The notes under the pieces: model-generated | The model's database searches: none | What the model saw: the letters and a program-made list of their open reading frames with translations, nothing else | What the model was told of the DNA's origin: nothing | Program-made: the position numbers and the translations under genes | From: a virus | Lineage: Duplodnaviria > Heunggongvirae > Uroviricota > Caudoviricetes | IMG/VR virus record: IMGVR_UViG_2681813004_000015 | Coordinates: 1-11,936 of that record | Reading direction: 5' to 3' (one strand) | DNA length: 11,936 nt | Part shown: in pieces, positions 1 to 11,936 of the stretch | Numbering within the stretch: position 1 is the first letter of the stretch | Layout: every line of letters begins with the position of its first letter

Positions 1-1
1 A

Positions 2-28
2 TTAGCCTGTTGGGGGATAGATCAGTGA
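2..28 (+). CDS. 3' end of upstream gene, possibly endolysin (last 8 codons only, ...LACWGIDQ)
   Basis: Frame 2 is open from the window edge to TGA at 26-28. That stop overlaps the GTG start of Rz (GTGA), the arrangement expected at an endolysin/Rz junction. Too short to identify the product. Confidence 0.3.
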
Positions 29-492
29 GCAGAGTCGCCGCGATTATTTATGCTCTGGTTATCTGCATCATCGTCTGCCTGTCGTGGGCGGTCAATCATT
101 ATCGTGATAACGCCATCGCCTATAAAGAACAGCGTGATAAAAAAGTCAGTGAGCTGAAGCAGGCGACCGCCACCATAACTGACATGCAGCAGCGCCAGCG
201 TGCTGCTGATGCACTCGATGCTAAATACACGAAGGAGTTAGCTGATGCGAAAGCTGAAAATGAAACTCTGCGCGCTGATGTTGCCGCTGGTCGTAAGCGC
301 CTGCGGGTCAATGCCAGTTGCTCCGCAGCCGTGCGTGAAGCCACCGGACCCACCAGCGTGGATAATGCAACCAGCCCCCGACTGGCAGACACCGCTGAAC
401 GGGATTATTTCACCCTCAGAGAACGGCTGATGACAATGCAAAAGCAACTGGAAGGGGCACAGGAGTATATCCGCACTCAGTGCATTAAGTAG
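25..492 (+). CDS. Rz: Rz i-spanin (inner-membrane spanin of lysis cassette)
   Basis: Translation resembles lambda Rz along its length: N-terminal TM helix ([19 protein letters not shown]) and a charged coiled-coil periplasmic domain. GTG at 25 sits where lambdoid Rz starts; the ORF track offers TTG at 10 as an alternative. Confidence 0.88.
245..430 (+). CDS. Rz1: Rz1 o-spanin lipoprotein, embedded in the +1 frame of Rz
   Basis: 61-aa ORF lying wholly inside Rz in another frame. Signal peptide with lipobox LVVSAC followed by a proline-rich mature region ([27 protein letters not shown]), the hallmark of lambda-type Rz1. Confidence 0.88.
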
Positions 493-534
493 CCTTTTTA
501 TCGTGGTAAACATTTCGCAGGGTATGAGGTATTT

Positions 535-885
535 ATGCCATCACTAATCCCACGTGCCTGCCGTAAGCGTGGATGTGCAGGTACAACCACAGACAGTTCT
601 GGTTACTGCGATAAACATCGTGGCGAAGGATGGGTACAGCATCAACGCGGACTGAGTCGCCACCAGCGTGGCTATGGCTCGAAATGGGATGCCATACGTG
701 CGCGCATACTGAAGCGTGATAATCATCTGTGTCAGAACTGCCTGCGCAATGGGAGAGCCGTTGAAGCCAGAACTGTGGACCACATCATTCCGAAAGCTCA
801 TGGTGGCACGGATGCAGACAGTAACCTGCAGAGTCTGTGCTGGCCCTGCCATAAAGCAAAAACAGCGCGCGAACGCATCAATTGA
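535..885 (+). CDS. HNH endonuclease (phage packaging-associated)
   Basis: Cys pairs (CRKRGC, CQNC, CWPCH) plus H-N-H core (DHIIPKAHGG...N...CWPCH). GAGG RBS ~6 nt upstream of ATG. Position directly upstream of terS is typical of HK97-like packaging modules. Confidence 0.88.
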   Translation: MPSLIPRACRKRGCAGTTTDSSGYCDKHRGEGWVQHQRGLSRHQRGYGSKWDAIRARILKRDNHLCQNCLRNGRAVEARTVDHIIPKAHGGTDADSNLQSLCWPCHKAKTARERIN

Positions 886-1031
886 TAACAGTTCCCATCT
901 GTAGGGGAGGGGCGGGTCAAATCTCTGCAGCCCTGGCTGCTCAGTACCGCCGCCTGACCTTTCCTCGCATCGCCGCAGGTTCGAAAACTTTTTTGGAAAT
1001 GTGAACAAACGATTGATAGGTAAGACCGATT

Positions 1032-1514
1032 ATGTCAGGACCCCCGAAAACCCCGCCACGCCTGCATTTGATACGAGGCAACCCCTCAAAGCGCCCCGTT
1101 AAAGACCCCAAAAAAACCGCTAAAAAGGATGAAAAAGGTCTTCCTAAAATTCCGCAGCATTTAGGGGCACAGGGGAAGTACTGGTTCAGGCGAATGGCGG
1201 AAGAGCTGAATGCGGAAGGGATCATTTCTCAGCTTGATGCGCGTGCGCTCGAGTTACTGGTGGAAGCCTACACCGAATATCGGCATCACTGCGAAACACT
1301 GGATGTTGAGGGGTATACCTATCGCACGGAAACGCAGAGTGGTGATGTACTGATTAAGGCGCACCCCGCGGCGGCAATGAAAGCGGATGCCTGGAAGCGG
1401 ATCCGGGCGATGCTTGCAGAGTTTGGTATGTCACCGGCAAGCCGGGCGAAAGTAAATACCACCGGACCGGATGATGTTGATCCGCTGGCGGAGCTTTTAA
1501 AAGCGAGAGACTGA
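1032..1514 (+). CDS. terS: terminase small subunit (P27-family-like)
   Basis: 160-aa product with basic N-terminus and the conserved middle region of P27-type small terminases. Stop overlaps the terL start (TGATG, 1512-1516), indicating translational coupling. Confidence 0.8.
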   Translation: MSGPPKTPPRLHLIRGNPSKRPVKDPKKTAKKDEKGLPKIPQHLGAQGKYWFRRMAEELNAEGIISQLDARALELLVEAYTEYRHHCETLDVEGYTYRTETQSGDVLIKAHPAAAMKADAWKRIRAMLAEFGMSPASRAKVNTTGPDDVDPLAELLKARD

Positions 1515-2707
1515 TGGCAAAAGTGGCTGACGGGATCCGCTACGCCGAACGTGTTGTTGCAGGAGAAATTGTCGCTGGCGAATTTGTCCGTCTGGCCTGC
1601 CAGCGTTTTCTTGATGATCTGAAGTACGGCGAAGAGCGGGGGATTTATTTCAGTGAACCCCGTGCGCAGCACATCCTGAATTTCTACAAATTTGTGCCCC
1701 ATGTAAAAGGGGCGCTGGCAGGTCAGCCCATTGAGTTGATGGACTGGCATGTTTTTATCCTCATAAATATTTTTGGTTTTGTCATTCCGCTGGTGAATGA
1801 AGAGACCGGGGAAGTTGTCATGCGCAGCGATGGCAGCGGACGCCCGGTGATGGTGCGCCGGTTCCGGACGGCGTACAACGAAGTCGCCCGTAAAAACGCA
1901 AAATCAACCCTGTCATCGGGTATCGGTCTTTATATGACGGGGGCAGATGGTGAAGGCGGTGCTGAGGTGTATTCAGCCGCAACCACGCGTGACCAGGCCA
2001 GAATCGTGTTTGAAGACGCCAAAAATATGGTCAGAAAAGCCCGGTCGACACTCGGGCGGTTGTTTGATTTCAACAAGCTGGCGATTTACCAGGAGCAGAG
2101 CGCATCAAAATTTGAACCGCTTTCCTCGGATGCAAACAACCTGGACGGTCTGAACATCCACTGCGCCATTATTGATGAGCTGCATGCACATAAAACCCGC
2201 GACGTGTGGGACGTTCTGGAAACGGCAACCGGTGCCCGTCTGCAGTCCCTGTTATTTGGTATCACCACGGCGGGCTTTAACAAGGAAGGAATTTGTTACG
2301 AGCAACGCGATTACGCCATCAAGGTATTGCGAGGCTATAACAGTGACGTGGAGGGCGCGGTAAAAGACGACTCCTACTTTGCGATTATTTACACGCTCGA
2401 TGAGGGAGATGATCCGTTTGATGAAACGGTCTGGCAGAAAGCGAATCCGGGCCTGGGCATCTGTAAACGCTGGGATGATCTGCGTCGTCTGGCGAAAAAA
2501 GCGAAGGAACAGGTTTCAGCGCGGGTGAATTTTTTTACCAAGAAAGTAACATCACGCCGTAACAACAGTGCGACCTGTCCTGATTTTTTTAGTAACCAAA
2601 TGAAAGAAAAAGATTTTTTCTTGTTCGTCGTTTTTGTTTTTTCTGGAAGGTTCTGGCTGTTTTCATCATTTGTGTATTGCACTGTGTATTGCAAAAACGG
2701 GTTATAA
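1514..2707 (+). pseudogene. terL: terminase large subunit, 3'-truncated: ATPase domain only, terminase-like to about nt 2545
   Basis: N-terminal ~345 aa read as an HK97-family TerL ATPase domain. After ...ARVNFFTKK the frame runs through T-rich low-complexity codons (FFLFVVFVF...) into the int upstream region. No nuclease domain is present. Confidence 0.8.
2671..2693. repeat. two direct copies of TGTGTATTGCA separated by 1 nt, 20 bp upstream of int
   Basis: Exact 11-mer at 2671-2681 and 2683-2693. Lies in the AT-rich segment between the terL break and int, next to a short palindrome GAAAAAGATTTTTC at ~2607-2620. Candidate integrase arm-type or regulatory sites. Confidence 0.4.
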
Positions 2708-2712
2708 ATCAC

Positions 2713-3921
2713 ATGGCGCTAAACAAACTGAGCGATAAAAAACTTCGTTCCCTGCTTGGGCGCAGGAGTGAGAGGCAGGAAACCATCGCTGATGGTAACG
2801 GGCTTTCGGTACGGGTCAGTAAATACGGATGTGTTAGTTTTGTTTTCTTTTACAGACTGGCGGGAAGGGGAACCGCGCCCATCTGGCTGACACTTGGAAA
2901 ATATCCTGATCTGAGTCTCAAATCAGCGAGAGAGATGCGCGATCAGTGTCGAACCTGGCTTGCGGAGGGCAGAGATCCACGGATTCAGATAAAAATTGAA
3001 CGGGAAGCCACTTTGCAACCTGTTACCGTTCGTGAGGCACTTGAATACTGGCTTGATAATTATGCAATGGATAAGCGTAGGGGAGCAGAACATATCAGGC
3101 AGTGCTTTGGTAAACATATTTATCCGGTGATTGGTCATGTACCACTTAGTGATTGCTCTATATCTATGTGGATCAAGTGTTTTGACAAAATAAAAAAAGT
3201 AGCACCTGTACAGGCCGGAGCTTTGTTGCGTATATCAAAACAGGCGCTTAAATTTTGTAGGGTAAGAAAATACGCGATTAGTCATGAAATTGATGATCTT
3301 GAGGTCTGTGATGTGGGAAAAAAGTCTGCGCGAAGAAGCAGGGTTTTAACAGATGATGAAATCAGAGATTTATGGCGAAGTATTAATACTGATTATGACA
3401 ATCACGAATTATCATATGAAAACCGAATTATTTTACGTTTCCTGGTAGTTTTTGGTTGTCGACTGTCAGAAGTATTACTGTCGTCCTGGGTAGAGTGGGA
3501 TTTTGATAAGAAATTATGGCGCGTTCCCGCTGATCATAGCAAAAATGGCAGGGAAATAATCAGACCGATTCCTGATGGCATGTTTAACTGGTTAGTTACG
3601 TTAAAAAAAATAACAGGTAACAAAGAAAATGTGATTGGGTTTGATATGCGTCAGTGTACGGCAAGCGTAACTATCGGTAAGACATGGAAAAGGATGAAAC
3701 ACTCGGAAAAATGGACGGCGCATGATATGCGAAGAGTGTTTGCCACAAAGCTAAGTGATCATGGTTTTGAACATAATGTGGTTGAACAGTTGCTTGGGCA
3801 CACATTAGGCGGTGTTGCCGGGGTTTATAACAGAAGTCAGTATATGGACAGAAAAAAAGAAGCTATGAACTGGTGGTACGACTATCTGAATAAGCTAATT
3901 AGTGGTGACGGTAATGATTGA
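2713..3921 (+). CDS. int: tyrosine integrase, P4-integrase family
   Basis: N-terminal arm-binding domain pattern (GLSVRVSKYG...FVFFYRL...LTLGKYPDLSLKSAREMR) and C-terminal catalytic residues (R...HDMRR...LLGH...Y). ATG at 2713 (MALNKLSD) preferred over the upstream ATG at 2677. Confidence 0.92.
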   Translation: MALNKLSDKKLRSLLGRRSERQETIADGNGLSVRVSKYGCVSFVFFYRLAGRGTAPIWLTLGKYPDLSLKSAREMRDQCRTWLAEGRDPRIQIKIEREATLQPVTVREALEYWLDNYAMDKRRGAEHIRQCFGKHIYPVIGHVPLSDCSISMWIKCFDKIKKVAPVQAGALLRISKQALKFCRVRKYAISHEIDDLEVCDVGKKSARRSRVLTDDEIRDLWRSINTDYDNHELSYENRIILRFLVVFGCRLSEVLLSSWVEWDFDKKLWRVPADHSKNGREIIRPIPDGMFNWLVTLKKITGNKENVIGFDMRQCTASVTIGKTWKRMKHSEKWTAHDMRRVFATKLSDHGFEHNVVEQLLGHTLGGVAGVYNRSQYMDRKKEAMNWWYDYLNKLISGDGND

Positions 3922-4135
3922 AATAGTTACGCGTGAAGAACTTGAAAATGATAAAACAATCGACAGGATGATTAAGGAAGATGAATGTGCATGGTTAACA
4001 GCTCTTGGCAGGAGACACAGAGCATTACTTGAAAAGGAAGGAAAATTTCCACGGAAAATATGTATTGGCCCACAAACAAAAGTCTGGCGCTTATCTGAGG
4101 TGCTGGAATGGGTAAAGGGTGAATGGAAACCCTGA
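3914..4135 (+). CDS. alpA: AlpA-family DNA-binding protein (excisionase/activator type)
   Basis: Small HTH protein with AlpA-like motif (LLEKEGKFPRKICIGPQTKVWRLSEVLEWV). ATG at 3914 overlaps the int 3' end by 8 nt. Followed by a hairpin terminator. Confidence 0.75.
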   Translation: MIEIVTREELENDKTIDRMIKEDECAWLTALGRRHRALLEKEGKFPRKICIGPQTKVWRLSEVLEWVKGEWKP

Positions 4136-4156
4136 ACTAAATTAAATGAGATATAA

Positions 4157-4185
4157 TCAACCCGTCTTTTGGCGGGTTTTTTTAT
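4157..4185 (+). terminator. intrinsic terminator after first alpA-like gene
   Basis: Hairpin AACCCG-loop-CGGGTT (4159-4178) followed by a T-run (TTTTTTTAT). Confidence 0.6.
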
Positions 4186-4198
4186 AGGTGATATTTTT

Positions 4199-4477
4199 AT
4201 GCAAAAATTTATTTATCCTACACCCGAAGAACGCATTCAGATTCTGAAAGAACATGGCGAACCGTATGATCGCCGTATACGCGAACATGAGTGTGCCAAT
4301 CGTACCGGGCTTTCAAGAAGCAGACGTTGGGTACTTGAACAGGAGGGAGCATTTCCTGCTCGTGCTCATTTAGGGAAAGTGTCTGTTTCCTGGTTGCTCT
4401 CTGATGTGCTCTGGTGGGTTATGCATCCGCCAGGAGTAAAGGAAGTAAACAGCCCATACAAAAACGCCAATAAGTAA
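4199..4477 (+). CDS. second AlpA-family DNA-binding protein (paralog)
   Basis: Motif LEQEGAFPARAHLGKVSVSWLLSDVLWWV parallels the upstream AlpA-like gene. ATG at 4199 has an AGGTGA RBS and lies just past the preceding terminator; the track start at 4169 falls inside the hairpin. Confidence 0.65.
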   Translation: MQKFIYPTPEERIQILKEHGEPYDRRIREHECANRTGLSRSRRWVLEQEGAFPARAHLGKVSVSWLLSDVLWWVMHPPGVKEVNSPYKNANK

Positions 4478-4486
4478 TTACCGACA

Positions 4487-4516
4487 ACCCCGCACCACGC
4501 AATGCGGGGTTTTTTG
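4487..4516 (+). terminator. intrinsic terminator after second alpA-like gene
   Basis: Stem ACCCCGCA / TGCGGGGT (4487-4494 / 4503-4510) with 8-nt loop, followed by TTTTTTG. Confidence 0.7.
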
Positions 4517-4534
4517 TATGTGAGGTAGAAAGTG

Positions 4535-5128
4535 ATGAATAAAAATATTGCCGCGACGGGCAAGGGTGACGCACGTCATATGAAAAAATTCTGTGATATT
4601 CGTGATCTGGTCGTTCTGCGCTTTGATAGTGTGAACGTTCGCGTGGTGTATCTGAACGGCGATCCGTGGTTTGTTGGCGCTGATGTGTGTGCGGCGCTGG
4701 AAATTAGCAACGTTACCGATGCTGTTTCAGTTCTGGATAGCGATGAGGTAATGACCCTAGCTTTAACCGAGGGTCATTCAGGTAAGCGTGGTGGTGCCAG
4801 AAGTTGGAATGTTGTATCAGAATCAGGTTTTTACAAGTTGATCGCCAGAAGTCGCAAAGCTGTTAATCCTGGCACGTTCGCCCATCGTTTCAGTAATTGG
4901 GTATTCAGAAATGTGATACCGGGTATCAGAAAAACGGGGGGTTATGGTATCCCGTGGGGCGCATTACAGGATTTTTCCCGCCGCAAAGAGCAATACCAGA
5001 TAAGTGCCAGCGAGAAGGGGAGGGAGCTACAGGCATGTAAGCGCAAAAAGCGTGAGCTGGAGGAAGAAGAAAAAAGGCTGATACGTGAATACCAGCCTGA
5101 GTTTTACTTTGGTGAGCGTATTCAGTAA
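4535..5128 (+). CDS. Bro-N domain protein (antirepressor-like) with C-terminal charged coiled-coil tail
   Basis: N-terminal region matches the Bro-N pattern (VRVVYLNGDPWFVGADVCAALEISNVTDAV...SGFYKLIARSRKAVNPGTFAHRFSNWVFRNVIPGIRKTGGY). GAGG RBS 9 nt upstream of ATG 4535. C-terminus is K/E-rich. Confidence 0.82.
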   Translation: MNKNIAATGKGDARHMKKFCDIRDLVVLRFDSVNVRVVYLNGDPWFVGADVCAALEISNVTDAVSVLDSDEVMTLALTEGHSGKRGGARSWNVVSESGFYKLIARSRKAVNPGTFAHRFSNWVFRNVIPGIRKTGGYGIPWGALQDFSRRKEQYQISASEKGRELQACKRKKRELEEEEKRLIREYQPEFYFGERIQ

Positions 5129-5282
5129 CCACACGCGGTGTTGATTATACGGTGCATCGTGTTGACCGGGAAGCTACCCACCAGCAAGGCAAAATCTTCT
5201 GCTAAAAATGACATATGGCCAGTCGTCCGGAAAGCATGAAATTTTACAAAAATGGAAAATGAAGATTTTTATTGTGCTGGTG

Positions 5283-5318
5283 GGTAAAAACAAAAAGCGC
5301 CCCGTTACCGGAGCGCCC
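5283..5318 (-). terminator. intrinsic terminator on the minus strand
   Basis: Minus-strand hairpin (GCGCUCC / GGGGCGC, loop GGUAAC; plus 5297-5316) followed by UUUUUGUUUUU (plus 5286-5296). Confidence 0.5.
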
Positions 5319-5360
5319 TTGCGAACAATTAACCTACTGCGCAAAAAATGAATCTGTGCG
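5286..5360 (-). ncRNA. candidate small RNA (~75 nt) bounded by promoter-like element and terminator; hypothetical
   Basis: Minus strand has an extended -10 (TGATATAAT, plus 5366-5374) and the terminator at 5283-5318 about 75 nt downstream. No convincing ORF or RBS in between. Purely structural inference. Confidence 0.25.
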
Positions 5361-5365
5361 GGGGG

Positions 5366-5395
5366 ATTATATCAACCGTGGTCGAAATGACCATA
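5366..5395 (-). promoter_or_regulatory. sigma70-like promoter with extended -10 on the minus strand
   Basis: Minus strand reads ...TGGTCA-(15/16 nt)-TGATATAAT; perfect TATAAT preceded by TG at the extended -10 position; weak -35. Confidence 0.35.
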
Positions 5396-5410
5396 GTTGC
5401 AGGATAACAG

Positions 5411-5442
5411 GCAAAACAAAGGCCACCCGCTACGGTGGCCCC
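5411..5442 (-). terminator. intrinsic terminator downstream of the minus-strand repressor gene
   Basis: Perfect 7-bp stem GGCCACC / GGTGGCC (5421-5427 / 5434-5440) with 6-nt loop; on the minus strand followed by UUUGUUUUG. Confidence 0.55.
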
Positions 5443-5542
5443 TCGACACAAGCACACGTTATCCCCAACGCATGAGCATAACCAACAATGCCACATTTAC
5501 GGCTGGTGGGCAATGTGATCAGTGTGCTGGCTTGCTGGTGGG

Positions 5543-5848
5543 TTATTCCTGCTCTTTGGCCTTGCGCCGCTGGAGTTCTTCACGCGCGACGGCAACAAGT
5601 TGCCCGATCTCCTCGGCAGCTTTGACTCCGATTTTTTCCACCTGAGCCAGTGCATCAAGTGAAGAAACTAGGGGATTTTCTCCGCTTCCTTCTGCCTGGC
5701 GGCGGGCGATCTCTCCGCGCATGGCGGTTACTATGAATCCGGCGTTGCTTTCGCCGTCCAATTTTACGGATTCCATGCCCTCCATAACATCGTGGGGAAC
5801 TCGGACGGTGGTCAATTGTGATTTAGCGTTTTTGTTGGTAGTCGCCAT
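5543..5848 (-). CDS. putative ribbon-helix-helix (Arc/Mnt/CopG-like) transcriptional repressor
   Basis: 101-aa ORF with GGAG RBS 8 nt upstream of ATG (5848). Segment RVPHDVMEGMESVKLDGESNAGFIVTAMRGEI fits the RHH beta-strand/helix pattern of Arc/Mnt. Transcribed divergently from the replication operon across an operator-bearing promoter. Confidence 0.6.
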   Translation of the reverse strand: MATTNKNAKSQLTTVRVPHDVMEGMESVKLDGESNAGFIVTAMRGEIARRQAEGSGENPLVSSLDALAQVEKIGVKAAEEIGQLVAVAREELQRRKAKEQE

Positions 5849-5868
5849 AACTGAAACTCCTCAAATTT

Positions 5869-5948
5869 GGTGTGTTTCAGTATACACAAAAAAGAAATAC
5901 AAAAAAGGCTTGACGTGTGTTTCACTCCTAAATAACATGAAACACACC
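5869..5948 (+). promoter_or_regulatory. promoter for the rightward operon overlapped by operator repeats (GTGTGTTTCA motif)
   Basis: -35 TTGACG (5910-5915), 17-bp spacer, -10 TAACAT (5933-5938). Motif GGTGTGTTTCA at 5869-5879, GTGTGTTTCA at 5915-5924 and its inverted copy TGAAACACACC at 5938-5948; the latter two form a palindrome bracketing the -10. Confidence 0.5.
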
Positions 5949-6044
5949 AAAGGTTTTATTGAAATACAAACGACGAAACCCCGCACTGTTGGAGCAGTAA
6001 CGGGGCTTCTAACCACCAACGATAGCAAGAGTATCGAGGTAGCT

Positions 6045-6248
6045 ATGAGAAATCATACCACACACCCGCAAGGGCGGGACTCGCACAACCTGAATAAATA
6101 CATCTGGCGTTTTATCGCCCTGAGCACGGCACAACCGCGCGTGATTACCATTGAGGCCACCAGCGAACAGGAAGCACGCCAGCAATCTCCTGATGGCTGT
6201 GTGATGGTATTCGCCTCCCGTATTCGTCAGGAGGTGCACCATGATTAA
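6045..6248 (+). CDS. hypothetical small protein (67 aa), first gene of the rightward operon
   Basis: ATG 6045 preceded by GAGGTAG RBS; the longer track ORF from 5721 overlaps the repressor gene and promoter. Stop overlaps the next start. Confidence 0.5.
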   Translation: MRNHTTHPQGRDSHNLNKYIWRFIALSTAQPRVITIEATSEQEARQQSPDGCVMVFASRIRQEVHHD

Positions 6249-6453
6249 TCTGTCACTTACCGACCTTAACCGCATTCAGTTTCGTGAGAAATTTACCGGG
6301 CAGCTACTGGTCAATGTGGATAAAGGTCGCGTGGTGTGTAATTACCACCTGCCAGATGAAGCAATTGTCGCAACAAGGGAATCATTACAGGAACTCGCAG
6401 AACGTGCCGGAATGATTAATGCGAATATTCAGGGGGTGAGCCATGTGCAATAA
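6241..6453 (+). CDS. hypothetical small protein (70 aa)
   Basis: AGGAGG RBS immediately upstream of ATG 6241; overlaps the previous ORF by 8 nt and the next by 11 nt, indicating coupling. Confidence 0.55.
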   Translation: MINLSLTDLNRIQFREKFTGQLLVNVDKGRVVCNYHLPDEAIVATRESLQELAERAGMINANIQGVSHVQ

Positions 6454-6772
6454 CACCCGTCCGGACGCAGCCGCCGAAGCTATCAGAACGCTGATGCACG
6501 CGCTGATTGATATTTCATGCACGGCAGCAACCGCAGAAAAACACATTACCAGAGAGACCGAAGCTATCAGAACGCTGATGCACGCGCTGATTGATATTTC
6601 ATGCACGGCAGCAACCGCAGAAAAACACATTACCAGAGAGACGGAATATACAGGGGCAATAATCCCGCATTCGCTGGTCTACACACAGCTTACCGCTGAT
6701 ATGGCGCTGAATGAGGCTAAAGCCATCCTGATTGCTGATTGTGAAAATGGCGGGGGCGATTATGCGAAATAA
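6443..6772 (+). CDS. hypothetical protein (109 aa) containing a 28-residue exact tandem repeat
   Basis: GGGGTGA RBS upstream of ATG 6443. Residues EAIRTLMHALIDISCTAATAEKHITRET occur twice in tandem, encoded by an 84-bp direct repeat. Confidence 0.55.
   Translation: MCNNTRPDAAAEAIRTLMHALIDISCTAATAEKHITRETEAIRTLMHALIDISCTAATAEKHITRETEYTGAIIPHSLVYTQLTADMALNEAKAILIADCENGGGDYAK
6476..6643 (+). repeat. 84-bp tandem direct repeat, two copies, in-frame within a small ORF
   Basis: 6476-6559 and 6560-6643 are identical except for the final base (83/84). Confidence 0.95.
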
Positions 6773-6980
6773 ACATGATATTGAAGACCTGGCATTTGAA
6801 GCCCTGCACTCTGCGAAAAAAATCAGGGAAGTCGTCAATATGTGGATGAACAGCCTTAGCACCGATAAATCCGATAGCAGAGAAGAAATTCTTATTTCTT
6901 TGTTGTTAGACCTGGCAAATACACAGGTTTCTCTGACATCTGATATTGAGCTCGCCGCTAAAAAGCTGCCTCTGGAGTAA
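6762..6980 (+). CDS. hypothetical small protein (~72 aa)
   Basis: ATG 6762 with G-rich RBS; overlaps the stop of the preceding ORF. The track ORF starts earlier at 6732, so the start is uncertain. Confidence 0.45.
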   Translation: MRNKHDIEDLAFEALHSAKKIREVVNMWMNSLSTDKSDSREEILISLLLDLANTQVSLTSDIELAAKKLPLE

Positions 6981-6986
6981 AAAAAC

Positions 6987-7301
6987 ATGAAAAAGAAAAA
7001 TTCTGGCTTTACTGCCAGCGGTCACGCTCGGCCTGAAATCCGCCCCGGTGATATTTTCCGGGATAAATACGGCAGCACGATAACGATTAAAACCGTCGAT
7101 GATTTTCGTGTGACCTATATCCGCGAAGGTTATGCGCATCCCTGCGTGTCGTCACATATGCGCTTTGACAGGGAGTTCACCTTGGTAAGCAAAGCACCAC
7201 CAGCAGAATTAAGCGACATCGACAGAATCATGCGCGTTACAGGAATGGAACGCATTAAGGCAGTACGTGAAATTATTCGTGAACGGGGAAAGGCAAAATG
7301 A
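6987..7301 (+). CDS. hypothetical protein (104 aa), translationally coupled to the replication protein gene
   Basis: GGAG RBS upstream of ATG 6987; its stop overlaps the start of the downstream 707-aa gene (ATGA at 7298-7301). Confidence 0.55.
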   Translation: MKKKNSGFTASGHARPEIRPGDIFRDKYGSTITIKTVDDFRVTYIREGYAHPCVSSHMRFDREFTLVSKAPPAELSDIDRIMRVTGMERIKAVREIIRERGKAK

Positions 7302-9421
7302 AGCGCGCACCAAACTTAAAGCACCAGCCAGCCGACAAAATGACGGAGGTTATCATCTTTGCGGGTAGTGATGCGTGGAGCCATGCGAAAGAGTGGCAGG
7401 AATGGGCAGGTAAACATATTGCCGCCGACAATGTGCCGCCTGTCGTTCTGTCAGATGAACACCTGAAAGATATTACTGGTTATCAAATTATTGATGATAG
7501 CCGTCAGTGTGTGCGTATTTACCGCGCAGGGCACATCACTGAACGTAGCCTCACACAGATCGTCACGTTGCTGGCTGTGGCTGGCGTGAAGACCGTATAC
7601 GAATACGCGGGGATAACTGACACCAGCCCGGCGGATTTATCCGACCAGTTGCCTCGCCTCAAAGACGAATACGAGCGCGGGGAAAGTCTGGTGTTGCCCT
7701 TAAAGAAAAAAATCACAGAAAGCCCGGGTGATGATGAATTAAAGCCCCGCGTTGAAAGCCGCGCCGATGGTGTTTTCTGGGTAACGCCAAAAGTGGATAA
7801 GCAGTCAGGCGAAATTATCCGGCCTGAAACGTGGTTATGCTCCCCGCTTGAGCTACTGGGAACGGGGACAATCGGCAAAGAGCATTACCGCGTGATGCGC
7901 TGGAAAAAGCCAGCAAACCATGACGTCATCACGATGGCGGTTCCGTGCGGTGGCATTGGCGACCGTGACGGCTGGCGGCTGCTGAAAGACCACGGACTGA
8001 ACGTGACAACCAACGGTAAATACAGGGCTATCCTGGCTGACTGGATGCAGTTAAGCGGAAACCATGAGGAATGGCAGTTAAGCACAACAACGGGCTGGCA
8101 TTTTGGCGCGTACATCATGCCGGACGGTTCGGTCATTGGTGATTGCGAAAAGCCAGTCCTGTTTACCGGAAAAACGGCTGCCGTTAATGGTTATTCCGTG
8201 GCAGGAACGGCGGAGGGCTGGCGCGATACCGTGGCGCGACTGGCTGGTGGTAATCCGTCCATGATGCTGGGTGTGGCGGTATCGCTATCCGCACCATTAA
8301 TCGGGCTGGTGGGTGCTGACGGCTTCGGGGTACATCTTTTCGAACAGTCATCAGCAGGGAAAACCACCACACAGAATATCGCATCCAGTTTATGGGGGGA
8401 GCCGGACGCGCAGCGGCTGACCTGGTACGGTACAGCGTTAGGTATCGCCAACGAGGCAGAGGCACACAACGACGGGCTGTTACCCCTGGATGAAATAGGC
8501 CAGGCCGGAAACGCGCGGGAGGTGTCCACATCGGCCTATACGCTGTTTAACGGTTCCGGGAAATTACAGGGGGCGAAGGACGGCGGCAACCGGGAGATAA
8601 AACACTGGCGAACGGTGGCAATCAGTACCGGAGAAATGGACGTTGAAACATTCCTCAAAACGGAAGGGATAAAAGTCAAGGCGGGGCAGCTTGTCCGCCT
8701 GCTTAACGTGCCAATGGAAAAAGCCACACAATTTCACGAATACAGCACCGGAAAGGCGCACGCAGACGCGTTAAAGGATGCCTGGACAGAAAATCACGGG
8801 GCGGCGGGGCGTGAATGGGTTAAATGGCTGGCAGACCATCAGCAGGAGGCAAAGGACACGGTAAGGACATGCCGTGAGCGGTGGCGCAACCTGATACCGG
8901 AGAGCTACGGCGAACAGGTTCACCGTGTGGGGGAGCGATTTGCCATACTGGAGGCCGCGCTTGTGCTTTCAGGTCATGTTACTGGCTGGGATGAGCAGGA
9001 ATGCCGCGATGCCATACAGCATAATTTTAATGCCTGGGTGAAGGAGTTCGGCACGGGTAACAGGGAGTTTAAACAGATGGTTGAACAGGCAGAGGCTTTT
9101 TTAGCGTCGTTCGGATTCAGCAGATACCTTCCGTGGCCCAACACCGACGAGCGTGATTTACCGATTAAAGAGCTTGCCGGATACAGAAAGGGGAGTATCA
9201 GAAACGAAGATGACGAGTTCCGTTTTTACACGTTCCCGCATGTATTTGAGGGTGAGATAGCACAGGGATTTAATCCGTCTCACTTTGCCCGCGTGTTGAG
9301 TGCTGCCGGAATGCTGGAAGCGGGTAACGATCGCCGTTACAAGAAAAAGGCGCTCGGCAAAATTGGGGGGAAGCAGCATGTTTTTTACGTGCTGATGTTC
9401 CAGCCTGAGGCAGAAGATTAA
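7298..9421 (+). CDS. replication protein: P-loop NTPase of the DUF927 / primase-helicase type (PICI pri-rep-like)
   Basis: 707-aa ORF with Walker A (FEQSSAGKTT) and Walker B (GLLPLDEIGQ) motifs. General resemblance to DUF927-type replicative helicase/primase proteins of satellites and plasmids. Immediately followed by iterons. Confidence 0.8.
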   Translation: MKRAPNLKHQPADKMTEVIIFAGSDAWSHAKEWQEWAGKHIAADNVPPVVLSDEHLKDITGYQIIDDSRQCVRIYRAGHITERSLTQIVTLLAVAGVKTVYEYAGITDTSPADLSDQLPRLKDEYERGESLVLPLKKKITESPGDDELKPRVESRADGVFWVTPKVDKQSGEIIRPETWLCSPLELLGTGTIGKEHYRVMRWKKPANHDVITMAVPCGGIGDRDGWRLLKDHGLNVTTNGKYRAILADWMQLSGNHEEWQLSTTTGWHFGAYIMPDGSVIGDCEKPVLFTGKTAAVNGYSVAGTAEGWRDTVARLAGGNPSMMLGVAVSLSAPLIGLVGADGFGVHLFEQSSAGKTTTQNIASSLWGEPDAQRLTWYGTALGIANEAEAHNDGLLPLDEIGQAGNAREVSTSAYTLFNGSGKLQGAKDGGNREIKHWRTVAISTGEMDVETFLKTEGIKVKAGQLVRLLNVPMEKATQFHEYSTGKAHADALKDAWTENHGAAGREWVKWLADHQQEAKDTVRTCRERWRNLIPESYGEQVHRVGERFAILEAALVLSGHVTGWDEQECRDAIQHNFNAWVKEFGTGNREFKQMVEQAEAFLASFGFSRYLPWPNTDERDLPIKELAGYRKGSIRNEDDEFRFYTFPHVFEGEIAQGFNPSHFARVLSAAGMLEAGNDRRYKKKALGKIGGKQHVFYVLMFQPEAED

Positions 9422-9442
9422 CCCCCTGTGTGAGGTGAAAAG

Positions 9443-9568
9443 TTGCGGGTTATGCGGGTTATCTTGTGTATAAGTGCATTAACTGTATGAATAAAAAGGA
9501 AATCAATAACCCGCACGTAACCCGCAAAACGGCAGTTATAACCCGCAAAAGTGCGATTATAACCCGCA
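9443..9568. repeat. iteron-type replication origin: six copies of ATAACCCGCA-like 10-mer flanking an AT-rich tract
   Basis: Direct copies at 9506-9515, 9517-9526 (GTAACCCGCA), 9538-9547 and 9559-9568, with start-to-start spacings of 11, 21 and 21 bp. Two inverted tandem copies at 9443-9462. AT-rich tract 9463-9505 between them. Confidence 0.65.
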
Positions 9569-9631
9569 GAATTTCACCGTAAGGGTGTAAACAAGCGTAA
9601 CAATCAACGTTAAAACCGGAGAACAGACAGC

Positions 9632-10057
9632 ATGACAGCACAGATAGCGGCTTACGGGCGGCTGGTGGCTGACCCGCAGTTAAAGACCACCAGCAAAGGG
9701 ACACAAATGGCGATGGCGAGTATGGCGGTTCCCCTGCCGTGCAGCCAGGCAGATGACGGAACGGCGACGATGTGGTTATCCGTCCTGGCGTTTGGCAGAC
9801 AGGCCGACGCACTGGCCAGACACCACAAAGGCGAACTGGTGAGCGTGGCGGGTAACATGCAGGTAAGCCAGTGGACAGGCCAGAACGGCGAAACGCGGCA
9901 GGGCTGGCAGGTCATCGCAGACAGCGTAATCAGTGCGCGGACAGTGCGACCGGGCGGCAAAAAAGGCCAGCAGGGCCAGGCTACTGACGCACTGAACAGG
10001 GCAAAACAACAGACAGGCCAGCACGATGATCCGTACGGGGACGGGATACCGTTTTAA
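9632..10057 (+). CDS. ssb: single-stranded DNA-binding protein (short phage/plasmid-type SSB)
   Basis: OB-fold pattern parallels E. coli SSB (GRLVADPQLK..., WLSVLAFGRQADALARHHKGELVSVAGNMQVSQWTGQNGETRQGWQV), a G/Q-rich linker, and C-terminal tail ...DDPYGDGIPF resembling the canonical DDDIPF tip. Confidence 0.82.
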   Translation: MTAQIAAYGRLVADPQLKTTSKGTQMAMASMAVPLPCSQADDGTATMWLSVLAFGRQADALARHHKGELVSVAGNMQVSQWTGQNGETRQGWQVIADSVISARTVRPGGKKGQQGQATDALNRAKQQTGQHDDPYGDGIPF

Positions 10058-10072
10058 GCAGTGAGGTACAGC

Positions 10073-10354
10073 ATGATTAAAGACAGCAAAGCGGAAGAAC
10101 TGGAGGCTAAAGGGCTGTACCGGAGAGCGGCGGCACGTTGGGCTGATGTTATGTGGCTGGTGAGCACTGACAAGGAGCGCGAACAAGTGGCAAAGCGTCG
10201 CGCGGAATGTATCCGTAAGGCAGCGCGCCAACCAGTCATACCGGATAATTTCGGAATACTGAAAGAGGCCATAAACCGCACACATACCGGGATGGGCTTA
10301 CAGAAACCTGGCGGTGAGATGTTCAGGAACTACCCGAAAAAAAGGGATAATTGA
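10073..10354 (+). CDS. perC: PerC-family transcriptional regulator (Pch-like)
   Basis: N-terminus MIKDSKAEELEAKGLYRRAAARWADVM... matches the PerC/Pch signature. GAGG RBS 6 nt upstream of ATG 10073; the track start at 10061 is GTG. Confidence 0.75.
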   Translation: MIKDSKAEELEAKGLYRRAAARWADVMWLVSTDKEREQVAKRRAECIRKAARQPVIPDNFGILKEAINRTHTGMGLQKPGGEMFRNYPKKRDN

Positions 10355-10399
10355 TAACGGTTGTTAACTGTTTCTGGTATCGTGGCAGCAGGAGGAAAC

Positions 10400-10648
10400 A
10401 TGCCAGTGACATTTGAAGAAGTCCAGCAACATAAAAAGTTTCATGGTTTTGATGATCTGGAAACCACGACAGCAAAAAAATATCGCCGTCTGCTTTCTTC
10501 CGATGCGTTGTTTGTTGTGGATCATCATGATTTTCTGCGCAGCTCACTGACCGGGGAAATTTTCGCAACCAACCGTGAGCAGGTGGAAGCGATGATCGAA
10601 TATCTGTGGAAAATAAGGCGCAGAATGCGTGATCCCGTGAAACGGTAG
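10400..10648 (+). CDS. hypothetical small protein (82 aa) downstream of perC
   Basis: Strong AGGAGG RBS 3 nt upstream of ATG 10400; followed by a strong terminator. A second near-identical copy lies at 11165-11413. Confidence 0.6.
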   Translation: MPVTFEEVQQHKKFHGFDDLETTTAKKYRRLLSSDALFVVDHHDFLRSSLTGEIFATNREQVEAMIEYLWKIRRRMRDPVKR

Positions 10649-10652
10649 AATA

Positions 10653-10687
10653 ATAATGGCCTGGTATTTTCCAGGCCATTATTTTTA
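10653..10687. terminator. strong bidirectional intrinsic terminator
   Basis: Perfect 10-bp stem AATGGCCTGG / CCAGGCCATT (10655-10664 / 10671-10680), loop TATTTT, T-run downstream and A-rich tract upstream. Confidence 0.75.
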
Positions 10688-10735
10688 GAAGTGTTGCTGA
10701 ATGAACATTGCTTTTTTCAGTTCATTTTCTGACAT
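10685..10735 (-). pseudogene. remnant of the 157-aa minus-strand gene: first 14 codons only, then deletion junction
   Basis: 10693-10749 matches 11880-11936, which holds the RBS and first codons (MSENELKKAMFIQQ) of the intact gene at 11449-11922. Here the frame ends after 16 codons at the junction with the terminator. Confidence 0.7.
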
Positions 10736-10809
10736 AGTTCGTTCCTCCTGATTAACGAGCAGAAAATGTACGGAACAGCTTATTTATTTTTTCAGGTTTT
10801 GTAAATTAT

Positions 10810-10839
10810 TTGTTCGTGGTTGTTCCAGGTTGTTCACTG
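10810..10839. repeat. three helically phased TTGTTC repeats (10-bp period)
   Basis: TTGTTCGTGG / TTGTTCCAGG / TTGTTCACTG at 10810, 10820 and 10830. On the minus strand they sit just upstream of a TTTACA -35-like hexamer in the leader of the 157-aa gene. Confidence 0.45.
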
Positions 10840-10896
10840 AGCGGATCGGCATATTTTACCCGAACTGAATCATGATTATTCTCGCCCGTGGTGCCA

Positions 10897-11119
10897 GGAC
10901 GTTTGGGCTGATGTTATGTGGCTGGTGAGCACTGACAAGGAGCGCGAACAAGTGGCAAAGCGTCGCGCGGAATGTATCCGTAAGGCAGCACGCCCACCAG
11001 TCATACCGGATAATTTCGGAATACTGAAAGAGGCCATAAACCGCACACATACCGGGATGGGCTTACAGAAACCTGGCGGTGAGATGTTCAGGAACTACCC
11101 GAAAAAAAGGGATAATTGA
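10897..11119 (+). pseudogene. 5'-truncated second copy of perC (lacks first ~21 codons, RBS and start)
   Basis: Homology to perC begins at the codon for ARWADVM. Upstream is unrelated sequence with a 1-nt insertion at the junction. Longest ORF is the internal-Met fragment 10916-11119, which carries one substitution versus copy A (Q to P). Confidence 0.7.
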
Positions 11120-11164
11120 TAACGGTTGTTAACTGTTTCTGGTATCGTGGCAGCAGGAGGAAAC

Positions 11165-11413
11165 ATGCCAGTGACATTTGAAGAAGTCCAGCAACATAAA
11201 AAGTTTCATGGTTTTGATGATCTGGAAACCACGACAGCAAAAAAATATCGCCGTCTGCTTTCTTCCGATGCGTTGTTTGTTGTGGATCATAATGATTTTC
11301 TGCGCAGCTCACTGACCGGGGAAATTTTCGCAACCAACCGTGAGCAGGTGGAAGCGATGATCGAATATCTGTGGAAAATAAGGCGCAGAATGCGTGATCC
11401 CGTGAAACGGTAG
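11165..11413 (+). CDS. hypothetical small protein (82 aa), second copy
   Basis: Same RBS and ORF as 10400-10648 with one amino-acid difference (H to N). Confidence 0.6.
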   Translation: MPVTFEEVQQHKKFHGFDDLETTTAKKYRRLLSSDALFVVDHNDFLRSSLTGEIFATNREQVEAMIEYLWKIRRRMRDPVKR

Positions 11414-11417
11414 AATA

Positions 11418-11451
11418 ATAATGGCCTGGTATTTTCCAGGCCATTTTTTTA
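11418..11451. terminator. strong bidirectional intrinsic terminator, second copy
   Basis: Stem AATGGCCTGG / CCAGGCCATT (11420-11429 / 11436-11445), loop TATTTT, T-run 11444-11450. Serves the converging genes on both strands. Confidence 0.75.
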
Positions 11452-11922
11452 GAAGTCGATCTCTGTATCGCGATTAAATTCATCGCTAAGGTAAAGTGCT
11501 TCGCTTGGGCATTTTCCGTTTTCCAGTAATGTTTCCCAGAAATCTTTATCGAAACACCCCTCAAGATACAGATAGCGGCAGATGTGAAGTAAATCACTTC
11601 GTGTCCATCCGTGCATGCTGCTACTTGTTACACCATATTCACTTTCTAGTTTATAGAATGTGAGCGCCTCCCGGTCATGCCAGGCTTTGCACAGACGATC
11701 GTATATCTTTTTAGCTTTGTTTTTAGATGTGCCGAAAAACTCTTCGTAAATTTCATGTGGGCGAGTAGGAATGCTTCCGTCGCCATCCTGCAAGAAAGGA
11801 TAAACATCTGCCTCCCAGGCATACACGTAAGAATCGCTGAACTCATCATAGTGTTTACCAAGGTGGAGAATCTGCAATCGTTGCTGAATGAACATTGCTT
11901 TTTTCAGTTCATTTTCTGACAT
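11449..11922 (-). CDS. hypothetical acidic, aromatic-rich protein (157 aa), function unknown
   Basis: Minus-strand ORF with AGGAGG RBS (plus 11931-11936) 8 nt upstream of ATG (11922). Converges on the bidirectional terminator. Rich in D/E and Y/F/W. No family recognised by eye. Confidence 0.7.
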   Translation of the reverse strand: MSENELKKAMFIQQRLQILHLGKHYDEFSDSYVYAWEADVYPFLQDGDGSIPTRPHEIYEEFFGTSKNKAKKIYDRLCKAWHDREALTFYKLESEYGVTSSSMHGWTRSDLLHICRYLYLEGCFDKDFWETLLENGKCPSEALYLSDEFNRDTEIDF

Positions 11923-11936
11923 AGTTCGTTCCTCCT

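Follow-up and report, generated by a model that had tools for sequence, protein, structure and literature searches.

The window analysed here, 11,936 nucleotides of phage DNA, contains a large terminase gene that loses its terminase character shortly before an integrase gene. The question raised by this locus is whether a satellite has integrated inside the terL gene of its potential helper or whether the gene end is the scar of a deletion or rearrangement. The helper prophage genes seen in the window lie upstream of the island on the same (+) strand. They encode an Rz-type lysis protein (10-492; Pfam Phage_lysis, E 7e-50), an HNH endonuclease (535-885; Pfam HNH, E 1.9e-16) that belongs to an HK97-type HNH-TerS-TerL packaging set, a small terminase of the P27 family (1032-1514; Pfam Terminase_4, E 3.4e-25) and the truncated large terminase, TerL'.

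The open reading frame at 1514-2707 encodes 397 residues with a Pfam TerL_ATPase match at residues 112-268. The TerL_nuclease match at residues 283-349 covers only positions 2-68 of the 286-position profile. The intact 585-residue TerL of an unoccupied prophage in E. coli Z1323CEC0011 (L124) was used as the reference. Residues 1-343 of TerL' were identical to it at all 343 positions and the remainder was unrelated, which puts the break inside codon 343 (nt 2540-2542), where the core TTACCAA (2535-2541) ends. The 5' part of the helper terL that is retained (codons 1-343, 1514-2541, + strand) thus comprises the ATPase domain plus roughly 60 residues from the start of the nuclease profile, as judged from the Pfam matches and the identity to the reference. 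The earlier note, which had proposed such an alignment, read the frame as terminase-like to about nt 2545, within 4 nt of the break. Its statement that the nuclease domain is absent holds for the remaining ~220 profile positions, which are displaced, and not for the ~60 that are kept. As the comparison with relatives below shows, the ATPase domain remains with the late operon, and most of the nuclease domain is shifted ~15 kb downstream.

The 171 nt that follow the break (2542-2712, + strand, 36% G+C) are T-rich and form the island-side arm of attL (P' arm). The T-rich sequence past the break, and an integrase beginning about 170 bp further on at 2713 on the same strand, had both been described correctly before. 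The designation of this stretch as the int promoter region was unsupported because, from the junction to int, a crude consensus scan of the + strand found neither a sigma-70-like promoter nor a terminator; the stretch is better described as the P' arm. The island-side attL sequence given in SuppFile3 of PMC10111431 matches this stretch exactly over nt 2542-2640. At 2671-2693 (+ strand) the arm carries the doubled motif tgTGTATTGCactgTGTATTGCa, which is specific to the helper-embedded PICIs (HE-PICIs), occurs nowhere else in the window (0 occurrences expected by chance), and is presumed to be an arm-type binding site. Relative to the attP centre, published copies of the doubled motif tgTGTATTGCantgTGTATTGCa lie 132 +/- 2 bp away on the downstream side and 81 +/- 2 bp away on the upstream side (PMC10111431). 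The window copy starts 133 nt past the core centre (2538); in the relatives ETEC1749 and KFu019 a second copy ends ~79 nt short of the centre of the attR core. A tRNA or tmRNA target of the classical P4 type was considered and rejected, since ARAGORN found no tRNA or tmRNA and Rfam no family at E<=0.1 within the window, in agreement with the initial impression. The integration target is instead a triplet of protein-coding codons in terL.

Because the window stops 9.4 kb into the island, its right end was read from close relatives. The best genome matches were ~97% identical and mosaic. ETEC4090 has a junction 100% identical to that of the window, but was rejected as a guide to attR because a deletion extends from its DUF927 gene into the helper tail genes (gp17). 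In ETEC1749 and KFu019, the missing 3' part of terL directly follows an island of 15,448-15,943 bp (15.4-15.9 kb). The 7-bp core TTACCAA is present at both island ends in ETEC1749, and TCACGAA takes its place at both ends in KFu019. Alignment of attB, attL and attR located the exchange at this core, so that the presumed crossover block of attL (2535-2541, + strand) comprises terL codons F341-T342-K343. Removal of the island in silico from the relatives restored in-frame, uninterrupted TerL reading frames of 585 residues, with TerL_nuclease matched over residues 283-563 (E 5e-53). Beyond the island the helper-like prophage resumes with portal, protease, capsid and tail genes. Furthermore, a survey of 5,426 complete E. 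coli genomes identified 905 with a contiguous attB and an intact terL versus 36 with the occupied attL junction, the latter with two covarying core alleles. The truncated terL end without the island was found in none of these 5,426 genomes.

The scar reading, which takes the 3' half of terL as lost and the integrase island as an unrelated neighbour of the truncated gene, could appeal to the presence of only the left junction in the window and to the secondary deletion inside the ETEC4090 composite, but it was rejected as exceedingly improbable in view of the exact terL continuation after the island, the repeated core, the frame restored on excision, a terL end found in no surveyed genome without the island, a junction that recurs in 36 genomes with two covarying core alleles, and the position of that junction at the published distance from the doubled motif. 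The satellite reading of the earlier note is therefore favoured by the remnant, the core repeat, the excision product and the 905 intact sites, all of which came from the comparisons it had suggested: the sequence beyond the island, a direct repeat of the junction and prophages without the island. On sequence evidence, a ~15-kb satellite sits by site-specific recombination in the terL gene of a lambdoid E. coli prophage.

The same site has been described previously. Tommasini, Mageeney and Williams (2023, NAR Genom Bioinform 5:lqad036; PMC10111431) defined the HE-PICI site group A:Terminase_1:245, listed as A_Terminase_1_246, with a published Att Identity of 'ttaccaa' and the variant tcacgaa. 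E. coli 042, UMNF18, CP016546, CP015229 and CP027447, which match the window junction, are listed there as A_Terminase_1_246 HE-PICIs at matching coordinates. The window agrees with this group in target gene, codon, 7-bp block and island-side attL, all identical, and also in the doubled TGTATTGC motif and its spacing, the ~15-kb size and the order int-alpA, Bro, primase-SSB; nothing of substance differs apart from private duplications of the window copy. In the relatives, attL and attR share a short identity block and there is no replacement sequence, so that excision in silico rebuilds the late gene, as expected of an HE-PICI. The placement of the integrase in the HE-PICI clade rests on the near-identity of the window junction and int to the listed genomes; the window Int is 99-100% identical to that of other terL-embedded islands. 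It is 45-62% identical to the integrases of motif-bearing islands at other late-gene sites, compared with 42% to a chromosomal cf-PICI Int. From these matches the island is identified as an HE-PICI of site group A:Terminase_1:245/246, an element already known and published in 2023 (PMC10111431).

Eco567.11capE, which interrupts the lambda-E-like capsid gene of prophage 50icd in E. coli NRG857c, is the only HE-PICI member with induction data. On induction, the composite excised and replicated first and precise excision of the satellite came later; no virions were recovered (PMC10111431). This element shares with the window island the integrase clade, the embedded co-oriented layout, the doubled motif and an attP without replacement sequence. 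It differs in its target (capsid codon 80, with a 10-bp block) and in its size of ~11 kb without terS, whereas the relatives of the window island have HNH, TerS and TerL. Moreover, the integrases of capsid-E-site islands in IMG/VR are ~48% identical to the window Int, and in that group the interrupted frame closes ~150 nt before int.

The island genes follow the PICI backbone of int, alpA and primase/rep and stand in the HE-PICI zone order Integration, Bro, Replication, Late, with all features below on the + strand. The Integration zone consists of a tyrosine integrase of P4/PICI type and HE-PICI clade (2713-3921, ATG at 2713, 402 residues; Pfam Arm-DNA-bind_3 and Phage_integrase), an AlpA-family regulator or excisionase (3902-4135, overlapping the stop codon of int; Phage_AlpA, E 2.5e-9) and a second AlpA-family HTH protein (4169-4477; Phage_AlpA, E 7.2e-10). 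By the crude consensus scan, the first terminator-like hairpin with a T-run past the junction lies after int-alpA at 4159-4178. The Bro zone encodes a Bro-N protein (4532-5128; Bro-N, E 2.1e-16). The Replication zone begins with a DUF4222 protein (6987-7301; E 8.8e-19) and continues with a DUF927 primase/helicase-type replication protein (7298-9421; E 1.4e-45) and an SSB (9632-10057; E 8.4e-16). Between the last two, TAACCCGCAAAA iterons with 21-nt spacing (9518-9559) mark a putative satellite origin; KFu019 has three copies of this iteron. A PerC-family regulator follows (10061-10354; PerC, E 3e-35). Two features are private to this copy, a tandem duplication of 84 bp and the duplication of a PerC-distal segment. 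The island runs past the window end at 11936 and the Late zone is seen in the relatives only. There, in KFu019 and ETEC1749, the island carries capsid, protease, portal, connector, HNH, TerS and TerL genes and no tail genes, and its own TerL is 31% identical to that of the helper, a level at which the TerS, TerL and HNH of the island would not be expected to make up for the split helper gene.

Judged from gene content, with the late zone read from the relatives, the island has a body similar to that of a capsid-forming PICI (cf-PICI; prototype EcCIEDL933, Alqurainy et al. 2022/2023), which likewise is ~15 kb long and combines int-alpA-primase with head and packaging genes. Elements of this type assemble small capsids of their own and borrow nothing but tails from the helper. 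A cf-PICI-like island of O157:H7 is colinear with the island body (late module 81% identical in nucleotides, DUF927 protein 83% in amino acids). That island differs in its chromosomal site between roxA and phoQ, in having no doubled motif and in its Int, the one that is only 42% identical to the window Int. The likeness to phage P4 and P4-like elements extends to a P4/PICI-type integrase with Arm-DNA-bind_3 and catalytic domains at the left end and to AlpA-family and Bro-type genes; the window island differs in having no tRNA or tmRNA target. A C4/isrK immunity RNA was not matched in the window by Rfam, and Psu, Delta and Sid had no Pfam match among the 19 window ORFs scanned.

The course of events is reconstructed as follows. 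As the comparison with relatives shows, the P4/PICI-type integrase of the satellite joined its attP to an HK97-type lambdoid terL at 7 bp that the two have in common, which in terL make up codons 341-343 (F-T-K). In the attP, the core TTACCAA has a doubled TGTATTGC motif on either side, ~80 bp upstream and 132 bp downstream. The attB junction of the excised state is predicted to read GAATTTTTTTACCAAACACATGAATG and the satellite attP junction ATATTCTTACCAAGAAAGTAAC. At attR, a second tgTGTATTGC...TGTATTGC motif is expected ~80 nt before ATATTCTTACCAA, where the sequence would pass into ACACATGAATGTGTGGGT and then terL codons 344-585. Since attP brings no replacement 3' end, the prophage cannot produce a full-length TerL as long as the island occupies the gene, and precise excision at the core would restore the 585-residue protein. 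We infer that the helper TerL is disabled until excision at the terL site, the same inference that the HE-PICI authors drew (PMC10111431). The island genes are co-oriented with the late operon and the promoter and terminator consensus is lacking before int, so late transcription of the helper probably enters int-alpA and thereby sets off satellite excision late in induction, which would delay and reduce helper packaging. With a cf-PICI-like late zone such as that of the relatives, the island would need little beyond helper tails. The explanation as a whole, a site-specific satellite insertion that splits the terL of a putative helper and is reversed by excision, is given a probability of about 0.9.

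Comparable gene splitting is familiar from the regulated gene integrity or 'active lysogeny' elements, for example skin in sigK of B. subtilis and the phage in comK of Listeria, where excision restores the split gene. The window island shares with them an attP without replacement sequence and a target that would be inactive until precise excision. The difference is that the split gene here is part of a second mobile element, the helper prophage, and that it is presumably the satellite, not the cell, that benefits from the switch.

A satellite embedded in a helper packaging gene can thus be recognised correctly from a reading of the sequence alone. The literature has covered the biology itself since 2022/2023, including both the 7-bp core and the arm motif, and the remaining value of the locus is as a well-delimited terL-embedded example for experiments. 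The joining of an HE-PICI integration module to a cf-PICI-type body is a link that is not spelled out in the HE-PICI (PMC10111431) or cf-PICI papers. The link points to a satellite that takes away the packaging enzyme of its helper and, at the same time, needs nothing from it but tails.

One possibility considered is that Int synthesis is translationally linked to the truncated terL', the int start being supplied with ribosomes that translate the helper late operon. Past the junction, the terL' frame remains open for 54 unrelated island codons and ends with TAA at 2705-2707, 5 nt before the int ATG at 2713, and no Shine-Dalgarno-like sequence is visible before int in the window. A T6 run at 2614-2619 (+ strand) is part of T_TTT_TTC (2614-2620), which stands in X_XXY_YYZ register in the terL frame. 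A census of this run gave 13 T6 and 5 T7 loci; T7, which occurs in finished genomes such as that of 042, places terL' in frame with int, and PGAP annotates an N-terminally extended integrase in ETEC1749. Coupling may therefore take the form of the stop 5 nt upstream (T6), of a TerL'(1-343)-linker-Int fusion of approximately 800 residues (T7) or of a -1 shift on T_TTT_TTC. If it were true, satellite excision, and hence repair of the helper terminase, would be tied to late expression of the helper at the levels of both transcription and translation, and the T6/T7 run would be a heritable switch between the two modes. However, such an open frame arises by chance in 2-7% of shuffles, and a frame survey of 119 IMG/VR loci with the doubled motif led to rejection of the open frame as a general HE-PICI trait. 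The frame in the CLP_protease:110 group likewise passes the int start (to +50), but in most site groups, capsid-E:80 and Terminase_1:132 among them, the late-gene frame ends 100-165 nt short of int. Moreover, in the Arsenophonus member of the A:Terminase_1:245 group the frame ends after 19 codons, as read from the printed attL, and the authors, with the remark 'reannotate terminase/int fusion', treat the fusion as an annotation artefact (PMC10111431). Coupling is thus regarded as quite improbable.

A further possibility, unlikely on balance, is that terL is a mere landing pad: the surrounding prophage would be no functional helper, or the composite would be a decaying fossil. Helper packaging would then be neither disabled nor repaired in a regulated manner, and the island would rely on other phages that enter the cell. 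Consistent with this are the colinearity with the chromosomal O157:H7 island and the induction of the prototype cf-PICI by specific phages, not by resident prophages (Alqurainy et al. 2022/2023). ETEC4090 is decayed, and many helpers appear truncated according to the HE-PICI authors, in addition to the virions that were not recovered (PMC10111431). However, the whole integrase clade repeatedly targets prophage late genes, co-oriented, at 14 sites (PMC10111431), which is hard to explain without some benefit from the embedded position, and the precise excision of 11capE after replication of the composite also speaks against this reading. The insertion into a putative helper is further favoured by the prophages surrounding the island in KFu019 and ETEC1749, in which both the head and the tail modules are apparently complete.

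In its left 2.5 kb, the window carries late genes of a lambdoid, HK97-type prophage (the helper): an Rz lysis gene (10-492), an HNH endonuclease gene (535-885), a P27-family small terminase gene (1032-1514) and an interrupted terL reading frame (1514-2707) whose product matches the ATPase domain of the large terminase (TerL) at residues 112-268. When this product was aligned with the intact 585-aa TerL of E. coli Z1323CEC0011, where the site is unoccupied, residues 1-343 were identical and the sequences were unrelated beyond. Identity to the empty site at the DNA level extends as far as ...GAATTTTTTTACCAA, whose last base is nt 2541; from there the window continues with island sequence, GAAAGTAACATC..., and the G+C content is about 0.52 on the prophage side of the junction and about 0.40 on the island side. 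The earlier note, which placed the end of terminase-like sequence at about nt 2545 and int about 170 bp further on (171 nt as measured), was correct on both points, and its observation of an integrase-bearing island abutting a truncated terL is confirmed. The TerL nuclease domain, described there as absent, is retained at positions 2-68 of the 286-position profile and the rest is missing from the ORF.

Between the junction and int, the T-rich stretch earlier described as non-protein-like and as int promoter region corresponds to the P' arm of attL (the left island end); a consensus scan detected no promoter or terminator on the + strand of this arm. The first terminator-like hairpin downstream of the junction was found at 4159-4178, after int-alpA. 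This hairpin is bidirectional; it directly follows the first alpA-like gene and overlaps the 5' end of the second AlpA-family ORF. As had been noted, there is no tRNA at the junction: ARAGORN identified no tRNA or tmRNA in the window and an Rfam search of the window gave zero matches at E<=0.1. Outside the window, the helper prophages have three to four clustered tRNA genes, for Ile, Lys, Thr and Gly, ahead of the lysis genes (KFu019, L001 13303-13612; ETEC4090, L002 13564-13873; ETEC1749, L003 13843-14153); this cluster is unrelated to the satellite att site. KFu019 also carries a GNAT acetyltransferase gene (L001 15671-16156) and extra small ORFs between the lysis genes and HNH that the window helper lacks.

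Since the window ends 9.4 kb into the island, the far end was examined in close relatives. In 23 complete E. coli genomes, a single locus contains at least 80% of the window. In KFu019, a 15,943-bp island is flanked by the core TCACGAA at both ends (L001 19343-19349 and 35286-35292) and is followed by a gene annotated 'TerL endonuclease subunit, missing N-terminus', then by the helper portal, protease and capsid genes. The 15,448-bp island of ETEC1749 is followed by the same arrangement and has at both ends the core of the window, TTACCAA (2535-2541). Thus the missing 3' portion of terL and the junction repeat that the earlier note proposed to look for are both at the island far end in these two relatives. 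Removal of the island at the core in silico gave an in-frame 585-aa TerL in both, with the nuclease domain back at residues 283-563 (E 5e-53). Differences between the two core alleles are confined to wobble positions of the F-T-K codons; the alleles are synonymous and covary between the island attP and the helper terL. Tyrosine recombinases require identity across a 6-8 bp overlap region, which the 7-bp block fits. The comparison shows, at the level of sequence, that Int-mediated recombination at this core inside terL splits the gene, that the island supplies no replacement 3' end and that excision would rebuild terL exactly. The ETEC4090 locus (L002 23940-25652) is a decayed composite, whose DUF927 gene is joined to the helper tail-completion gene gp17 by a deletion that removed attR, together with the late zone of the island and the head genes of the helper; the attL junction of this locus is still 100% identical to the window.

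Helper-embedded PICIs (HE-PICIs) were defined by Tommasini, Mageeney and Williams in 2023 (PMC10111431; preprint July 2022). The 491 elements occupy 14 sites, distributed over nine late genes of prophages, and all belong to a single integrase clade. One site, A:Terminase_1:245 (A_Terminase_1_246 in the supplement), has the 'Att Identity' 'ttaccaa' or 'tcacgaa', and the window matches this group completely. Positions 2542-2640 agree at every base with the island-side attL sequence given in that supplement, and five genomes with the window junction (042, UMNF18, CP016546, CP015229 and CP027447) are in that paper at matching coordinates. The HE-PICI-specific doubled motif tgTGTATTGCantgTGTATTGCa is reported on both sides of the attP centre, at 132 +/- 2 bp downstream and at 81 +/- 2 bp upstream (PMC10111431). 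Within the window the motif occurs once, at 2671-2693, where 0 matches are expected by chance, and its distance from the core centre is 133 nt; in KFu019 and ETEC1749, about 79 nt separate the end of the upstream copy from the centre of the attR core. Because it belongs to this published group, the feature is already known.

Lambdoid late transcripts are Q-antiterminated, and antitermination would take those of the helper through the island. Helper late transcription would enter the co-oriented int-alpA and island genes and satellite excision would therefore be late, while the helper would make no complete TerL as long as the island is in place. The entry of late transcription into the island, the late excision and the lack of complete TerL agree with the authors' model; the only HE-PICI with experimental evidence of late excision is the capsid-gene element 11capE (PMC10111431).

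The possibility was considered that the reading frame running from terL', the 5' part of terL, toward int is functionally significant. After 54 open, island-derived codons the frame ends 5 nt short of the int ATG, and no Shine-Dalgarno-like sequence is visible ahead of int. The T-run at 2614-2619 is T6 in 13 of 18 loci, where terL' stops 5 nt before int, and T7 in the other five, including ETEC1749, where terL' is fused in frame to int. The same fusion is indicated for the finished genome 042 by a junction match that is longer by one base and by the remark 'term_int fusion' in the HE-PICI paper. Furthermore, T_TTT_TTC (2614-2620) is in slippery-heptamer register, and a -1 shift would enter the int frame. 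However, such significance could not be substantiated: an open frame has a 2-7% likelihood by chance, the frame is closed 100-165 nt upstream of int in most other site groups, and in an Arsenophonus member of the same group it closes after 19 codons in our reading of the printed sequence. PGAP annotates an N-terminally extended 'integrase' in ETEC1749, the T7 genome examined, and the HE-PICI authors mark terminase/int fusions as annotation artefacts, for reannotation (PMC10111431).

Island genes begin at 2713, on the same strand as the helper late genes, and encode a tyrosine integrase with an Arm-DNA-bind_3 domain, two AlpA-family proteins, Bro-N, DUF4222, a primase/helicase-type DUF927 protein, SSB and PerC. 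Between the DUF927 gene and ssb, TAACCCGCAAAA iterons with 21-nt spacing (window 9518-9559; KFu019, L001 26362-26436) are a likely satellite origin. A perfect 84-bp tandem duplication (6474-6641; 28 codons, in frame) lies inside ORF 6443-6772; judged from overlapping BLAST segments, the unit is present once in KFu019 and ETEC1749. The PerC-distal segment, single in relatives, is duplicated at 10138-10749 and 10903-11936 (spacing 765 bp; 300 nt at 99% identity), with a 57-nt exact repeat (10693-10749 and 11880-11936); the first copy lacks about 420 nt encoding a minus-strand hypothetical gene. AACCCGC-type repeats in both orientations cluster near the KFu019 island right end (L001 about 34840-35000).

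In KFu019 and ETEC1749 the island late zone encodes major capsid, prohead protease, portal, connector, HNH, TerS and a complete TerL, and contains no tail genes. The gene layout of these relatives is that of capsid-forming PICIs (cf-PICIs), a term absent from the HE-PICI paper, which does cite a study from the same period on the gain of late genes by PICIs (PMC10111431). In all, 538 E. coli genomes carry the 6-kb late module; among them are O157:H7 strains, where its identity is 81%. In O157:H7 ATCC 43888, an island of about 15 kb with the cf-PICI layout (L123 3696-18127) occupies a chromosomal site between roxA and phoQ. Its DUF927, SSB and PerC products are 83%, 68% and 60% identical to those of the window, whereas Int is only 42% identical and the doubled motif is lacking. 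Replication and late modules are common to this and the terL-embedded island, as if integration modules had been exchanged on a shared satellite body. Self-integration into the island's own terL is unlikely, because the island-encoded TerL is only 31% identical to that of the helper and differs at the att site (QWVEMLTKRFNIW vs. ARVNFFTKHMNVW).

A deletion or rearrangement scar, the second reading in the earlier note, was rejected because the same terL end without the island occurs in none of 5,426 complete E. coli genomes. The other reading, a satellite integrated inside the helper terL, is supported by this census together with the far junction of the relatives and the 585-aa TerL restored in silico. 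The comparison with island-free prophages showed the reconstructed 600-bp attB to be contiguous in 905 of these genomes, and the occupied attL junction was found in 36. Some genomes carry both, in different prophages.

Follow-up and report, generated by a model that had tools for sequence, protein, structure and literature searches.

Organization of the Locus

The window, i.e., the whole stretch of 11,936 nucleotides analysed here (positions 1 to 11,936 of IMG/VR record IMGVR_UViG_2681813004_000015), contains the 5' fragment of a prophage terL gene (1514–2541, plus strand; codons 1–343), which is cut by an island inserted in the same strand orientation. The island begins within terL, at an attachment core at 2535–2541, and extends beyond 10057 as far as the window reaches; the initial annotation had placed its start at 2713, the first nucleotide of the integrase gene.

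The tyrosine integrase (2713–3921, plus strand) matched the Pfam families Phage_integrase (1.4e-18) and Arm-DNA-bind_3 (1.1e-17). Its gene is overlapped at the end by the first of two AlpA genes (3914–4135, plus strand; Phage_AlpA, 2.5e-9), the second being located at 4199–4477 (plus strand; 7.2e-10). The Bro zone consists of a gene for a Bro-N protein (4532–5128, plus strand; Pfam Bro-N, 2.1e-16; phrog_2593, anti-repressor, 7e-77). The integrase was identical in 400 of 402 positions to that of the published element Eco146.15.A_Terminase_1_246 from E. coli UMNF18 (L005, AGTD01000001.1:1112532–1127509), and it is assigned to the clade of helper-embedded PICIs (HE-PICIs), in agreement with the site group, by this pairwise identity to a published member rather than by a tree.

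A divergent gene at 5543–5848 (minus strand) belongs to the YlcI/YnfO family (NCBIfam YlcI_YnfO_N, 3.6e-19; phrog_6522) and codes for a putative regulator. It gave no Pfam match above threshold, the only match of RHH type being below threshold (PSK_trans_fac, E 0.015); comparison with solved structures produced no useful match, and a single-sequence AlphaFold model was of low confidence (pLDDT 64). The sole match in an Rfam scan was to an sRNA at chance level and is really a terminator hairpin at 5290–5344 (minus strand).

Upstream of the large replication gene lie five small coupled ORFs (6045–7301, plus strand), whose ends overlap or nearly abut: an Icd-like ORF (6045–6248; NCBIfam, 1.3e-18), three ORFs at 6241–6453, 6443–6772 and 6732–6980, and a DUF4222 ORF (6987–7301; 8.8e-19). 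An in-frame duplication of 84 bp is present at 6474–6646. No defence systems were detected among the accessory ORFs with PADLOC.

Replication Module

The replication protein, Rep (7298–9421, plus strand), is a DUF927 helicase (Pfam, 1.4e-45; phrog_1139, 1e-173; NCBIfam Cch1), the family to which the initial annotation had assigned it, and shows a sequence relationship to a "Pathogenicity island protein" of known structure (PDB 8tch, 3e-15) as well as to the Cch helicases of SCCmec (5dgk). Profile searches showed that it is not a D5_N/Pox_D5 primase of the P4 alpha type. Downstream, at 9444–9568, two direct and four inverted TGCGGGTTA iterons surround an AT-rich spacer; the direct pair occupies 9444–9461 and the four inverted copies are found at 9507–9568. 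The six matches compare with an expected number of 0.13, and six were reached in none of 200 shuffles. The iterons are predicted to form an origin next to the gene for an SSB (9632–10057, plus strand; Pfam SSB, 8.4e-16), in keeping with the proximity of SSB and origin that had been remarked upon earlier.

The backbone of the initial annotation, i.e., int, two alpA genes, Bro-N, five small ORFs, the DUF927 gene, iterons and SSB, was recovered in this way, and Pfam searches confirmed the families of integrase, AlpA, Bro-N, DUF927, SSB and PerC; the label of RHH repressor, on the other hand, remains putative for the YlcI/YnfO-family gene.

Right Part of the Window and Late Module of Relatives

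The SSB gene is followed by a PerC-family gene (10061–10354, plus strand; Pfam, 3e-35) and an ORF of 95 amino acids (10361–10648, plus strand; phrog_1957). A partial second copy, comprising the 3' part of perC and the 95-aa ORF (10899–11456, plus strand), is 99.1% identical to 10135–10692. The last gene of the window (11449–11922, minus strand) encodes a conserved protein of 157 amino acids without family match; in relatives, this is the last gene ahead of a capsid module.

No structural gene is present in the window, which covers the contig of the element itself up to position 11936; since the window stops before the capsid module, the type of the late zone has to be deduced from relatives. 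Eight contexts of an identical 157-aa protein were available, and all eight go on to Phage_capsid, Peptidase_S78, Phage_portal, HNH, Terminase_4 and TerL; no island among them contains tail or lysis genes. The same applies to the best match in E. coli, and the full module was present in the inspected genomes that match most of the window, namely L001, L005, L007, L009 and L010. The late module of the relatives comprises capsid, S78 protease, portal, connector, HNH, TerS and TerL. Capsid-forming PICIs (cf-PICIs) are recognized by their own capsid, protease, portal, head-tail connector or adaptor, HNH, terS and terL, by the lack of tail or holin/lysis genes, and by a size of about 10–16 kb (Alqurainy et al. 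2023; SatelliteFinder cfPICI, PMC10085698). Judging from these gene families, the zone beyond the window in close relatives is a capsid and packaging module of cf-PICI type, and not a set of capsid-redirection genes; packaging-redirection genes had been expected there previously. Tail, holin and lysis genes were found neither in the part of the island within the window nor between attL and attR of relatives, which measure 15–16 kb each.

The TerL of this late module is only 31% identical to the TerL of the surrounding prophage. The block from SSB and PerC to the late genes is 97–99% identical to that of cf-type islands which occupy chromosomal sites and possess other integrases. In the decayed relative ETEC4090 (L012), whose attL is 100% identical to that of the window, the capsid and packaging module has been lost.

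Target Gene and Attachment Site

The terL fragment matched TerL_ATPase and part of TerL_nuclease (Pfam), covering just positions 2–68 of the 286 positions of the latter profile. Alignment with an intact TerL of 585 amino acids showed 343/346 identical residues up to K343 and divergence thereafter. The 3' remnant of terL and the remaining prophage were found after the island in the relative L001.

The crossover core of attL, TTACCAA (2535–2541, plus strand; terL codons 341–343), was identified with the help of the empty site in L002, and the supplement of PMC10111431 gives the same 7 bp for the A_Terminase_1_246 group. TTACCAA occurs again at attR in relatives (L005, L007–L010). The window holds the core of attL only, attR being located beyond it, and the two-sided repeat was read from six relatives (L001, L005, L007–L010), in which 7-bp direct repeats are present on both flanks of the island. 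An apparent lack of a common core, suggested by TTACCAA at attL of the window and TCACGAA at attR of L001, was rejected, because attL of L001 also reads TCACGAA; two core variants exist, and both are listed as identity blocks of attL/attR of the site group (PMC10111431).

Among 5426 complete E. coli genomes, the same terL site is uninterrupted in 905, and attL in the occupied state was detected in 35. In IMG/VR, attL was present in 14 prophage-type viral contigs; a search for the attP junction expected after excision gave no match.

Between core and integrase gene lies the P' arm of the attachment site (2542–2712, plus strand), which is crossed by the residual terL frame (terL'); its stop codon is at 2705–2707, 5 nt ahead of the ATG of int. 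In sequence, the attL arm agrees fully with published attL sites of the group. It contains the doubled motif TGTGTATTGCaCTGTGTATTGCA (2671–2693, plus strand), a putative arm site of the integrase, at a distance of 133 bp from the core centre (2538). The published distance is 132 ± 2 bp, and the motif is described as a signature unique to HE-PICIs, in which the doubled motif tgTGTATTGCantgTGTATTGCa is found on both sides of the attP centre, about 132 bp away in the downstream and about 81 bp away in the upstream direction (PMC10111431). The upstream copy falls outside the window; it is situated about 79–98 bp before the attR core in L001, depending on the reference point, and was present in all six relatives checked. 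Neither the P' arm nor the junction of the perC duplication gave a match when each was scanned against species-representative genomes.

Assignment of the Element

The layout of the island is PICI-like and not that of a classical P4-like element, as had been proposed: the left half of a PICI (int, alpA and pri/rep) is there in the window, the zones follow each other in the order Integration, Bro, Replication and Late, and the element is integrated in, and disrupts, a late gene of a prophage in the orientation of the late operon, as is characteristic of HE-PICIs. We assign a probability of roughly 0.85 to the reading that positions 2535–11936 represent the left 9.4 kb, approximately, of an HE-PICI of about 15–16 kb, belonging to site group A:Terminase_1:246, capsid-forming as judged from its closest relatives, and inserted at a 7-bp core in terL of a lambdoid prophage with HK97-type head, codirectionally with the late operon. 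The capsid-building type of PICI most likely fits the island best. The prophage around it is the probable helper; this role had been suspected by the initial annotation for a merely adjacent HK97/lambda-like phage, whose terL is in fact split by the island. The suggestion of a distinct satellite lineage did not hold, in view of the integrase, the identical attL and the doubled motif of the published HE-PICI clade. The island is an example of a kind of satellite that was already published (Tommasini, Mageeney & Williams 2023, PMC10111431); located inside terL of a prophage which it probably exploits, the island is a good example of known biology.

Several other explanations were considered. A classical PICI of Gram-negative bacteria that forms no capsids could reside in terL and use capsids and terminase of the helper, as proposed for 11capE or EcCICFT073, with only redirection genes beyond the window. 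The absence of structural genes from the window itself would agree with this, as would the variability of late zones among HE-PICIs (PMC10111431) and the decayed ETEC4090 without capsid module; but the full capsid-TerL module follows the last gene of the window in all eight contexts as well as in the five genomes named above, and an element dependent on the TerL of its helper would gain little from breaking it, which makes this explanation unlikely. A P4-like satellite, in which homologues of Sid, Psu and Delta for remodelling of capsid size would follow further to the right, is suggested by the Arm-DNA-bind_3 domain of P4 type in the integrase, AlpA and the Icd-like ORF, and integrases of HE-PICIs fall within a wider clade which holds the P4 integrase (PMC10111431). 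However, when the ORFs of the island within the window were searched against Pfam, PHROG and NCBIfam, no match to Psu, Sid or Delta was obtained, in line with the initial annotation, nor any to the alpha primase-helicase or epsilon; Rep contains DUF927 instead of D5_N/Pox_D5, a C4/isrK immunity RNA was not found in the Rfam scan, and the late zone of relatives is a head and packaging module of HK97 type. This origin thus appears extremely improbable.

The region might also be no satellite at all, but either a mosaic module belonging to the surrounding prophage or a second prophage, degraded and no longer mobile, that lies within the first. Its physical position inside a prophage, the phage-like head and terminase genes that are carried, the decay of some copies and the missing free attP form in viral contigs could be taken in this sense. 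Against it stand the precise 7-bp direct repeats and the empty site in 905 genomes, the intact int, alpA and rep genes, a size of 15–16 kb, without tail and lysis genes, that is conserved across several genomes and integration sites, and the presence of AlpA, a signature of satellites that was nearly absent from prophages in a published survey (PMC10111431). We regard this reading as very unlikely; the region is an internal part of a conventional prophage in the physical sense only and forms a discrete insertion bounded by att sites of its own.

For annotation, the HE-PICI assignment means that the region should be treated as a composite, in which a satellite of about 15–16 kb interrupts terL of a lambdoid prophage, rather than as a defective prophage with broken terminase or as a new kind of island. 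Helper-embedded satellites illustrate that a phage parasite can control an essential gene of its helper in cis, and the site group offers a natural system for studying how a satellite with capsids and terminase of its own times its exit from a packaging gene of its helper. Current understanding is not changed by the present findings.

Possible Mode of Action

Between terS and int, no promoter-like site was detected on the plus strand, and the one terminator-like match is within chance expectation. In 16 of 22 occupied sites, the terL' stop precedes the start codon of int by 5 nt, an arrangement which suggests translational coupling; in five of the 22, terL' and int are joined in one reading frame by way of a T6/T7 run.

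The following sequence of events could be envisaged. The integrated island keeps TerL of the helper split, as is seen in the window, and the presumed loss of function would block packaging of helper DNA. Upon induction of the prophage, late transcription would proceed via terS and the terL fragment into int and alpA. Through the doubled TGTATTGC arm motifs, Int and AlpA would then excise the island at TTACCAA, and terL would be restored exactly (TTT ACC AAA; F-T-K). Experimental data on excision after induction of the helper (qPCR and deep sequencing) and on its timing come solely from the related element 11capE, of which virions were not recoverable (PMC10111431). From its family, the DUF927 helicase would be expected to fire the iteron origin at 9444–9568, aided by the SSB of the island. 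By analogy with EcCIEDL933, the late module beyond the window would build small capsids and package the island, and helper tails would be acquired subsequently.

The split of terL may serve as a lock, since TerS, TerL and capsid are probably supplied by the satellite itself, which would need tails only. It is possible, although this is put forward tentatively, that the split constitutes a deliberate packaging lock, which would turn the prophage into a factory for tails and lysis until the satellite has left, and that release of the lock depends perhaps on the ribosomes of the helper: as the terL' frame ends close to int or is fused to it, synthesis of Int would be coupled to translation of the late genes of the helper. 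Neither the combination of cf-PICI and helper-embedded location nor the coupling of terL' and int is spelled out in the HE-PICI and cf-PICI papers considered here (PMC10111431; 10.1101/2022.09.08.507074).

Comparison with Known Satellites

The closest counterpart is the HE-PICI Eco146.15.A_Terminase_1_246 (PMC10111431), which shares with the island the target codon in terL, the core TTACCAA, the attL arm, the doubled TGTATTGC motif with its spacing, and the order of zones Integration, Bro, Replication (with SSB) and Late. Across most of the island, nucleotide identity within the site group amounts to about 96–98%. The differences are minor: the partial duplication of the perC region (10899–11456) and the 84-bp duplication (6474–6646) set the window apart, as does its block of small ORFs, a mosaic variant located between Bro and Rep.

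The likeness to the prototype cf-PICI, EcCIEDL933 (Alqurainy et al. 2023; 10.1101/2022.09.08.507074), is one of gene content: int, alpA and rep are followed, in relatives of the island, by a module from capsid to TerL, tail and lysis genes are missing, and the size is about 15 kb. For cf-PICIs, six attB sites in the bacterial chromosome were described (10.1101/2022.09.08.507074), whereas the present element is located inside terL of its own helper. With satellite phage P4, the island has in common a related type of integrase, a regulator of the AlpA family and the need for a helper to supply virion parts; it differs by the lack of sid, psu, delta, the alpha primase-helicase and the CI RNA, and by the possession of its own SSB and DUF927 helicase and, in relatives, of its own capsid genes. 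SaPI-type PICIs of Gram-positive bacteria are similar with respect to Rep, which is related to 8tch and the SCCmec Cch helicase, and to the iteron origin flanking an AT-rich stretch directly downstream of rep. In contrast to these elements, no Stl-type master repressor was recognised in the island, and induction would be expected to occur through AlpA; furthermore, SaPIs remodel the capsids of their helpers, whereas the present element, to judge from its relatives, would make its own.

Insertion site and island ends

Profile searches of the ORFs identified positions 1–2541 as the late region of a prophage, with an Rz-type lysis gene (10–492; Phage_lysis, 7e-50), an HNH endonuclease (535–885), a small terminase of the P27 family (1032–1514) and a large terminase gene, the helper terL, beginning at 1514. 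The TerL frame of the window contained the ATPase domain and only positions 2–68 of the 286-position nuclease profile. Compared with the intact 585-aa TerL of E. coli Z1323CEC0011, 343/346 residues were identical up to lysine 343; beyond it the frame entered unrelated sequence, and the GC content dropped at the break from about 0.53 to about 0.39–0.45. Without an insertion, terL reads GTGAATTTTTTTACCAAACACATGAATGTG, while the window has GTGAATTTTTTTACCAA joined to GAAAGTAACATC; thus, the crossover core is TTACCAA (2535–2541), corresponding to codons F341-T342-K343 of terL.

The best E. coli match, strain KFu019 (94% of the window covered, 96.9% identity), carried this island as well; downstream of it lie the 3' part of terL that the window lacks and, after that, portal, protease, capsid and tail genes of the prophage. 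The 7 bases were repeated at the right end in six relatives (TTACCAA on both sides in five, TCACGAA on both sides in KFu019), whose islands measured 15–16 kb. Among 5426 complete E. coli genomes, the terL site was uninterrupted in 905 and an occupied attL was present in 35. The helper terL is split, the island supplies no replacement sequence, and a TGA stop precedes the in-frame remnant at attR. The initial annotation had considered the adjacent phage as a possible helper; a prophage does lie beside the island, but structurally the decisive point is that the island interrupts the helper's terL instead of merely adjoining it. The 3' remnant of terL opens at an in-frame ATG (M346) and is called as a separate 241-aa TerL_nuclease ORF (locus coordinates 2462–3187 in strain UMNF18 and 2180–2905 in the relative L008).

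Membership in a published satellite group

In the survey by Tommasini, Mageeney and Williams (2023, PMC10111431), 491 satellites with integrases of a single clade are described as helper-embedded PICIs (HE-PICIs); their 14 insertion sites fall in late genes of prophages, and the elements are oriented like the late operon. Their zones are Integration (Int, AlpA), Bro, Replication (primase, SSB, DUF5906) and Late; a doubled motif specific to this clade, tgTGTATTGCantgTGTATTGCa, flanks the attP centre at distances of 81 ± 2 bp (upstream) and 132 ± 2 bp (downstream), and the identity block of site group A_Terminase_1_246 is "ttaccaa" or "tcacgaa" (supplement of PMC10111431). Zone order, doubled motif and motif spacing all match in the window, where TGTGTATTGCaCTGTGTATTGCA is found just upstream of int (2671–2693), at a distance of 133 bp from the centre of the core; relatives have a further copy close to their right island end. 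The published attL of Eal37.16.A_Terminase_1_246.2 is identical to the window over the junction and the P' arm. The listed member Eco146.15 (AGTD01000001.1:1112532–1127509) falls within the UMNF18 locus, and its integrase is identical to that of the window in 400/402 positions. Based on attL identity, integrase similarity and the 133-bp spacing, the island is, as judged from its sequence, a member of group A_Terminase_1_246. The original assignment as PICI-like rather than P4-like was correct; the proposed distinct lineage is this already published group.

Gene content and replication region

Profile searches recovered all gene families named initially: the integrase (2713–3921), two AlpA proteins (3914–4135 and 4199–4477), Bro-N (4532–5128), the DUF927 replication protein (rep, 7298–9421), SSB (9632–10057) and PerC (10061–10354). 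The five small coupled ORFs upstream of the DUF927 gene are present as well, overlapping or nearly abutting, the first being Icd-like and the last DUF4222. The "RHH repressor" label of the divergent gene (5543–5848, minus strand) found no such backing: the product belongs to the YlcI/YnfO family, the sole RHH-type match was below threshold, and the structure predicted from the single sequence was of too low quality for use. At the sequence level, the genes int, rep, ssb and the two alpA copies are intact, as is the origin. Strong terminator-like hairpins occur 3' of each alpA gene (4159–4178 and 4486–4511, plus strand), and two more follow the YlcI-like gene (5443–5418 and 5320–5293, minus strand); the sole Rfam match over the window was one of these hairpins.

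The predicted iterons between rep and ssb (9444–9568) proved real: an AT-rich spacer separates two direct from four inverted copies of TGCGGGTTA, six matches versus 0.13 expected by chance. Sequence similarity links the DUF927 helicase both to the SCCmec Cch helicase and to a solved structure named "Pathogenicity island protein" (8tch, 3e-15). A second cluster at the right end of the island (KFu019 locus, 34849–35003) is a mirror image of the origin, with three copies of TGCGGGTTA separated by an AT-rich spacer from two inverted ones; six further relatives (L005–L010) have it too, including L008, where the replication protein is AAA_25 and the rep-proximal cluster is absent. It could be a second origin or a Rep-binding site in copy control, and is not spelled out in the cited HE-PICI and cf-PICI (capsid-forming PICI) papers.

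Capsid module in relatives

The last complete gene of the window (11449–11922, minus strand) encodes 157 aa and had no match in Pfam, PHROGs, NCBIfam or PADLOC. An identical ORF occurs in cf-type islands at no fewer than four distinct integration sites, where it always sits immediately before the capsid gene, encoded on the other strand. The protein was looked up by exact sequence, and the genes that follow it are the same in all eight places listed: Phage_capsid (381 aa), Peptidase_S78, Phage_portal, a 99-aa connector-like ORF, HNH, a Terminase_4 TerS and a 553-aa TerL; tail or lysis genes were found in none of the eight. This is the component set of cf-PICIs (preprint 10.1101/2022.09.08.507074), although the window ends short of the module. 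Where packaging-redirection genes had been expected beyond the window, the relatives indicate a complete set of capsid and packaging genes. The TerL of the island (in relatives) has 31% identity to the interrupted helper TerL.

Five of the eight contexts are terL insertions; in the other three, islands with other integrases and differing replication proteins (D5_N/Pox_D5, AAA_25 or DUF927) occupy ordinary chromosomal sites, yet in the SSB-PerC-late block they match the window at 97–99% identity. Since this block is common to islands with other integrases, the window island is apparently a mosaic, its left half of HE-PICI type and its right half, with the late module read from relatives, of cf-PICI type. 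This combination of lifestyles is not spelled out in the cited papers on either group.

A P4-like identity was rejected: Pfam, PHROG and NCBIfam scans of the island ORFs in the window gave no psu, sid, delta or alpha match, an Rfam scan gave no C4/isrK RNA, and Rep belongs to another family. A module of the prophage, or a nested dead prophage, is unlikely in view of the precise repeats at the island ends, the common empty site, the size conserved across several integration sites, and the presence of AlpA together with the absence of tail genes. A PICI that does not form capsids would require the copy in this genome to differ from all inspected relatives; the window stops before the module and one relative, E. 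coli ETEC4090, has lost it, whereas all eight listed contexts of the identical 157-aa ORF carry it. At the ETEC4090 locus (19001–25500), where attL is 100% identical, the island is present in decayed form: a deletion from inside the DUF927 gene to helper gp17 took out the origin, late module, attR and helper head genes.

Proposed life cycle

Because the terS–int interval contained no plus-strand promoter-like site and no convincing terminator, helper late transcription would be expected to read through into int-alpA, as proposed by Tommasini et al. (PMC10111431). Within 2525–2715, the frame of the 5' terL fragment (terL') continues for 54 codons past the island boundary, crossing the P' arm, and ends 5 nt short of the int ATG. 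The same spacing was found in 16/22 occupied sites, an earlier stop in one, and in five a T6-to-T7 change fuses terL' in frame to int. The geometry, which is not spelled out in the cited HE-PICI and cf-PICI papers, suggests translational coupling; the fusions may be homopolymer sequencing artefacts, and are flagged only as "reannotate terminase/int fusion" in the supplement of PMC10111431. Int and AlpA would then excise the island, restoring TTT ACC AAA, and replication from the iteron origin would be started by the DUF927 helicase. By analogy with the cf-PICI prototype EcCIEDL933, products of the late module would form small capsids and fill them with island DNA, and helper tails would be added afterwards. 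Excision and timing were measured only for a relative at the capE site, from which no virions were recovered (PMC10111431).

Sequence duplications

An 84-bp in-frame tandem duplication (6474–6646; 2.1 copies, 98% identical) lies inside a 109-aa ORF (6443–6772, phrog_5146); the KFu019 equivalent is a single copy. A partial tandem duplication covers 10135–11936: positions 10899–11456, containing the 3' part of perC and a 95-aa ORF, repeat 10135–10692 with 99.1% identity, and 11880–11936 repeat 10693–10749, the first copy having lost the body of the 157-aa gene. The junction had no match in species-representative genomes, and KFu019 possesses a single copy of this repeat.

Follow-up and report, generated by a model that had tools for sequence, protein, structure and literature searches.

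Does the minus strand between the Bro-N gene and the next, leftward gene carry a separate gene for a small RNA, and if so, what would such an RNA do in the element that encodes it? The region in question occupies positions 5283–5395 of the DNA analysed here (11,936 nucleotides, referred to as the window). A promoter scan identified a predicted sigma-70 promoter on the minus strand at 5393..5366, consisting of TGGTCA (5393..5388), a 16-nt spacer and TATAAT, the latter preceded by TG to form the extended –10 element TGATATAAT (5374..5366). The site matches the consensus at 10/12 positions in addition to the extended –10, in agreement with the original prediction, which had placed an extended –10 on this strand between the two genes. 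Within 4900–6200, two promoter-like sites were found where 1.6 were expected from shuffles.

Placed 7 nt after the –10, transcription is predicted to start near G5359 and to end in a U-run, giving an sRNA of ~72 nt (~5359 to ~5288/5286, minus strand). Three parts can be distinguished in it: a variable 5′ module, CGCACAGAUUCAUUUUUUGCGCAG (5359..5337), which forms a weak hairpin in the window variant; a conserved core, UAGGUUAAUUGUUC (5336..5323), predicted to be unpaired in the window and in most classes of the RNA and hence a candidate region for pairing or chaperone binding; and an intrinsic terminator (5320..5286). The terminator hairpin (5320..5293) has 12 pairs, seven of them G-C, a GUAA loop and an A/U-extended base; its core stem, GCGCUCCG/CGGGGCGC, found by both the terminator scan and the fold, pairs 5316..5309 with 5304..5297, and the U-run UUUUUGUUUUU follows at 5296..5286. 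The predicted fold of the 78-nt RNA has an energy of –24.9 kcal/mol (z = –3.06), equalled by 0/200 shuffles. The locus thus has its own predicted promoter upstream of a short non-coding unit, whose 3′ end is formed by a predicted Rho-independent, U-tailed terminator. The hairpin and U-run had been predicted at about 75 nt after the –10; both are there, but the hairpin begins ~45 nt past the –10, and the figure of 75 fits the length of the whole predicted transcript rather than this spacing. A second minus-strand terminator (5443..5418), ~100 nt past the stop of the leftward gene and just upstream of the sRNA promoter, separates that gene from the promoter, as had also been predicted. The leftward gene itself, which the original prediction called a repressor gene, encodes a YlcI/YnfO-family protein; the repressor role had been read from its position only.

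A single promoter or terminator match could be due to chance; the pattern of conservation could not. Of 5,426 complete E. coli genomes, 459 contain the intergenic region, and with a 131-nt query the block 5285–5380 recurred in 443/5,426 (about 8%), with up to six copies in one genome. Most matches span query positions 16/20–111, corresponding to window 5285/5289–5380, that is, exactly from the U-run to the –10. In 12 aligned loci the block is kept and the flanking sequences differ on both sides. A pattern scan of IMG/VR yielded at least 119 loci with 134 instances (62 unique); the collection pattern fixed GTTC, so that this part of the core conservation is an ascertainment effect. The 134 instances sort into seven 5′ modules of mutually unrelated sequence, and across these seven modules a –10 hexamer matching TATAAT at five or more of six positions lies in register in 133/134 instances (TATAAT, TATCAT, TAAAAT, TAGAAT or TACAAT, 39–51 nt upstream of the anchor). 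We estimate that a 15-nt window would contain such a hexamer by chance with a probability of about 0.05 per module; since seven independent modules all carry it, a fortuitous promoter is very unlikely.

These data bear on the simplest alternative, namely that no functional RNA exists, that the hairpin is a shared bidirectional terminator of the alpA and ylcI operons, and that the promoter-like element gives a by-product at most. The hairpin does lie 8–17 nt past the stop of alpA or an accessory gene in more than half of the loci, the terminator is the most conserved part of the block, and the Chi sites and mosaicism described below mark the region as a recombination junction. A shared terminator, however, would not call for the in-register –10 in seven unrelated modules, nor for a conserved block that runs ~45 nt beyond the hairpin to the –10, and the leftward operon of class-A islands already possesses its own terminator at 5443..5418. 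We regard this alternative as unlikely.

Conservation of the terminator as a structure is seen in two fully paired stem types, GCGCUCCG/CGGGGCGC and GCGGCUCC/GGGGCCGC, and in compensatory stem changes (C-G to A-U in locus L007; G-C to A-U in L050 and L071). In the model-fitted alignment A2 two pairs are changed on both sides, and 0/500 shuffles reached the observed covariation score. The MAFFT and covariance-model alignments set the two terminator types out of register, so that pair counts in A2 understate the pairing; pairing in the terminator was therefore judged from the folds of individual sequences. The same fold plan is predicted in all classes, with a 5′ hairpin of changing sequence, then the core, which contains AGGUUAAUUGUUC and is unpaired, and lastly the terminator. 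The 5′ modules of other islands are unrelated to that of the window, several forming hairpins of 7–8 bp, and about ten core variants occur (UUAAUUG, UUAUCUG, CUAUUCG, UAAUUCG, GCGACUUG and others). The sRNA is a mosaic that draws, in many combinations, on seven 5′ modules, some ten cores, two types of terminator and five or more downstream flanks (L005–L152). Through this reassortment of 5′ modules, terminator types and flanks, the 3′ module stays one unit.

A second conserved segment adjoins the sRNA gene on the same strand (5396–5523); it follows the YlcI-like gene and has the terminator at 5443..5418 as its end. Most class-A islands possess this segment. L003 and the class-B islands lack it, and in these the sRNA promoter comes directly after the leftward operon. 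Beyond its terminator, no structure signal was detected in this segment (5408–5515, z = –0.04).

A covariance model of the sRNA 3′ module (R1), which scores the window at 84.4 bits, was used to follow the RNA among related islands. It found the RNA in 15/25 islands whose DUF4222 protein is 85–100% identical to that of the window and in 0/54 islands whose DUF4222 protein is only 53–58% identical; as the latter have no detectable homologue, the RNA is not essential to the satellite plan. The RNA lies downstream of 21 of 80 YlcI homologues; many of the remaining 59 loci are on contigs of tens of kilobases and so are probably prophages. Among 50,697 phage records there was no match to the RNA, the only match there being the Bro-N gene. 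A divergent homologue (L071) sits between alpA and DUF4222/DUF927, the same position as in the E. coli islands, and because its genome gave no megablast match to any E. coli genome, the sRNA family reaches beyond E. coli. Taken together, the promoter, terminator, fold and conservation pattern make it very probable that the window contains a genuine, hitherto unannotated small-RNA gene with a product of ~72 nt, and we consider it likely, judging from the sequence comparisons, that a discrete RNA is made from this minus-strand locus. The small-RNA reading of the original prediction is in this respect upheld by the comparative data.

Could the conserved unit be, or encode, a protein instead? Four ORFs overlap the sRNA gene: 5208–5351 (+), 5272–5475 (+), 5174–5344 (–) and 5329–5496 (–). 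The original prediction had listed the first as the only one, with ~49 codons; it has 47. None of the four matched an NCBIfam or PHROGs family, their start regions fall in flanks that are not conserved, and there is no conserved coding potential in the unit. A small protein, or a type I toxin-antitoxin pair in which ORF 5208–5351 (internal start, MKIFIVLVGKNKK...) would be the toxin and the RNA its antitoxin, might be suggested by the hydrophobic start of this short plus-strand ORF, which overlaps the RNA, and by the plus-strand pseudogenes or hypothetical proteins that RefSeq places here in several genomes. The hydrophobic stretch, however, measures only ~9 residues, the candidate has no family match, and the flank in which it starts is only one among five or more alternatives; most homologous loci lack this start, and the ORF is tied to one flank type; the ‘icd-like’ pseudogenes, for their part, lack an Icd-like domain. 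A toxin or small protein at this locus is highly improbable.

In many genomes RefSeq/PGAP draws plus-strand pseudogenes named ‘icd-like protein’ or ‘hypothetical protein’ over the sRNA gene (L001 7144–7490, L003 4003–4182, L004 3993–4226, and L007–L009). No family match, to Icd-like domains or otherwise, was found for the translations, and the calls probably represent systematic mis-annotation of a non-coding gene.

We next consider the element that carries the RNA. The gene order in the window is Rz lysis protein, HNH, terS, terL ORF, tyrosine integrase, two AlpA-type regulators, Bro-N, the sRNA region, the leftward YlcI-like gene (5848..5543), and then, rightward, Icd-like, DUF4222, DUF927 primase, SSB and PerC. 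Pfam recognised Phage_integrase, two Phage_AlpA domains and DUF927, and an integrase, an AlpA-type regulator and a primase-replicase thus stand in one orientation, as in the satellite family definitions used for PICI and cfPICI assignment (PMC10085698). By these published definitions the element is the common left half of PICI/cfPICI satellites and not P4-type. The window ends before the point at which a cfPICI capsid/terminase module (own capsid, protease, portal, adaptors, terS/terL) would stand; genes for a major capsid protein and a prohead protease follow PerC in two near-identical RefSeq loci (L001 and L002), and the syntenic Sp7 of O157 Sakai has a full capsid, portal and terminase set. 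None of the P4 hijacking genes psu, delta, sid and epsilon was found among the window proteins or annotated neighbours.

Several further features of the element were observed. The terL ORF stops 68 of 286 positions into the nuclease domain and is directly followed by the integrase gene (the pair at window 1514–2707 / 2677–3921); the same shortened terL is annotated by RefSeq in L001 and L002, and a different shortened terminase family occurs in L003. The satellite appears to have inserted in, or recombined with, a prophage terminase gene. A PerC-family regulator gene (10061–10354, Pfam E = 3e-35) occupies the position of pchE in Sakai Sp7; a PICI-encoded PerC-type protein has been reported to repress LEE expression (PMC11773190). 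The operator-like repeat GTGTGTTTCA occurs at 5870–5879 and 5915–5924 and, inverted, at 5938–5947 (region 5866–5951), overlapping the promoters from which the YlcI-like gene and the icd-like operon (TTGACG-17-TAACAT, 5910–5938) are divergently transcribed. This repeat region is probably the transcriptional switch of the island; other islands have different repeats at its position.

Four exact Chi sites (GCTGGTGG) are located within 370 bp around the sRNA gene, at 5177–5185 (–), 5276–5283, 5502–5509 and 5534–5541 (+), and CCCACCAGC with at most one mismatch has 16 matches in the window versus 2.6 expected. In a set of 126 related, non-redundant loci, the alpA sense strand bears about 196 Chi sites between –500 and +100 nt of the sRNA, and the Chi sites of the opposite strand lie just past the sRNA 3′ end and across the replication module. 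The cluster could serve in RecBCD protection of the packaged or replicating satellite, or could be a recombination hotspot that explains the mosaic RNA.

P4 and P1 use C4/CI-type immunity RNAs, and the original prediction had invoked the RNA-based immunity of P4-family satellites as its rationale. An RNA of this type would block the icd-led replication operon by pairing with its leader. An Icd-like gene indeed heads the rightward operon here, and the core differs between island subtypes, as immunity determinants do. Yet the covariance model for C4/CI (RF01695) gave no match to the RNA at the gathering threshold or at E ≤ 10, and the sRNA is not in the leader of the operon it would control: it is encoded on the other strand, at a distance of ~600 nt from the leader of icd, and has a promoter and a terminator of its own. 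Pairing with the icd initiation region was no better than that of shuffled RNAs (z = +1.36; 94% of shuffled RNAs paired at least as well). P4 hallmarks are absent from the window; the P4 rationale is not supported, and an immunity RNA that acts on the icd leader is very improbable.

What the sRNA does share with the 5′ part of the icd-like mRNA is sequence in the same sense. Identities between sRNA positions 5299–5323 and mRNA positions 5997–6006 and 6067–6076 (CGCAAGGGCG, GTAACGGGGC) are same-sense rather than antisense, which again speaks against immunity by pairing. Such same-sense 10- to 15-mers appear as inverted repeats in the DNA of the window and of L146, L093 and L069, and class-B RNAs have a 15-mer in common with icd of a second type. 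The association of RNA classes with icd types, however, is not consistent, and matches in direct orientation are equally frequent. We treat these identities as chance or as mosaic recombination; a decoy role is conceivable.

The leader of the icd-like gene (5975–6020) is itself of note as a structure, with the hairpin GAAACCCCGCACUGUUGGAGCAGUAACGGGGCUUC followed by CUUCUAACCA. In L146, L058 and L045 the leader hairpin is kept with different stem sequences, and the motif is kept as well. The leader may be a structured RNA and could be the real counterpart of C4/CI; the Rfam C4 model did not match it.

Position relative to the alpA operon is the constant feature of the sRNA gene. In 11/11 annotated E. 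coli loci a rightward int-alpA-(Bro-N/AntA/Rha) operon meets the leftward sRNA gene, behind which stands a leftward YlcI-like, HicB or hypothetical gene, and this order is constant at no fewer than four integration sites (roxA/pepT, tRNA-Pro, ilvL and prophage terL). Over 99 non-redundant loci, a median of 17 nt separates the convergent ORF stop from the sRNA 3′ end, with fewer than 50 nt in 52 of them; in some loci the operon stop is far away (151 nt in the window, ~370 nt in L071). No plus-strand terminator was predicted after Bro-N by the terminator scan, and read on the plus strand the sRNA hairpin is followed by only 2–3 U, so that termination of rightward transcripts there should be leaky. 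Because the alpA operon itself lacks a good terminator, its transcripts must either stop within the sRNA gene or continue beyond it; in both cases they would be complementary to the RNA and would meet a strong promoter head-on. The cycle of Gram-negative PICIs has AlpA as its master activator (PMC11773190). The constant position, the close operon stop, the missing alpA-operon terminator and the role of AlpA lead us to favour pairing with the alpA operon: the sRNA may be a base-pairing regulator that overlaps the 3′ end of the alpA-operon mRNA and acts through this overlap in cis, a reading that we put first with slightly less than even confidence.

We infer expression, chaperone dependence and every regulatory effect in this scheme from the signals, the conservation and the geometry given above. 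An extended –10 needs little help from a –35, and the RNA would therefore probably be constitutive in the integrated island. Transcription from this promoter would stop at the strong intrinsic terminator, and the product, in which the unpaired core with AGGUUAAUUGUUC stands between the variable 5′ hairpin and the U-tailed terminator, would have the usual build of a chaperone-dependent base-pairing sRNA. Its first pairing partner would be the 3′ end, or the read-through portion, of the alpA-operon mRNA. Through pairing and head-on transcription, fewer transcripts might continue into the leftward ylcI gene and into the replication module, and the same pairing or collision might damp expression of the protein that activates the satellite cycle, AlpA. 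The unpaired core would probably serve also for chaperone binding or for trans targets in the host or helper phage.

A purely cis role nevertheless leaves some observations unexplained. It gives no reason for the conservation of the core sequence, part of which comes from the search pattern, or for the retention of an intact 3′ module amid reassortment; the operon stop is distant in the window and L071, and the 5′ hairpin is weak in the window variant. Alternatively, the RNA may be purely trans-acting: an Hfq- or ProQ-dependent sRNA directed at host or helper mRNAs, or a sponge for a host sRNA, its overlap with alpA being incidental. The sRNA-like architecture, the conserved unpaired core and the persistence of the 3′ module as one unit are all compatible with a conserved 3′ scaffold that carries exchangeable 5′ seed modules, as in AgvB/AsxR, and prophage sRNAs with conserved 3′ and variable 5′ parts provide a precedent (PMC4104026). 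Such a trans role would be a strong rival to the cis overlap or an additional function beside it. Against a trans role, several 5′ modules are locked in hairpins, and the very tight and constant convergence on alpA stays unexplained. We take an exclusively trans-acting RNA, built as a scaffold with swappable seeds, to be possible, though less likely than action on the alpA operon.

Searches for targets bear on this choice. An exact 11-mer search inside the islands returned no target; one 11-mer recurred, but it belongs to an unrelated coding sequence and is no more than would be expected by chance. Duplex energies against 14 island translation-initiation regions, with shuffled controls, likewise yielded no target above the controls, so that the complementarity to island transcripts that the original prediction had put forward as a check did not materialise. 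With no island-internal target found, host or phage targets are left, a point in favour of the trans-acting reading.

Nor did the RNA coincide with any described one. At gathering thresholds Rfam 15 had no match in the whole window, and at E ≤ 10 over 5100–6100 the only match over the RNA was sau-6072, weak and terminator-like. The AgvB and AsxR models (RF02702/RF02703) did not match it, the published Northern probe sequences for PasA-D are absent from it, Esr41 is located in SpLE1, and EcOnc33, an RNA of ~71 nt, maps to the Sp6 moron region. The block is absent from Sakai Sp7, the syntenic cfPICI and the relative studied most closely, and for this reason the EHEC Hfq-crosslinking and CLASH data sets cannot cover the RNA; the strains or loci behind published EHEC and EPEC data likewise lack it. 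A candidate in E2348/69 PP10 and the CFT073 locus syntenic to clone D i14 proved unrelated or to lack the island. A full-text literature search with stretches of the RNA sequence returned nothing relevant, and the PICI literature searched makes no mention of a small RNA. We conclude that the sRNA family is new, being absent from Rfam and from the PICI literature searched, and of a known kind.

Enterobacteria commonly carry PICI and cfPICI satellites, which mobilise genes for virulence and defence, and the control of these satellites is currently described in protein terms only, with AlpA induced by the helper phage. Conserved, apparently constitutive and set against the alpA operon, the RNA would add a testable RNA layer that might set the threshold at which the satellite is induced, insulate its replication module, or act in cross-talk with host or helper transcripts. 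A bolder version would combine both modes of action: a PICI/cfPICI riboregulator that sets the induction threshold at the 3′ end of the alpA mRNA and in addition reprograms host or helper transcripts through swapped 5′ seeds, the seed modules being exchanged between islands by recombination at the local Chi cluster. We offer this version as speculative; were it true, it would constitute an RNA layer of satellite–helper conflict not described for PICIs. The finding would gain weight from a link to AlpA control or to manipulation of the helper phage, and it would be ordinary if the RNA were a mere terminator by-product. Recognition of the sRNA gene would correct the annotation of several hundred genomes.

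Among known systems, the closest in architecture are the anti-sRNAs AgvB and AsxR (EcOnc01–03) of EHEC lambdoid prophages, likewise short, independently transcribed, carried on a mobile element and convergent at the end of an operon. In these a conserved 3′ part of ~42 nt is joined to variable 5′ ends, and the window sRNA likewise has a conserved 3′ part with the terminator, variable 5′ ends and many reassorting variants, a likeness of architecture only (PMC4104026). The window family is longer (~72–85 nt versus 51–60 nt), and its site between the alpA operon and the ylcI-like gene differs from the moron site downstream of PR′ that AgvB and AsxR occupy in lambdoid prophages. For the window sRNA, Hfq binding and a sponge function are hypothetical. 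PasA-D and Esr41, accessory-genome sRNAs of pathogenic E. coli, have a patchy distribution with copy-number and sequence variants (bioRxiv 10.64898/2026.05.13.724894). The window sRNA shares with them the patchy occurrence among strains, the variation in copy number and the sequence variants, but they sit in lambdoid prophages or SpLE1 and it sits in a PICI satellite.

The immunity RNAs P4 CI and P1/P7 C4 (RF01695) are, like the window sRNA, small satellite or phage RNAs tied to an operon whose first gene is of the icd type. Processing of the leader of their target operon yields C4 and CI, which pair with sites in this same leader; the window sRNA, in contrast, is predicted to have a promoter and a terminator to itself, on the other strand, and shows neither a model match nor leader complementarity. 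SviR, the sRNA of the PLE satellite of Vibrio cholerae, base-pairs with transcripts of both the satellite and its helper phage, its targets being experimental. Both RNAs are satellite-encoded, but the satellite families and hosts are unrelated and the two share no sequence relation. Finally, convergent gene pairs may share a bidirectional intrinsic terminator, and the arrangement described here resembles such pairs in that the hairpin lies a few nucleotides past the opposing operon’s stop and could end both transcripts, giving them complementary 3′ ends. Unlike in convergent mRNA pairs, the partner that meets the alpA operon would be a dedicated small RNA.

Follow-up and report, generated by a model that had tools for sequence, protein, structure and literature searches.

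A likely ribbon-helix-helix repressor with phased putative operators at the replication operon of a helper-embedded PICI

Ribbon-helix-helix (RHH) proteins such as Omega of pSM19035 and CopG/ParG bind as dimers to short non-palindromic repeats, direct or inverted, and do so cooperatively along arrays; for Omega and ParG the repeats of an array may stand in either orientation, and the Omega heptads abut. In Arc, the residues that contact bases are Gln9, Asn11 and Arg13. Mnt and Arc, from the immI region of P22, act on one 17-21-bp palindrome, with operators over two divergent promoters of which one is the repressor's own, and their target is an antirepressor gene; Mnt bears an extra C-terminal helical domain. 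In SaPIs and Gram-positive PICIs, the genes for Stl/Rpr repressors are sited between the integrase and primase sides, divergent from the replication operon, and repression is relieved by a helper-phage protein. Immunity in P4 is based on RNA and premature termination: the CI RNA acts on the leader of the kil/eta ... alpha operon, which opens with a division-inhibitor-like gene and closes with a primase.

Gram-negative PICIs are transcribed unidirectionally, and whether they have a global repressor was described as 'unclear'; AlpA is the activator needed for their induction, and its overexpression by itself leads to excision and replication of EcCICFT073 (PMC6092414). Induction of a capsid-forming PICI is lost upon mutation of alpA (10.1101/2022.09.08.507074), Pseudomonas AlpA is a processive antiterminator (PMC9371919), and in certain PICIs the Bro zone contains P4 CI-type immunity RNAs (PMC10111431). 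Later papers, which deal with capsid-forming and helper-embedded PICIs, do not name a repressor. Here we report the analysis of an 11.9-kb stretch of viral DNA, hereafter the window, in which a 101-aa protein is encoded that we consider likely to be an Arc/Mnt-like RHH repressor of the replication-operon promoter, one that autoregulates, acts from phased sites and forms part of a recombining specificity cassette.

At its left the window carries prophage lysis, HNH and terS genes, followed by a terL gene that is truncated at about position 2542. An integrase gene in the same orientation as the truncated terL (2677-3921) comes next, and then, on the plus strand, two alpA genes (3902-4135 and 4169-4477) and a bro-N gene (4532-5128). 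The RHH gene lies on the minus strand (5543-5848), divergent from a plus-strand operon (6045-9421) that comprises an icd-like gene (6045-6248), four small ORFs, a DUF4222 gene (6987-7301) and, in last position, a DUF927 primase/helicase gene (7298-9421). The genes of this operon are densely packed, with overlapping stop and start codons, and SSB and PerC genes are found 3' of the primase. In a genome that is 99.8% identical, capsid, prohead protease and portal genes come next. The co-directional int, alpA and primase genes, the Bro zone and the location within a co-oriented prophage terL are those of Gram-negative, helper-embedded PICIs, and the layout agrees with that of the elements described in PMC10111431. 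The window thus holds a helper-embedded PICI within a prophage terL gene, which is probably of the capsid-forming type (compare 10.1101/2022.09.08.507074). Just 3' of the primase, a 21-bp tandem repeat (9518-9568) occupies a position, downstream of the primase, that matches reported PICI origins (PMC6092414), and this repeat is a better origin candidate than the intergenic repeats described below. Up to six regions per E. coli genome match the RHH/operator region.

A previous sequence-only reading had proposed that the 101-aa minus-strand ORF encodes a protein with an Arc/Mnt-type RHH N-terminus, and our analysis bears this out. The gene has an ATG start preceded, 8 nt upstream, by a GAGGAG Shine-Dalgarno sequence, and its product belongs to the YlcI/YnfO family, the NCBIfam model YlcI_YnfO_N (NF041551) matching residues 9-50 with 68.5 bits (cut-off 30; E = 3.6e-19). 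It also matches PHROG 6522, a family of no assigned function. An AF2 model of residues 1-55 (pLDDT 83) has the beta-alpha-alpha arrangement of the RHH (Arc/MetJ/CopG) superfamily, the beta-strand not being formed as a strand in the monomer model. The full-length model (pLDDT 80) contains helices at residues 19-28, 35-54 and 64-100, and pLDDT rises to 95 in the last of these; because this long helix dominates, fold searches with the full-length protein were uninformative. The predicted DNA-binding domain corresponds to residues 1-52 (5693-5848, minus strand) and the conserved C-terminal long helix to residues 53-101 (5546-5692, minus strand).

The protein has 235 relatives, distributed across Enterobacterales, a few of which are named 'Arc-like DNA binding domain', 'CopG' or the like in their sources, and Pfam PF07704 gave weak matches in 26 of 32 family members. 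A profile alignment to Arc set RVPHDV on RWPREV and residues 12, 14 and 16 opposite Gln9, Asn11 and Arg13; in hhalign comparisons with Arc and Mnt, for which approximate sequences were used, the RxP motif was correctly aligned at low probability. Within the family, R16 and P18 never vary, whereas variability peaks over residues 12-15, positions 12 and 14 being hypervariable; the C-terminal half, predicted to be a single long helix, is highly conserved. Among 1.84 billion representatives searched, this C-terminal domain occurred nowhere outside the satellite RHH family, and it therefore provides no functional lead. Searches of solved structures matched no RHH protein, either with the single sequence or with profiles A1 and A3, the A1 profile giving only a weak match to the helix-hairpin-helix of Hef (E = 0.011), and tblastn against 50,697 phage records returned no relative. 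The N-terminal 42 residues that match the NF041551 model are what the protein shares with YlcI (DLP12) and YnfO (Qin), whereas the C-terminal domain occurs only in the satellite proteins. The K-12 genes for YlcI and YnfO presumably lie near lambdoid-prophage terminase genes, away from any divergent promoter at a replication operon. In the literature on YlcI, YnfO, DUF3950 and PICI RHH proteins we found no functional study, no function assigned to the YlcI/YnfO family and no report of the family in PICIs.

A gap of 196 bp separates the RHH gene from the operon. The earlier reading had counted three copies of GTGTGTTTCA in it, and three exact copies are present, at 5870-5879 (plus), 5915-5924 (plus) and 5938-5947 (minus), against 0.01 expected; no more are found in the rest of the window, and none of 200 shuffles reached three. 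The count was nevertheless too low, for two degenerate copies, AGAAATACAA and TGAAATACA, bring the total to five. As had also been noticed, two of the exact copies (5915-5924 and 5938-5947) form a perfect 10-nt inverted repeat with a 13-nt spacer that encloses the -10 of the operon promoter; the outer copies lengthen to a perfect 14-nt inverted repeat, TTTGGTGTGTTTCA at 5866-5879 and TGAAACACACCAAA at 5938-5951. The five sites stand at offsets of 22, 44, 67, 89 and 111 nt from the RHH ATG, with a period of about 22.5 bp, which is close to two helical turns, so that all of them should lie on the same face of the DNA.

The operon promoter, P_rep, was recovered independently by a promoter scan (9/12) just as it had been read before, with a -35 of TTGACG (5910-5915), a 17-nt spacer and a -10 of TAACAT (5933-5938) on the plus strand, ahead of the tightly packed genes that run to the primase. 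For the RHH gene itself, the minus-strand hexamer TATACT at 5884-5879 is probably the -10 element of its promoter, P_rhh, whose -35 region is weak, falling in a T-tract with no recognisable hexamer; TATAAT or TATACT stands at this position (offset 30-35) in 12 of the 19 loci compared below. The putative operators are disposed around these elements. O1 (TTTGGTGTGTTTCA, 5866-5879, plus strand, core 5870-5879) overlaps the -10/start region of P_rhh, where a transcript would begin near 5872, and the degenerate O2 (AGAAATACAA, 7/10, 5893-5902, minus strand), its inverted partner, lies 13 nt away, so that the pair encloses TATACT. O3 (GTGTGTTTCA, 5915-5924, plus strand) is placed between the -35 and -10 of P_rep, O4 (TGAAACACACCAAA on the plus strand, 5938-5951, oriented minus) covers the final base of the -10 and the transcription start, which is expected near 5945, and the degenerate O5 (TGAAATACA, 5960-5968, minus strand) falls in the early transcribed region. 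The design is thus symmetrical, an inverted pair of sites enclosing the -10 of each divergent promoter.

This arrangement was compared with that of 18 further loci, giving 19 with the window and at least eight genera, the loci being drawn from Escherichia, Xenorhabdus, Photorhabdus, Yersinia, Serratia, Erwinia, Klebsiella, Enterobacter, Phytobacter and Cedecea. In all 19 the RHH gene is divergent from an operon with an icd-like gene first and a primase last, the primases being of four architectures (DUF927, D5_N/Pox_D5, zinc-ribbon/Toprim and AAA_25). In 15 of the 19, the P_rep -35 (TTGAC) lies at offset 61 and is followed by a TAnnnT -10 around offset 84; the spacer and -10 sequences drift among loci while their positions hold. 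Sites near offsets 22, 44, 67 and 89 recur in nearly all loci with a sequence that is specific to the locus, and the site at the O2 position (offset about 44), likewise found in nearly all of them, carries the motif of its own locus; a fifth site near offset 111 is seen in four (the window, L007, L010 and L019). For 12 of 18 loci the best repeated 9-mer exceeded all of 100 shuffles. The sites are mostly oriented -> <- -> <-, with -> -> <- <- in L006, L008 and L012.

Site sequence and beta-strand vary together. Eight loci from five genera have a beta-strand QL(T/F)TVRV, and in them GTGTGTTTC is kept while the 13-nt spacer drifts freely. Besides this type there are eleven others, each with its own motif repeated at all positions: among them, KQISIRI goes with TGTGATTCA, QQLNARF with TGGTATTCA, QQINARF with TGGGATTCA (a perfect 10-N13-10 in the same place), QSLTARI with GTGTAAGAC, QMISTRV with GTGTAGTCA, QALAARV with GTGTAAACA, RQKTARV with GGTGGGAGTCA, x-K-N-x-R-x with GGTGTGTA (in another orientation pattern) and QALKARV, the beta-strand of EcCICFT073, with GTGGGCCACAC. 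There are thus at least 12 specificity types of the RHH/operator module. When a motif was derived from O4, agreement was 8.1 of 10 positions with O1 and O3 of its own locus, 9.2 of 10 with loci sharing the beta-strand and only 6.1 of 10 with loci of other types; in a permutation test, none of 10,000 permutations reached the observed value. Linkage within a cassette may inflate the correlation between operators and beta-strand from locus to locus. Within a single locus, however, several sites have switched together to one new sequence, which calls for a common reader with altered specificity and which linkage alone does not explain. That the repeats would behave as operators of the RHH protein is, from these sequence comparisons, supported.

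Natural exchanges point the same way. L017 and the window share an integrase that is 99% identical, an AlpA1 that is 97% identical and an AlpA2 that is 100% identical, whereas their beta-strands and operators differ, the window having LTTVRV with GTGTGTTTCA and the L017 type QQLNARF with TGGTATTCA. The DNA of the C-terminal half of the RHH gene is about 92% identical between the two, and the segment with the RHH N-terminal domain and the operators (5717-5944) about 53%. The exchanged segment as a whole (5717-6560) takes in the RHH N-terminal domain, the operators, the leader and the icd-like gene; DNA identity is about 45-73% within it and 90-100% on either flank. EcCICFT073 has an Icd-like protein 94% identical to that of the window together with a different beta-strand and different operators, and in L002, L007 and L021, conversely, the same operators as in the window accompany very different Icd-like proteins, integrases and primases. 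The RHH N-terminal domain and the operators therefore act as an exchangeable specificity cassette, in the manner of an immunity region, one that recombines and comes in at least 12 types.

Other signals surround the module. The operon has a structured 5' leader on the plus strand (5975-6036) with two hairpins, at 5975-6009 and 6020-6036, the second directly 5' of the Shine-Dalgarno sequence; across 16 loci, pairing is kept in 9 of 14 pairs despite changes on both sides. No Rfam family was found for the leader, and C4 (RF01695) and IsrK (RF01394) gave no match in the whole window at E up to 1 or in the 262-nt region 5849-6110 at E up to 10. Nor did Rfam give anything relevant in the window as a whole or in the intergenic region; its weak matches are artefacts caused by the inverted repeat. 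Between the leader and other transcripts of the window, complementarity stays at chance level, with 9-10-mers only. On the minus strand, an intrinsic terminator found by the terminator scan (5418-5443; a 10-pair stem and a T-run) follows the RHH gene, and beyond it an sRNA-like unit with its own promoter and terminator (5393-5293) is kept in L016, L017 and EcCICFT073; its predicted RNA would be about 75 nt long, from 5359 to 5290. Strong plus-strand terminators, at 4159-4184 and 4486-4517, stand immediately 3' of alpA1 and alpA2, and the scan found none on this strand between bro-N and the operon.

EcCICFT073 bears directly on how the module might work. In RefSeq it encodes a 59-aa YlcI/YnfO protein (C_RS30120), divergent from its icd-like gene, in which the RHH domain is fused directly to the C-terminal tail and the long C-terminal helix is absent; two GTGGGCCACAC sites, 23 bp apart, lie over the promoter. 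Since this form lacks the helix, oligomerisation through it is not essential. Since AlpA overexpression alone induces EcCICFT073, the RHH protein is not the sole control, and AlpA must override an RHH repressor whose repression is not dominant. The repressor/operator pair previously envisaged as holding the island quiescent thus stands in part: site positions fixed over the -35 and -10 in 19 loci and the co-variation with the beta-strand speak for the pair, and the protein is not the only control. Its role as master repressor of the island is plausible but unproven.

We envisage that RHH dimers insert paired beta-strands into the major groove, probably at non-palindromic sites of about 10 bp. 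Occupancy of O3 and O4 (and O5) would block RNA polymerase at the -10/start of P_rep, keeping the replication genes and the toxic icd-like gene off, while occupancy of O1 and the weaker O2 would produce negative autoregulation of the divergent P_rhh. The C-terminal helix probably links dimers into higher oligomers, as in Mnt, and would allow the phased sites to be bound cooperatively. Since beta-strand and operators are exchanged jointly, satellites differ in specificity, which would make them hetero-immune. Helper-phage induction would proceed through AlpA, which would override the repressor most probably by alpA/bro transcription that runs antisense across the repressor gene and onward into the operon, or else through some antirepressor. 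Bro-N is ruled out as a general antirepressor, as several loci that bear the module have no Bro-N gene. An override by upstream transcription, which we only infer, fits the terminators after alpA1 and alpA2, the lack of one from bro-N to the operon and the antitermination by Pseudomonas AlpA.

The most serious competitor of this repressor model is that the RHH protein is a local fine-tuner, which would bind the sites, autoregulate and damp leaky expression of the toxic Icd-like protein while quiescence and induction are set by AlpA and upstream transcription. AlpA is required for induction, and its overexpression suffices in EcCICFT073 (PMC6092414), which bears the short RHH homologue and its operators; a capsid-forming PICI is not induced in an alpA mutant (10.1101/2022.09.08.507074), and the missing plus-strand terminator between bro-N and the operon makes read-through possible. 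Against this, the promoter is strong and conserved and has operators over its -10/start in 19 loci, which suggests that it matters, and at least 12 specificities, not expected of a minor tuner, fit immunity determinants; we judge the fine-tuner possible but unlikely. An immunity of the P4 kind (CI RNA/seqA), with the leader hairpins or the minus-strand sRNA candidate as the switch and the RHH protein as an accessory, would draw on the compensatory changes that keep 9 of the 14 leader pairs, on the presence of the sRNA-like unit 5393-5293 in L016, L017 and EcCICFT073, and on the CI-like or seqA-like RNAs of some Gram-negative PICIs (PMC10111431). It is nonetheless improbable, given that the C4 and IsrK models do not match the 262-nt region even at E up to 10, leader complementarity within the window is not above chance and no U-run follows either of the leader hairpins, and it leaves the co-variation of operators and beta-strand unexplained.

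Further alternatives give the repeats or the protein a different partner. The adjacent gene is annotated as a division inhibitor and the C-terminal domain is conserved, so the RHH protein could be an antitoxin-like partner that neutralises the Icd-like protein by C-terminal contact, as in a type II toxin-antitoxin system; this is very improbable, as the two genes are divergent and not co-transcribed, unlike a type II pair, EcCICFT073 combines a 59-aa RHH protein without the C-terminal domain with a nearly identical Icd-like protein, and elsewhere the C-terminal domain is kept while Icd-like proteins vary freely. The repeats might instead be read by AlpA, by the Icd-like protein or by the primase or another initiator, as iterons, with the RHH protein unrelated to them. 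The Icd-like protein does match PHROGs 6196 and 1743, labelled transcriptional repressor, AlpA does activate PICI genes (PMC6092414), and the regular spacing is iteron-like; but L017 has an identical AlpA2 and different repeats, EcCICFT073 a 94% identical Icd-like protein and different repeats, and L002, L007 and L021 the same repeats beside different primases and Icd-like proteins, while the tandem repeat at 9518-9568 is a separate element at the reported origin position (PMC6092414). The natural swaps thus disfavour iterons, AlpA sites and Icd-like sites alike, and we hold such a reader to be highly improbable. RHH proteins of the Omega and ParG type are established binders of repeat arrays of this sort, which would make the phased repeats a partition site and the 101-aa protein a centromere-binding protein. 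That reading is extremely improbable: none of the loci has a ParA or ParM partner gene, the element is integrative, and the sites coincide precisely with promoter elements. Gene layout and absent partner genes thus oppose both the toxin-antitoxin pair and the partition site.

Taken as a repressor/operator pair, the module can be set beside the systems introduced above. With Mnt and Arc it shares operators over two divergent promoters, one of them the regulator's own, and with Mnt an extra C-terminal helical domain, but there is no significant sequence similarity, the single palindrome is replaced by five non-palindromic 10-mers about 22.5 bp apart, the target is a satellite replication/cell-division-inhibitor operon, and the many exchangeable specificity cassettes have no counterpart there. 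Like Omega, CopG and ParG, it has repeats whose orientation varies, here between types, but its sites are about two helical turns apart, unlike the abutting Omega heptads, and the genetic context also differs. With Stl/Rpr it has in common its place in the element and, presumably, the role of keeping the satellite silent; its fold is RHH, however, family scans with Pfam, NCBIfam and PHROGs gave no Stl/HTH match, and Gram-negative PICIs are induced through the activator AlpA (PMC6092414). As in P4, control would be exerted at the start of an operon that opens with a division-inhibitor-like gene and closes with a primase, though by a protein with putative operators instead of an RNA of the C4/IsrK kind.

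The module is real, conserved and of a known general kind; its phased architecture is unusual and its specificity types are many. It is located where no repressor has been reported in the field, and EcCICFT073, prototype and model of the Gram-negative PICIs, carries it in a short form. Should the protein act solely as a local autoregulator, we would be dealing with an ordinary RHH regulator. The family constitutes a natural series of matched RHH/operator pairs in which the reading of DNA by a beta-strand can be studied, and these pairs could be used as orthogonal repressors for engineered PICI 'drones'. From the cassette structure one would also expect satellites in one cell to fall into specificity groups. 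We suggest, as a tentative idea with the balance somewhat against it, that the cassette may be the missing immunity system of Gram-negative PICIs, the model islands described as lacking a repressor included, holding the replication operon and the toxic icd-like gene off with a dozen or more interchangeable specificities, and that AlpA may induce them by terminator-proof antisense read-through, without inactivation of the repressor. If so, the logic of their induction would be unlike that of Stl-type satellites, and satellites sharing a cell would be hetero-immune.

In the stretch 1514-2713, the prophage gene for the terminase large subunit (terL) is interrupted by the satellite, both lying in the same orientation; similarity to terL ends near 2542, the integrase gene comes next, and in a near-identical genome RefSeq annotates the same terL gene as 'missing C-terminus'. 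This arrangement is the configuration described for helper-embedded PICIs (PMC10111431).

Between the primase and SSB genes lies a tandem repeat (9518-9568; 2.4 copies of the 21-bp unit TAACCCGCAAAACGGCAATTA), at a location where PICI replication origins have been reported (PMC6092414); these repeats are likely origin iterons. A larger tandem duplication, of about 765 bp, falls within 10061-11413, where the PerC-like ORF and the 95-aa ORF that follows it (10061-10648) occur a second time, nearly identical, at 10916-11413, the second PerC copy having a shortened start. Within the operon, the 109-aa ORF at 6443-6772 contains an in-frame tandem duplication of 84 bp (6474-6646; 2.1 copies, 98% identical), a region in which the related loci L016 and L017 differ.

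The icd-like gene that opens this operon is preceded by a structured 5' leader (5975-6036, plus strand) composed of two conserved hairpins separated by an invariant single-stranded UCU(A/G/U)ACCA. Pairing is kept across loci, with 9 of 14 pairs still able to form among 16 loci despite changes on both sides; kinship to C4 or IsrK was considered and rejected. The protein encoded at 6045-6248 has hits to PHROG families that bear the label 'transcriptional repressor' (phrog_6196, 3e-45). Natural exchanges of operators relative to AlpA, Icd-like and primase genes among the compared loci rule it out as the determinant of operator specificity.

The RHH protein encoded divergently from this operon varies in length. 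Within L023 8243-8653 (NC_004431.1 1380242-1380652), EcCICFT073, the model Gram-negative PICI, carries a 59-aa form from which the entire C-terminal helix is deleted, followed by a further small minus-strand ORF, and the match in the Cedecea locus L011 is limited to residues 1-55; the protein thus occurs naturally in both a long and a short version. A putative small RNA, roughly 75 nt in length (5290-5393, minus strand), lies downstream of the RHH gene. It has a promoter at 5393-5366 (TGGTCA-16-TATAAT), a strong terminator at 5320-5293 and a fold z-score of -3.1. Its conservation in L016, L017 and EcCICFT073 is 89-91%, and a comparison with Rfam matched no family. Any read-through transcript from bro-N would have this candidate as its antisense.

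Strong intrinsic terminators, each a GC-rich stem followed by T6, stand directly 3' of both AlpA genes (4159-4184 and 4486-4517, plus strand). A Pseudomonas AlpA is a known antiterminator (PMC9371919). Given the position of these terminators, expression of the genes downstream of them may depend on antitermination.

What the first reader, a model, noticed from the sequence alone, without database searches (positions are those of the whole stretch)
6045..7301. Five small translationally coupled ORFs of unknown function ahead of the replication gene
ORFs of 67, 70, 109, ~72 and 104 aa overlap start-to-stop by 4-11 nt and sit under the repressor-controlled promoter. None shows a motif recognisable by eye. 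In satellites this position often holds helper-manipulating factors such as derepressors or replication accessories, so they are candidates for new interference functions. Which of them are real genes is uncertain.
Basis: inference. Interest (0 to 1): 0.5.

Follow-up and report, generated by a model that had tools for sequence, protein, structure and literature searches.

The report
Early operon of a phage satellite
The five small genes are real and form the standard first part of the replication operon of an E. coli phage satellite (a PICI); two belong to named families (Icd-like and RgdR/DUF4222) and three to catalogued families of unknown function, so the finding is ordinary.

Summary
The five ORFs exist as described. 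One correction: ORF4 and ORF5 do not overlap; a 6-nt gap separates them. All five are supported as genes. They are intact in related islands, dN/dS is about 0.1-0.55, and the antisense ORFs break in relatives.

Two are not "unknown". ORF1 is an Icd-like protein, related to P1 Icd and to the kil/eta frame of P4. ORF5 is a DUF4222 protein, 54% identical over 71 aa to RgdR (ECs1581) of E. coli O157, but without its RGD motif. ORF2, ORF3 and ORF4 fall in PHROG families 340, 5146/2512 and, remotely, 2196. These families recur, in shuffled order and copy number, between the Icd-like gene and the DUF4222 gene of many E. coli PICIs, including EcCICFT073 and the O157 OI-51 island.

The island looks like a capsid-forming PICI inserted in a prophage terL gene, a configuration already published. 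The promoter carries three exact copies of a 10-mer next to a divergent YlcI/YnfO gene, which fits repressor control.

No homology to P4 epsilon or Cnr, to known defence proteins or to any solved structure was found. The functions of ORF2-4 stay open. Overall this is a new member of a known kind, of low to moderate interest.

The parts
5543..5848 (-). Divergently transcribed YlcI/YnfO-family gene (101 aa), the candidate repressor of the operon
   Evidence: NCBIfam NF041551 at 3.5e-19 and phrog_6522 at 1.7e-61. Weak match to the Rv0623-like (ribbon-helix-helix type) Pfam PF07704. Repressor activity is inferred, not shown.
5850..5951 (.). Promoter and operator region: -35 TTGACG at 5910-5915, -10 TAACAT at 5933-5938; three exact GTGTGTTTCA 10-mers at 5870-5879 (+), 5915-5924 (+) and 5938-5947 (-)
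   Evidence: Promoter scan. The 10-mer has exact copies only here in the window. Inverted repeats I1-I3. The same three-copy arrangement is present in locus L028.
6045..6248 (+). ORF1, 67 aa, Icd-like protein (same family as P1 Icd and the kil/eta frame of P4); first cistron of the operon
   Evidence: NF033153 at 66.8 bits against a cutoff of 25. phrog_6196 at 3e-45. BLASTP to P1 Icd: 35% over 43 aa, E 9e-7. The P4 138-aa ORF carries the same domain. Found in 12 of 16 related loci from other genera. dN/dS 0.17-0.49.
6241..6453 (+). ORF2, 70 aa, phrog_340 family, function unknown; predicted beta-hairpin plus helix
   Evidence: phrog_340 at 5.5e-23. 35 protein clusters; every source name shown is Escherichia (E. 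coli or E. albertii); lengths 70, about 85 and about 121 aa, the last a tandem double domain. 89% identical to the homologue in the O157 island (L031). dN/dS 0.18-0.49. AF2 model of low confidence (pLDDT 57).
6443..6772 (+). ORF3, 109 aa, phrog_5146/2512 family, function unknown; all-helical; carries a perfect 84-nt (28-aa) in-frame tandem duplication at 6474-6641
   Evidence: phrog_5146 at 5.7e-34. 580 protein clusters. Duplication shown and absent from relatives. AF2 gives one long helix, residues 9-102, pLDDT 79. dN/dS 0.12-0.55.
6762..6980 (+). ORF4, 72 aa, narrow E. coli subfamily remotely related to phrog_2196; usually the gene just before the DUF4222 gene; contains an A7 tract at 6816-6822
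   Evidence: Only 13 clusters, all at least 85% identical. phrog_2196 at 1.8e-4. hhalign to the phrog_2196-type alignment: 88.7% probability, E 2.5e-6, shared NMWM..L motif. The O157 and CFT073 homologues hit phrog_2196 at up to 1e-42. A8 frameshift in 3 of 9 relatives.
6987..7301 (+). ORF5, 104 aa, DUF4222 / RgdR-family small basic protein; its stop overlaps the primase start (ATGA)
   Evidence: PF13973 at 67.2 bits against a cutoff of 27. 54% identity over 71 aa to the 99-aa O157 protein with R20-G21-D22, i.e. RgdR/ECs1581 (PMC3378721). The window has P20-G21-D22. Found directly upstream of three replicase types. dN/dS 0.14-0.67.
7298..9421 (+). DUF927 primase/helicase (707 aa), the replication gene the block leads into
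   Evidence: PF06048 at 1.4e-45 and phrog_1139 at 1e-173.

Best explanation
The five ORFs are the promoter-proximal cistrons of the early (replication) operon of a Gram-negative phage-inducible chromosomal island. This island appears to be a capsid-forming PICI embedded in the terL gene of a prophage. A sigma-70-type promoter overlaid by operator repeats is probably kept off by the divergent YlcI/YnfO protein. When the island is induced, the promoter would drive one transcript through ORF1-ORF5 into the primase gene, and probably on to the SSB gene. Overlapping or closely spaced stops and starts couple translation along the block. ORF1 is an Icd/Kil-type small protein. By homology it would arrest host cell division while the island replicates. 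As in P1 icd-ant, its translation may also be needed to open translation of the genes behind it. ORF5 is an RgdR-type small basic protein. Its best-studied relative binds DNA without specificity and changes transcription. Its fixed place immediately before the replicase, whatever the replicase type, suggests a regulatory or accessory role tied to the replication module. ORF2, ORF3 and ORF4 belong to three small-protein families seen here mainly in PICI-type islands. They behave as exchangeable cassettes, each an SD plus a gene, between the two fixed ends. They most likely bind host, helper or island proteins. Shown here: gene reality, family membership, operon anatomy, cassette shuffling. Inferred: repression by YlcI/YnfO, division arrest, the role of ORF5 in replication or regulation, and any activity of ORF2-4.
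For: Anatomy: promoter, SD sites, overlaps of 8, 11, 11 and 4 nt, and no terminator-like site within the five-ORF block. Operators. Island identity: int, two AlpA-like genes, Bro-N, DUF927 primase, SSB and PerC-like genes. Relatives whose primase is 89-99% identical (five of the eight fetched at 97-99%) carry capsid, S78 protease and portal genes downstream; six of the eight sit between terS and a cut terL, one is at ilvG, and one is too short to tell. This configuration is described in PMC10111431. ORF1 matches the Icd-like model, P1 Icd and the P4 kil/eta frame. P1 icd is likewise coupled to ant1 by a 4-nt overlap and is annotated as required for ant expression. ORF5 is DUF4222/RgdR. RgdR is reported in all analysed E. 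coli PICIs (PMC6092414); it binds DNA and activates LEE1 (PMC3378721). The same five families recur in 11 compared loci and in EcCICFT073 in different orders and copy numbers, with stereotyped junctions shared by non-homologous gene pairs. Purifying selection: dN/dS about 0.1-0.55. Antisense ORFs carry stops in relatives. PGAP annotates the same genes in complete genomes.
Against: No experiment bears on this island. The functions of Icd-like and RgdR-like proteins within a PICI life cycle have not been tested in any paper found here. ORF5 lacks the RGD arginine that mattered for RgdR activity. ORF4's link to phrog_2196 is remote, and its own subfamily is nearly invariant, so selection on it is poorly measured; 3 of 9 relatives carry an A8 frameshift. 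Induction of Gram-negative PICIs is reported to depend on the activator AlpA (PMC6092414), so a simple repressor model may be incomplete. The structure predictions gave no functional lead.
Confidence: 0.65

Rival explanations
1. ORF2-4, or some of them, are helper-manipulating factors in the manner of P4 epsilon. They would bind a helper-phage repressor or late-gene regulator to derepress or redirect the helper, which matters for an island sitting inside its helper prophage.
For: P4 has epsilon and orf151 at the equivalent position between kil and cnr/alpha. The families were not detected by tblastn in 50,697 phage records and were seen here mainly in satellites. Cassette shuffling, domain duplication and domain fusion are typical of fast-evolving interaction proteins.
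Against: No sequence similarity to epsilon (PF25738) or to any anti-repressor family. The island already carries a Bro-N anti-repressor-like gene upstream. EcCIEDL933, which carries these families, is reported not to interfere with its helpers.
Confidence: 0.15
2. The Icd-like gene and the small ORFs behind it form a growth-arrest (abortive-infection-like) module. It would fire when an incoming phage protein triggers the island, as reported for an E. coli ECOR61 locus.
For: In ECOR61, growth inhibition triggered by phage orf24 was suppressed by transposon insertions in an Icd-like gene (121 aa) and in two overlapping small ORFs directly downstream (61 and 63 aa). Six linked genes including a primase were needed to reconstitute the effect (bioRxiv 10.1101/2023.04.06.535777). 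That layout is the same as here.
Against: The ECOR61 sequences could not be retrieved, so homology of its small ORFs to ORF2-4 is untested. Insertions in a coupled operon can act by polarity. There are no PADLOC hits. Cell death on satellite activation may simply follow uncontrolled replication (PMC6092414).
Confidence: 0.12
3. ORF5 is mainly a host-directed regulator (a virulence or motility 'moron' like RgdR) rather than a component of the island's own cycle. Its position before the replicase would be only historical linkage.
For: RgdR activates LEE1 and represses motility in EHEC and UPEC.
Against: DUF4222 genes sit at the same place in islands of Yersinia, Serratia, Citrobacter, Cedecea and others, whatever the replicase type. 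ORF5 here lacks the RGD arginine. The gene lies inside an operon expected to be silent until induction.
Confidence: 0.08
4. One or more of the ORFs, ORF4 above all, is not a functional gene in this island. It would be a decaying or spurious frame kept open by chance.
For: The ORF4 subfamily has only 13 near-identical clusters. An A7-to-A8 frameshift occurs in 3 of 9 relatives, and truncated 46-aa products are on record. ORF3 carries a unique 84-nt duplication.
Against: ORF4 is 97-100% conserved as an intact frame in the other relatives. It has an SD site, occupies the slot held by phrog_2196 genes in other islands, and matches that family by profile. The ORF3 duplication is in frame. Antisense frames are broken in relatives.
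Confidence: 0.05

Closest known systems
Early/replication operon of E. coli PICIs EcCICFT073 and the O157 OI-51 (CP-933C) island, which Flockhart et al. and Fillol-Salom et al. link to EcCICFT073-type PICIs and which I take to be the EcCIEDL933-type island
   Same: Same order: divergent YlcI/YnfO gene (absent from the O157 locus L031), Icd-like gene, three to four small overlapping ORFs, DUF4222 (RgdR/C1493), replicase, SSB, PerC-like. ORF1 is 94% identical to the CFT073 protein. ORF2 is 89% identical to the O157 protein. The ORF3, ORF4 and ORF5 families are present in both.
   Different: Order and number of the middle cassettes differ. ORF3 and its partner family are fused into a 154-aa protein in O157. 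ORF4 is a divergent subfamily. ORF5 has a different C-terminal tail and no RGD. The replicase is the DUF927 type rather than a RepA helicase or the 584-aa primase. This island lies in a prophage terL rather than next to roxA.
Left (early) operon of satellite phage P4: kil/eta - epsilon - orf151 - cnr - alpha
   Same: An Icd-like domain protein comes first, then small ORFs, then a roughly 105-aa protein immediately before the primase/helicase.
   Different: Epsilon (PF25738) and Cnr (DUF5375) are unrelated to ORF2-5. No CI/C4-type RNA was detected in the leader. P4 Kil is part of a longer Ash-domain frame.
P1 immI operon: c4 - icd - ant1/ant2
   Same: ORF1 is directly similar to P1 Icd. A short Icd cistron is translationally coupled to the next gene.
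   Different: The downstream genes are not antirepressors. There is no C4 antisense RNA.
RgdR (ECs1581), regulator of LEE and motility in EHEC O157:H7
   Same: DUF4222 core, 54% identity over residues 1-71, K35 conserved, same genomic slot.
   Different: R20 is replaced by P, so there is no RGD. The C-terminal 33 residues are unrelated; the same tail also occurs on a Bro-N protein (P0201).
ECOR61 Icd-like programmed-cell-death locus (Silas et al., bioRxiv 2023)
   Same: Icd-like gene followed by overlapping small ORFs and a primase.
   Different: The Icd-like protein there has an N-terminal extension (121 aa). Sequence relationship of its small ORFs to ORF2-4 could not be tested.

Membership tests
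Icd-like proteins (NCBIfam NF033153; P1 Icd, P4 Kil/Eta C-terminus) | Match to the family profile above its curated cutoff | tested here: met
   66.8 bits against a cutoff of 25, E 1.3e-18, residues 19-62. P1 Icd and the P4 138-aa ORF match the same model.
Icd-like proteins (NCBIfam NF033153; P1 Icd, P4 Kil/Eta C-terminus) | Direct similarity to the founding member, P1 Icd | tested here: met
   BLASTP: 35% identity over 43 aa, E 9e-7, shared IWRF...E.EAR.Q.PDG motif.
Icd-like proteins (NCBIfam NF033153; P1 Icd, P4 Kil/Eta C-terminus) | Control by an upstream C4/CI-type antisense RNA, as in P1 and P4 | tested here: not met
   No Rfam match at E <= 1 other than a chance terminator-like hit elsewhere. 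The leader fold has z = -1.8.
Icd-like proteins (NCBIfam NF033153; P1 Icd, P4 Kil/Eta C-terminus) | Inhibition of host cell division | not testable with these tools
   Needs expression in E. coli and microscopy.
RgdR / DUF4222 (Pfam PF13973) | Match to PF13973 above the gathering score | tested here: met
   67.2 bits against a cutoff of 27, residues 16-67.
RgdR / DUF4222 (Pfam PF13973) | RGD motif at residues 20-22, which gave the regulator its name | tested here: not met
   The window has R19-P20-G21-D22. The O157 protein has T19-R20-G21-D22. Residue 20 affects activity (PMC3378721).
RgdR / DUF4222 (Pfam PF13973) | Position immediately upstream of the PICI replicase | tested here: met
   4-nt overlap with the primase start. 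Same position in L001, L002, L004, L010, L018-L025, L028-L031 and CFT073.
RgdR / DUF4222 (Pfam PF13973) | Activation of LEE1 / repression of motility; DNA binding | not testable with these tools
   Needs reporter assays and EMSA.
P4 left-operon accessory proteins (epsilon PF25738; Cnr DUF5375) | Profile match of any of ORF2-5 to epsilon or Cnr | tested here: not met
   P4 epsilon and Cnr match their Pfam families strongly. ORF2-5 do not.
Gram-negative PICI / capsid-forming PICI | int, alpA, primase-replicase and SSB in the canonical order | tested here: met
   Relatives' genes carry Pfam Phage_AlpA.
Gram-negative PICI / capsid-forming PICI | Own capsid, protease and portal genes downstream | tested here: inconclusive
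   The contig ends at 11936, before that region. Relatives with 89-99% identical primase carry them.
Helper-embedded PICI (PMC10111431) | [quoted passage not shown] | tested here: met
   Rz-like, HNH and terS genes, then a terL frame (1514-2707) that runs into the island end just before int at 2677. Same junction in L018-L020, L022, L023 and L025.
Known anti-phage defence systems (PADLOC-DB) | Profile match of any ORF | tested here: not met
   No hits at E <= 0.01.

The most novel reading that the evidence does not exclude
The exchangeable small-ORF cassettes (phrog_340, phrog_5146/24341 and phrog_2196 families) are partners or sensors of the Icd-like effector. Together they would form a satellite-borne module that stops cell growth, or manipulates the helper, in response to specific phage proteins. 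The stereotyped SD-ATG-stop junctions would serve as recombination joints that let islands swap specificities.
Probability: 0.12. Interest if true: 0.6.

Novelty: new member of a known kind. Interest (0 to 1): 0.25.

Why it matters
As it stands this is routine annotation. It places an anonymous contig in a known class of phage satellite and gives names or family labels to five short genes. Two modest points have wider value. First, the genes between the Icd-like gene and the replicase of E. coli PICIs are widespread: parts of this block match 1,720 of 5,426 complete genomes. They are under purifying selection and are shuffled as cassettes, yet no function in the satellite cycle has been shown for any of them, RgdR included. 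Second, one published screen suggests such a block can cause phage-triggered growth arrest. A systematic deletion study in a tractable PICI would therefore be worthwhile, but this particular window adds no special reason to do it.

Tried and rejected
- Rfam scan of the whole window for C4, isrK or CI-type RNAs in the leader: nothing relevant.
- tblastn of each ORF against 50,697 phage records. ORF2-5 gave nothing. ORF1 hit only vB_KppS-Ant, a 16.5-kb record that looks like a cf-PICI.
- PDB sequence searches for ORF1, ORF2, ORF5 and the 154-aa ORF3-type protein: no meaningful hits.
- PADLOC: no hits.
- AlphaFold2 of ORF3 gave a single long helix (pLDDT 79, pTM 0.37), which is useless for fold search.
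- AlphaFold2 of ORF2 gave a low-confidence model (pLDDT 57), and Foldseek against PDB found nothing below E = 1.
- Idea that the C-terminal tail of ORF5 co-varies with the replicase type, implying a Cnr-like interaction: rejected. The E. albertii locus combines the other tail type with an 86%-identical DUF927 primase, and L001 combines this tail with a different primase.
- Idea that the long in-frame extension upstream of ORF1 (5721-6044) is an Ash/Eta-like N-terminal domain: no Pfam support. Its only ATG before 6045 (at 5937) lies inside the predicted -10 element.
- HMMER search of ORF5 against 1.84 billion representatives: only 64 clusters, nearly all stand-alone small proteins. One DUF4222 + primase zinc-ribbon fusion may be a read-through artefact.
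- Retrieval of the ECOR61 contig failed.
Full report
**Observation**

The window carries five consecutive + strand ORFs, followed by a 707-aa DUF927 primase/helicase gene at 7298-9421:
- ORF1, 6045-6248, 67 aa
- ORF2, 6241-6453, 70 aa
- ORF3, 6443-6772, 109 aa
- ORF4, 6762-6980, 72 aa from the ATG
- ORF5, 6987-7301, 104 aa

Stop/start overlaps are 8, 11 and 11 nt. ORF4 and ORF5 are separated by a 6-nt gap rather than overlapping. ORF5 overlaps the primase start by 4 nt (ATGA). ORF1-ORF4 and the primase gene have a G-rich Shine-Dalgarno-like run shortly before the start; ORF5 has only a GGAG about 10 nt upstream. A sigma-70-like promoter (TTGACG-17-TAACAT) lies at 5910-5938. The scan found no terminator-like site on the + strand within the five-ORF block; one weak hairpin lies at 8173-8185 inside the primase gene.

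**Setting**

The window is a whole 11,936-bp E. coli contig. The exact 109-aa ORF3 product is on record from one contig of that length. The layout is as follows.
- Left of about 2540: prophage late genes (Rz-like, HNH, terS, and a terL frame that runs into foreign sequence).
- Then an island: integrase, two AlpA-like genes and a Bro-N gene.
- A divergent YlcI/YnfO gene, the five ORFs, the primase gene and an SSB gene.
- PerC-like genes at the right end.

Relatives with an 89-99% identical primase continue into capsid, S78 protease and portal genes. Six of the eight fetched lie at the same terS/terL junction. The island therefore appears to be a capsid-forming PICI in the 'helper-embedded' configuration already described (PMC10111431; cf-PICI preprint).

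**Are they genes?**

All five fall into families that recur at the same place in other islands. Clustering the annotated small proteins of 11 loci gave five recurrent families, and every window ORF belongs to one of them.
- Across genera, the Icd-like gene was found in 12 of 16 loci recovered through the primase, and the DUF4222 gene in 10 of 16.
- Pairwise dN/dS values are 0.17-0.49 for ORF1, 0.18-0.49 for ORF2, 0.12-0.55 for ORF3 and 0.14-0.67 for ORF5. The sister subfamily of ORF4 gives 0.28.
- The four long antisense ORFs in this stretch carry stop codons in diverged relatives.
- NCBI's pipeline annotates the same genes in complete genomes.

ORF4 is the weakest case. Its own subfamily has 13 clusters, all at least 85% identical. 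Three of nine relatives have A8 instead of the A7 tract at 6816-6822, which breaks the frame. On the other side, ORF4 matches phrog_2196 at E 1.8e-4. A profile-profile comparison with phrog_2196-type proteins from O157, Yersinia, Rahnella and vB_KppS-Ant gives 88.7% probability. Those proteins occupy the same slot, just before the DUF4222 gene.

**What they are**

ORF1 is an Icd-like protein: NF033153 at 66.8 bits against a cutoff of 25. It aligns directly with P1 Icd (E 9e-7). The same domain forms the C-terminal part of the 138-aa P4 ORF in the kil/eta region.

ORF5 is a DUF4222 protein. It is 54% identical over its first 71 residues to the 99-aa O157 protein that carries R20-G21-D22 and K35, which is RgdR/ECs1581.
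- RgdR activates the LEE1 promoter, represses motility and binds DNA without specificity in vitro (PMC3378721).
- The window protein has proline at position 20, so the RGD motif is absent.
- Its C-terminal 33 residues are a different basic helix. That same tail also occurs on a Bro-N protein.

ORF2 matches phrog_340. It occurs as 70-aa, about 85-aa and tandem-domain 121-aa forms, and every source name shown for its 35 clusters is Escherichia.

ORF3 matches phrog_5146/2512, a family of 580 clusters. Members are either about 80 aa or fused to a second family (phrog_24341) in about 154-aa proteins. AlphaFold2 predicts essentially one long helix for ORF3. Its extra length here is a perfect 84-nt in-frame tandem duplication, absent from every relative retrieved, including the best-matching complete E. 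coli genomes.

**Cassette behaviour**

The two ends of the block are fixed: the Icd-like gene first and the DUF4222 gene last. The DUF4222 gene sits before three different replicase types that share an N-terminal domain. The middle varies:
- window: ORF2-type, ORF3-type, ORF4-type
- L028: ORF3-type, ORF2-type, ORF4-type
- L030: ORF3-type, ORF2-type, the second (phrog_24341-type) family that is fused to ORF3-type proteins elsewhere, then ORF2-type again
- CFT073: another family, then ORF3-type, that same second family, and a phrog_2196 gene

The junctions are stereotyped, roughly cAGGRGGTGnnCC-ATG-nnn-AATAA. The same junction joins different upstream families to a given downstream gene. The exchanged unit therefore appears to be the SD plus the gene. 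This also explains the shared C-terminal peptides and the variant C-termini seen among ORF2 homologues.

**Regulation**

Three exact copies of GTGTGTTTCA lie at 5870 (+), 5915 (+) and 5938 (-). The 10-mer has no other exact copy in the window. They bracket the -35 and -10 elements and form inverted repeats. The same arrangement occurs in L028, which has the same 101-aa YlcI/YnfO type. Published work puts AlpA, an activator, at the top of Gram-negative PICI induction. No C4/CI-type RNA was found in the leader.

**Mechanism**

My best reading (confidence about 0.65) is an induced early operon with these roles:
- ORF1 arrests division and may act as the leader cistron, as P1 icd does for ant.
- ORF5 is a small nucleic-acid-binding regulator or accessory protein tied to the replication module.
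- ORF2-4 are exchangeable interaction proteins.

The closest architectural analogue outside PICIs is the P4 left operon (kil/eta, epsilon, orf151, cnr, alpha). However, epsilon and Cnr belong to other families, so this resembles P4 in layout but ORF2-5 are not members of the P4 families. A screen in E. coli ECOR61 found that an Icd-like gene and two overlapping small ORFs behind it, together with a primase, mediate growth arrest triggered by a phage protein. That keeps a growth-arrest or sensing role for ORF2-4 open, but polarity effects and missing sequence data prevent a test here.

**Verdict**

The finding is real but ordinary. It is another allele set of a known, widespread and already annotated gene block. 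Parts of the wider 1,901-nt stretch 5500-7400, mostly its Icd-like region, match 1,720 of 5,426 complete E. coli genomes, and parts of the ORF2-4 stretch match 647. Two of the five ORFs have family names. What remains unknown is the role of any of these proteins in the satellite's own cycle.

Noticed in passing
window 1514-2707 and 2677-3921: The prophage terL reading frame runs straight into the island end, just before the integrase gene. The island is inserted in, and co-oriented with, the helper prophage's large-terminase gene. The same junction occurs in several independent E. coli assemblies.
   Followed up: partly
window 6474-6641: Perfect 84-nt in-frame tandem duplication inside ORF3 (28 aa, four heptads of a predicted long helix). 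It is found only in this contig and in none of the relatives retrieved, including the best-matching complete genomes. It may be a very recent mutation or an assembly artefact.
   Followed up: partly
window 6816-6822; L020, L021, L025: The A7 tract in ORF4 is A8 in three of nine close relatives, which shifts the frame. This could be slipped-strand variation, decay or homopolymer sequencing error.
   Followed up: partly
window 6225-6260, 6428-6460, 6745-6775; loci L023, L027, L028, L030, L031, L033: Junctions between the small genes share a consensus (about cAGGRGGTGnnCC-ATG-nnn-AATAA), even between non-homologous gene pairs. This suggests the cassettes are exchanged by recombination just upstream of each Shine-Dalgarno site.
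   Followed up: partly
window 5290-5445, minus strand: Two strong terminator-like hairpins (5443-5418 and 5320-5293) with a near-consensus promoter (5393-5366, extended -10) between them. This could specify a roughly 60-nt RNA, or be the remnant of the small DUF3950-type gene that relatives carry here.
   Followed up: no
window 10138-10700 vs 10903-11470; 10693-10749 vs 11880-11936: The PerC-like and phrog_1957 genes are present twice at 99% identity. The second PerC-like copy is 5'-truncated. The last 57 nt of the contig repeat 10693-10749. This is either a partial tandem duplication or an assembly artefact at the contig end.
   Followed up: partly
window 5721-6044: The ORF1 reading frame stays open for 108 codons upstream, through the promoter and antisense to the YlcI/YnfO gene. 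Some genomes annotate longer 'Icd-like' or partial 'ash family' proteins here. No Ash domain is detectable in this window.
   Followed up: partly
P0201 and P0219 (hits of ORF5): One Bro-N protein ends with the same 40-residue tail as ORF5, and one 179-aa protein joins DUF4222 to a primase zinc ribbon. These point to domain swapping, or to a read-through fusion with the downstream primase.
   Followed up: partly
window 7298-7720 and replicases of L001, L028, L031, L033: Three otherwise different replicases (DUF927 primase, a roughly 600-aa primase, a roughly 470-aa RepA helicase) share a homologous N-terminal domain of about 140 aa (phrog_2850). It always follows the DUF4222 gene.
   Followed up: no

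Follow-up and report, generated by a model that had tools for sequence, protein, structure and literature searches.

An exact 84-bp in-frame tandem duplication, probably private and very recent, in a small gene of a cf-PICI-like satellite

Does a small phage-satellite gene that carries the same 84 nucleotides twice represent one state of a repeat that varies between isolates, a single private mutation, or a product of sequence assembly? The window analyzed here, 11,936 nt long, is the entire contig AOTC01000161.1 of the Escherichia coli draft assembly GCA_001447405.1; a literature search found no publications mentioning AOTC00000000, AOTC01, or GCA_001447405. The gene lies in the early operon of a cf-PICI-like phage satellite that sits in a prophage terL gene. 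The promoter-like site, the genes of the operon, and the repeat units are as follows.

5910-5938, plus strand: promoter-like site preceding the operon (match to consensus only)
6045-6248, plus strand: Icd-like cell-division-inhibitor gene, the first of the operon (gene call; NCBIfam NF033153, E 1.3e-18)
6241-6453, plus strand: 70-aa ORF, phrog_340 (unknown function), whose stop overlaps the start of the duplicated gene
6443-6772, plus strand: duplication-bearing gene, 109 aa, member of PHROG 5146/2512 (unknown function)
6474-6557, plus strand: tandem duplication unit 1, 84 nt, 100% identical to 6558-6641; Tandem Repeats Finder period 84
6558-6641, plus strand: tandem duplication unit 2, 84 nt, 100% identical to 6474-6557
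6762-6980, plus strand: 72-aa downstream ORF, whose ATG overlaps the end of the duplicated gene
6987-7301, plus strand: DUF4222 gene (Pfam PF13973, E 8.8e-19)
7298-9421, plus strand: DUF927 primase/replication gene, the last of the operon (Pfam PF06048, E 1.4e-45)

The extent and identity of the duplication were determined in three ways. Tandem Repeats Finder returned one high-scoring array, spanning 6474-6646 (period 84, 2.1 copies, 98% matches, score 339), direct comparison showed that base i equals base i+84 along 85 consecutive positions (6474-6558), and a repeat search placed the units 6474-6557 and 6558-6641 head to tail, 84/84 identical and without a spacer. The two units are indistinguishable as to which is the original and which the new copy. 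The initial annotation had described a near-perfect in-frame duplication of 84 bp with 83/84 identity. All three approaches confirmed the duplication, but the mismatch did not stand: it appears only when the units are set in the phase 6476-6559 versus 6560-6643, in which the last base differs (6559 C versus 6643 G). This difference is the edge of the duplicated block and no post-event substitution, and the divergence between the copies is thus zero. It is also synonymous, with Thr encoded by ACC at the junction and by ACG at the other position, and one-copy relatives have ACG. An exact 84-nt tandem repeat cannot be due to chance; a degenerate 41-nt pattern of the junction occurred once in the window and in 0 of 200 shuffles. 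At the protein level, the 28-residue segment EAIRTLMHALIDISCTAATAEKHITRET is found twice in the 109-aa product, at residues 12-39 and 40-67, in agreement with the two exact copies described at first. That the gene belongs to an operon was likewise borne out, as it overlaps the upstream ORF 6241-6453 and the downstream ORF 6762-6980 by 11 nt each, within a series of ORFs on one strand (6045-9421) in which stops and starts overlap.

Copy number had been expected to vary between isolates, and a comparison of homologous islands for one-, two-, or multi-copy alleles had been proposed. A 101-nt junction query was therefore compared with 5,426 complete E. coli genomes; the unit was present in 407 of them and the junction in none. 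All 34 records that covered the query (34/34) did so in two pieces mapping onto only 85-96 nt, which corresponds to one copy. The 41-nt degenerate pattern, which recovered the window itself as a positive control, had 0 matches in scans of metagenomes, GTDB species representatives, and IMG/VR viral contigs. Protein searches gave the same picture. The cluster of the 109-aa protein has a single member on a single contig, namely this window, and the window's own sequence was the only two-copy one found in 580 homologous protein clusters, the best 120 of which hold approximately 2,200 distinct one-copy member sequences (summed member counts). The other relatives examined were either about 78-87 aa long or fusions of 150-160 aa with a single N-terminal copy, and none of the 28 aligned relatives (0/28) had the extra 28 residues. 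Furthermore, HMMER, run without filters on 1.84 billion representatives, returned 34 family proteins at E <= 0.001, 0 of them duplicated. Phage records contained no homologue, and the four plasmid-labelled records were single-copy. When one unit was deleted, the window aligned uninterrupted to 13 complete genomes with 97.3-98.1% identity; with both units in place, window segments 5999-6562 and 6558-10692 both aligned onto the one-copy locus L001 at 6477-6565. Outside this window, no two-copy allele was met in genomes, metagenomes, viral contigs, or proteins, and the expected variation between isolates was not observed. Because no collection searched contained a second multi-copy sequence, the allele is private, and the locus does not qualify as a variable-number repeat; by these comparisons the two-copy state is derived, a singleton. 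Like coding variable-number tandem repeats (VNTRs) and contingency loci, it is an in-frame tandem repeat in a gene of a mobile element. It differs from them in having only two copies of a long unit (84 nt) and in the feature that defines VNTRs, since copy number, when compared between isolates, did not differ.

We consider it likely that the duplication is genuine and very recent, having arisen once, head to tail, in this isolate or in the lineage immediately around it. In the one-copy ancestor, the sequence is GCCGC CGAAGC at the left edge of the unit and GAGAC GGAATA at the right edge, and the junction joins GAGAC directly to CGAAGC. The flank to the right of the breakpoint resembles the start of the unit.

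6642-6646, plus strand: right breakpoint flank CGGAA, resembling the unit start CCGAA at 6474-6478

The starting state would be the one-copy gene in the early/replication operon of the satellite, and the likely mechanism would be RecA-independent replication slippage or template switching. A nascent strand ending in GAGAC would re-pair 84 nt upstream, at the boundary between GCCGC and CGAAGC, and the stretch would be copied twice; the pairing would rely on an imperfect match, C(C/G)GAA, that includes 1 nt of exact homology. This breakpoint microhomology (1 nt exact, C; 4/5 imperfect, CCGAA versus CGGAA) is compatible with such a mechanism, though its shortness keeps it from being diagnostic, and a search at the breakpoints for inverted repeats able to form hairpins found none. 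Microhomology-mediated, RecA-independent tandem duplication is an established general mutational class. The present case shares with it spacerless head-to-tail copies, a one-copy ancestor with identical flanks, and zero divergence, whereas its exact homology is just 1 nt and no secondary-structure driver was found. Of the recent slippage or unequal crossover proposed initially, the recency agrees with the zero substitutions and the form fits slippage or template switching, from which we infer the mechanism. The allele would then be an ordinary private in-frame duplication of a well-understood mutational type, probably very recent and with no population signal. Since 84 nt equal 28 codons, the reading frame is kept, and an in-frame event also keeps the overlapping start of the next ORF, so that translation can run on to the primase gene. 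Preserved translational coupling alone may explain why the allele is tolerated.

A less probable reading, which we hold to be unlikely although of some weight, is that the isolate has a one-copy gene and that the second unit came from an unmerged contig-end overlap or from gap-filling. Unmerged overlaps and gap fills yield an exact tandem duplicate of the overlap, and here the units are perfectly identical, the allele occurs in exactly one draft contig worldwide, and the duplication is located well inside the contig, at 6.5 of 11.9 kb. A length that keeps the frame would arise by itself one time in three. On the other side, an event that is in frame and in heptad register is what one would sooner expect from a real mutation that survived. 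In addition, building AGAGAGAC followed by CGAAGC takes reads that contain the junction, whether the assembler is of the de Bruijn or the overlap type, and because the ends of the unit share only 1-5 nt, their sequences suggest that no graph cycle would form from a one-copy template. The same contig contains a second repeat, in which a pair consisting of a PerC gene and an 82-aa ORF occurs twice (10135-10692 and 10899-11456, 99.1% identity, spacing 765), and a 57-nt exact repeat (10693-10749 equal to 11880-11936) that ends on the last base of the contig. This second duplication-like structure and the terminal repeat mean that the assembly of the contig is not beyond suspicion. If, on a weak inference, the length of the 57-nt terminal repeat is equated with the assembler's k, an overlap left unmerged would measure 56-57 nt and not 84. 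Segments of the contig also match two different satellite architectures of complete genomes: 10560-10908 aligns unbroken with the TUM1886 satellite, and the remainder is of the KFu019 type. More generally, an exact tandem duplicate that occurs only once, in a draft contig, should have the support of reads before a biological meaning is given to it. With respect to the second repeat itself, its first copy lacks a minus-strand 157-aa gene. The arrangement could be genuine, as a tandem duplication or a recombinant, or it could be a chimera in which the draft assembly joined two related satellites.

Taking the duplication as genuine, its consequence for the protein was predicted with AlphaFold2. 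On an alignment of 28 relatives, the one-copy model is a two-helix hairpin (helices at 7-37 and 39-73; pLDDT 84.8, pTM 0.67). The two-copy model has a continuous helix at 9-65 followed by a helix at 70-103 (pLDDT 68.0, pTM 0.35), and the part that loses most confidence is helix 2 (about 59-68, against about 93-96 in the one-copy model). The duplicated segment makes up most of predicted helix 1, and its 28 residues add exactly four heptads to that helix. The a/d seam formed by I14, L17, L21, I24, A28, A31, and I35 continues in register with I42, L45, L49, I52, A56, A59, and I63. Predicted helix 1 thereby grows from about 31 to about 57 residues, with the extra residues, approximately 28, having no intramolecular partner. 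The models thus suggest that the insertion lengthens an amphipathic helix and leaves its seam unbroken. Altered self-association of the two-copy protein would be plausible on this basis, as would a changed dimerization or binding module. Most likely, the two-copy protein would be neutral to mildly impaired and might self-associate differently; the change resembles neither a novel function nor a repeat programmed to vary. A real allele of this kind would be a natural mutant with four heptads inserted, which could serve to probe a conserved small protein of cf-PICIs.

The family to which the protein belongs was examined by profile and structure searches. The 109-aa protein matched phrog_5146 (E 5.7e-34) and phrog_2512 (E 8.8e-29), each in two stretches, and its relatives are 69-95% identical outside the insertion; in RefSeq they are named "hypothetical protein" (for example, WP_113649973.1, 81 aa). 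With the PHROG 5146/2512 proteins of enterobacterial phage satellites the allele has in common both the profile match and the gene position, which lies between the Icd-like gene and the DUF4222 and primase/helicase genes and is kept in KFu019, ETEC6335, a metagenome contig, and TUM1886. Members of these PHROGs consist of a single hairpin module of about 78-87 aa, or carry it at the N terminus of about 155 aa. The present allele, at 109 aa, departs from both forms, having 28 extra residues and a doubled helix-1 segment where the other members examined have one copy. Pfam, NCBIfam, and PADLOC gave no matches for the 109-aa protein or for a 155-aa relative, a profile search against PDB sequences returned only noise (E ~1.7), and Foldseek found nothing at E <= 0.001 when the one-copy model was compared with PDB and BFVD. 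Matches to helical hairpins of a generic kind, among them ATP-synthase c subunits and the DesK DHp domain (Foldseek E > 0.1), were dropped as noninformative, since by its sequence the protein appears too charged for a membrane hairpin. Two likenesses seen by eye, one between the N-terminal and C-terminal modules of the 155-aa fused relatives and the other between their C-terminal module and the 72-aa ORF of the window, gave no BLASTP alignment at E <= 100, and the older internal repeat that they implied was dropped for want of BLASTP support.

Two kinds of variation were observed among the relatives. The C-terminal half of helix 1 occurs in two alternative versions, ISCTAATAEKHITRE and ISVIADKAHKHATSE (columns 53-66 of alignment A1, approximately residues 53-66 of the 109-aa protein), on otherwise near-identical backgrounds, a pattern that suggests cassette-like recombination within the segment duplicated here. 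In addition, a homopolymeric G tract stands at the 3' end of the gene. With a G10 tract, the product is a 155-aa fusion to a second module; with a G9 tract, an 86-aa protein and a separate 73-aa ORF result. Each form is represented by many sequences.

6751-6760 of the window: G-tract site
L005, about 1745-1760 (CP122588.1): G-tract site
L006, about 1745-1760 (ERZ27280463 k141_85545): G-tract site

The tract of the window is interrupted (GGCGGGGGCG), and its downstream ORF is different from that of the relatives. The G tract could be a slippage-prone switch, a programmed frameshift site, or a homopolymer sequencing error. The fusion of the module to the following one in many relatives suggests that the two products act together.

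It is very improbable that the duplication was selected, or represents one state of a contingency-type repeat, and retunes the surface with which a satellite protein meets its host or helper phage. The insertion is in frame and exactly four heptads long, with a continuous hydrophobic seam and a continuous helix in the two-copy model; modular variation is also seen elsewhere in the family, in the ISCTAATAEKHITRE versus ISVIADKAHKHATSE cassettes of the same helix, and the toggling of split and fused forms by G9/G10 in relatives suggests an evolutionarily plastic locus. Against these points, no copy-number polymorphism was found, with one two-copy sequence facing the ~2,200 one-copy sequences of the best 120 clusters and the 407 complete genomes. 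The zero divergence between the copies gives no sign that the allele has persisted, confidence is lower for the two-copy model than for the one-copy model, and the Pfam, PHROG, NCBIfam, PADLOC, PDB profile, and Foldseek searches found no function to be tuned. Still less probable is the specific case of a real and selected duplication that changes the oligomeric state of the protein or how far it extends toward a partner in the host or helper phage. Were it true, the family would be a rapidly evolving interaction module of cf-PICI satellites, a reading that also draws on the cassette swapping in the same helix and the G-tract-controlled fusion. A noncoding role of the repeat, as iterons or a packaging site, was ruled out because all relatives have a single unit in a conserved ORF. 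As a private, very recent duplication, which is the reading we favor, the finding itself is of little weight, being one private mutation in an uncharacterized 81-aa protein. More unusual than the duplication are the recurrent insertion of the satellite into prophage terL and the fusion-toggling G tract of the relatives.

The surroundings of the operon were compared with those of cf-PICIs. An integrase gene, two AlpA-type genes, and a gene for a BRO-N protein lie upstream of the operon, and SSB and PerC genes lie downstream.

2713-3921: integrase gene (int), upstream of the operon
3914-4135 and 4199-4477: two AlpA-type genes, in tandem after int (both match phrog_2790 and PF05930)

With cf-PICIs, the element of the window shares an integrase, AlpA regulators, and primase/rep genes at its left side. 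The window stops at 11936, before the capsid module typical of cf-PICIs, whose presence here we infer from synteny only. The syntenic element in the complete genome of KFu019 is approximately 15-16 kb long, carries major capsid, prohead protease, portal, connector, HNH, TerS, and TerL genes of its own, and lacks tail genes, as described for the architecture of cf-PICIs; a capsid and packaging module is also found in the syntenic TUM1886 element. For comparison, the cf-PICI prototype EcCIEDL933 measures 15.4 kb (bioRxiv 10.1101/2022.09.08.507074). Elements of this class are induced by a helper phage and packaged into small capsids of their own, to which helper tails are joined. Six chromosomal attB sites were described for cf-PICIs (bioRxiv 10.1101/2022.09.08.507074). 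The element of the window lies within a prophage terL.

This insertion was observed at the terL/int junction, where the satellite sits inside the large-terminase gene of an HK97-like/lambdoid prophage.

1514-2713 of the window: terL/int junction locus
L003, NZ_CP091700.1 2785000-2834000: terL/int junction locus

The N-terminal part of terL, comprising the ATPase domain and the first 68 of 286 profile positions of the nuclease domain, runs directly into int. In KFu019, the C-terminal fragment of terL lies about 16 kb away, past the satellite's own terL. The terL/int junction was found in one piece in 36 of the 5,426 complete E. coli genomes, which indicates that the insertion is site-specific and has recurred, splitting a packaging gene of the prophage. 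A comparison of the two ends of the element in KFu019 for an att core gave no convincing direct repeat of at least 14 nt.

Two further features of the element were observed. PICIs are canonically described with a single alpA, and here the AlpA-type (excisionase/regulator) genes at 3914-4135 and 4199-4477 form a tandem pair. Just downstream of the primase gene, iteron-like repeats occupy 9444-9462 and 9518-9568, the array consisting of TGCGGGTTA twice and then of its reverse complement within a 21-nt unit, TAACCCGCAAAACGGCAATTA, repeated 2.4 times. These repeats are probably the replication origin of the satellite, and KFu019 has the same array together with an extra degenerate copy near the far end of its element.

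Follow-up and report, generated by a model that had tools for sequence, protein, structure and literature searches.

Six short repeats directly downstream of the replication protein gene most likely serve as protein-binding sites at the replication origin of a phage-satellite island carried by E. coli. The window, meaning the whole stretch of 11,936 nucleotides (11.9 kb) that was analyzed, covers this island from int through the region upstream of the capsid gene. The repeats are copies of the 9-mer TAACCCGCA, and they very probably act as iterons for the C-terminal domain of the DUF927 Rep protein. Together with the AT-rich spacer between them, they would form the replication origin, or a half-origin, of a capsid-forming phage-inducible chromosomal island (cf-PICI).

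Arrangement of the repeats downstream of rep

The 9-mer TAACCCGCA is the invariant core of the repeats, and a pattern search found six exact copies in 9444-9568 and none elsewhere in the window. The left pair (9444-9452 and 9453-9461, minus strand) consists of two abutting inverted copies, TGCGGGTTA, with a period of 9. The right array (plus strand) consists of four direct copies of TAACCCGCA at 9507-9515, 9518-9526, 9539-9547 and 9560-9568, with a spacing of 11, 21 and 21. In a repeat search the direct copies were returned as 10-mers, with ATAACCCGCA at 9506-9515, 9538-9547 and 9559-9568 and GTAACCCGCA at 9517-9526, and the values of 11, 21 and 21 are the start-to-start distances of these four 10-mers. 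The array starts 22 nt past the stop of the ORF at 7298-9421. The first-pass annotation had described four direct 10-mers at these distances, two inverted copies about 45 bp upstream across an AT-rich tract, a position directly downstream of the replication gene, and a motif different from that of phage satellite P4. All of this was borne out: sequence reading, the repeat search and the pattern search gave the same direct copies, a spacer of 45 nt separates them from the inverted pair, the first iteron follows the rep stop at 9421 by 22 nt, and TAACCCGCA differs from the P4 motif TGTTCACC.

The clustering of the copies is not random. When up to one mismatch was allowed, TAACCCGCA had 12 matches in the whole window compared to 3.0 expected, and none of 200 shuffles reached 12. 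In 1000 first-order Markov simulations, which were scored for non-overlapping copies of one 9-mer inside 130 nt, the best cluster contained 2 copies in 992 runs and 3 copies in the remaining 8 runs, compared to the 6 copies observed. A promoter/terminator scan found no promoter-like or terminator-like sites in 9300-9750, and Rfam gave 0 matches in the origin region. The outermost iterons extend to a 20-nt inverted repeat (9434-9453 / 9559-9578) that has GGTGAAA...TTTCACC flanks and is 85% complementary. This longer repeat was rejected as a conserved feature; it is found in the short form only, and the O157 version is without it.

The spacer at 9462-9506 (45 nt, CTTGTGTATAAGTGCATTAACTGTATGAATAAAAAGGAAATCAA) is a candidate DNA unwinding element. 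Its GC content is 26.7% compared to 49% for the window, which places it in the lowest 1.4% of 45-nt segments, and in terms of nearest-neighbor stability it falls in the least stable 0.8%. The low GC content is not unique, as 12-13 regions of the window are equally AT-rich. A DnaA-box-like 9-mer, TTATACACA, is located within the spacer beside the inverted iterons (9465-9473, minus strand) and is an exact match to the consensus TTATNCACA. This 9-mer is kept in 042, O157 and L022, is replaced by TTATCCACA at the same place in L023, and has one mismatch in L024; in the 19-locus comparison described below, it was not found in loci of other iteron classes. Because it is absent outside type A, the DnaA box was rejected as a family-wide feature. 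It is lineage-specific and its role is uncertain.

The Rep protein and its C-terminal domain

The gene directly upstream of the array, rep (7298-9421, plus strand), encodes a 707-residue DUF927 initiator-helicase of the PICI 'Pri-Rep' type. The protein matched Pfam DUF927 (E 1.4e-45), PHROG 1139 'DNA primase' (E 1e-173), the SaPIbov1 Rep structure (PDB 8tch; E 3e-15 with the single sequence and 1e-16 with a profile, over residues 210-606) and the SCCmec helicase Cch (PDB 5dgk; E 4e-5). When Foldseek was run with a low-confidence Rep model, the top three matches were Cch and SaPIbov1 Rep (5dgk, 8tch), and these were the only significant ones. P4-alpha-type domains and the Rep_3-type domain were absent from Rep, for which Pfam gave DUF927 only. 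By homology, the initiator is assigned to the SaPIbov1-Rep/Cch-like DUF927 AAA+ helicases.

The two ends of Rep differ among relatives. The first ~145 residues (coding 7298-7720) are an exchangeable module that is a TOPRIM domain in some relatives and has no Pfam match here. The last ~88 residues (residues 620-707; 9155-9418, plus strand) are the putative determinant of iteron specificity, based on co-variation with the iteron class. The most variable and basic part of this C-terminal domain reads RRYKKKALGKIGGKQ in the window lineage, and at the same position other classes carry GWQIRTPRLKH.KGAR or GYQRKSPRIDGRQ; this basic segment is the likeliest candidate for the specificity element. AlphaFold gave a pLDDT of 55.9 for full Rep (31 sequences) and 47.9 for the C-terminal domain alone. 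The low confidence is probably due to the listed homologs all being at least 65% identical, and therefore no winged-helix call was made from these models. A helix-helix-strand-strand pattern that appears in them at residues 648-683 is suggestive at most. The C-terminal domain matched Pfam HTH_56 ('Cch helix turn helix') with an E of 0.0018 and 18.8 bits, which is below the cut-off of 26.2, and HTH_56 was matched by 2 of the 31 Rep family members. Sequence and profile searches of the domain against the PDB gave chance-level matches only, and in hhalign its alignment to the C-terminal fragment of Cch reached a probability of 0.6%.

Conserved geometry and variable iteron classes

The array was compared with 16 loci of Rep relatives from other Enterobacterales and with further E. 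coli variants, and the geometry was scored in 19 related loci with an intact 3' flank from about 12 genera. The left pair in the relatives is located 21-36 nt past the rep stop and again consists of two inverted copies with a period of 9 (sometimes three, with the middle one degenerate). The equivalent spacers in the 19 loci are 41-64 nt long with a GC content of 14-36%, and the direct copies keep the 11/21/(21) spacing in 18 of the 19 loci, whatever the motif.

The repeated 9-mer itself varies among at least eight classes, and every copy in a locus changes in concert (6-12 copies). The class TAACCCGCA is shared by the window, 042, O157 and JP538. The class TAACCCAC occurs in Winslowiella and Tenebrionibacter, TGGGACAAG / TGGGACRAC in E. 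albertii and an E. coli, TGGGATAAG in Pantoea, TGAGGCAAC in an E. coli, TGAACCACG in Cedecea and TGAACCGR in Rahnella, and TGAACCAAC is found in many genera, including in a TOPRIM-DUF927 island. Such concerted change is characteristic of sites that share one sequence-specific binder. Across six E. coli type-A loci, 5 of 54 iteron columns were variable compared to 45 of 105 other columns (Fisher p=1e-5). All five variable iteron columns came from one locus with a displaced first copy, and the left pair was invariant in all six.

Co-variation of the iterons with the Rep C-terminal domain

The iteron classes coincide with clusters of the Rep C-terminal domain, and the region that tracks them comprises the last ~70-120 residues. 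In Mantel tests with 17 loci, the iteron distance was correlated with the distance of the C-terminal domain (residues 640-707; r=0.76, p=1e-4) and not with that of the helicase core (r=0.05, p=0.30). In the 12 non-redundant loci the correlation with the C-terminal domain was r=0.69 (p=2e-4), and the partial Mantel correlation given the core was r=0.78. Up to residue ~584, the E. albertii Rep (L002) and the window Rep share 92-100% identity; in the last 120 residues this drops to 54, 38 and 24%, and the L002 iteron differs from the window iteron at 7 of 9 positions. In this pair the core and N-terminal domain are 96-99% identical, and the homology returns straight after the array, where the SSB is 89% identical. 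In L003 and L014 the core is only ~74-80% identical to that of the window, residues 665-701 are 70-76% identical, and the iteron is near-identical to that of the window.

The other candidates did not show this behavior. The identities of SSB, PerC and DUF4222 do not follow the iteron class, and these genes are often absent from related loci. The Rep N-terminal domain (TOPRIM or not) and the integrase with its attachment site (prophage terL or yifB) vary independently of the iterons. Our data therefore point to the upstream Rep as the probable binding partner of the iterons, through its C-terminal domain. The C-terminal domain adjoins the iterons, and therefore co-inheritance alone would give some correlation. 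However, this confound leaves the concerted change and the kept geometry unexplained, and both of these argue for selection, even if they do not name the binder beyond doubt.

A second iteron cluster in related islands

In most relatives, the same iteron forms a second cluster 100-330 nt past rep. This cluster consists of one further direct copy, two inverted copies 21 nt apart, an AT-rich tract, and three tandem copies with a period of 9, and the tandem triple abuts a conserved GTTTTG-N-TATATATA element before the next ORF. The combination of the triple (period 9), GTTTTG-N3-4-TATATATA and an ORF was seen with any iteron class, at 2820-2870 in L018 and at about 265-330 nt past the rep stop elsewhere; further loci with the triple and this element are L003, L004, L007, L009, L013, L016, L019, L020 and L021. 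The triple with the TATATATA element may act as a promoter under Rep control or as an additional unwinding element.

In the window and in 042, there is no second cluster at the position 100-330 nt past rep. In 042, a second cluster of exact iterons is located 8.0 kb downstream (L001 22283-22456), between terL and the right junction, and it is ~80% identical to the O157 cluster. JP538 has a second cluster with the same arrangement 9.1 kb downstream (L086 21332-21485). This right-end cluster was checked in these two complete relatives, and its equivalent would lie at ~17580-17750 in window numbering, past the window end. It is composed of three inverted TAACCCGCA copies spaced 21-22, an AT-rich tract of ~85 nt, three tandem direct copies with a period of 9, and then CTGTTTTGTATATATATACG. 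The contiguous and the split arrangements are both present among IMG/VR contigs.

Since a second cluster lies 8-9 kb away in the lineage of the window, the rep-adjacent cluster may not suffice as an origin or may not fire. The first-pass annotation had placed the origin at 9443-9568; this interval holds for the array, and it is possibly not the whole origin given that relatives carry the distant cluster. The origin may accordingly be bipartite, with the rep-adjacent array as one of its halves, in a way that recalls P4 ori and crr.

The island and its neighboring genes

Judged by its gene order, which has been described for cf-PICIs (10.1101/2022.09.08.507074), the element belongs to this group of islands. 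The annotation of 042 and JP538 shows an integrase at the left end, rightward unidirectional genes, the rep module, and then packaging and capsid genes with no tail genes. In 042 the genes after the rep module encode capsid, protease, portal, connector, HNH, TerS and TerL. In the window, a P4-type integrase, HTH regulators, a BRO-N-domain gene, an Icd-like gene and DUF4222 are found upstream of rep, and SSB and PerC downstream. The SSB gene (9632-10057, plus strand; Pfam SSB E 8e-16) lies immediately downstream of the array. Most related loci are without SSB, and the island SSB is probably a replication accessory and not the iteron binder. The DUF4222 gene (6987-7301, plus strand; Pfam DUF4222 E 9e-19) overlaps the rep start by 4 nt, and a homolog is located upstream of rep in most related loci.

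The island of ~15 kb sits inside the large-terminase gene of a lambdoid/HK97-like prophage. In the window, the TerL N-terminal fragment occupies 1514-2707 and the integrase 2677-3921, and in 042 the interrupted terL is found at L001 6452-7480 and 22711-23454. The left TerL fragment ends ...SARVNFFTK and the right fragment resumes ILTKHMNVW. No exact direct repeat of at least 12 nt was found at the 042 island ends, where the shared core is apparently only about TTACCAA. In JP538 the window origin was matched at 99.5% and the rep-ori module is near-identical, with the island integrated in yifB. Upstream in the window, at 5872-5945, GTGTGTTTCA occurs twice in direct and once in inverted orientation around a promoter-like TTGACG-17 nt-TAACAT; these repeats could be an operator for the rightward operon leading to rep.

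Depending on the query, 720-2090 of the 5426 complete E. coli genomes contain parts of the region. The phage collection gave 0 matches to the region. The plasmid collection gave a single match, H16 (NZ_CP141089.1); this record is 4.9 Mb long and is therefore evidently a chromosome filed among plasmids.

Discussion

The closest counterpart of the array is the origin of the S. aureus pathogenicity islands SaPIbov1 and SaPI1. The SaPI Rep, a homologous DUF927-type helicase, acts as hexamers whose C-terminal domain, the seat of SaPI specificity, recognizes iterons immediately 3' of rep. These are divided equally between the two flanks of an AT-rich region, with two or more per flank and with the flanks in opposite orientation; binding and melting take place without ATP, and the helicase self-loads (PMC9371898; PMC7581432). 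The same origin organization is shared by E. coli PICIs according to Fillol-Salom et al., and in the case of EcCICFT073 plasmid maintenance depends on rep and ori (PMC6092414). In the window, the repeats likewise lie 3' of rep, opposed iteron sets flank an AT-rich region, and the match between the iteron and the Rep C-terminal domain is seen as co-variation only. Since the window element has every sequence-level feature of the SaPI/PICI type, we infer the same mechanism. As for the textbook iteron-origin layout that had been proposed for this segment, the layout itself stands, but the closest textbook case is the SaPI/PICI origin with a self-loading helicase and not the plasmid RepA type.

By analogy with these islands, induction would be followed by the docking of Rep hexamers on the two oppositely oriented iteron sets, with four phased copies on the right side and a tight pair on the left side. 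The right copies are roughly one or two helical turns apart and would therefore face the same side of the helix. Melting would occur in the 45-nt AT-rich tract between the two sets, and Rep would load itself as the replicative helicase, after which priming would take place with the island's own SSB as an accessory. Joint change of the C-terminal domain and the iterons would produce distinct replicon specificities on one fixed scaffold.

It is also conceivable, though unlikely, that the repeats are Rep sites that serve mainly in transcriptional control, either in autoregulation of rep read-through or at the ssb-perC operon, and that initiation occurs at the other cluster. In the long form and at the island right end, three tandem iterons abut GTTTTG-N-TATATATA just before an ORF, an arrangement that fits a Rep-controlled promoter, and autoregulation is common among the iteron-binding initiators of plasmids (PMC4980987). 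However, the window cluster is located downstream of rep and not upstream, the scan of 9300-9750 found no promoter-like site, and the opposed iterons around an AT-rich tract have the layout of a SaPI/PICI origin (PMC9371898, PMC6092414). The transcriptional and origin roles are not mutually exclusive.

Binding by a protein other than Rep, such as the packaging protein TerS, PerC, DUF4222, SSB, the integrase or a host factor, might be considered because the island encodes several DNA-binding proteins and the spacer contains a consensus DnaA box. The comparison makes this very improbable. The same geometry and iteron class occur in loci without SSB and PerC and in classical TOPRIM-DUF927 islands (L021), the SSB, PerC and DUF4222 identities do not track the iteron class, and identical iterons are present in islands whose integrases differ (prophage terL or yifB sites). 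The DnaA box is distinct from the iteron motif and is not conserved outside type A. Replication slippage can yield short tandem units, but there is next to no chance that the repeats are functionless, neutral products of slippage or duplication, given that the copies are on both strands, their fixed and non-uniform spacing is kept across genera, and the motifs shift together and vary less than the spacers. A Rep-bound origin or half-origin is therefore the preferred reading of the array.

In spite of the likeness to SaPI origins, there are differences. The SaPI iterons are 5-6 nt long, whereas the repeat here is a 9-10-mer within a 21-bp period and a fixed geometry of 9 / ~45-60 / 11-21-21; the host is Gram-negative, and a second cluster lies 8-9 kb away in this lineage. 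A winged-helix fold of the C-terminal domain, a mark of the SaPI type, was here at most suggested by the low-confidence models. Compared with the E. coli PICI EcCICFT073, related TOPRIM-DUF927 islands (L021) share the scaffold with the window, but the window island is capsid-forming and has a non-TOPRIM Rep N-terminal domain and the iteron TAACCCGCA. The SCCmec element provides another relative, as Cch is a DUF927 helicase, the C-terminal domain of Cch2 binds direct repeats just downstream of its own gene, and a small conserved gene upstream of cch is analogous to DUF4222 here (PMC7581432). It differs in having only three 5-nt iterons and in belonging to another element class, and replication of SCCmec is not shown (PMC7581432).

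Satellite phage P4 and the window island both encode a multifunctional initiator that recognizes, or in the window would recognize, short iterons via its C-terminal part, and the split clusters of 042 and JP538 resemble ori and crr, the two cis sites kilobases apart at which P4 carries the same iteron. The P4 type I iteron is TGTTCACC, in contrast to TAACCCGCA here, and P4 ori is not immediately 3' of the alpha gene. The initiator in the window belongs to another protein family and falls outside the alpha family; PICI Pri-Rep proteins are reported to be only distantly related to P4 alpha, and P4 ori and crr are mentioned in the same study (PMC6092414).

The iteron plasmids (pPS10, R6K, RK2, F, P1) also have direct repeats that are phased by whole helical turns beside an AT-rich unwinding element, with a possible DnaA box. 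Their iterons are typically 17-22 bp long, and their winged-helix initiators (RepA, pi, TrfA) recruit the host DnaB, whereas the initiator here is itself an AAA+ helicase. The arrays of direct repeats in these plasmids adjoin the unwinding element (PMC4980987), whereas the 9-mers here are located on both sides of it. With a DUF927 helicase, and a DnaA box in type-A loci only, the putative origin does not conform to the RepA type.

In terms of novelty, the kind of origin is already known (SaPI/PICI type), and the window array adds a case. The two cf-PICI preprints that were searched (10.1101/2022.09.08.507074 and 10.1101/2025.02.11.637232) do not describe an iteron origin. Neither TAACCCGCA nor a cf-PICI origin map was found in the searchable literature text, where only unrelated primers matched; the published PICI iterons are shown in a figure.

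A further reading can be offered tentatively, and we regard it as possible rather than probable: that the origin is bipartite and splittable and that the C-terminal domain and the iteron, in at least eight interchangeable pairings, form a natural set of orthogonal initiators and origins. If this is true, the rep-side half-site would consist of the tight inverted pair, the AT tract and the phased direct copies, and the second half-site would be its near mirror image, with phased inverted copies, an AT tract and the tight tandem triple by the TATATATA element. The second half-site would follow after ~100 nt, or it would be found at the attR-proximal end at a distance of 8-10 kb, and in the excised circle the distant half-site would face attP and int. 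Rep would then link the two sites, as P4 alpha does with ori and crr, and might in this way tie replication to circularization or to the expression of genes downstream of the triple, and the pairs of C-terminal domain and iteron would set incompatibility among co-resident islands.

The general picture of PICI replication is unchanged by these results, and a modest added interest lies in a scaffold that stays fixed while its specificity modules are exchanged, and in the split position of the second cluster. With the array, a probable replication origin can be assigned to a widespread E. coli cf-PICI lineage. It also suggests a testable specificity code, in which at least eight iteron variants are each paired with a variant of the Rep C-terminal domain on an otherwise invariant scaffold. 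Such a code would be of use in satellite annotation and in foreseeing competition between co-resident islands for a shared initiator, and the iteron/Rep pairs may help to build orthogonal replicons.

Follow-up and report, generated by a model that had tools for sequence, protein, structure and literature searches.

Tandem duplications in bacteria can form via microhomology, by illegitimate and RecA-independent recombination, and hetero-allelic merodiploids can form via unequal or single-crossover exchange. Among phage satellites, the cf-PICIs possess variable regions that flank the packaging module immediately on both sides and are expected to bear immune systems (10.1101/2025.02.11.637232). 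The cf-PICIs measure about 10-18 kb and contain neither lysis nor tail genes. PerC-like genes are reported to be common in the PICIs of E. coli; the PerC homologue of EcCIMP1 represses LEE1, whereas the homologues of EcCIEDL933 and EcCICFT073 are without effect (PMC11773190). We analyzed a window of 11,936 bp, which is the entire contig AOTC01000161.1 of the draft assembly GCA_001447405.1 (more than 160 contigs), and which carries a partial tandem repeat of a perC-containing module. We give an even chance to the view that this repeat is a real partial tandem duplication whose two units are different natural alleles of one module, forming a hetero-allelic array.

The window contains prophage HNH, TerS and truncated TerL genes, followed by the integrase gene (2677/2713-3921; PF00589 and PF13356) of an element that lies in the prophage terL, as in E. 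coli ETEC1749. The order continues with two AlpA-family genes, Bro-N and small ORFs, and then DUF4222, a DUF927 primase, SSB, PerC and a conserved 82-aa gene. The element therefore has the integrase at one end that characterizes cf-PICIs, and their regulation and replication modules are represented by the two PF05930 AlpA genes, DUF4222, the DUF927 primase and SSB. ETEC1749 harbors this backbone at 96-98% identity and at the same insertion place, the prophage terL; there, a single perC-orf82-157 module is followed by an HK97-type capsid, protease, portal, connector, HNH, TerS and TerL. The packaging operon lies directly downstream of the perC-orf82 module in all relatives examined, whose elements are ~15 kb, and our contig ends before it, at 11936. 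The gene order of these relatives places the repeat where the replication/regulation half meets the packaging operon. Judged by gene content, the locus is the putative regulatory/cargo junction of a capsid-forming PICI-type satellite in a prophage terL; because the packaging half is off this contig, we infer the completeness of the element from its relatives.

Between a terminator hairpin and a conserved 49-bp block, related islands contain a 157-aa gene, an unrelated 168-aa gene or nothing, depending on the island. From these comparisons, the slot ahead of the packaging operon behaves as a cargo hotspot, matching the cf-PICI variable region (10.1101/2025.02.11.637232). The 168-aa alternative cargo was considered as a diverged homologue of the 157-aa protein, and this was rejected because the two have zero similarity. 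The 157-aa protein gave zero matches in Pfam, PHROG, PADLOC, NCBIfam and PDB, and neither a match to a known defence family nor a conserved defence neighbourhood was found that would mark its gene as an anti-phage defence gene. A protein search identified 19 length-conserved homologues of about 52-63% identity, and a genome scan identified stand-alone relatives of 42-61% identity, including in Vibrio, Shewanella and Citrobacter. The predicted structure is all-helical and confident (pLDDT 90). A probe spanning both ends of the gene matched 10 of the 5,426 complete E. coli genomes. The protein identical to that of the window, WP_001293446.1, is widespread, with a single-copy layout in 10/10 long contigs. 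The 157-aa protein is a genuine, length-conserved orphan, and its gene is conserved orphan cargo in a defined hotspot.

The repeat comprises two head-to-tail units with a single novel join, as in a tandem segmental duplication. The core of unit A (10135-10692) extends from perC codon 21 to the end of that gene and through orf82 and a terminator hairpin, and it aligns with the core of unit B (10899-11456) over ~558 bp with three substitutions and two one-base indels. The aligned blocks are 10135-10137 with 10899-10901, 10138-10680 with 10903-11445, and 10682-10692 with 11446-11456. The substitutions (unit A/unit B) are G/A at 10225, A/C at 10230 and C/A at 10526; the indels are an extra T in unit B at the junction and an extra A in unit A at 10681, in the terminator tail. 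Unit A is followed by a segment, R2 (10693-10901), that contains the 5' end of the cargo gene, its RBS and the first ~150 bp of the capsid-operon upstream spacer. R2 is of the LH50c, or deletion-allele, type: positions 10693-10898 are 100% identical to the related loci L004 and L005 and 99% identical to L002 and L010. Within it lies the conserved 49-bp block (10787-10835), in which the motif GGTTGTTC occurs twice. A second R2 copy starts at 11880 and is broken off by the contig end at 11936; its bases are identical to 10693-10749 (57/57). The full repeat unit would be 1,188 bp (765 + 423). The length and identity of the repeat rule out chance, confirming that it is real in the sequence, and the segments given in the original prediction (10134-10692 with 10897-11456, and 10693-10749 with 11880-11936) agree with our alignment to within 1-2 nt.

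The last unique gene ahead of the repeat is ssb (9632-10057, plus strand; PF00436, E = 8.4e-16), which is also annotated as SSB in relatives. Copy A of perC (10073-10354, plus strand) encodes a full-length protein of 93 aa that matches PF06069 over profile positions 1-89 of 90 (E = 2.6e-35), scoring 121 bits against a Pfam gathering cut-off of 22.6. Copy B is 5'-truncated and begins at codon ~21; in the ORF list it is a 67-aa ORF (10916-11119, plus strand) that uses the first in-frame ATG, the internal Met27, with no recognizable RBS. The ORFs and the PF06069 matches thus bear out the earlier description of a complete perC in copy A and a perC without its first ~21 codons in copy B. A precomputed PF06069 match is listed for the copy B protein (WP_149012527.1), which is N-terminally truncated, and the 26 residues that it lacks amount to about half of the conserved core (residues 5-53) in PHROG activator families. 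The copy B fragment is probably untranslated, judging from its start region. A promoter scan of the spacer found no consensus sigma-70 site, and expression of copy B is therefore not predicted.

The second gene of the module, orf82, is intact in both units. Copy A (10400-10648, plus strand; 82 aa, His43) matches phrog_1957 (E = 1e-36), and copy B (11165-11413, plus strand) translates into 82 aa with Asn43. This is a conserved satellite gene, and the collection searched has the exact copy A protein in 872 indexed blocks. The Asn43 variant is present on 8 contigs; besides the window, the matches listed (4 places) are single-copy with a full-length perC. Each orf82 copy is followed by the same GC-rich stem-loop, at 10655-10680 in copy A, where it is common to the convergent orf82 and cargo genes, and at 11420-11445 in copy B. 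The latter is a bidirectional terminator-like hairpin with a 10-bp stem, 6 GC pairs and a T-run on both strands, and a terminator scan reports it as a terminator on both strands.

In unit B, the cargo gene is intact (11449-11922, minus strand; 157 aa), as had been proposed. Unit A retains an in-frame remnant of 16 codons (10685-10735, minus strand), translated as MSENELKKAMFIQQHF and a stop, which consists of 14 N-terminal codons, one junction codon and the last codon. The segment missing from copy A is exactly 423 bp (11457-11879), or 141 codons, in frame. The expected loss of about 423 bp was therefore exact, but what remains is a 16-codon ORF rather than 14 codons. The deletion join, AGAAGT|GTTGCT between 10692 and 10693, is blunt, with zero microhomology.

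This deletion junction exists outside the window. E. coli TUM1886 has it in a single-copy module, with 106/106 bases matched without a break; the island there encodes a RepA-type helicase, is integrated at the allE/allC locus, a different chromosomal site, and has a backbone different from that of the window. The same junction is also present in single copy in the IMG/VR element UViG_2681813004_000014. The 206 bp to the right of the junction in copy A (10693-10898) are 100% identical to those of both elements. The recurrence of the junction together with an identical flank indicates a circulating allele rather than a private event that followed the duplication, unless its carriers descend from the arrangement of the window. 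An in-frame deletion allele of the 157-aa gene is thus in circulation among different islands.

The remaining differences between the two units also have counterparts elsewhere. All four are located at sites that vary across a set of 30 or more other islands, with both states seen at each. The probability that random mutation would place four differences on polymorphic sites is about 2e-5, or ~1e-3 when the two linked sites, which lie 5 bp apart, are treated as a single event. Neither the deletion nor the substitutions are private to the array, contrary to what decay after duplication would predict, and the earlier interpretation that each copy had decayed differently does not hold, since all four differences are standing polymorphisms with both states in other islands. 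Together with the deletion junction found elsewhere, these polymorphisms make the units look like two natural alleles in tandem. In sister contigs from two other assemblies, which encode the identical primase, perC is full-length and has the copy B alleles, and the spacer type that accompanies WP_001293446.1 in the islands examined departs from that of copy A after 10835. However, both single-copy deletion alleles have A at 10526, the base found in copy B of the window. A simple two-parent haplotype model, which we tried, fits 3/4 variable sites and is discordant at 10526. The haplotype signal is therefore mosaic at this site, and such a model would need an extra conversion or a phasing error. 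The allele signal is not clean, and we do not claim a unique history.

The single novel join of the duplication (10899-10904) was placed by base-by-base comparison with the L002 spacer and with perC. It reads from the spacer, ending in CAGGACG, through TT(T) into perC codon 21. Relative to an LH50c-type spacer and perC, the spacer side is CCAGGACG and the perC side is GGGCTGATG, with TT(T) between them. The two partners have in common ACG, or an imperfect ACGyTGGG, and the join contains one extra T.

On our reading, unit A would represent perC, orf82, the circulating cargo allele with the 423-bp deletion and an LH50c-type spacer, and unit B a 5'-truncated perC, orf82 and the intact, common cargo allele. 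One illegitimate event would have joined the capsid-operon upstream spacer to perC codon 21, at the ACG microhomology and with the extra T. The most likely route may be an unequal exchange in which one module bore the deletion and the other the intact gene, either between two islands resident in one cell or within co-replicating island DNA. A duplication followed by conversion of the left unit by a deletion-bearing island would be equivalent. The sequence comparisons establish the anatomy of the repeat, its join, the prior existence of the deletion allele and the allelic character of the differences, whereas we infer the order of events and the presence of the arrangement in the cell.

Against this reading stands the possibility of an assembly artefact, which we consider doubtful, although several observations speak for it. 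The strain may have contained a pair of related satellites that differed in carrying the deleted or the intact cargo gene, and an assembler, scaffolder or gap closer may have strung the module of the second behind that of the first. The original prediction held that the array is not an assembly artefact, but its argument excludes only the collapse of identical repeats, and the whole draft contig ends 57 bp into a repeat, with an arrangement that has no independent support. An end at 57 bp inside the second R2 is a typical graph break at repeat entry, and the contigs of sister strains also break in the module, at 10445. E. coli genomes often bear several such islands, in up to 6 places per genome, and units A and B carry different natural alleles. 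In a similarity-boundary test of the ends of the large unit, the perC side fell on a boundary: copy B starts within 0-3 nt of the point at which the LH50c/GF60-type perC becomes near-identical to that of the window's island, a place at which an assembly graph would fork in a genome with two islands. The same contig also contains a second unique tandem duplication, of 84 bp, perfect and in-frame (6474-6641), whose 109-aa product, WP_072195890.1, is a singleton. In the same test, this smaller duplication had SNPs nearby, but in view of how dense SNPs are and how many loci were compared, this carries no significance.

Searches for the arrangement elsewhere are in line with an artefact as well. 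The duplication join was absent from 5,426 complete E. coli genomes, GTDB representative genomes and IMG/VR, and from JGI metagenomes searched with exact and relaxed patterns. One unit only was present in 33/33 related loci sampled, and among about 15 billion proteins the truncated PerC WP_149012527.1 occurs once, on this contig. No second assembly with the join or the truncated PerC ORF was found among these collections, which is an absence of support and not a disproof. However, the join itself is difficult to attribute to assembly, because its partners have only 3 nt in common and an extra base lies between them; with no overlap of k-mer length, a de Bruijn graph or overlap assembly needs reads that span the join. 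Moreover, the spacer side of the join (10901) is at no similarity boundary among the intergenic types sampled, and in short-read assembly spurious expansion is rarer than collapse.

The history originally proposed, in which an intact module was duplicated in tandem, copy A was then newly deleted and the copies diverged by point mutation, now appears improbable. A head-to-tail partial duplication of ~1.2 kb is what the contig most simply suggests, in agreement with the 1,188-bp unit, and the comparison with related islands that had been suggested as a check did find single-copy layouts. With 4 differences between them, cores A and B are also no further apart than either is from any haplotype sampled: copy B against the UViG allele is tied with this value, and the other comparisons give 5 or more. 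Furthermore, single-copy deletion alleles could descend from the array by recombination between the R2 copies. However, the deletion allele pre-exists, in TUM1886 and UViG_2681813004_000014, with an identical blunt junction and flanks in two elements that have different replication modules and integration sites, and both elements would have to descend from an array never observed. The 10526A of the single-copy deletion alleles is the copy B state and not the copy A state, and all four differences, including the two linked sites 5 bp apart, are pre-existing polymorphisms.

Improbable, in our estimation, is also the further idea that the array captures a passing stage in the exchange of cargo cassettes between phage satellites, in which the module of a second island would enter by one illegitimate and one homologous event to give a transient hetero-allelic tandem, and recombination in the perC-orf82 core or R2 would then restore a single copy with either the intact or the deleted cargo allele. 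If true, it would offer a direct view of turnover in the cf-PICI variable region before the packaging module, and could account for one deletion allele being shared by islands whose replication modules are unrelated.

Returning to the hetero-allelic duplication, what was found is a structural variant of an ordinary kind within a known satellite family, unconfirmed by a second source. The expected functional effect would be small; the element is predicted to retain one working perC, two intact orf82 genes and one working cargo gene. Neither a new mechanism nor a new gene function emerges from the finding. Were the array real, it would be a small example of satellites reshuffling the cargo slot ahead of the capsid operon, and it would add 765 bp to an element limited by its own small capsid. 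As WP_149012527.1 and WP_072195890.1 are singletons from one contig, caution is advisable in their annotation.

Compared with the cf-PICIs EcCIEDL933 and EcCIGN02175, the window has the matching order int, AlpA, Bro-N, small ORFs, DUF4222, primase, SSB, PerC and orf82, and its 96-98% identical relatives carry packaging genes without tail or lysis genes. In contrast, its variable region contains a partial tandem repeat, which is not described for such islands and was seen in 0/33 related loci. Like the PerC/Pch regulators of Gram-negative PICIs (EPEC PerC; EcCIMP1_025), copy A is a full-length PF06069 protein, and its gene occupies the usual place 3' of primase and ssb, whereas copy B is N-terminally truncated and its RBS is absent. 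The array also resembles microhomology-mediated duplications in its head-to-tail units, one novel join, 3 nt of microhomology and 1-nt insertion, and by analogy with known tandem duplications its long direct repeats would be expected to be unstable by homologous recombination. Unlike those duplications, however, the units of the window bear different pre-existing alleles, one deleted and one intact, as well as allelic SNPs, which points to an exchange between non-identical templates rather than to sister-strand slippage.

The cargo-gene allele with the 423-bp in-frame deletion (window 10685-10735, minus strand) also occurs in two single-copy elements, at 12001-12106 in L004 and in L005. It retains the ribosome-binding site and could give rise to a 16-aa peptide. 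The allele, with an identical blunt junction, is common to islands that carry different replication modules (DUF927 in the window, RepA in TUM1886) and that also differ in integration site, which implies that recombination between satellites spread it.

The intact gene (window 11449-11922, minus strand) encodes a conserved orphan protein of 157 aa, with homologues at loci L013-L021. Cys-Arg-Tyr, Gln-Gln-Arg and Trp residues are invariant, and the predicted model is confident and all-helical; similarity to winged-helix-type domains is weak only. In Enterobacter, Citrobacter, Vibrio, Shewanella, Oleiphilus, Kosakonia and Phytobacter, the homologues are encoded by genes that stand alone in unrelated island settings. 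A 49-bp block (window 10787-10835) sits at the right-hand edge of the cargo slot; it is conserved among islands that differ in cargo and in downstream spacer, and it contains two copies of GGTTGTTC 10 bp apart (10818 and 10828). The block may be an operator or promoter element that serves either the cargo gene or the packaging operon.

Two sister contigs whose primase is identical to that of the window, L023 and L024 (GCA_032536485.1 and GCA_032538125.1), both end at the same base, window position 10445, within orf82 and adjoining the polymorphic site 10446. This shared end suggests that these genomes, too, contain the perC-orf82 module in more than one copy. Compared with the window, both contigs carry seven SNPs clustered at 9913-9982 in ssb, a grouping that looks like a recombination tract.

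The second tandem duplication of the contig is an 84-bp unit, perfectly repeated in frame (2 x 28 codons) at window 6474-6641, inside the ORF at 6443-6772. It lengthens a satellite protein (phrog_5146) from 81 to 109 aa; relatives have a single copy of the unit, and the 109-aa protein, WP_072195890.1, is known only from this contig. Two unique tandem duplications within one 12-kb contig suggest either a shared biological cause or an assembly problem.

Exact Chi octamers (GCTGGTGG) number 12 in 12 kb, a density that looks high. Six lie on the plus strand (5276, 5502, 5534, 8243, 8305 and 9661) and six on the minus strand (350, 660, 5178, 6157, 7197 and 9687). The Chi-like sequence GCTGGTGA, matching at 7/8 positions, occurs in both repeat units, at 10156 and 10921, each time 17 bp in from the left edge.

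The satellite interrupts a prophage large-terminase gene (window 1514-2707 / 2677-3921): TerL breaks off after about 397 aa, with the integrase immediately behind it. ETEC1749 carries the same insertion, and there the rest of terL resumes beyond the island (L001 20356-21099).

Follow-up and report, generated by a model that had tools for sequence, protein, structure and literature searches.

Following the Acr-Aca principle, anti-defence proteins are fused to or paired with autorepressors. The PanA domain comprises about 100–150 aa, is helical, and is often located behind a DNA-binding domain. Panacea (PanA, DUF4065) is the neutralising domain of modular antitoxins (Kurata et al., PNAS 2022, PMC8832971; NetFlax, PMC10440598). 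Genes for tail assembly inhibition (Tai), e.g. orf63 of phi80, are carried by PICIs, P4-like satellites, and phages, and both DefenseFinder and PADLOC were blind to Tai at the time of the corresponding study (He et al., Nat Commun 2024, PMC11364771). Capsid-forming PICIs (cf-PICIs) are recently recognised, widespread satellites, and little of what their variable regions contain has been explored.

Here, we analysed a gene of one such variable region, located at the end of a viral DNA stretch of 11,936 nt (IMG/VR record IMGVR_UViG_2681813004_000015; the whole stretch is referred to as the window). Its product, a 157-aa acidic protein that is predicted to be all-helical, is called X throughout. 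X is the most conserved occupant found here of the slot adjoining the cf-PICI capsid operon.

Results

The window as part of a cf-PICI

The window (Table 1) represents the left half of a cf-PICI. Its last 2.5 kb match E. coli chromosomes at 98%, and the X coding sequence is that of WP_001293446.1 of E. coli ETEC1749, with a DNA identity of 99.4%. The ETEC1749 island is ordered integrase, two AlpA-type regulators, BRO-N, Icd-like, DUF4222, DUF927 primase, SSB, PerC, an 82-aa ORF, and X on the opposite strand, followed by major capsid, prohead protease, portal, connector, HNH, TerS, and TerL. X is the final gene before the packaging module, and its transcription points away from the capsid operon. 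The integrase, AlpA-type regulators, primase, SSB, perC, and the capsid-to-TerL module are shared with the known cf-PICIs (paper of 2025).

The whole island sits within terL of an HK97-like prophage, which is thereby split (window 535–3921; ETEC1749 locus 4094–5122 and 20556–21299). Likewise, the island of E. coli 042 lies in terL, and several IMG/VR contigs carry terS just past the island integrase. Given that attachment sites were sought as 'never occupied by prophages' in the original cf-PICI description, a satellite that resides in and inactivates a prophage terminase gene merits attention.

Table 1 Features of the 11,936-nt window
Feature	Position	Strand	Details
HNH	535–885		window
TerS	1032–1514		window
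Truncated TerL	1514–2707		window
Integrase	2677/2712–3921		window
109-aa ORF	6443–6772	+	internal direct repeat
perC copy 1, full length	10061–10354	+	PF06069, E 3e-35
Repeat copy 1 (perC 3' part, small ORF, terminator)	10135–10692	+	99.1% identical to 10899–11456
X deletion scar, copy 1	10685–10735	-	last 8 nt joined to first 43 nt of CDS
X expression signals in copy-1 remnant	10744–10805	-	RBS 10744–10749; -10 TAAGCT 10777–10782; 17-nt spacer; -35 TTTACA 10800–10805
perC copy 2, 5'-truncated	10899–11119	+	homology begins 62 nt into gene at duplication junction
Small ORF convergent on X	11166–11413	+	82 aa from ATG; 95 aa from upstream TTG at 11126
Two-way intrinsic terminator of X and convergent small ORF	11420–11445		10-bp stem, 6 G-C pairs
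X CDS	11449–11922	-	157 aa, ATG start, from ORF listing
X RBS	11931–11936	-	AGGAGG, 8 nt before ATG; window end

X is a conserved protein of no recognised family

Several properties that the initial annotation had assigned to X were borne out. It had described a well-formed gene with a strong RBS, and indeed the ATG-initiated ORF is preceded by AGGAGG and has conserved homologues. The dN/dS values among these range from 0.03 to 0.19 (median 0.07), demonstrating that X is a real, functional protein gene under strong purifying selection. Convergence with perC and the small ORF on a shared bidirectional terminator also held, as the intergenic hairpin was called as a terminator on both strands (approximately -18 kcal/mol with z -4 to -5 in each orientation), with a clean T-run on the plus strand and ATTATT on the minus strand. 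The predicted 18.7-kDa product is acidic and aromatic-rich as described (pI 4.93, net charge approximately -11; F, W, or Y at 25 of 157 positions, 16%). The claim that the gene has its own leader was only partly upheld: the window stops 14 nt upstream of the X start codon, so that the promoter of the intact copy falls outside of it, but related loci and the copy-1 remnant (10777–10805) do show a promoter.

That the family had not been recognised was confirmed in every library tried. With the threshold relaxed to E ≤ 10, the X protein still gave no match in Pfam, NCBIfam, or PADLOC (PADLOC-DB 2.0, 5,027 models), and what PHROGs returned was noise. A sequence-profile search of the PDB was without match, and tblastn against 50,697 phage records returned nothing. 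AlphaFold yielded a confident, all-helical model (pLDDT 90), for which Foldseek retrieved no structural neighbour in PDB or BFVD, every E-value being above 4. An assignment to helical toxins (HEPN, Doc/Fic) was dropped for want of an Rx4-6H or Fic motif backed by a matching fold, and X displayed neither the sequence or fold match nor the extreme negative surface charge of the ArdA/Ocr DNA mimics. A literature search for WP_001293446 returned no papers, and X is absent from the discussion in the cf-PICI papers and from the described cf-PICI core.

An unequal repeat next to X

The annotated 'duplicated accessory module' exists in that the 99.1% repeat is real; its two copies are, however, unequal. 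Copy 1 comprises a full-length perC and a scar of X, copy 2 a truncated perC and the intact X gene. The scar reflects the in-frame deletion of 423 bp, after which a stub of 16 codons remains. Beyond it, copy 1 retains the RBS and promoter of X as well as some 160 nt of intergenic sequence from the capsid-proximal side, and self-comparison of the window showed that positions 10693–10749 exactly equal 11880–11936. At the duplication junction (around 10899–10908) the sequence jumps into perC. This arrangement would be explained either by a microhomology-mediated tandem duplication uniting two island alleles or by a chimeric assembly. An assembly artefact is unlikely: microhomology at the junction is limited to about 8 nt, and the same scar allele, up to the junction, occurs independently in the cf-PICI of E. 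coli TUM1886 (99.4% identity). The small ORF converging on X is also found in islands lacking X and is therefore not an X-specific partner.

A separate repeat was noted in the 109-aa ORF listed in Table 1. Within it, a 28-aa stretch, AIRTLMHALIDISCTAATAEKHITRETE, occurs twice as an exact direct repeat that is mirrored in the antisense ORF. This ORF has no Pfam match.

X as a predicted mobile expression cassette

In an alignment of the divergent region between X and the capsid gene (about 280 bp) from 18 cf-PICIs, promoter-like elements of the two genes stand back to back. The -35 block of the X promoter, ACAAATAATTTACAAAA, is invariant across all 18 islands, and the pattern TTTACA-17 nt-TAnnnT is conserved throughout the alignment. 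The same pattern recurs in a promoter variant, GATAGTTTACAAAAC, that accompanies X in a Raoultella satellite of a different type, which carries an X homologue together with about 130 nt of cf-PICI-type upstream region, promoter included. Because this unit is found in a satellite of another type, X with its predicted sigma-70-type promoter, RBS, ORF, and terminator is a mobile, self-contained expression cassette.

The capsid-X intergenic region (copy-1 remnant 10750–10898; ETEC1749 locus 13760–14053) additionally contains blocks that are invariant across genera in the 18 islands. Among these are a 25-nt imperfect hairpin, GTGGCGGCTCACGTCTGAGTGCCAC, which would lie close to where the inferred leader of the capsid operon begins, and GACGTGAAACCAGC, which adjoins the capsid RBS. 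An Rfam search with the X-capsid intergenic region gave no match. The blocks may serve cf-PICIs as signals for regulation or packaging.

X is an accessory gene in a variable slot

X DNA was detected in 9 of 5,426 complete E. coli genomes, compared to 1,328 of 5,426 for the backbone segment; more than 99% of the E. coli islands with this backbone lack X, which may therefore be dispensable for the island life cycle. Besides X, the slot can hold an unrelated 168-aa minus-strand ORF (E. coli 042), be empty (TUM1881), or carry the deletion scar (TUM1886), and islands with an empty slot retain the conserved intergenic block. X is thus an accessory cargo gene of the cf-PICI variable region. In this respect the initial annotation, which had proposed cargo such as immunity or defence, was right about the accessory status, whereas nothing shows defence or immunity to be the function.

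The slot occupant of E. coli 042, WP_001053661.1 (locus 7287–7793, minus strand, same orientation as X), has no Pfam or PADLOC match and resembles neither X nor TaiEcA, so that kinship with X was rejected. It is a second cargo gene of unassigned family in this hotspot.

X recurs at this site. A protein homology search retrieved 19 full-length homologues of 156–158 aa (52–63% identity), all from Enterobacterales and all named hypothetical, which have 34 invariant alignment columns in common. In 30 of 36 IMG/VR loci with an X homologue, the gene occupies the same position beside the cf-PICI capsid gene, and in cf-PICIs of Serratia and Edwardsiella it is again divergent from the capsid gene, although the primase differs. 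X is a long-standing tenant of this slot in cf-PICIs of several genera rather than a recent random pick-up. Across islands, identity to the E. coli versions amounts to 66–77% for the capsid and 49–61% for X homologues. X divergence correlated weakly with that of capsid and TerL (Mantel r 0.25 for capsid, range 0.25–0.29 for capsid/TerL) and not with that of portal (0.01), compared to 0.83 for portal versus TerL. Strict co-divergence of X with the packaging module was rejected on this basis, and because of the weak tracking X alleles must have been shuffled between islands.

The constant placement of X raises the question of whether it is a satellite-intrinsic regulator of the divergent capsid/packaging promoter or of island induction, for instance an anti-activator or co-repressor, with the fusions described below as its one-protein version. 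Such a role would fit the back-to-back promoters with invariant blocks between them, the occupation of one slot in three genera, and the resemblance of solitary genes for fused proteins to autoregulated transcription factors. It is difficult to reconcile with islands that do without X while retaining the intergenic block, with the weak correlation to the packaging genes, and with the presence of X in P2/186-like prophages, Mu-like elements, and a satellite that lacks this capsid gene. Moreover, stand-alone X is an acidic protein in which no DNA-binding domain can be recognised. We consider a regulatory role improbable.

Relatives of X are fused to antitoxin-type DNA-binding domains

Profile searches extended the X family to 348 cluster representatives (about 350 clusters at 50% identity). 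Among approximately 170 retrieved members, 29 (~17%) carry an N-terminal extension of 40–110 aa, while ~83% stand alone. Four kinds of extension were recognised. Nineteen members show, by motif (ERxELRLD...IDxWR...SRSEAIRRL), an RHH domain that was also recognised by Pfam RHH_1, the NCBIfam NikR-type RHH, and a PHROG 'transcriptional repressor' family. Phd/YefM domains are found in four members (PhdYeFM_antitox at 36 bits in P0035, above the cut-off; NCBIfam phd_fam), MazE/AbrB domains in two (MazE_antitoxin at 28 bits in P0043; NCBIfam MazE/ChpS and doc_partner), and a winged-helix HTH_43 domain in a further two (70–76 bits). The extension is no longer than the DNA-binding fold itself (~45 aa), and the X core begins after a linker of 5–10 aa. 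Given this limited length, the X domain would substitute for the tail with which an antitoxin binds its toxin. The fused members have the architecture of a modular type II antitoxin or of a self-repressing inhibitor gene.

For the X protein of the window, no DNA-binding domain was recognised, and an HMM of the RHH extension identified no separately encoded RHH beside unfused X in the collected loci. A 59-aa ORF upstream of the X homologue in Methylobacterium was considered as an RHH partner and rejected, as it is not an RHH protein. At ETEC1749, no partner ORF was found on either side of X.

The X domain is acidic family-wide (median pI 5.0, median net charge -7, pI below 6 in 90% of 166 members), and its near-invariant positions are occupied largely by aromatic or aliphatic residues, together with two Arg and two Glu. 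In searches of Pfam, NCBIfam, PHROGs, and PADLOC with 120 members, only the N-terminal DNA-binding domains were recognised and no catalytic family was matched; a single weak match to Aca2_YdiL (E 2e-4) could not be located.

Based on this architecture and on genomic context, we tentatively favour X as a stoichiometric protein inhibitor of the orphan-antitoxin or counter-defence type. The fusions to four DNA-binding classes, the family-wide acidity, the lack of an enzyme signature in any member, the strong purifying selection, and the autonomous cassette that moves as a unit between satellite types all argue for it. Rosetta-stone logic would also allow the reverse assignment, in which X is a latent toxin or abortive-infection effector that is restrained in cis by the fused antitoxin-like domain or stays silent until triggered. 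Being solitary, X resembles single-gene abortive-infection proteins, and some relatives lie in toxin-antitoxin (TA)-rich regions. However, the extensions consist of a DNA-binding fold only and offer no neutralising tail, X is acidic and devoid of catalytic or membrane motifs, and the majority of retrieved members are solitary, lacking an antitoxin and carrying a seemingly constitutive promoter. A toxic role is therefore very unlikely.

Genomic neighbourhoods of X relatives

One point against the inhibitor is that neither a conserved partner nor a cognate toxin gene adjoins X in cf-PICIs or in approximately 25 other contexts, so that the defining operon of an antitoxin is missing. Fused members are solitary after ruvB, beside a tRNA, or with a dprA-like gene on one side and topA on the other. 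Unfused members are likewise solitary between groEL and a sigma-factor gene or in a TA-rich plasmid-like region. The solitary position between housekeeping genes (RHH-X after ruvB or before topA, and the position after groEL) fits a self-contained regulator at least as well as an inhibitor. A further point against the inhibitor is that X holds the same slot in Escherichia, Serratia, and Edwardsiella cf-PICIs, a constancy not usually seen in hotspot cargo and suggestive of a role tied to satellite biology.

Other neighbourhoods are in line with the inhibitor. X relatives have TA and defence genes as neighbours and lie at mobile-element edges. In two metagenome-assembled genomes (MAGs), a fused member directly follows a complete DinJ-YafQ pair. 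Unfused X lies between gpD-like and int genes of P2/186-like prophages, in one context beside HigBA and a TIR-like gene, and at the edge of small Mu-like elements (Mor, gpT-type capsid gene) beside SIR2_2 or a protein with a DUF4238-like motif; SLFN/AlbA_2 was also among the neighbours, as was the PADLOC candidate PDC-S31 immediately upstream of X in the Raoultella satellite. The DUF4238-like N-terminal motif was recognised by eye, and PADLOC gave no match for it. Overall, the X family is enriched on mobile elements and in TA/defence neighbourhoods and is nevertheless a stand-alone unit.

Some of these loci have features of their own. In a cyanobacterial MAG (3261–4576) and a Melainabacteria MAG (~3310–4570), RHH-X follows DinJ(RelB)-YafQ on the same strand with gaps of 9 and 29 nt, and the three genes may form one transcription unit. 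The small Mu-like elements, from a marine metagenome and IMG/VR contigs, encode Mor and a gpT-type major head protein, with the X homologue at the far end and a variable gene (SIR2_2; DUF4238-like-motif protein) between Mor and the upstream genes. In one of them, MuA/MuB-like genes were also recognised by eye from ORF size and position. These elements may represent a capsid-encoding satellite type of transposable phages. The Raoultella planticola satellite has tail-fibre-like genes and no capsid module; its X homologue (8001–8474, plus strand) is located 157 nt downstream of a DUF2971 protein gene (6707–7843, plus strand) whose product matches the PADLOC candidate PDC-S31 (E 7e-29). The two may be a functional pair or just hotspot neighbours.

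Proximity to such genes also bears on the possibility that X is a single-gene anti-phage interference factor that, similar to Tai, binds a protein that competing phages need for their structure or replication, blocks their development, and thereby protects the host of the satellite. The slot is one in which PICIs and phages carry immune genes, immune systems are expected in this variable region according to He et al. (PMC11364771), and X lies beside PDC-S31, SIR2_2, DUF4238-like-motif, or TIR-like genes in other elements. Placement and strand of phi80 orf63 are similar to those of X; an identification of X as Tai was nevertheless rejected for lack of homology to TaiEcA (phi80 orf63) or TaiPect, with hhalign of the family profile versus phi80 orf63 giving a probability of 0.1%. 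The PADLOC and phage-record searches, both without a match, also speak against interference with phages, as do the antitoxin-type fusions, which are not usual in defence effectors. In addition, a cf-PICI needs the tails of its helper, so that any tail interference would have to be very selective. Taken together, we view an anti-phage function as rather unlikely.

Discussion

Our preferred, though tentative, reading of X as a protein inhibitor would work as follows. The X cassette is an autonomous 'moron' of the cf-PICI, with a predicted sigma-70-type promoter that directs its transcription in the direction opposite to the capsid operon. It encodes a small, soluble, acidic, single-domain, all-helical protein that matches no enzyme family and has no recognisable catalytic motif. 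Expressed constitutively, this protein would be a non-enzymatic binder that engages another protein one-to-one and neutralises it. The likeliest target would be a toxic or immune effector of the host, a resident prophage, or a competing element, encoded elsewhere. The fused relatives would then be self-repressing versions of X, composed of a DNA-binding and a neutralising part. Both the domain's action as a protein-binding neutraliser and the choice of target are what we infer here from architecture and context.

In its boldest form, this inhibitor would be a structurally unprecedented, promiscuous domain acting in trans without a linked toxin, i.e. a portable antidote used by satellites, P2-like prophages, and Mu-like elements versus a toxin or immune effector of the host, a helper prophage, or a rival element, while its chromosomal relatives have become wired to four antitoxin-type DNA-binding domains. 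We regard this extended form as unlikely.

If the antitoxin-like reading is true, X bears on how satellites survive the toxins or immune systems of hosts and prophages. If X is instead a defence gene, the known single-gene systems gain a new member. In both cases, X makes an inexpensive and well-defined candidate for cloning. The element type, the presence of cargo in this region, and the modular logic of antitoxins are already known. New are the X domain family, for which no structural relatives are apparent, the repeated fusion of this domain to four antitoxin-type DNA-binding classes without a linked toxin, and its stable tenancy by the cf-PICI capsid operon.

Comparison with known systems

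Tai genes (PMC11364771) and X are both single opposite-strand cargo genes just upstream of the packaging module or downstream of pri. TaiEcA, however, is a 204-aa protein paired with an overlapping counter-defence gene, whereas no such gene adjoins X. With the Acr-Aca logic and the ArdA/Ocr DNA mimics, X has in common that these are small acidic proteins on mobile elements, and in X relatives the domain is wired to a DNA-binding domain. X differs from ArdA, Ocr, and Acr proteins in that no family match was obtained, its net charge is comparatively modest, and its fused DNA-binding domains are of antitoxin kinds.

Type II antitoxins (Phd/YefM, MazE/AbrB, and CopG/ParD-like RHH) possess the same N-terminal domains as the X relatives, in which Phd, MazE, RHH, and HTH_43 domains score above the Pfam cut-offs. 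In these antitoxins the DNA-binding domain serves autoregulation; it is absent from X of the window and present in ~17% of the retrieved family members. They are also encoded in an operon with a cognate toxin gene, whereas no toxin gene adjoins X, and the DinJ-YafQ genes beside two fused members are an already complete pair. Furthermore, the C-terminal part of a type II antitoxin is a short disordered tail, whereas X is a folded domain of 150 aa.

Panacea offers another comparison. There is no sequence relationship between the two, as none of 120 X members matched PF13274 (DUF4065) at E ≤ 0.01, and PanA is defined by a conserved two-gene operon with its toxin, in contrast to X, which has no conserved neighbour. 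Panacea resembles X as a globular domain common on mobile elements and phages, with the neutralising role being a proposal in the case of X. Should the antitoxin-like reading hold, X would be the second folded neutraliser domain with interchangeable DNA-binding domains after Panacea, and would act without a linked toxin.
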